Shown one piece after another: positions 1-64,000 of a stretch of DNA of 64,000 bases. The stretch covers positions 1 to 64,000 of the forward strand of contig NIVC01002238.1 of NCBI GenBank assembly GCA_002269645.1, in the 5' to 3' direction. Positions within the stretch are counted from its first letter, which is position 1, and each line of letters starts with the position of its first letter. The position numbers and the translations under genes were made by a program. The notes under the pieces are model-generated. The model was not told the origin of the DNA and did not search any database. It saw only the letters and a list, made by a program, of their open reading frames with translations. Source of the stretch: Macrostomum lignano. Its lineage: Eukaryota.

Positions 1-364
1 CAATAGTATTTCCAGTTTTTTAGCACCCCAACAAACTGAATTTGTCTGTACTAATGACATCTGAATTTATCTAGTCTGTAACTTTTCATAACCGCGATAA
101 CGTAATTATTGTTACGTTTTTTCTCTCCCAAGCCTCGACCGCAGCTTCTGCACTTTAACATACAATTGCGTTATTGATATAATATATGCCATACGCCTGA
201 TAGCAAAGAATGCCCCCGACCCGCAAAGCACTCATTAAGCGTCTTTTAGTTGAAATTGTCCGGCATAAAAAATACATAATTTTTGTCAAACAAAGAATTC
301 TTTTATTAAATTGTAACCTAATTAAATTATAGTGAGGTTTCTTCAATAAGGAATTGTTTATTTC

Positions 365-665
365 CAACCAGTTGCGTTTCCAGTACACCTGCCCCAATCG
401 GGCCAGATGTGCAACCGACAGCTCAGCCGCAGCTATTTGCACGGCGCATCTGAAGGCTGCGTACGGCTGTCCAGTCCATGGACTGGGAGGTCGCCACACA
501 CCCTCAATTACCCCAGCTAATGCTGGCACCCATTTTACAGCTGGGTGAACTGAAGCAATGCAGAGTTGAGTGTCTTGCTCAAGGACACAAATTGTTTCAG
601 TGGGATCGGGAATCGAACCCCCGACCTTTAAGACTACAACCCCAAAAGTGCATCCAATTGGGATG
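365..665 (-). mobile_element. tRNA-derived SINE with CORE-like central domain
   Basis: Minus strand reads GGTTCGATTCCC (Pol III B-box, 608-619) then TGTGTCCTTGAGCAAGACACTCAACTCTGCATTGCTTCAGTTCACCCAGCTGTAAAATGGG (529-589), which resembles the CORE-SINE domain; GC-richer than its AT-rich flanks. Ends approximate. Confidence 0.65.
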
Positions 666-1532
666 CCCTTTATCAAAAGCTAAACTACGACAGTAATGCA
701 AGGAAAAAAATAAGTAAAGACAGGGCTAATTACAAGGTTGAATTAATAATTAGTACGAGTCGTAATTATAGTTATTAAAATTTTCTAAGCTGGCACAATA
801 GCAATTATCCAATATGAAAATAGTGCAGCGATTGATTATGTATATTATGGACACGAAAAACTTTAACAGGATGGAACACTGAATAACAGACACAGGCGGT
901 ACATCCATGCACACGTAACAATGTAACATGGTTAATAGGCTCGCGCGGCACAAGTTATTTTTTAGTCAGCTAATTCACACCTGAGCAGCGAAGCACAAAA
1001 TGCCAATCTACATATTATTGAATTATTCAGAGACGAGATTGAACTGTAAAATTTAGCAGCAGCAAATTAGTAGCCTTGTGTGTATATAGTTAGCGACTGT
1101 TTCACCATGCTCAATAGAAACTACATCGTTAGATTAGTACACCTAAAAGTACATTACTTAAAAGCTACGAGTGTAATCTAAAATATACGTTTATTACACT
1201 AGAATTAAATATTTAAAGTACATTAAACCAGACTTACACATTTAAAGTACATTAGACTAAAAGCTAAACTACAATAGAAGTACATTGAACAAATTGTATT
1301 TATACACGGTTTTCGTACGTACTACATTCTGTTCAGAAAAAGTACATACTGATCTAGATATACAAGTATACATTCAATGCGTATGGTTGAAATTAAAATA
1401 AAATAAGCTTTGATTTACAAAACGCCAGGCTACATAAATACAGATCTAAGCATTATTAATTCAACAACAACAAACATGATCGATTAATTCCCAGATGCAG
1501 CGAAGCAAACATGTCAGATGCTAAACCTGCTA

Positions 1533-2072
1533 TTACTGCTGCTGCTGCTGCTGCTGTTGCTGAGGCCGAAGATAGTCCAGCCTAGCCAGCACCTCGGGTG
1601 CGCCCTCCTTGTACCGTTTAACAATAGTCCAGTGTCCGCTGGCGTAGTCCATTTGAAAATACTGATCCGCAATGACGTCTTTGTAGACTCGCTGATTCTG
1701 ATCGAACACGCGCTCTTTGTATTCGGACAGGTGAATTCGAACCAGGTGGCCGAGCTCGGGGGTTAAATTAGTCCTATTGCCGCCAATAAAAGCCAATATG
1801 ACTGATTTCTCCGGCTTAGTGAGCTTGTTGGCCGTGGCGAATAGCTCGGCGGCAGTTCGGCTCTGCTCTGGCGTCAGCTGGACAGACAGGGAGGCGGCCG
1901 CTTGGTGCGGCGTCTGGTGCTGGAGATGCTGCTGTTGCTGCTGTTGCTGCGGCGGCTGGTGCTGGAGCTGCTGCTGTTGCTGTTGCTGCGGCTGCTGCTG
2001 CGGCTGCTGCATCGCGTAAGGTCGATTGACCAGCTGCACAACCGTGATGTTGTTTGGCGCTGCAGACGCAGT
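1533..2072 (-). CDS. NELFA: NELF-A exon 5 (C-terminal domain, polyQ, stop)
   Basis: TTTTCAG|ACT acceptor; conserved NELF-A C-terminal domain; TAA at 1533-1535. Confidence 0.92.
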   Translation of the reverse strand, partial: TASAAPNNITVVQLVNRPYAMQQPQQQPQQQQQQQLQHQPPQQQQQQQHLQHQTPHQAAASLSVQLTPEQSRTAAELFATANKLTKPEKSVILAFIGGNRTNLTPELGHLVRIHLSEYKERVFDQNQRVYKDVIADQYFQMDYASGHWTIVKRYKEGAPEVLARLDYLRPQQQQQQQQQ

Positions 2073-5000
2073 CTGAAAAGTTAATGGAGTGCCAGCCATG
2101 AATTAGCTGACAGAGTAGGTAGGGTAGCTGACAGAGGAGGTAGGGTAGCTGACGGAGTAGGTAGGGTAGCTGACAGAGTAGGTAGGGTAGCTGACAGAGG
2201 AGGTTGGGTAGCTGACAGAGTAGGTAGGGTAGCTGACAGAGGAGGTTGGGTAGCTGACAGAGTAGGTAGGGTAGCTGACAGAGGAGGTAGGGTAGCTGAC
2301 AGAGTAGGTAGGGTAGCTGACAGAGGAGGTAGGGTAGCTGACAGAGTACGTAGAGTAGCTGACAGAGTAGGTAGGGTAGCTGACAGAGGAGGTAGGGTAG
2401 CTGATAGAGGAGGTAGGGTAGCTGATAGAGGAGGTAGGGTAGCTGATAGAGGAGGTAGGGTAGCTGACAGGAGGTAGGGTAGCTGACAGAGTAGGTAGGG
2501 TAGCTGACGGAGTAGGTAGGGTAGCTGACAGAGGAGGTAGGGTAGCTGACGGAGTAGGTAGGGTAGCTGACAGAGGAGGTAGGGTAGCTGACAGAGTAGG
2601 TAGGCTAGCTGACAGAGTAGGTAGGGTAGCTGACAGAGTAGGTAGGGTAGCTGACAGAGTAGGTAGGGTAGCTGACAGAAAAGACAGTGAAATGTGATTA
2701 GCAGTGAAGGTGTGACAGCGGGCAGACACACAATCGAGCAACAGGTACAACAACATAGGATCACATAATCCAACTCCCCTAAAGACAATCTGGAATAACT
2801 CACAGGCTGGCTGTAGGCAAACAGCGTCGGCTGCTGCATCTGGCCGGCATAGGCTGGCGCGAACGGGAGCAGGTAGCTCGGCGTTGCCGCTGCCGCCGAT
2901 GCACCGGGCGGTTGAGGCTGCGCCGCCTGCTGCTGCACAGGCTGCTGATTCGTCGGCTGAGTCAGCGTCGAGGTACTGGCCGGAGTCAGGCGCAGGGAAG
3001 GCAGCGTCGCTGGAACAACCGACGGCGCGCTGGACGGCGCCGACACCGACACCGTTGCAGTTGACAGGCCGGCAAAATTCGGTGCACCGGCAGGTCCGGA
3101 CGGCGTCAGCATCGGGGAGGACAGATGCGGCAGGCCAGCCGCAGATGCGGGCATCGAGCCGGCCGCATTGGAATTCACGACCGACGATGAGGCAGCAGCG
3201 ACCGCGGCGGCGGAGGCTGCTTGAGCCGCTGCGGCAGCTTCCTCTGCCTCCTTTGCCAGGGCCTGCTGTCTGCAATGGTTGGAGCACCGGATTTGTAAAA
3301 ACTGCAGAGTATTCGCCTCAGTCTTGAAATCTCAGCCGAGCAACTGAGGATCTGGGAGGCTGGCCCAGCAACTGAGGATCTGGGAGGCTGGCCCAGCAAC
3401 TGAGCATCTGGGAGGCTGGCCCAGCAACTGGGGATCTGGGAGGCTGGCCCAGCGACTGAGGATCTGGGAGGCTGGCCCAGCAACTGGGGATCTGGGAGGC
3501 TGGCCCAGCAACTGGGGATCTGGGAGGCTGGCCCAGCAACTGGGGATCTGGGAGGCTGGCCCAGCAACTGGGGATCTGGGAGGCTGGCCCAGCAACTGGG
3601 GATCTGGGAGGCTGGCCCAGCAACTGGGGATCTGGGGGCTGGCCCAGCAACTGAGGATTTGGGGGCTGGCCCAGCAACTAAGGATCAATGAGCTTGAAAC
3701 GCCAGTTAAGCGCTACCCAGAGTCCTTACCTAGCCTCCTCAGCTTCGCGAGCCTGGGCGGCTTTGGCTGCGGCTTCCTCCTTAGCGGCCCGCTCCTCTTG
3801 TCGACGGCGCTCCGCTTCTTCCTGACGCCGACGGGCCTTAGCGGCGCGGCCGATGGCGGGCGGCTCGGACAGCTCAATCAGTTTAGTGGTGCGCTGCTGC
3901 GGCGGCTGCTGCGATAGCTGATGATGCAGGCCGTGCGACCCGCCGACCGGCGTCCCCAGCGGGTGAACGGATGAGCGCTGCCTGGCCAGCAGCTGCAGCG
4001 GCGGCTGGCTCTGCACGGGGCGGCGCATCTGCTCGGTTTGGGCGCATTGGGAGGAAATCAGTGAAAAATGTGATCCATATGTATCTGAGGTGATCCATAG
4101 GTATCTGGGGTGATCCATAAGGTATCTGGGGTGATCCATAAGGTATCTGAGGTGATCCATAAGGTATCTGGGGTGATCCATATGTATCTGAGGTGATCCA
4201 TAAGGTATCTGGGCTGATTCATGAAGTATCTGAGGTGATTCATAGGGTATCTGGGGTGATCCATGAGTATCTGGGGGTCCATAGGGTATCTGGGCTGATT
4301 CATAAGGTATCTGAGGTGATGCATGGGTATCTGGGGTAATCCATAGGTATCTGGGGTGATCCATAGGTATCTGGGGTAATCCATAGGTATCTGGGGTAAT
4401 CCATAGGGTATCTGGGGTAATCCATAGGTATCTGGGGTAATCCATAGGTATCTGGGGTGATCCATAGGTATCTGGGGTAATCCATAGGTATCTGAGGTGA
4501 TCCATAGGTATCTGGGGTAATCCATAGGTATCTGGGGTAATCCATAGGGTATCTGGGGTAATCCATAGGTATCTGGGGTAATCCATAGGTATCTGGGGTG
4601 ATCCATAGGTATCTGGGGTAATCCATAGGTATCTGGGGTAATCCATAGGGTATCTGGGGTAATCCATAGGTATCTGGGGTAATCCATAGGTATCTGGGGT
4701 GATCCATAGGTATCTGGGGTAATCCATAGGTATCTGGGGTAATCCATAGGTATCTGGGGTAATCCATAGGTATCTGGGGTAATCCATAGGTTTCTGGGGT
4801 AATCCATAGGTATCTGGGGTAATCCATAGGTATCTGGGGTAATCCATAGGTATCTGGGGTGATCCATAGGTATCTGGGGTGATCCATAGGTATCTGGGGT
4901 AATCCATAGGTATCTGGGGTAATCCATAGGGTATCTGGGGTGATCCATAGGTATCTAGGGTAATCCATAGGTATCTGGGGTGATCCATAGGTATCTGGGG

Positions 5001-8000
5001 TGCAGTGAGAACACGCGCACACAGCCTGACCTGAGATACCGCTAGCCGATGCCCGCCAGCAGACAGAGACGAATTGGCCGGGCGCCGAACACCAGACGAA
5101 GCGGCAGACGACTCATTAGCCGGCCTATCAGTCTGGTCGTCTTCGTCGAACCAGTTCTTGGCGAAGCTGCGCATCTTAATTGGCGCCGTGTAGCGCCTGC
5201 CGCCGCCTTGGGCGTCGTCTCTTTGCCTGGCCGCTTTCTCCAGTATGACCCCCATAGCAACCACCGAGCGCGGCTTGCGTACAATTACAAAATGTCTCTG
5301 CTGCTGCTGCTGCTGCTGCTGTTGACCGTCTGGACAGCCAAGGTCGGCCAGGACATCCGGATTGACAAATTCCGCCTCCATTGGCAGCGAACTGAGCCGC
5401 CAGGGCCGTTTAGTCTGCACAGCGGTCAGCGCCTCCGACACTAGCGGATTGTCTTCCAGGCCTGTGCGCAGGTAGCCAAGCGATGGCAGAGTGTACAGCA
5501 TGTCGGCTATGGGCCTGACCCAGCTCTCGCTTCCCTCGCTCAGCGCTACATTGAATATTGCATCAATGTGCTCTCGCCACTGCATGGATTGAGATTGAGA
5601 CAATTTTGTACTAATTTGTGCAATTTAGTTTTGGCCTTTGATTTACTGAAATCTTGGATAATTTGATTTACTGATTTACTGATTTACTGAATTCTACCTG
5701 GGTTTTTTTTGTTCATAACTTGGGTGCGATTTTGTACCCTGTGCTAGATTTCAGGGTGCGATTTTCAAGACCAGGATGCGCTGCACTGCTGCAGACAAAA
5801 ACTGGTCTAATACTAATAGTGTTTCAAAGTTTTTGTCCATCCAAACTTGTGCTTACCAATACCAAAATCTAATTGATAGTTGACAATTGCTTTACATTAA
5901 TTAAAGATTCAAAAAATTACTGGCTAATTCTAAGAATACGAAGTTACGGACTTAAGATGTCCATAACAGTAAAACACTAAATTGTAAAACCCACATCACA
6001 TCCTTGCAAAAATTTGGGTGCGCTTTTTGCACCCTGAGTCAAATTTCAGGGTGCGATTTTTAAGACCAGGATGCTATTCGCACCCATTCGCACAAAAAAA
6101 CCCAGTATTCTACTTATAAGTCTATTCTGAGCTTACTAATGATATTGTAGAGCAAATAGGAATGGCAATAAGCACTACTAATTAATTTTAATAGACAGCA
6201 TATTTGCAATAAAATAAAATAAAATAAACTATTATCTAGGGTTGGTTTAAAAAGCAAGGCAAAGAATCAAAATTGATTTTACAAAGCTATTTATTTAGCA
6301 TGGATGCTTTATTAGCAAATGAAAGTTCAACATTGATTTATTGAATATACAATGTATATATCATAATAAAAGCTAACTAACTGTTGAACAAAACTGATCT
6401 TTGTTGGTTTTCTTTAGAATAAAGAACTTCTTTGACAATATGGATTTTAAGTAATATTTTACTTTAAACCCATTGATGCATGACAGAAGCAAAAAGTGCA
6501 ACACATGAGACAAAAGAATGAAAAGGGGCAGAATGATGTGAAAAATAACAATTTGAAAAATTAAAAAAAAAACGGCAAAAATGACAGATAAAGACCAATA
6601 TGAAAACCTAGAAAATAAAATAAATGTCCTGAAATTCTATGCTCAAAGTCTCAAATGACAACTATGTTGCTCCTAAGGGTCATAAATGTGCCATACTTCT
6701 GGCATTGCCACCTGTCAACTAAAACACACAATATTACCCTGCTCTTCAACTGTTGTGTAACATAGCACAGAAAAATATTGAAAATGCAACAGATAGCTGT
6801 CTGTGGTTTGTTAACTTGCTCCAATAGGTACTTTTGCTAAAGCACTATTGTAGCAAATTGGAATATAACTGGCATTAACAAACAGGCAAGATCTAATCTT
6901 TAAGAGAATAGCTTTTGATAAAACTTGTCAATCAAGCAAGAAAGAAAACCAAGCTATTGACATGGCACACAAAATGTGCAACCTTATTTATGTGTTGCTT
7001 AAAAAAAAGAGGTTCAACACAGTGGCATAACCAGGAGGGTGGCTGTGCCTACATTGAGAAAAGACTTGAAAAAATCAAAGGGGGACCAAGCAATTTTTTG
7101 CCAAAAACAGAGCCACCCCCTTTGCCCCTCTCTCTTTACCTTCTGAAAACTGCTCCCCCTTTAAAAAATTTCTGGATTTCTGGTTGCATTACTGCTACTA
7201 GTTAGGTGACTTATTGACTATTGCTAACTTGTTGCCTATTCACATGTTGTAATTGATGCAAAGGTATTAATGTAATAATTAATTACCAAATAGTAATGTT
7301 ATCATGTTTTCTAGTAGTTCTAATTGGTTTTCTATAATACACTCACATGACTTTCTGGACAGCAAAAGTAGTTATATTTATAGACTAACATAGACTATAT
7401 AGAACAAAATATTTAATAAACCAAATATTAAGTCTTTAGTTTTTAATAGACTTATTTAGAAAAATTGTCATATTCAAAATTGTATATACAATGATGACTT
7501 AAACAAATCAGTAAAACTTTAAAATTTAATTGATTACTTTAATAAGCAAGGGCATATGCTGCATACTTATATAATGCACTGAAATTAATGTCTATATTTG
7601 TATTTGCATTGTATTTTTTCTTTAATGTACATATTTTAGGACTTTATATAGGGGTTGGACAATATTGAATTTTTGAGATTTGATATTTTTTGATGATACA
7701 ATATGATATTTGATCAAGATTTTGAGATATTTAGTTTAAATAAGACAAAGCTAAAAACTGAAAATAGCTGTTTTCTTTGTACAACTTTTTATATATTTGA
7801 AAAGCAAAAGTAAACTTTTGTAAAAAAAACATAATTTATTAATTTTGTAAAAAAACAGACATTTTTGGGTGCATCAATTTTCTAAACACTTGGCTAAATC
7901 CCTTAATATGGGTGACACAGAGTTTTTTGGTACTAATTTGATTCAAATTCATTTTTAATTCAATGTGTTTATATCAAAGTCTAGGTAATCTATTGTAATA

Positions 8001-9885
8001 GGGTTTCTTAGAAAAAATTAAATATAAACTTATGCCCAAAATTTATTTTGTTTTACTTTTCTAAATATTTTCTAATAATAGTCTTAAATTATTAAAATAC
8101 AAATTTCAGTTGGTATAAATAGGAGCAAAGTTTAGAAAAAAAACCAACTTGCTCATGAGATTAAATCATTTATAGCTAGTTCAATAATAAGTGTTTGCTA
8201 AATTGTTCTCAGATCTTTTAAAAACATTAAGTATTTTACTAGTAAGATAAGTAAGAGTGTTTTTAAGAAACTTGCCAGAAGGTTGAGAGAAGCTGGGGAA
8301 TTCATGCAAAGGGAGTACTAAGAGTAAGCTCTGTGACCTTCTAATCTTGGTAATGCCTAGACTGGAGAAAAAGTACACATACCAGAAGACTGCTCAGGCC
8401 ATATAATATATGAATGCTACCTGAACCCTACTAAGAATGCTACCAGAATGCTACTAAGAATGCTATCAGAATGATACCAGAGTCAGGAATTAGAAGTTAG
8501 GACTAATAGGATATTCAAAAAAGAATCAGCATTGTTACAACTTTAGTAATAGCAGTGAGATCATTACAGGGGACAGAACAAAACACCTATAACAGCTAGT
8601 GGCTAATCAGTGAGATTGTTTATGCCTATAATAGCTAGTGGCATTGGTAGGATTCTAGAGGGCAGAAGCATCATCCTGTAACACTATGCTATATTCAAAA
8701 TATTGATATTCAAACTAAAGCTCTTTATTTTACTTTATTTTATATCTCAGACTCATGGCACTTTTGAAATTGAGATTTAATTGAGATTTGATTAAGAAAA
8801 CAGTCAAAATCATGAATAATGATAGGAAGATCAAGATCTTATCCAACCTCTATAATTATTATTCTATAATTGTATAAAACCATTTACTTTACTAATTATA
8901 TATTGCAACTATAGTTGTATTTTGTTATATATAAAGTGCTTCTATTTCAAACATGCATTTTAATTATATAGGCCTAAATATGGATTATATTCTAGGGCCT
9001 AATAAGTAAAATATTAAGAAATGAATTTTATTGAATAATCAAATCAACTTTCTTTGAAATAAAATCCAATTGAACAAAAAATATCTTTAAAACCTTAGAA
9101 TAAATTTATTTATATATACTATTATAATAGCTATTAAATAGTATCTTGACTAAGGTTTAAAAATATATATAACGGCTTCTTATTATAGAATTATTAAACT
9201 AATATAATGCAATACAATGTGACACTAAATATTTAGTCAGACAATGAATTTAACTAGGAATAGTCCTAGTCCTAGTCCTAATTACTAAAGTTCTAAGCAG
9301 ATGGTTGCCACAATGAGTTGAGATCATTGCATAGCCAATGTAACACAATATGATAATTTAAGTAAATGCACACAATACAATAATAAGACAATGACAATAT
9401 AGATAATTTAGGCCAAGTTGTTTTCCTCATAACCCATATATGACAATCTTGAATAACAACTTTGGCCAGAACCATTTTTAATCACATTATATTCTATCTA
9501 CATAGCTGTTAGTAATAGTATTAGACTTAGACCATATACATATGCAGAGCTTTTGCTTGCTAAGCTAATGCCAAATTTAATATAGCTAAGCTATATAATT
9601 ATATCATTTATAAAGCATACTCTTAAATAAACAATAATAGGTTACAAAATTAAAACTTACCTGATCAGAGTTTCTTTGTGGCATATTACACAATGCAAGA
9701 AGAAGCTTTGTTTTTAGACATTCTGATAAGTTGCTAAAATTTCCTGAAGAATGAATATCACTCAATGCTTTTAGTTTCTCTTCTGTAAAACAGGCCGTTA
9801 CAGTTGGTGGAATCCAGTAATCAAAGTTGTCACCACCCAATCTCTTATGCCATTCAATGATTTCGTCTGTTGGCTGAGTTGCCAT
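1533..9885 (-). CDS. NELFA: Negative elongation factor A; complement(join(1533..2072,2804..3269,3730..4028,5031..5579,9661..9885)), 692 aa
   Basis: N-term (WHKRLGGDNFDYWIPP..LKTKLLLAL..WVRPIADML..LPMEAEFVN..HFVIVRKPRS) and C-term (LTPEQSRTAAELFATANKLTKPEKSVILAFIGGNR..IHLSE..FQMDYASGHW) match NELF-A conserved domains. All four introns GT-AG, phases 0,0,2,0; total 2079 nt, divisible by 3. Confidence 0.93.
2108..2680. repeat. 21-bp minisatellite (GTAGGGTAGCTGACAGAGTAG) in NELF-A intron 4
   Basis: About 27 copies read directly; explains the SATLPPL/LPYLLCQ ORF periodicity. Confidence 0.95.
2804..3269 (-). CDS. NELFA: NELF-A exon 4
   Basis: Phase-2 acceptor TTGCAG|A, donor CCT|GTGAGT; Ala/Ser/Pro/Gln-rich. 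Confidence 0.82.
3335..3688 (+). repeat. 28-bp dispersed minisatellite, locus 1 (CAACTGAGGATCTGGGAGGCTGGCCCAG)
   Basis: About 12 copies filling NELF-A intron 3. Confidence 0.95.
3730..4028 (-). CDS. NELFA: NELF-A exon 3
   Basis: NAGNAG acceptor (GAGCAG|ATG), donor AG|GTAAGG; charged helical segment. Confidence 0.8.
4070..5002. repeat. 20/21-bp minisatellite (GTATCTGGGGTAATCCATAG) in NELF-A intron 2
   Basis: About 45 copies; occupies nearly the whole intron. Confidence 0.95.
5031..5579 (-). CDS. NELFA: NELF-A exon 2
   Basis: CAG|TGG acceptor, CAG|GTCAGG donor; NELF-C/D-binding N-terminal region. Confidence 0.9.
5698..6105. mobile_element. MITE, probable hAT-type (8-bp TSD)
   Basis: TIRs CTGGGTTTTTTT(T)GT / ACAAAAAAACCCAG; flanks AATTCTAC (5690-5697) and TATTCTAC (6106-6113), 7/8 match; internal ~60-bp direct duplication (5720-5780, 6015-6072). 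Confidence 0.7.
9661..9885 (-). CDS. NELFA: NELF-A exon 1 (MATQPTDEIIEW..RNSDQ)
   Basis: ATG at 9885; donor GTAAGT after 9661; phase 0. Confidence 0.9.
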
Positions 9886-10764
9886 AGTATTTTTTATGAG
9901 GCCTTGAGCCTACTCTAGTCTTAGTAAAGGTGGTTTCACAGAAAATTATAATTTAGGTTGCTCTAAACAGTAGCGCAATAACTTCTACTACTTTGACGTT
10001 TTGGCAGAACTGAGAACTCTGAAGTCTGAACAGACAGAAGATGAATAGTCGATAGAAGTCTGCAATAGATCTGGACTAGGCTTGACGTTTAGTAGAGAAG
10101 TTTATTTATATGGAATTGAATATAGCACTCGAATTCTAAATGCATTATAAAAACCGGTATAAGATTATGAACTATAAATAACAAAATTTTTACTGAACAT
10201 AAGCTGACGTTGAAGTAAAGCTGTAAAAATTTGTACTATTTCCTACAATAACTAAATTCAAAATAATAATCTTACTTCTTTTGCAGAAATTTCAATAAAA
10301 GTGCACACTTAGGGAAAATAAAACTGGAATACAATTTTTACCAAAACGTAACTTTTTTTTAAATATCAAGTTAGTATTGTTAAGTTTAGTAAATTATTCA
10401 GTTTCAGATTTTCTATGAAAGTAAAGGGAAAGCAGTTGATTAGTATTTTTCATCTATTTTCTAGGGAGTGAAGCAACATTTTCGGTTTACTGTGCCACAT
10501 AGCCTTTTACTGAAATGTTACAAGTGTTCTAAAATTTGATTGTTTTCGAGACTGTTGATAGACTACGGATAAGATAAACATAGTTATTATTTTATGTTGC
10601 ATTTTAATATATTTTCACGAAGACAAGAAAATAGGTAAAATGCGACCATATCCACTTAAAACTGAAGAATATAAATTAGAAGTTTAAGACTAAATCTTTT
10701 TCTTTTGTGACTCCAATTCTTAAATTTAAGAATCGAGTACTTGTAGAGGAGAAGGAAAAATCAG
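9886..10764. promoter_or_regulatory. Putative bidirectional promoter between NELF-A and SBF
   Basis: Divergent start codons 879 bp apart; three TGACGT (CRE-like) motifs at 9994, 10083, 10205. TSSs not determinable. Confidence 0.55.
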
Positions 10765-41456
<30,692 letters not shown>

Positions 41457-42617
41457 TAATTAGAACACTAATTAGGTGACGAGGCAGTCTTTTTACTCCC
41501 GCCTTTTACCCATTGAGTTGTTCGATTCAGGTAGCTATTTTGAAGGCCCAGAAAATAGAGTTCAATATCAAACCATCTTGTTAAACAGGGCCAGTATTCT
41601 ATTCTACCGATACCGTTTAGTATTTGTTTTTTGCGCTGCCTATTTTTGGCGGGAATTCAAATTAAACTCGATTTCCTAAGATTGTGTACAAGTATTAGGT
41701 GGCGTGGAATGGCATTGTTGTGTACTACTGGTTGTGCTATTATATATTGAAATTCTTAGCTATTTGAAATTAATGTTGCCTTCGGTCTTGGCCTATGCTT
41801 CTGCTTCCACGAATTGGCTTTCTTTCGAATTGCCGCAGCTTCCTCCATCCGCCCCCTGCCACCTGGCGTTGAGCTTTTTCTGTTTAAAATTTCAACTCTC
41901 CAAAGTTTCTATAATAAATTTATCGGTCACTTTCGCTGTTACTACTTACTTTCAAAATCATTTCAGTAGTAAAAGACGACAGCAATAGCGAATTATAATA
42001 TAATAACTGTTTTGAATGATACTACTGATTTGAAAAGTAGTTGAATAGCGCATATGCAAGTGATCTATTTAGTCATTAGTGTCGGTAACGTGAAGTTACC
42101 AAATAGTGTTTATTTATTGTTATTTTGAGCTTCATTTCCAACCCCGCTTTCGGCTTAGCCTTGCCAGCTCTCACAGCCGCTGCCCGAGGCTTCTGTTTGA
42201 GCTTGTCCTGCTGTAAATAAACACTTCTCTCTGCATATTTCGCTGACTCTTTCAGCTTTCTCTGTGGTTTCGCCTGATAACTGATATTTTATTTTAACAA
42301 TATCGCTTTCGATTACTGCAATACAACCAAGCTGACAGTGCAACTCCTGTGCTTTATTGAATTCTGTTTTTTACTCTCTTTTTCTCACATTTACTCTTTA
42401 ATGTGACTGGGTCTCCTCTATCTGGCGGTGTCAAGCACTTTTTTAGACTTTGCTAAATATTTAATATATTATCATAAATAGATTGATTATTACTGATAGG
42501 ACTGAGTCTGTCTGCGCTTGGCCTGTCATAGATAGGGCGGCTAACCTTAAACATTTTTATACTGAACTGCTTCATGATGAGATCGGGTCCGCACTGCTGA
42601 GTTCTTTGTGTGCTGGG

Positions 42618-43492
42618 CTGCCCAGCAACTGAGGATCTGGGAGGCTGGCCCAGCGACTGAGGATCTGGGAGGCTGGCCCAGCAACTGAGGATCTGGGAGG
42701 CTGGCCCAGCGACTGAGGATCTGGGAGGCTGGCCCAGCAACTGAGGATCTGGGAGGCTGGCCCAGCAACTGAGGATCTGGGAGGCTGGCCTAGCAACTGA
42801 GGATCTGGGAGGCTGGCCTAGCAACTGGGGGTCTGGGAGGCTGGCCTAGCAACTGAGGGTCTGGGTGGATGGCCCAGCAACTGGGGATCTGGGAGGCTGG
42901 CCCAGCAACTGAGGATCTGGGAGGCTGGCCCAGCAACTGAGGATCTGGGAGGCTGGCCCAGCAACTGAGGATCTGGGAGGCTGGCCCAGCAACTGAGGAT
43001 CTGGGAGGCTGGCCTAGCAACTGAGGATCTGGGAGGCTGGCCTAGCAACTGGGGGTCTGGGAGGCTGGCCTAGCAACTGAGGATCTGGGAGGCTGGCCTA
43101 GCAACTGGGGGTCTGGGAGGCTGGCCTAGCAACTGAGGGTCTGGGTGGATGGCCCAGCAACTGGGGATCTGGGAGGCTGGCCCAGCAACTGAGGATCTGG
43201 GAGGCTGGCCCAGCAACTGAGGATCTGGGAGGCTGGCCCAGCAACTGAAGATCTGGTAGGCTGGCCCAGCAACTGAGGATCTGGGAGGCTGGCCCAGCAA
43301 CTGAGGATCTGGGTGGATGGCCCAGCAACTGAGGATCTGGGAGGCTAGGCTGGCCCAGCAACTGAGGATCTGGGTGGATGGCCCGGCAACTGAGGATCTG
43401 GGTGAATGGCCTAGCCAATGGGGATCTGGAATGCTGGCCCAGCAACTGAGGATCTGGGTGGATGGCCTAGCCAATGGGGATCTAGAAGGCTG
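42618..43492 (+). repeat. 28-bp dispersed minisatellite, locus 3 (intergenic, between convergent SBF and ABCG)
   Basis: About 30 copies, degenerating at the 3' end. Confidence 0.95.
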
Positions 43493-43829
43493 GAAGAGGG
43501 GAATGAATAACAAATATGATTCGTTAAACATTGATCGTCTTTACTTCTTGTTCTCCATTCAGAGATGATTATGAGTACTTATGAGCATTTGCTGCCTCAT
43601 CAGCTGATGTTATACATTTATGTCAGTATCGTGTCATAGTGCAGTATCGTGTATAACGAACGATTTCTACGAGTCTTCTGGAAAACTTGTTGGACTGAAC
43701 CATGTGTTCATGCATGTAGAATACGGTGCATGGCTGATTTTTAAGCGAGCTTAAATCCTGCTTTAATACAAAAACAATAGCTGACAATAAGAACGTACAA
43801 ATTAAAATGCACCCAGAATAGACAGTTCG

Positions 43830-44150
43830 ATGGAGGTTAGAAATGGGCCCTTTTTTAACAGCTAATCAGCGCCGAGTGAGGGGTAGAAGTGGATTATCAG
43901 GACAGACAGACTAATGAGGGTTAGAAATGGGCCATTTTGCAACAGCCAATCAGGGAAGAGTGAGGGGTAGCAGTTGATTTATCAGGACAGATTTATCAGG
44001 GTTAGAAATATGCCAGTTTGCAACAGCCAATCAGAACAGAGTGAGGGTAGCAGTTTATTTATCAGGACGGGCAGTCCAATAAGTGCTACATATTGGCCAT
44101 TTTGAAACAGCCAATCAGCGCAGAGTGAGGGGTAGGAGTTTTTTATTTCG
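43830..44150. repeat. Degenerate ~80-85-bp repeat just downstream of the ABCG stop
   Basis: ACAGC(C/T)AATCAG..GAGTGAGGG..TTATCAGGAC recurs four times. Confidence 0.75.
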
Positions 44151-44158
44151 AAGCTCCG

Positions 44159-44369
44159 CTAAACTTTCCGACAGAAGCGCAGGATCACGTAGCCCAGCAG
44201 GCGAAAGGCGAAGAACATACAGACAGTGACGATAATGTTGGCCCACACAGGCAAGATGGTGTCGGGCTGCAGTTCGAGAATCACTGAGCCCGGAATGGTG
44301 AGCGGTGCTGTGCTGTTTCCTGCGGTGCTGTTCCTATTGCACACCGCATAGAGGCTGGGCTCGCCGCAT
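44159..44369 (-). CDS. ABCG: ABCG exon 9 (TM6, stop)
   Basis: AACAG|A; [11 protein letters not shown]; TAG at 44159-44161. Confidence 0.9.
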
Positions 44370-47300
44370 CTGTTTAATAAATTTGATGATGGCGAGATTG
44401 GTATAAAATTATTTGCAGAAGCTAGGGTTGCGGGCAACCTGGAGCAACGCCTTCAGGCGACATCGCCCCACAACCAGCTCTGAAAGCAGTTCTACTCATT
44501 CCGCTGACTCCTACAGCTCACCGAAAATCGTCCGTCCTCTCCAGTATGATTATGAGACCGAAGTGATAGCAGTAGCGAATATAGGACAGGTATTTGGCCC
44601 AGTCGAACCAGAACGGGATGCTTTTAGTGAAGAATCCGCCTGTGCAATGTTGGTTGCGGGTTTTGCTTCTAATCTGGGAGGCTGCGGGTCATTGCCAACT
44701 GGAGTGCGCTAACTGACACAATTTTGAGAAACCTACTCACCAGTCAGAAAGCAGAAAATCATGTAGATGAAGGCAAAGGTCATGTTCGTTCTCGGATTGG
44801 TGGACAGGAGGCTGAAGACGATTCCGATGCCCTACAGTGAATTTGGCGACAGGAAAACCTTTTTCACTACTGAGGAGTAGACTGTAAGTGAATTTCTCAG
44901 CTTTGAAGTGTCCGTCTTTGTGTCTGTCTTTGTGTCTCATTGTCTCGGTGTCTTTGTGTTTGTCTTTGTGTCTCATTATCTCGGTGTCTTTGTGTTTGTG
45001 TCTTTGTCTGTGTCTTTGTGTCTCAGTGTCAGTGTCTTTGTCCTTGTGTCTCGGTATCTTTGTGTCTCGGTGTCTTTGTGTCTCGGTGTCTTTGTGTCTC
45101 GGTGTCTTTGTGTCTCGGTGTCTTTGTGTCTCGGTGTCTTTGTGTCTCGGTGTCTTTGGGTCTCGGTGTCTTTGTGTCTCGGTGTCTTTGTGTCTCGGTG
45201 TCTTTGTGTCTCGGTGTCTTTGTGTCTCGGTGTCTTTGTGTCTCGGTGTCTTTGTGTCTCGGTGTCTTTGGGTCTCGGTGTCTTTGTGTCTCGGTGTCTT
45301 TGTGTCTCGGTGTCTTTGTGTCTCGGTGTCTTTGTGTCTCGGTGTCTTTGTGTCTCGGTGTCTTTGTGTCTCGGTGTCTTTGTGTCTCGGTGTCTTTGTG
45401 TCTCGGTGTCTTTGTGTCTCGGTGTCTTTGTGTCTCGGTGTCTTTGGGTCTCGGTGTCTTTGTGTCTCGGTGTCTTTGTGTCTCGGTGTCTTTGTGTCTC
45501 GGTGTCTTTGTGTCTCGGTGTCTTTGTGTCTCGGTGTCTTTGTGTCTCGGTGTCTTTGTGTCTCGGTGTCTTTGTGTCTCGGTGTCTTTGTGTCTCGGTG
45601 TCTTTGTGTCTCGGTGTCTTTGTGTCTCGGTGTCTTTGTGTCTCGGTGTCTTTGTGTCTCGGTGTCTTTGTGTCTCGGTGTCTTTGTGTCTCGGTGTCTT
45701 TGTGTCTCGGTGTCTTTGTGTCTCGGTGTCTTTGTGTCTCGGTGTCTTTGTGTCTCGGTGTCTTTGTGTCTCGGTGTCTTTCGGTGTCTTTGTTTCGCGG
45801 TGGCTGTGTTTTTGTGTCTATGTGTCTTTGTGTTTCAGTGTCTCGGTATCTTTGTGTTTGTGTCTTTGTGTCTCATTGTCTCGGTGTCTGTGTTTGTGTA
45901 CCCGTGCCTCGGTATATTCAGTTAGTTCGCAAGGGGAGGGGTGTGGGCGCTGCCGCAGATCAAGGCCACTGTCAGCGCGGACCCAGCGAGAAGGCAAATC
46001 AGTCGATGCCCTGACTTTCTAATCGCCAGACATGTACAACTCTCTGTGCCTTGAGGGGTTGGCCCTCTCGGACACGAATCGCACGACAAGAGCCTCGACC
46101 TATTCGAACCCAGAGACTTTGACACGCTGGCCGCTGAGCTACCCCGCCAGCCGGAGCTCACCTGCGAGGCCAGGCTATTCAAGGTGATGACCACTAGGAA
46201 GGCCGCGAAAGCGCCAAAGTCGGCAAAGCCAACGCACCAATAAGCTGGCGCGATGATGAAGATGGGCACCACCAGCAGCAGCGGGATCTCCACCACCATC
46301 TTGGCCAGGTAGTAAGCGCCAATGCGGTACATGCCGGACTTGCGCTCGTGCCTCACTATGGCCAAGTCGGCGTAGACTGCCAGGAATGCGAACGGGGAGC
46401 GATAATGGAGGAAAAGGTCACACGAGGTCGCGCGGGATATCTTGGGAATAGAGAAGAATGCTATTTTTATAGAACTGACTTACACGTCATTATGGCTTCG
46501 AAGAACGGTGCAAAAGTTACGTAGCTTGTTAGGAAGAAAATCTGGAGTTTAAGTAAAATTTCAGCAGATGTACATGATTATTATTAAATAGCGATCCCGG
46601 CTTAAATTCCAACGTTGAAGCTCCAATCCCAGACTCCAGATTCAAATCCCAGATCCCAAATCCTATGAAAAGTCCGATTTCGGATCCCAGATCCCAGATC
46701 TCCCACTAAAAGTCAGATCCCAAATCTGAAATCCCTGATCCCCCATTAAAATTCAGATCCCAGATCCCAAATTCCCCAACAGAAGTTAGATCCCAAATCC
46801 CTGAACCCAAATCCTACAAAAGAAGTCAAATCCCAGATCCCCCACTAGAAGTCAGATCCCAGATCCCAAATCCCCCACTAGAAGTCGGATCCCAGATCCC
46901 CCACTAGAAGTCAGATCCCAAATCCCAAATCCTCACTAAAAGTCAGATCCCAGATCCCCCACTAGAAGTCAGATCCCAGATCCTCCACTAGAAGTCAGAT
47001 CCCAAATCCTCCACTAGAAGTCAGATCCCAAATCCTCCACTAGAAGTCAGATCCCAGATCCCCCACTAGAAGTCAGATCTCAAATCCCCCACTAGAAGTC
47101 AGATCCCAGATCCCAAATCCTCCATTAGAAGTCAGATCCCAGATCCCCCACTAGAAGTCAGATCCCAGATCCCAGATCTCCCACTAGAAGTCAGATCCCA
47201 GATCCCCCACTAGAAGTCAAATCCCGTTAACGGCTCACCGCAGAAATAAAATCGGCAATGTTATTCTCTGTCTTGGCCACCTGGAACCACAGCACGCTAA

Positions 47301-50195
47301 CAATGAAGGCCACAAAGGCGGTCTGTACCAGCACCTGCACAGACAGGATGGCTTCCCGGGAAACCAGGAAGCCGCGATAGCTCAGCGCTAGGAATTGAGT
47401 CCACCAGCTGACTTCATGCACCAGGTGAACGCCTTCAGAGTCGTCCTGCAGTTTTGCCGCCGCCGCCTGCGGAGAGAAATCCGGACTGGTGAACCGGATG
47501 CGCACCGAGCCCTCGTCCAGACCTGCCAATCCGTTCTGCCTGGAACCGGCATCGGCCTGGTAGGACAGGTTCAGGTGCACCTGGGAAGCGCTGGCCGATG
47601 CCAGCTGCTGCTGTTCCTGCTTGGCCCGCTCCGCGAACTGCCTGCCGTTCTCAAGGATGTGCGCCTTGTGCTGGGAGCTCTCCTTCACCACCTCCACTGC
47701 GGGTTCAAGATGCTCGATTGAGTGCTAACTGACACTCAGTTTGGCAACCCACCCTTGACAACCCCTGACATCCGGTTAGGTAAATCTAAGTACACGTGAC
47801 AGTTTCTCGCCCTCTCCTGCTCCCAAAAGCAGACAACCTGGTGACAGCTAATTAATTATGCAATGCTAATTAGAGATCGCGCATAAACTCACGCATGAAG
47901 TCGGCCGCATTCCAGTGCTTGTGGAACGGCACTCCGATGCCCTCAAAGTACTCCACCATCAGCTCCCGCCTACCCGAGTAGGCGATCTGCCCGTCTGCCA
48001 GCAGGAGCAGTTCGTGAAACTCGTGAAACGTCTGCGACGACGGCTGGTGAATACTGGTGACCACGATGCTGCTCTGCTCAACCACCCAGCGGCCAAGGAT
48101 CTCCATCAGTTTGAGCGCTAGGCTGGAGTCCAAGCCGGAGGTCGGCTCGTCCAGCAGTAGCACCTTGGGATTGCGCAGCAACTCGCAGGCGATGTTTGCT
48201 CGCTTTTTCTCACCGCCTGAGAGGCCCTGATCTGACATGCCGCCGATCTCTGCGGGGGATATGGGAAAGGGCGTCACTAAGACTACCAAGGTCAGTGCCC
48301 TTGGAGATTCCTTTGCATTTCTATTTTTAGCTCAATTTGACTCTTTAAGTTATCGGCTAACGTGACACTTAGCGAGACTTCACTTTCCCCGAAACTTGAC
48401 TTGGTCACCCAGAAATTAATCGTTCTCCCAATAAACTCTGCTAGTTAGACATCGCGGACAGCCTCACTTGTATCGAGGCACTTAGTCAACTGCAGTAGTT
48501 CAACGACTTCGTTAACTCGTTTCTCCTTGTCTTTGGCGGTCATTGAGCTGGGCAGCTTCACCTGGGAGAAAAACTGAAATCAGACAAGGGTAACGAAAAG
48601 TGATTTAGGCAATCACTAATCAATGTTCGAATTTCAGGTGTTTATCTCTAAACAGAGATCTCATCATTTAAGCATTAATTCCCAATTAGAGATCCCATTA
48701 GCCAGGTATAAATCACTACGAGTAATTAGACCTAATACCTAATTAGAGATCCCCATCATCAAGGTATTAATACCTAATTAGAGATCCCATCATCCAGGTA
48801 TTAATACCTAATTAGAGATCCCATCATCCAGGTATTGATCCCGAATTAGAGATCCCATAATATCGACAGTTGAACAAACCCAAAGAGTCTGCTTGAGTGT
48901 GAGCTGACTAAAAAAGACGTCCTCCTGAGTAACGTAGCCAAAGCTTTTCCTCATCCGGGAAGTGACTTTTCGATTATTGAGCAGAATTTCACCGTCCATG
49001 GTTGAGGAGGGCGGCCTCCTGCCGCAGATGAGGTTCATGAGGCTGGTCTTGCCGGAGCCTGCATGGGGATTCGTTTTTTATTGAGAAATTAATTTAGTTA
49101 CTGTTGAAGTTTTTGCCATGCTACTTAGTTACTTAGCGTATATTTTATTGATCCTGGTCTTGGACGTGGTCCCCCCGTGGTCCGTCGGTTGATACGCGAT
49201 ATTCTCACGTGTGATCTTCATTAGACTGGTATTCTCACGTGTGATCTTCTCTAGACTGGTATTCTCACGTGTGATCTCTAGACTGGTACTCTCACGTGTG
49301 ATCTTCTCTAGACTGGTATTCTCACGTGTGATCTTCTCTAGACTGCATGGTATTCTCACATGTGATCTTCTCTAGACTGGTATTCTCACTTGTGATCTTT
49401 TCTAGACTGGTATTCTCACGTGTGATCTTCTCTAGACTGGTATTCTCACGTGTGATCTTCTCTAGACTGGTATTCTCACGTGTGATCTTCTCTAGACTGG
49501 TATTCTCACTTGTGATCTTTTCTAGACTGGTATTCTCACGTGTGATCTTCTCTAGACTGGTATTCTCACTTGTGATCTTCTCTAGACTGGTATTCTCAAC
49601 ATTTGATCTTCTCTAGACTGGTATTCTCACATGTGATCTTCTCTAGACTGGTATTCTCACATGTGATCTTCTCTAGACTGGTATTCTCAACATGTGATCT
49701 TCTCTAGACTGGTATTCTCACGTGTGATCTTCATTAGACTGGTATTCTCATGTGTGATAATCTCTGGATTGATATTACTCAGGTGTGATCTCTAGACTGG
49801 TATTCTCACATCTGATCTTCTCTAGACTGGTATTCTCACGCGTGATCTTCTCTGGAGTTATATTCACAGGTGTGATAATCTCTGGACTGATATTCACAGG
49901 TGTGATAATCTCTGCACTGATATTCTCAGGTGTGATTATCTCTGGACTGATATTCGCAGGTGTGATCAGTTTCTAAGCTTGCTTATGTTAATTCTGTAAA
50001 TTAGCATTGGATTTTAAAGATAATAACAATTCAGTCTCACTAACCACTGGGTCCCATAACGGCCAGCATAGATCCAGACTTGGCCGTCAGGTGTACATTG
50101 TGCAGAATCTGCCGTCCACCCTCCACAGTCAGATTGACTCCGCGCACAGTGAGAACTTGTTGCTGTTGCTGCTGCTGCAAGGTTTCTTGCGTCAT
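44159..50195 (-). CDS. ABCG: ABCG (white-like) half transporter; complement(join(44159..44369,44522..44639,44741..44831,46162..46440,47239..47696,47893..48249,48468..48573,48880..49058,50045..50195)), about 649 aa
   Basis: Walker A GPSGSGKTS across exons 1-2, Q-loop GYVTQED, signature LSGGEKKR, Walker [14 protein letters not shown]-loop SIHQP; TM domain with [16 protein letters not shown] and [19 protein letters not shown]. Phases consistent; the exon 6 acceptor (46440 vs 46460) is the least certain. Confidence 0.92.
44522..44639 (-). CDS. ABCG: ABCG exon 8 ([22 protein letters not shown])
   Basis: GCACAG|GC; CG|GTGAGC. Confidence 0.9.
44741..44831 (-). CDS. ABCG: ABCG exon 7 ([19 protein letters not shown])
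   Basis: CTGTAG|GGC; G|GTGAGT. Confidence 0.88.
44910..45900. repeat. 16-bp minisatellite (TCTCGGTGTCTTTGTG) in ABCG intron 6
   Basis: About 45 near-perfect copies plus degenerate flanks. Confidence 0.96.
46162..46440 (-). CDS. ABCG: ABCG exon 6
   Basis: TM2-4; donor CAG|GTGAGC. Confidence 0.8.
46625..47225. repeat. 26/33-bp minisatellite (ACTAGAAGTCAGATCCCAGATCCCCC) in ABCG intron 5
   Basis: Built on an AGATCCC/AAATCCC heptamer. Confidence 0.92.
47239..47696 (-). CDS. ABCG: ABCG exon 5
   Basis: Linker, [15 protein letters not shown]1. Confidence 0.9.
47893..48249 (-). CDS. ABCG: ABCG exon 4
   Basis: Signature, Walker B, H-loop. Confidence 0.95.
48468..48573 (-). CDS. ABCG: ABCG exon 3
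   Basis: [25 protein letters not shown]. Confidence 0.9.
48680..48862. repeat. ~34-bp repeat (TAATTAGAGATCCCATCATCCAGGTATTAATACC) in ABCG intron 2
   Basis: About 5 copies. Confidence 0.85.
48880..49058 (-). CDS. ABCG: ABCG exon 2
   Basis: [16 protein letters not shown]. Confidence 0.92.
49195..49970. repeat. 30-bp minisatellite (GTATTCTCACGTGTGATCTTCTCTAGACTG) in ABCG intron 1
   Basis: About 26 copies. Confidence 0.95.
50045..50195 (-). CDS. ABCG: ABCG exon 1 ([30 protein letters not shown])
   Basis: ATG at 50195; G|GTTAGT donor, phase 1. Confidence 0.88.
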
Positions 50196-51904
50196 TTTTA
50201 ATCGTAATAGCGGCAGATTAACAAGTGAATTCTATTTAGTCTCTATGCCCTTTTATATTCTCCGTTTGACCTTGGCAGTTCTTTTTATAAAAAAATAGGG
50301 TGTATTCTGAGGTTGGTGTCAGAGGAATGAATTAATTTGCTTGCGTCAAGCTAAAGAACGTTGGTTGCGACAATATTGTGCAATGATTTTATTCACACTC
50401 GGCAGACAATGCAAAATAGGGATTGCCCTTCTCCTGCCCACTGAGTCAGTGCAGTCTAGTTGTTTTCTTTGCATAAACAGGCTTGCGCGGCCATCCATCC
50501 TTATCAAGACAATGTACACTGGTGAATGTACATAGGCTTCGACGAGGGGCGGTCGGTTGGGGAAGAGAAGGGAAGGAAAGGAGAGGGTTTAAAGGACACG
50601 ACGAGAGATGGACCTATTTTTGTCTACTTGAGCGGGCAGAGGGCTCGCAGTGCGTTATCTTAGACTTAGACTGTAAGATTAATAAGACTGTAAGACTTAG
50701 ACGTTATCTTGAACTTGACCAATTGCGTGCGTATTTACTACTCTATAACTTTATGACGGGTAACACGGGTGAAATTGTGTAAATGGCTACGCTATATGGT
50801 GAAAGATAATTAGTCATTCATTAATTTATTGAACTTGCTTGAACTGAACTAAGCAAAGTAGTGCAGCCCGCGGGCAGAGTCATTAATAGCGTAGGCAAGT
50901 CGAACAGTAGGGCCAGGAGTTGATTAACTGTGGCAGCTCAGTGTACGCATACTGATAATACGTACATAAAATATTGTAGATAACAAACTAGCTTCAAGCC
51001 ATCAAGCTACTATTAGTAGAACAGTGCAGAAATAAAATACATTCAGTCGGATAATAAAAATACAGCATTATTTTTCATATTCCTTTTTGCCGGCACTTGT
51101 ACAACTACAACCCAAAACTGACTGTTTCGGTTCTTAAAAAGGTTCTTTTATTAAGGGCTTCGATAAAAAATCCCCGCAGGAGATTTCCTTGATGGGGATT
51201 TTCCTAAAGGGATTTCCCCACAGGGATTTCCCCACATGGATCTCCCGACAGGGATTTCAAGCACGAACTGCACAACTGAGTGGTTGCTCTGAAATCTAAA
51301 TATACTTTATTAGTCTAAAAATCAATTGAATTGAATTGGATTGAATGTATGCAAGTCAAATAGAAATATGCGAGATATTTTAATCACTAATCCCAAACTA
51401 TAACAAAAATGTTTTGACTCACGCAATCCGTCCGGCGAGAGAAGCTCCAGTGGGAAATTTCGCTGAAAGGAGAAATGAACTCAAATTATTAGGCTTTGAG
51501 TTACGTTCAAACTCCCAACAGGCACTGAAGTCAAGTGTTTGAATGGATTGCATCATTCACAAGCAAAGTGCAAGCTGCATAATTAAGGCAACTGTGATAA
51601 ATAAAATTTCAATAAAATATGGAAATTTCTCCCAGTTATGCAGCTCTCCCAAGCTGGGGCTAATGAAGCTGCTCTCCATCCCGCTCTCCAACCCGCACAA
51701 TGACAGCTGCGTGAATGCCTGACTGACCAGAGCGCAGGCTGGGGATCGATATGACCGCTCAGTACCTTCCCCATCTATCCTTCCAGGACCCGGTCAATCA
51801 GCATTTAGATAAAAGAGCTCTTATCTTGTTTAGACAGAATTTCGTATTAGTTAGGATGAGCGCAATGCACTGAATGAAGTTCGATTCAGTGCCTACTGTA
51901 CTCC

Positions 51905-52190
51905 GGCTGCATAGCAACCCACTGCGTAGAAACCCACAGCATAGCAACCAGCAGCTTAGCAACCAACAGCATAGCAACCGATGGAATATATAGCAACAAA
52001 CAGCATAGCAACCAACGGCTTAGCAACCAACAGCATAGCATCCAATGGCATATATAGCAAGCAACAGCATAGCAACCAACAACTTAGCAACCAAAGACAT
52101 AGCAACCAACAGCATAGCAACCAACAGCTTAGCAGCCAACAACCTAGCAACCAACAGCATAGCAACCAAAAGCATAGCAACTGAAAACAA
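51905..52190. repeat. 15-bp minisatellite (AGCAACCAACAGCAT)
   Basis: Degenerate tandem copies. Confidence 0.88.
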
Positions 52191-52677
52191 CCGAATGCCT
52201 AGCAGTGATCATCATAGCAATCAACAGCAAAGCAACCAGAAGCAATTTCAACAGCAATTGTTTCAAAGTAAGAAGCCATGCAGACTTCCAAAAAGCAAAA
52301 GTGCGTTGAATAAAAATAGACCATGAGATTTGCGAATCCCGCACAATGCATCCGATTAAACGAATCGCAAAGTTGACTTGTCGAATCCATCAAGGTTCAT
52401 TAAAGTTTCACGAGCGCTCCCTGAAGTGCTTTGGATTTCTGAGACATTTTAGTCTGGGACTGGGAGCTTGAGAAAAGCAAATCAATGTTTTGCTTCAGTC
52501 CCGACTGGCTACTTGAACTGAGGCAGAGCAGGAGACAGATACCATTGCATCGTTAATAAATAATTGTTTAATTAGAGTATCTGCAATTGTATTGAAATCC
52601 GTGCATACACTGTAGGCTGAGCACCAGCTTCAAAACTTTGGTACTGTCAGCTGCCCTTCCCTATAAGGTGCCAAATT

Positions 52678-52872
52678 GGGTGTCAGGGGAGGCTGAGTCC
52701 GCTGTCAGGGGGGAGGCTGAATCCGGTGTCAGGGGAGACTGAGTCCGGTGTCAGGGGAGGCTGAATCCGGTGTCAGGAGAGGCTGAGTCCGGTGTCAGGG
52801 GAGGCTGAGTCCGGGGTCAGGGGAGGCTGAATCCGGTGTCAGGGGAGGCTGAGTCCGGTGTCAGGGGAAGCT
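52678..52872. repeat. 22-bp minisatellite (GTCAGGGGAGGCTGAGTCCGGT)
   Basis: About 9 copies. Confidence 0.92.
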
Positions 52873-53493
52873 GTGTGTTTAGTGTGAGATGTACTCACAG
52901 ATAAATCAGGCTAGTTTTACATGAAGTACAAAAAGCAAATCTTTGCTAAATCTGTTTAAAAAACACAACATTGGTTTGTCGCTCATATTTTTCATATTTT
53001 CAAATATTTTTTCAAGCGTTTTCTTCATAAAATGTTGAGTGCACCGGTCTAACGAAACACTTTCTTGCTTTATTTGGAATTCAGTGCCAAAAAAACTGAA
53101 ATTGCTATCTGGAAAATTTTGCTTTGTTCACCCATTATCCTTCAGATGCTTATATCTGAGAATAAGCAGAATTACAATCGTCTAGAGCTAATTCCAGCTG
53201 ACAAAATTCGTCAACAATTCCTTTGCTTTCTTTGGTGTATCCATTGAGTCTGCCATGGATACAATGTTATCGCGTTGTAATTGATCTCCGTTCTAATAAT
53301 ATAGCAATTATAGCCATCCATTGAGAAAACAAGACAGAAAATATGACCGCCCAAGTCGGCAAAAAACAGGCAAAACTGCAATCCGCCAGTGATTTTCTTG
53401 TTTTAATCGCCAACTGTATATAAAGCTTGCTGGAGCTTCAACATCGCATTGTTAAAAGTACTTTTTCTTCAAGAAGAGAAAGCAGCGCCATGT

Positions 53494-53844
53494 TCATCCA
53501 ATCGGGCAGGCTCTGTAGTCATTCAGTCGGCACCTCTTGCTGAACCGCGGCAGAATCAGCGGCTGTTGCGGCGGCTGCGGCTGCACCTCCTCGAAGCCAA
53601 AGTCGGTACCAAGCAGCGGCTCTTCTGGCCAGTCAGGCGGCGGAGGCGGAGGCTGCACTAGTTCGTCATCTTCAACGCCTGCCAGTTGGGTTAGAGATCT
53701 TATTGCAGATCTTTTGAATATCTAAAGGTGCTCTAAAAAGTACTCACCGAATTCCTGGGGCCATCGTAGCGGGCCGGCCATAGCGGCTCCAGCAACACAG
53801 AGCAGCGCGGTTAGCAACAGGGCGGCTGGCTGATGCCTCATCAT
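53494..53844 (-). CDS. Secreted neuropeptide precursor, vasopressin/oxytocin-like tail; complement(join(53494..53678,53748..53844)), 93 aa; predicted mature peptide CRLNDYRACPIG
   Basis: MMRHQPAALLLTALLCVAGAAMA signal peptide, acidic Pro-rich spacer, KR site, 2-Cys peptide, C-terminal Gly, TGA. 69-nt intron with G|GTGAGT donor, CTAAC branch point and GCAG acceptor; AATAAA on minus strand at 53069-53074. Confidence 0.88.
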
Positions 53845-53934
53845 TAGCCGCCAGCGGTTTATCTAGTATTAGGTAACTGTAGAATATAGAAACCTAGACT
53901 CCTTATCGTCAGTGAGGACCTGAGCTCGAACTGA

Positions 53935-53995
53935 GGCATTTAAATGAGGCGGGAATGTAGCTTGTGCTTCCCCTGTCAGCTCAGCTGTGATTGGT
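53935..53995 (-). promoter_or_regulatory. Putative proximal promoter of the neuropeptide gene
   Basis: CCAAT (53990-53994), GC-box-like CCCGCCTC (53947-53954) and TTTAAA (53939-53944) about 100-150 nt upstream of the ATG. Confidence 0.4.
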
Positions 53996-54024
53996 CTAGA
54001 GCGGCATGATGTCTGCTGGTTAGC

Positions 54025-54506
<482 letters not shown>

Positions 54507-54796
54507 ACACACGAATATCTCTCTCAACTGTTCTATTTTTAGACCTCACCCAAGCCTGTCCCACTGTCCCCCGCTAGCGCTACTCAAACGCACAATGGGG
54601 CACACAATAGTGACTCAGACAGCCCCAGTCGGCCCCAGCTGACCCGCCGCGCCAATCCAGGATTTGAGCACGGCCATCCGTATCTGTGATTTCTGCTTCT
54701 TCAAAGTAAAGAAGGCGCAACTAGCTAAGATATGAAGCTTAAAGAGGCCACTTGGCAAAGCAGAGATAGCAAATCGTGGCCAATTGAAGAAGAAAA

Positions 54797-57700
54797 ATGC
54801 GAGCAGAAGACGCCGGCCTCGCCGCCGCCTGCGCCTTCGCTGCTGCGGTCCTGCTGGCCGCCGCGGCCGCCGCTCTGTGGCTTCTCAGGCTTCGCCGACA
54901 ACGAAAGCCGACAGTCCACATCGGGGAGGCGTCAGCAGTGACGACCGAAGTCGCCGGCCAGCTGGTGAAGCCGCAGCCGACGCCCTGCGTTGAGACCAGC
55001 ATCGCCGAGGTGCAGCCGGAGTCGCTCGCTGCTGTCGGTCCGTTTCAATTTGACTTCGACTTCGACCAGCTACAGCTTGGCAACCAGTTTCATTTGAATG
55101 TCATGGAGAGGCTGCAGCTTGTGCAGCCTGCGGATGGTGAGCAGCACCTGTGCCTTCTAGCACACCTGTCCCTTCTAGCACACCTGTCCCTTCTAGCACA
55201 CCTGTCCCTTCTAGCACACCTGTCCCTTCTAGCACACCTGTCCCTTCTAGCACACCTGTCCCTTCTAGCACACCTGTCCCTTCTAGCACACCTGTCCCTT
55301 CTAGCACACCTGTCCCTTCTAGCACAGCCTGTCCCTTCTAGCACACCTGTCCCTTCTAGCACACCTGTTCCTTCTAGCACACCTGTCCCTTCTAGCACAC
55401 CTGTCCCTTCTAGCACACCTGTCCCTTCTAGCACACCTGTCCCTTCTAGCACACCTGTCCCTTCTAGCACACCTGTCCCTTCTAGCACACCTGTCCCTTC
55501 TAGCACACCTGTCCCTTCTAGCACACCTGTCCCTTCTAGCACACCTGTCCCTTCTAGCACACCTTGCCCTTCTAGCACACCTGTCCCTTCTAGCACACCT
55601 GTCCCTTCTAGCACACCTTGTCCCTTCTAGCACACCCTGTCCCTTCTAGCACACCTTGTCCCTTCTAGCACACCTGTCCCTTCTAGCACACCTGTTCCTT
55701 CTAGCACACCTGTCCCTTCTAGCACACCTGTTCCTTCTAGCACACCTGTCCCTTCTAGCACACCTGTCCCCTCTAGCACACCTTGCCCTTCTAGCACACC
55801 TGTCCCTTCTAGCACACCTGTCCCTTCTAGCACACCTGTCCCCTCTAGCACACCTGTCCCTTCTAGCACACCCTGTCCCTTCTAGCGCACCCTGTCCGTT
55901 CTAGCGCACCATGTCCCTTCTAGCGCACCTGTTCCTTCTAGCACACCTGTCCCTTCTAGCACACCTGTCCGTTCTAGCACACCTTGCCCTTCTAGCACAC
56001 CCTGTTCCTTCTAGCACATCTTGCCCTTCTAGCACACCTGTCCCTTCTAGCACACCTTGCCCTTCTAGCACACCTGTCCCTTCTAGCACACCTGTCCCTT
56101 CTAGCACAGCCTGTCCCTTCTAGCACACCTGTCCCTTCTAGCACACCTGTTCCTTCTAGCACACCTGTCCCTTCTAGCACACCTGTCCCTTCTAGCACAC
56201 CTGTCCCTTCTAGCACACCTGTCCCTTCTAGCACACCTGTCCCTTCTAGCACACCTGTCCCCTCTAGCACACCTTGCCCTTCTAGCACACCTGTCCCTTC
56301 TAGCACACCTGTTCCTTCTAGCACACCTGTCCCTTCTAGCACACCTGTCCCTTCTAGCACATCTTGCCCTTCTAGCACACCTGTCCCTTCTAGCACATCT
56401 TGCCCTTCTAGCACACCTGTCCCTTCTAGCACATCTTGCCCTTCTAGCACACCTGTTCCTTCTAGCACACCTTGCCCTTCTAGCACACCTGTTCATTCTA
56501 GCACACCTGTTCCTTCTAGCACACCTGTTCCTTCTAGCACACCCTGTCCCTTCTAGCACACCTGTCCCTTCTAGCACACCTGTCCCTTCTAGCACACCTG
56601 TCCCTTCTAGCACACCTTGCCCTTCTAGCACACCTGTCCCTTCTAGCACACCTGTTCCTTCTAGCACACCTGTCCCTTCTAGCACACCTGTCCCTTCTAG
56701 CACATCTTGCCCTTCTAGCACACCTGTTCCTTCTAGCACACCTTGCCCTTCTAGCACACCTGTTCATTTTAGCACACCTGTTCCTTCTAGCACACCTTGC
56801 CCTTCTAGCACACCTGTTCATTCTAGCACACCTGTTCCTTCTAGCACACCTGTTCCTTCTAGCACACCCTGTCCCTTCTAGCACACCTGTCCCTTCTAGC
56901 ACACCTGTCCCTTCTAGCACACCTGTCCCTTCTAGCACACCTTGCCCTTCTAGCACACCTGTCCCTTCTAGCACACCTGTCCCTTCTAGCACACCTTGCC
57001 CTTCTAGCACACCCTGTTCCTTCTAATACACCTTAAAGTTCCTTAGAGTCTGCTAGCACTTCATCGGTGCCTTCTAACGGCCTGTTTTAGTCAACTGAGC
57101 ATGAACGCTTCACTTTTTCCGACCCCTATAGCGCCTTTGTGTATTTTTCTGCCAAATTTTTTCTTTCCTGCTTTCAAAGTTCGAACTAGCGGCTTCCCCT
57201 AGGCGAGCTATTTTGCCAAATTAAGTAGGCGGAACTCTTTCGAAACAGCCAATTAACCGCGTTGGAATGAGGGCCCGTCCGCGTACCTGTAAGCTAAGCC
57301 CCTGCCTTGACACGCATGAGCCACTCAGAGCTTGTTAAGACCCCGTATTGTTGGGTCCTTAATCAGGGGGCTATCAGTCAACTTATTATCTGGCTTAGTG
57401 AATGCGGTGCTACTACTGAAAATGGCTGCTTAGATAGTAGTGAGTACAGTTTTTTAAGCATTAGATAATTCGTAACTGAAGTTACAAAGCAAGATGTTCT
57501 GAATTTCATAAGTTAAATCCCCCATCAGACCAGGCTGGCTGCCATCCCACACCCATTCCCCAATCAGACCAGACTGGCTGCCATCCCACACCCATTCCCC
57601 AACCAGACCATACTGGCTGCCATCCCACACCCATTCCCCAGTCAGACCAGACTGGCTGCCATCCCACACCCATTCCCCAACCAGACCATACTGGCTGCCA

Positions 57701-59847
57701 TCCCACACCCATTCCCCAGTCAGACCAGACTGGCTGCCATCCCACACCCATTCCCCAACCAGACCAGACTGGCTGCCATCCCACACCCATTCCCCAGTCA
57801 GACCAGACTGGCTGCCATCCCACACCCATTCCCCAATCAGATTAGACTGGCTGCCATCCCACACCCATTCCCCAACCAGACCATACTGGCTGCCATCCCA
57901 CACCCATTCCCCAGTCAGACCAGACTGGCTGCCATCCCACACCCATTCCCCAACCAGACCATACTGGCTGCCATCCCACACCTTTGCAGGTCCGTGCGGG
58001 CCAGCAGACTGGCTGCTGCTGCTGTTTGTACAGAGCAACCCGGCGGAGCGGATGTACAGCATCGGCATCGTGAAGGCACGGCCGTGCCTCAGCCAGGAGC
58101 AGGTCGGGGAGCCCGAGGAGGCTGGCGAGCAGCAGCACAGCAGCTACCAGTGCCGCCTGGTGGTCACCTTTGACGGTCCGTGCCGCCTCAAGAGCGAGGA
58201 GCTCAGCACGGCGGCATCGCCAGCTCACAACTGGTGCACCGCTTCGGGCGCCCCCACGGTGTTCCGAATTTCCGACTGCCCCGTTGGAGTTGTGAAACCC
58301 AAAATCCAGCTGGAGCTGCTGCGAATTGTTGCTATGGCAACCGATGAGTCGGTTGACAATCGGAATTCTGGGACTGGAAGCTGCGAGCGAGGTTACGGTG
58401 CGATCAAAGCATTTTACTGAAATTAACAGAAATTAGCTCAGCACATTAACTAAAATTAGCTCAGCACATTAACTAAAATTAGCTTATAGTACGCGCTTGT
58501 AATAGCAAGAGTTAGCTCAGATTCATTAGCAACAGTTAGCTCAGATTCATTAGCAACAATTAGCCCAGATTCATTAGCAACAATTAGCCCAGATTCATTA
58601 GCAACAATTAGTTCAGATTCATTAGCAACAATTAGCTCAGATTCATTAGCAACAATTAGCTCAGATTCATTAGCAACAATTAGCTCAGATTCATTAGCAA
58701 CAATTAGCCCAGATTCATTAGCAACAATTAGCCCAGATTCATTAGCAACAATTAGCCCAGATTCATTAGCAACAATTAGCCCAGATTCATTAGCAACAAT
58801 TAGCCCAGATTCATTAGCAACAATTAGCCCAGATTCATTAGCAACAATTAGTTCAGATTCATTAGCAACAATTAGCTCAGATTCATTAGCAACAATTAGC
58901 TCAGATTCATTAGCAACAATTAGCTCAGATTCATTAGCAACAGTTAGCTCAGATTCATTAGCAACAGTTAGCCCAGATTCATTAGCAAAAATTAGCTCAG
59001 ATTCATTAGCAACAATTAGCCCAGATTCATTAGCAACAATTAGCTCAGATTCATTAGCAACAATTAGCTCAGATTCATTAGCAACAATTAGCCCAGATTC
59101 ATTAGCAACAATTAGCTCAGATTCATTAGCAACAATTAGCTCAGATTCATTAGCCATTACGGACATGCCAAAATAACATACCAAACTGATGTTTTAGCCA
59201 AAGACAGAGGTCGCAAGCTCGATTCCGCAGCTGACAGCAACAGCAGCAGCAGGAAGGGCAGCAGCGTCATCGTCCTGGGCACCGGCCTGGTCCAGCCCGA
59301 CCTTCAAGGAGCTCACCGCCTATGCATGTGGAAGCGCCTGGAGCGGCCAGTCAGCTGTCCGCCCGAAAGCCGCGGCCGAATCCTGCTGGAGACGACGCCG
59401 ACGGCCGCGGCAGAGGGTGAACGGCTGGACCTCTTCGTGCGCCTTCTGGAGTGCACCGCCCTACCGCTGCCGCAGGAGTCCGGACGCCTCTACAGCTGCA
59501 GGGTCGCCATCCGCCTGCGCCTGACGCCTGGAGGCCGCTGCGTCAAGCTGCGCAAGTGGCCGCCCGTTCCGCCGCAGTGTCCGGCGGCGGCGTCAATCGG
59601 GAATTTCCGGTGGTCGCACAAAGCCGTCAGGTTTCCCCTGCCGGCCGCGTCGCTGACCGAAGCGCGACTGGAGATCGCCGTGGAACTCGGCAGTCCGGAA
59701 AGTCTGCCGCGACTGCCGTGGCAGCCCGCCGGCTCCCTGCTGCTCACCTGGAGAGCCGATCGGCCCGACTGCGCCTCGGTCTGGCGCCAACTGCTGGCGC
59801 CTGGCGCTGTCGGACTGACGCGAGGAATACAACTTCAGCTGGACTAA
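54797..59847 (+). CDS. Divergent synaptotagmin-like protein (TM-C2A-C2B); join(54797..55136,57990..58391,59198..59847), 463 aa
   Basis: N-terminal anchor [24 protein letters not shown] followed by RLRRQRK; C2A-like strands ([31 protein letters not shown]); C2B aligns by eye to synaptotagmin C2B ([52 protein letters not shown]). Both introns phase 1; 1392 nt. Confidence 0.75.
55143..57030. repeat. 18-bp minisatellite (CCTTCTAGCACACCTGTC) in synaptotagmin-like intron 1
   Basis: About 100 copies, starting a few nt after the donor. Confidence 0.97.
57520..57982. repeat. 39-bp minisatellite ending at the exon 2 acceptor
   Basis: CCATCCCACACCCATTCCCCAACCAGACCAGACTGGCTG, about 12 copies. Confidence 0.95.
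58500..59155. repeat. 24-bp minisatellite (AGATTCATTAGCAACAATTAGCTC) in synaptotagmin-like intron 2
   Basis: About 27 copies. Confidence 0.96.
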
Positions 59848-59849
59848 CA

Positions 59850-59876
59850 GTCTGTCTGTCTGTCTGTCTGTCTTAG

Positions 59877-59907
<31 letters not shown>

Positions 59908-59932
59908 GTGTCTGTCTGTCTGTCAGAGTGTG

Positions 59933-60031
<99 letters not shown>

Positions 60032-60056
60032 GTGTCTGTCTGTCTGTCAGAGTGTG

Positions 60057-60152
<96 letters not shown>
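59850..60152. repeat. (GTCT)n microsatellite immediately after the stop codon
   Basis: TAA CA GTCTGTCT.. Confidence 0.96.
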
Positions 60153-60771
60153 ACCCATACAGTTGCTCCTAATAAAACACCACAGCTGTTATTGCACAAT
60201 AGAATAACTGACTAATTTTCCTTTCAGTTAAAATTTAAAAACACGAATCTTACTACTGATAAAGAAAACAAGCCTCTTTTTCAAGACATTTTGTTTCGAT
60301 ATTTTACAATCTGCAGAAAGTCAAAAACTCAGTTCCCTCTGTTTCTGACTGAGAAAAGCAATCACCAATCGGCAGAACTCCATGATTCACTCAAAAATAA
60401 TTGCCTCATCATTGTTACGCAATCAATTTGCCGCAATTTCAGCGCGGCACGCGGACTAAAAAGTGAGACAGACGACCGTGGCCGTCCATTTTGATTATGG
60501 AATTCGCTGTGGAGTTCGGGCGAGCGTAGCTGCTGGTGAGCAAGGCTTCCTTAGAGATTTCCGCGGGGCGTGCGGGCTCAGCTACTAATCTGTACTGACG
60601 TTTCTGTGGCGTTATTTGTGGAGCGCATCGCGAGCAATAATTCTCTGCCGCTCTCTCTCTCTCTCTCTCTGTGTGTGTCTAAATCTATCCATGAAAGTTT
60701 TGGCTGAAATGCTGTTTCTATTTACATATTTGACTGCCAAAGCAATTTTATTATTGGCGAGCTTCGCTGTG

Positions 60772-60965
60772 GCCCAGCAACTGAGGATCTGGGAGGCTTG
60801 CCCAGCAACTGAGGATCTGGGAGGCTGGCCCAACAACTGAGGATCTGGGAGGCTGGCCCAGCAACTGGGGATCTGTGAGGCTTGCCCAGCAACTGAGGAT
60901 CTGGGAGGCTTGCCTAGAAACTGAGGATCTGGGAGGCTGGCCCAACAACTGAGGATCTGGGAGGG
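60772..60965 (+). repeat. 28-bp dispersed minisatellite, locus 4
   Basis: About 7 copies, ending GGGAGGGTGGCGGTG. Confidence 0.93.
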
Positions 60966-61639
60966 TGGCGGTGTGAGACTGGGACAGCCCAGTCTAATGT
61001 AAATTAGCCTAAGGGAAAATGGCATTACAGTTTTAATCATTCTTATTCAAGTCGGCAAGACTCCAGTCCAAGATTTGCTCAAGGTTGTCTGTCCATCCGT
61101 CGCAGCCTTCTCATCTAAAATTCCCTTAGCTTTTTGCGGCAATTTAATTTAGCAAATTATTGAATCAGTTTATCGCTGCCGGCTCTTGCCACCCACCTCA
61201 GTGAGCTGAGCCGGCTGTGATCCTCGTGGGCGGTCGCTTCCTTCTCTTATGCAAATTTTATTGCACCGCAGTTCAGCCTCTCTGTGTATATATATATAGT
61301 CAGTCAGGGGACGGAAGAAAAGCCAGCCATGGTCTCAACAAGTGCCACTCTCTAACCATAGTATTGAGGCTGCTCGCTAAAAATGGGAAGTTTTTGTTGG
61401 GAAGGGATTATTAATGCTGCCGCCGCCACCCACCGCCCCGACAACGCGGTGACATGAAGCGTATGACTGGCTGACTTGGCAGGGTGTTCATCGATCCAAT
61501 CGGGGCCAGCCTCTTAGAGTACAATAGGGTTAAGAATGCATGGAAAAATGAAGAATGCCGCTGTAGCAGAAAGCCGATGATGGCTGGGGATGAAAGAAAG
61601 AGAAAACTGAAACTGTGGGACAGCGGAATGGAGAGATGA

Positions 61640-61940
61640 AAGAGAAAGGGAGAGGAATGACAGGGGAGAAGGGAGACAGGGGAGAGGGGAGAGAGGGGAG
61701 AAGGGAGACAGGGAGAGGGGAGACAGGGGAGAGGGGGGGACAAGGGAGAGAAGAGAGAGGAGACAGGGGTGAGAAGAGAGGGGAGACAGGGGTGAGAAGA
61801 GAGGGGAGACAGGGGAGAGGGTGGACAAGGGAGAAAAGAGAGGGGAGACAGGGGTGAGAAGAGAGGAGGAGACAGGGGTTAGAGGAGAGAGGGGAGGTAG
61901 GGAAGAGATCGGAGAGACGGGGGCCATAGGAGAGAGGAGA
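61640..61940. repeat. Purine-rich GA low-complexity tract
   Basis: GGGGAGA/GAGAG repeats. Confidence 0.85.
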
Positions 61941-61967
61941 ACAGAAGATATAGCCAGGTTGCCGAAA

Positions 61968-64000
61968 TTGACAGTAAACTGACAGTTAACAGAATGGACA
62001 GCAAATGGACAGCATATTGACAGTAAACTGACAGTGAATTGACAGTGAATTGACAGTAGATTGACAGTGAATTGACAGTAGATTGACTGTGAATTGACAG
62101 TAGATTGACAGTAGATTGACAGTGAATTGACAGTAGATTGACAGTAGATTGACAGTGAATTGACAGTAGATTGACAGTAGATTGACAGTGAATTGACAGT
62201 AGATTGACAGTGAATTGACAGTAGATTGACAGTAGATTGACAGTAGATTGACAGTAGATTGACAGTAGATTGACAGTGAATTGACAGTAGATTGACAGTA
62301 GATTGACAGTAGATTGACAGTAGATTGACAGTAGATTGACAGTGAATTGACAGTAGATTGACAGTAGATTGATAGTGAATTGACAGTGAATTGACAGTAG
62401 ATTGACAGTAGATTGACAGTGAATTGACAGTAGATTGACAGTAGATTGACAGTGAATTGACAGTAGATTGACAGTAGATTGATAGTGAATTGACAGTGAA
62501 TTGACAGTGAATTGACAGTAGATTGACAGTGAATTGACAGTAGATTGACAGTAGATTGACAGTGAATTGACAGTGAATTGACAGTAGATTGACAGTAGAT
62601 TGACAGTAGATTGACAGTGAATTGACAGTAGATTGACAGCATATTGACAGTAAACTGACAGTGAATTGACAGTAGATTGACAGTAGATTGACAGTAGATT
62701 GACAGTAGATTGACAGTGAATTGACAGTAGATTGACAGTAGATTGACAGTGAATTGACAGTAGATTGACAGTAGATTGATAGTGAATTGACAGTGAATTG
62801 ACAGTGAATTGACAGTAGATTGACAGTAGATTGACAGTAGATTGACAGTGAATTGACAGTAGATTGACAGTAGATTGACAGTGAATTGACAGTAGATTGA
62901 CAGTAGATTGACAGTAGATTGATAGTGAATTGACAGTGAATTGACAGTGAATTGACAGTAGATTGACAGTAGATTGACAGTGAATTGACAGTAGATTGAC
63001 AGTAGATTGATAGTGAATTGACAGTGAATTGACAGTGAATTGACAGTAGATTGACAGTGAATTGACAGTGAATTGACAGTAGATTGACAGTAGATTGACA
63101 GTAGATTGACAGTAGATTGACAGTGAATTGACAGTAGATTGACAGTAGATTGACAGTGAATTGACAGTGAATTGACAGTAGATTGACAGTAGATTGACAG
63201 TAGATTGACAGTGAATTGACAGTAGATTGACAGCATATTGACAGTAAACTGACAGTGAATTGACAGTAGATTGACAGTAGATTGACAGTAGATTGACAGT
63301 AGATTGACATGAATTGACAGTAGATTGACAGTAGATTGACAGTGAATTGACAGTGAATTGACAGTAGATTGACAGTAGATTGACAGTAGATTGACAGTAG
63401 ATTGACAGTGAATTGACAGTGAATTTACAGTAGATTGACAGTAGATTGACAGTAGATTGACAGTAGATTGACAGTGAATTGACAGTAGATTGACAGTAGA
63501 TTGACAGTGAATTGACAGTAGATTGACAGTAGATTGATAGTGAATTGACAGTGAATTGACAGTGAATTGACAGTAGATTGACAGTAGATTGACAGTGAAT
63601 TGACAGTAGATTGACAGTAGATTGATAGTGAATTGACAGTGAATTGACAGTGAATTGACAGTAGATTGACAGTGAATTGACAGTGAATTGACAGTAGATT
63701 GACAGTAGATTGACAGTAGATTGACAGTAGATTGACAGTGAATTGACAGTAGATTGACAGTAGATTGACAGTGAATTGACAGTGAATTGACAGTAGATTG
63801 ACAGTAGATTGACAGTAGATTGACAGTAGATTGACAGTGAATTGACAGTAGATTGACAGTAGATTGACAGTGAATTGACAGTGAATTGACAGTAGATTGA
63901 CAGTAGATTGACAGTAGATTGACAGTAGATTGACAGTGAATTGACAGTGAATTGACAGTAGATTGACAGTAGATTGACAGTAGATTGACAGTAGATTGAC
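61968..64000. repeat. 11-bp minisatellite, two interleaved variants (TTGACAGTAGA / TTGACAGTGAA), runs off the window
   Basis: About 185 copies. Confidence 0.97.

Follow-up and report, generated by a model that had tools for sequence, protein, structure and literature searches.

The window analysed here, a stretch of 64,000 nucleotides of Macrostomum lignano DNA (contig NIVC01002238.1, assembly GCA_002269645.1), carries on its minus strand, at 53844-53494, a genuine two-exon gene, which is transcribed according to the source of its GenBank annotation. On balance, the 93-amino-acid product of this gene is probably a secreted prepropeptide with the layout of a small prohormone, giving rise to a cyclic, amidated peptide signal. 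Since the sequence places the peptide in no known family, it is best regarded as an orphan restricted to its lineage, and an orphan cyclic-peptide precursor is a plausible description of the protein. An earlier note on this DNA had interpreted the peptide as a flatworm hormone of the vasopressin/oxytocin (VP/OT) type or, failing that, as the founder of a new cyclic peptide family. The flatworm origin was supported. The VP/OT assignment did not withstand comparison with genuine VP/OT precursors (see below), and the fallback is what survives of the interpretation, in the sense that the peptide is an orphan by sequence, with relatives detected in M. lignano only.

The splice was recomputed from the letters of the sequence, and the exon boundaries and the 93-residue product proposed in the earlier note were reproduced to the base. 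The coding part of exon 1 (53844-53748, minus strand, 97 nt, ATGATG...GAATTCG) starts with the ATG at 53844-53842, just upstream of which there are in-frame stop codons, and encodes residues 1-32 and the first base of the Gly33 codon. It is followed by a 69-nt phase 1 intron (53747-53679; GTGAGT...CAG, in longer form GTGAGTAC...CTGGCAG) and by exon 2 (53678-53494, 185 nt including the stop codon TGA, read directly at 53496-53494). The spliced coding sequence is 282 nt long and specifies the polypeptide MMRHQPAALLLTALLCVAGAAMAGPLRWPQEFGVEDDELVQPPPPPPDWPEEPLLGTDFGFEEVQPQPPQQPLILPRFSKRCRLNDYRACPIG. Exact look-up identified this polypeptide with GenBank PAA59721.1 (BOX15_Mlig011818g2, "hypothetical protein", M. 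lignano), and removal of the 69-nt intron gives precisely that protein. Because the product had already been annotated, as one of three copies, the gene is not hidden, as it had been called; it is annotated yet uncharacterised. The related statement that the gene had been missed among the mechanically listed open reading frames holds only in the sense that the list contains it as two fragments, of 40 and 54 amino acids. The unspliced 54-amino-acid ORF of exon 2 had no match in public assemblies, and neither the identifier Mlig011818 (in a full-text literature search) nor the peptide string (in the searchable literature) was found.

The GenBank annotation of the assembly combines a genome-guided transcriptome (STAR, StringTie, TACO) with a mapped de novo RNA-seq assembly, and its ORFs were called on the transcripts by TransDecoder (PMC5730564); the public RNA-seq data sets SRP082513 and SRR2682326 went into it. 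Since the annotation was built from RNA-seq assemblies, the intron is derived from transcripts and is no ab initio guess. The base composition follows the gene structure: exon 1 has a GC content of 0.64 and exon 2 one of 0.62, with a GC3 of 0.67, against 0.38 for the intron and 0.39 for the flanking DNA. On the minus strand upstream of the ATG there are a candidate CCAAT box (53994-53990), a candidate E-box, CAGCTG (53987-53982), and, 94 nt from the start codon, a TATA-like TTTAAAT (53944-53938), which may represent the core promoter. The first two were recognised by motif, and their role in a promoter is putative. The sequence ATTAAA (53407-53402), 87 nt past the stop codon, is a candidate polyadenylation signal; the canonical AATAAA does not occur within 53300-54060. 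The positions of the TATA-like, CCAAT and ATTAAA motifs would be consistent with a small gene transcribed by RNA polymerase II.

Three near-identical copies of the gene are annotated in the genome: PAA59721.1 (g2), PAA74047.1 (g3) and PAA70106.1 (g1). Each copy spans 351 nt, has the same intron and is followed, approximately 3.3 kb downstream, by an ABCG transporter gene. The DNA of the three copies is approximately 97% identical over the promoter, exons, intron and 3' flank, which fits the recent duplication known for the M. lignano genome. The CCAAT box and the E-box are identical in all three copies, as is nearly all of the flanking DNA. The reading frame is intact in every copy. The coding sequences differ by three non-synonymous and four synonymous substitutions; the amino acid changes are P6T and T12S in the signal peptide and P46L in the spacer, the latter being the only change encoded by exon 2. 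The final 130 nt of the coding sequence, which include the Lys-Arg and peptide codons, are invariant in the three copies, and so is the intron. The peptide is thus constant while the signal peptide and the spacer vary, but the divergence is too low for judging constraint: with approximately 97% identity that extends to intron and flanks, the copies tell nothing about selection.

The precursor begins with a predicted signal peptide of 23 residues (MMRHQPAALLLTALLCVAGAAMA; 53844-53776), in agreement with the earlier note. Arg3 and His4 make its N-region basic; the hydrophobic core reaches a mean Kyte-Doolittle value of up to 2.76, and Ala occupies positions -3 and -1 before Gly-Pro. This arrangement, judged by rule, fits cleavage after residue 23, between AMA and GP. 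The propeptide spacer (residues 24-79) is encoded by the last nine codons of exon 1 and by 53678-53539 of exon 2. It had been described as acidic and rich in proline, which was borne out: its pI is about 4.05, and proline makes up 26% of residues 24-81, compared with 18% of the whole protein. The only dibasic site, Lys80-Arg81 (53538-53533), is a predicted prohormone-convertase site by the general dibasic rule and stands directly before Cys82. The C-terminal peptide, CRLNDYRACPIG, occupies 53532-53497, exactly the codons that had been assigned to it. Of the three cysteines of the protein one lies in the signal peptide; the other two, Cys82 and Cys90, enclose seven residues and are predicted to form a disulfide. 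The protein ends with Pro-Ile-Gly93 and the stop codon, so the seven-residue spacing, the terminal position of the peptide and the C-P-I-G-stop ending were all as originally described. The features expected of prohormones in general (an N-terminal signal peptide, by rule; a dibasic site before the peptide; a C-terminal Gly) are present, and a prohormone-like reading of the sequence appears reasonable.

A processing route was derived for every step past translation from the general rules of regulated-pathway processing. Signal peptidase would remove residues 1-23, the Cys82-Cys90 disulfide would be formed in the ER, and a prohormone convertase would cut after Lys80-Arg81, freeing the C-terminal 12-mer from the acidic, Pro-rich spacer. 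Because Gly93 is followed by the stop codon, it would be consumed by peptidylglycine alpha-amidating monooxygenase (PAM), leaving the amide on Ile, as the earlier note had reasoned. The predicted product is an 11-residue peptide with a nine-membered ring, c[CRLNDYRAC]PI-NH2, and a net charge of about +2, which would be released as an intercellular signal acting most likely via a G-protein-coupled receptor. For the cyclic amide an [M+H]+ of 1320.630 was computed, and for the cyclic acid that retains the Gly one of 1378.635. Apart from the nine-residue ring the protein, which is short and Pro-rich and lacks alignment depth, is expected to be disordered.

Homologues were sought on a large scale. 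A word-seeded protein search of 5.8 billion clusters returned a single cluster and no relatives outside M. lignano. A full HMMER scan, covering 1.84 billion representatives, gave only M. lignano sequences and one Pro-rich dinoflagellate protein, which was a false positive. Two additional M. lignano matches, A0A1I8FR66 and A0A1I8FLP7, are models from UniProt that do not belong to the GenBank annotation and have no recorded DNA. They have been attributed to the older ML2 assembly. They appear to be frameshifted or fused (one joins exon 2 of the peptide gene to the ABCG gene), and neither counts as an independent homologue. When the 93-residue protein was scanned against Pfam at E<=10, neither neurophysin nor any hormone family was detected; the sole match paired the signal peptide with a phage family and is meaningless.

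Several features converge on the prohormone reading. The hydrophobic N-terminal stretch, the small residues that occupy positions -3 and -1, the lone dibasic site, the presence of just two cysteines after the signal peptide and the Gly-stop ending make up the architecture of such a precursor. The transcript-derived annotation, the contrast in GC between exons and intron, the stop codons upstream of the ATG and the sensibly placed TATA-like, CCAAT and ATTAAA motifs speak for a real gene, and in three copies the same structure recurs beside the same ABCG neighbour with Lys-Arg and peptide invariant. Against this reading, no orthologue was found in the clusters and representatives searched, the copies are mute on selection, the ORF is a TransDecoder prediction from a transcript, and short, secreted, lineage-specific proteins of M. 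lignano may also be products of glands or of the seminal fluid.

A comparable situation has been described in planarians. The 'spp/npp' prohormones of Collins et al. (2010, PMC2953531) are likewise short secreted precursors with a signal peptide, basic sites and an amidation Gly; they have no homologues outside flatworms and are backed by peptidomics and in situ hybridisation. Unlike those genes, the M. lignano gene is known from its sequence and transcript annotation, and similar proteins were detected in the databases for M. lignano only. It is tempting to go one step further and to regard the peptide as the founder of a new neuropeptide family, cyclic and amidated, that is confined to macrostomids and has a receptor of its own. 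We propose this tentatively, as a possibility that falls somewhat short of even chances, although it is likelier than an origin from the VP/OT lineage. If the peptide is made and bioactive, it would enlarge the repertoire of M. lignano by a cyclic, amidated signal without known relatives, and flatworms would offer one further example of a neuropeptide invented within a single lineage.

Contryphan-type precursors of cone snails consist of a signal sequence, a pro-region and, at the extreme C-terminus, a short single-disulfide peptide with a Gly-stop for amidation. The flatworm precursor shares this plan of pro-region, cyclic peptide and Gly-stop. The M. lignano gene might encode a non-neuronal product (of gland, seminal-fluid, adhesive, antimicrobial or defensive nature), in which the peptide or the pro-protein acts outside the animal or on the mate. 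The protein is small and secreted, belongs to one lineage and had no homologues in the searches above, as is typical in Macrostomum of proteins of reproduction or of glands that evolve fast, a theme of PMC7336406 and PMC5977470. On the other hand, the gene identifier was absent from the putative seminal-fluid transcripts and from the other searchable lists in the supplements of PMC5816591, PMC7336406, PMC12896417 and PMC5977470, files that are perhaps incomplete or use other identifiers. Moreover, a Cys-loop that has the one dibasic site immediately before it and an amidation Gly at its end is found more typically in peptides of the regulated pathway. The contryphans themselves are gastropod venom products; their ring is shorter, and Pro/Trp residues are characteristic of them. 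The flatworm protein has neither sequence similarity to them nor a venom context. A non-neuronal role is unlikely in our view, but of the alternatives to a peptide signal it is the one to be reckoned with.

The transcript could also be real and the ORF meaningless, a short TransDecoder call on a low-level or non-coding RNA in which the prohormone features came together by coincidence. The absence of homologues from the searches described above would be in line with this, as would the similarity of the copies, which is too high to reveal selection. In addition, the looser pattern [KR][KR]-C-x(3-10)-C...stop turned up by chance at three places in a six-frame reading of the window, and the C-terminal motif alone would not be significant. 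The motif does not stand alone, however. A start codon preceded by stops, a signal peptide restricted to an exon of its own, a phase 1 intron, a codon-like, GC-rich composition found in the exons only (GC3 0.67), the Lys-Arg, the two cysteines and the Gly are independent features that coincide in one reading frame, and none of the three copies has lost this frame. The exact GenBank protein, the exon-limited GC, the upstream in-frame stops and the single structure common to the three copies indicate that the locus is more than a chance product, and a non-functional ORF was considered improbable.

If the ORF does encode a prohormone, its architecture would, by analogy, work like that of the somatostatin, allatostatin-C (AstC), urotensin-II (UII) and MCH precursors, or of the contryphan type, rather than like that of VP/OT precursors. 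In the somatostatin/AstC/UII/MCH precursors, as here, a signal sequence and a non-conserved spacer precede a basic site and a peptide with a single disulfide at or near the C-terminus; in the flatworm protein this is Lys80-Arg81 followed by C-x7-C-P-I-G-stop. The question was whether the peptide might be a highly diverged member of this group of C-terminal cyclic neuropeptides. The core motifs of these families are FWK[TY] for somatostatin and UII, C-[YF]-F-N-P-I-S-C for AstC and C-M-L-G-R-V-Y-R-P-C for MCH, and their rings enclose 4 (UII), 6 (AstC), 8 (MCH) and 10 (SS14) residues. The seven residues of the flatworm ring fit none of these sizes. No family-specific ring or core motif was found in the peptide, the pharmacophores (FWK, or the Arg/Tyr pattern of MCH) being absent, and the somatostatin, Pro-MCH and urotensin families gave no Pfam match at E<=10. 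With one gap, the peptide can be aligned to human MCH as C-x-L-x-x-Y-R-x-C. This likeness was rejected since shuffling placed it within chance; the scores against MCH, AstC, SS14 and UII were all within shuffle expectation (p = 0.11-0.66). The predicted C-terminal amidation would also be unusual, as peptides of these families are mostly not amidated. The precursor plan is documented for UII of Aplysia, whose cyclic peptide (...CLWKVCPAAPWLIS) is located in the C-terminal part of the precursor and has Pro directly following the second Cys (PMC3493602). Membership in this group appears marginally less probable than a spurious ORF.

Both the flatworm protein and VP/OT-type precursors such as those of conopressin, platytocin and vasotocin are secreted and contain a disulfide-looped peptide with a C-P-x-G tail. 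The C-P-I-G of residues 90-93 is identical to the tails of mesotocin, isotocin and cephalotocin, and among the known cyclic peptides of a comparison panel it was mesotocin that gave the best local alignment. However, when peptides were shuffled with the Cys positions fixed, 8.9% of them matched some member of the panel as well as the real peptide matches mesotocin, so that the tail loses significance once the panel of families is considered. Since proline is abundant in the protein (18% overall, 26% in residues 24-81), a Cys-Pro in it is not unlikely, and Aplysia UII likewise has Cys-Pro after its ring (PMC3493602). For these reasons the CPIG tail constitutes weak evidence.

Genuine VP/OT precursors were gathered with Lymnaea conopressin as query, which reached only gastropods, and 16 of them were aligned. 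In all 16 the hormone module, CFIRNCP-x-GGKR, directly follows the signal peptide. A hidden Markov model of this module (12 columns, the nonapeptide plus GKR) aligned just C-P-I-G of the flatworm peptide, four residues, with 3.0-3.7 bits. Only about 0.6% of shuffled tails reached this score, which favours the VP/OT relationship; the profile-profile comparison (hhalign) of the flatworm protein with the conopressin precursors, in contrast, yielded a probability of 0.5%. A search with the 16-sequence profile retrieved 306 VP/OT precursors. Neurophysin (PF00184) was present in all of the best 120 of these 306, and no M. lignano sequence was among the same best 120. The arrangement C-x4-C-P-x-G followed by [GK][KR] was found in 118 of 121 retrieved precursors, the exceptions being two N-terminally truncated models and a Saccoglossus sequence with C-x4-C-A-R-G; none of the 121 had a larger ring.

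The flatworm protein departs from this pattern in all but the C-P-x-G tail. Its ring encloses seven residues in place of exactly four, and Asn is missing from position 5. Its peptide (residues 82-93) is the last element of the precursor, with Lys-Arg before it and the stop codon after it, whereas the VP/OT hormone directly follows the signal peptide and is itself followed by Gly-Lys-Arg. The Gly that amidation of the flatworm peptide would remove corresponds to the residue that is amidated in VP/OT peptides. After the signal peptide there are two cysteines, compared with about 16 in VP/OT precursors, and neurophysin is lacking (no PF00184 match at E<=10, three cysteines in the entire protein), as the earlier note had recognised. 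The gene also differs from those of VP/OT precursors in having a single intron, just after the signal peptide.

Different genes of M. lignano have been assigned to such hormones: PAA85176.1, PAA50340.1, PAA46766.1 and PAA87831.1 were reported as its VP/vasotocin precursors by Kobayashi et al. (2022, PMC8896804), and these accessions differ from the three copies of the peptide gene. The same authors found no clear VP/OT receptor orthologue in this species. [quoted passage not shown] It is thus very improbable that the gene is a divergent VP/OT paralogue whose ring grew from four to seven residues, whose peptide moved to the C-terminus with loss of GKR and neurophysin, and whose product acts on VP/OT-type receptors. 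An evolutionary offshoot of the VP/OT gene lineage in macrostomids, with an expanded ring, neurophysin shed and the peptide in C-terminal position, would deserve equally little credence. If it were true, VP/OT-like signalling could exist without neurophysin. As things stand, with a four-residue resemblance and separately reported canonical precursor genes, the peptide has no bearing on the origin of VP/OT signalling.

The analysis therefore removes an unsupported family assignment and supplies the peptide with exact coordinates and predicted masses. M. lignano is an early-branching flatworm model in which RNAi and transgenesis are available, so the function of the peptide and its receptor could be tested directly in the animal.

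The minisatellite content of the window is extremely high, with 113 rows returned by Tandem Repeats Finder over positions 1-64000. Among the arrays found by this program are a 48-nt unit repeated 75 times (14180-17741), an 18-nt unit repeated 104 times (55140-57033) and an 11-nt unit repeated 182 times (61997-64000), the last of which continues past the end of the window. Numerous long "ORFs" that were listed mechanically are nothing more than in-frame repeats. One listed ORF of 277 amino acids on the plus strand (54797-55630), which may or may not be a gene, starts with a transmembrane-like N-terminus and continues into sequence encoded by repeats; these repeats drive its Pfam match to DUF963. 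Another listed ORF, of 188 amino acids on the minus strand (1533-2099), combines poly-Gln tracts with a non-repetitive C-terminal part; it gave no match in the Pfam scan and probably represents one exon of an unidentified gene.

The tandem-repeat rows also contained arrays of a 28-nt unit (approximately GGCTGGCCCAGCAACTGAGGATCTGGGA) at four separate sites (3335-3686, 31234-31473, 42616-43493 and 60770-60969). The unit is the same at all four, and the arrays are scattered, flanking several genes on both sides. This pattern suggests a dispersed satellite or a repeat borne by a mobile element.

Pfam matches on the plus strand delineated a large SBF/MTMR5/13-like gene (13613-41456), with a uDENN domain (13613-14140), a myotubularin-related phosphatase domain in two segments (36924-37427 and 38646-39500) and a weakly matching C1 domain plus a PH domain (39906-41456). 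Minisatellites crowd the introns of this gene.

Upstream of the two-exon peptide gene the tandem-repeat rows showed a compound microsatellite, made up of (CTAA)n and (AGTC)n and some 480 nt long (54026-54506), which ends approximately 30 nt upstream of the candidate CCAAT box and is common to all three genome copies of the gene, with differing lengths. On the other side, 3.3 kb downstream in each of the three copies, lies a gene for a half-transporter of the ABCG type, with ABC_tran and ABC2_membrane domains (about 45900-50200, minus strand). The UniProt model A0A1I8FLP7, which differs from the GenBank annotation, is an erroneous fusion of exon 2 of the peptide gene with this transporter, and is attributed to the older ML2 assembly.
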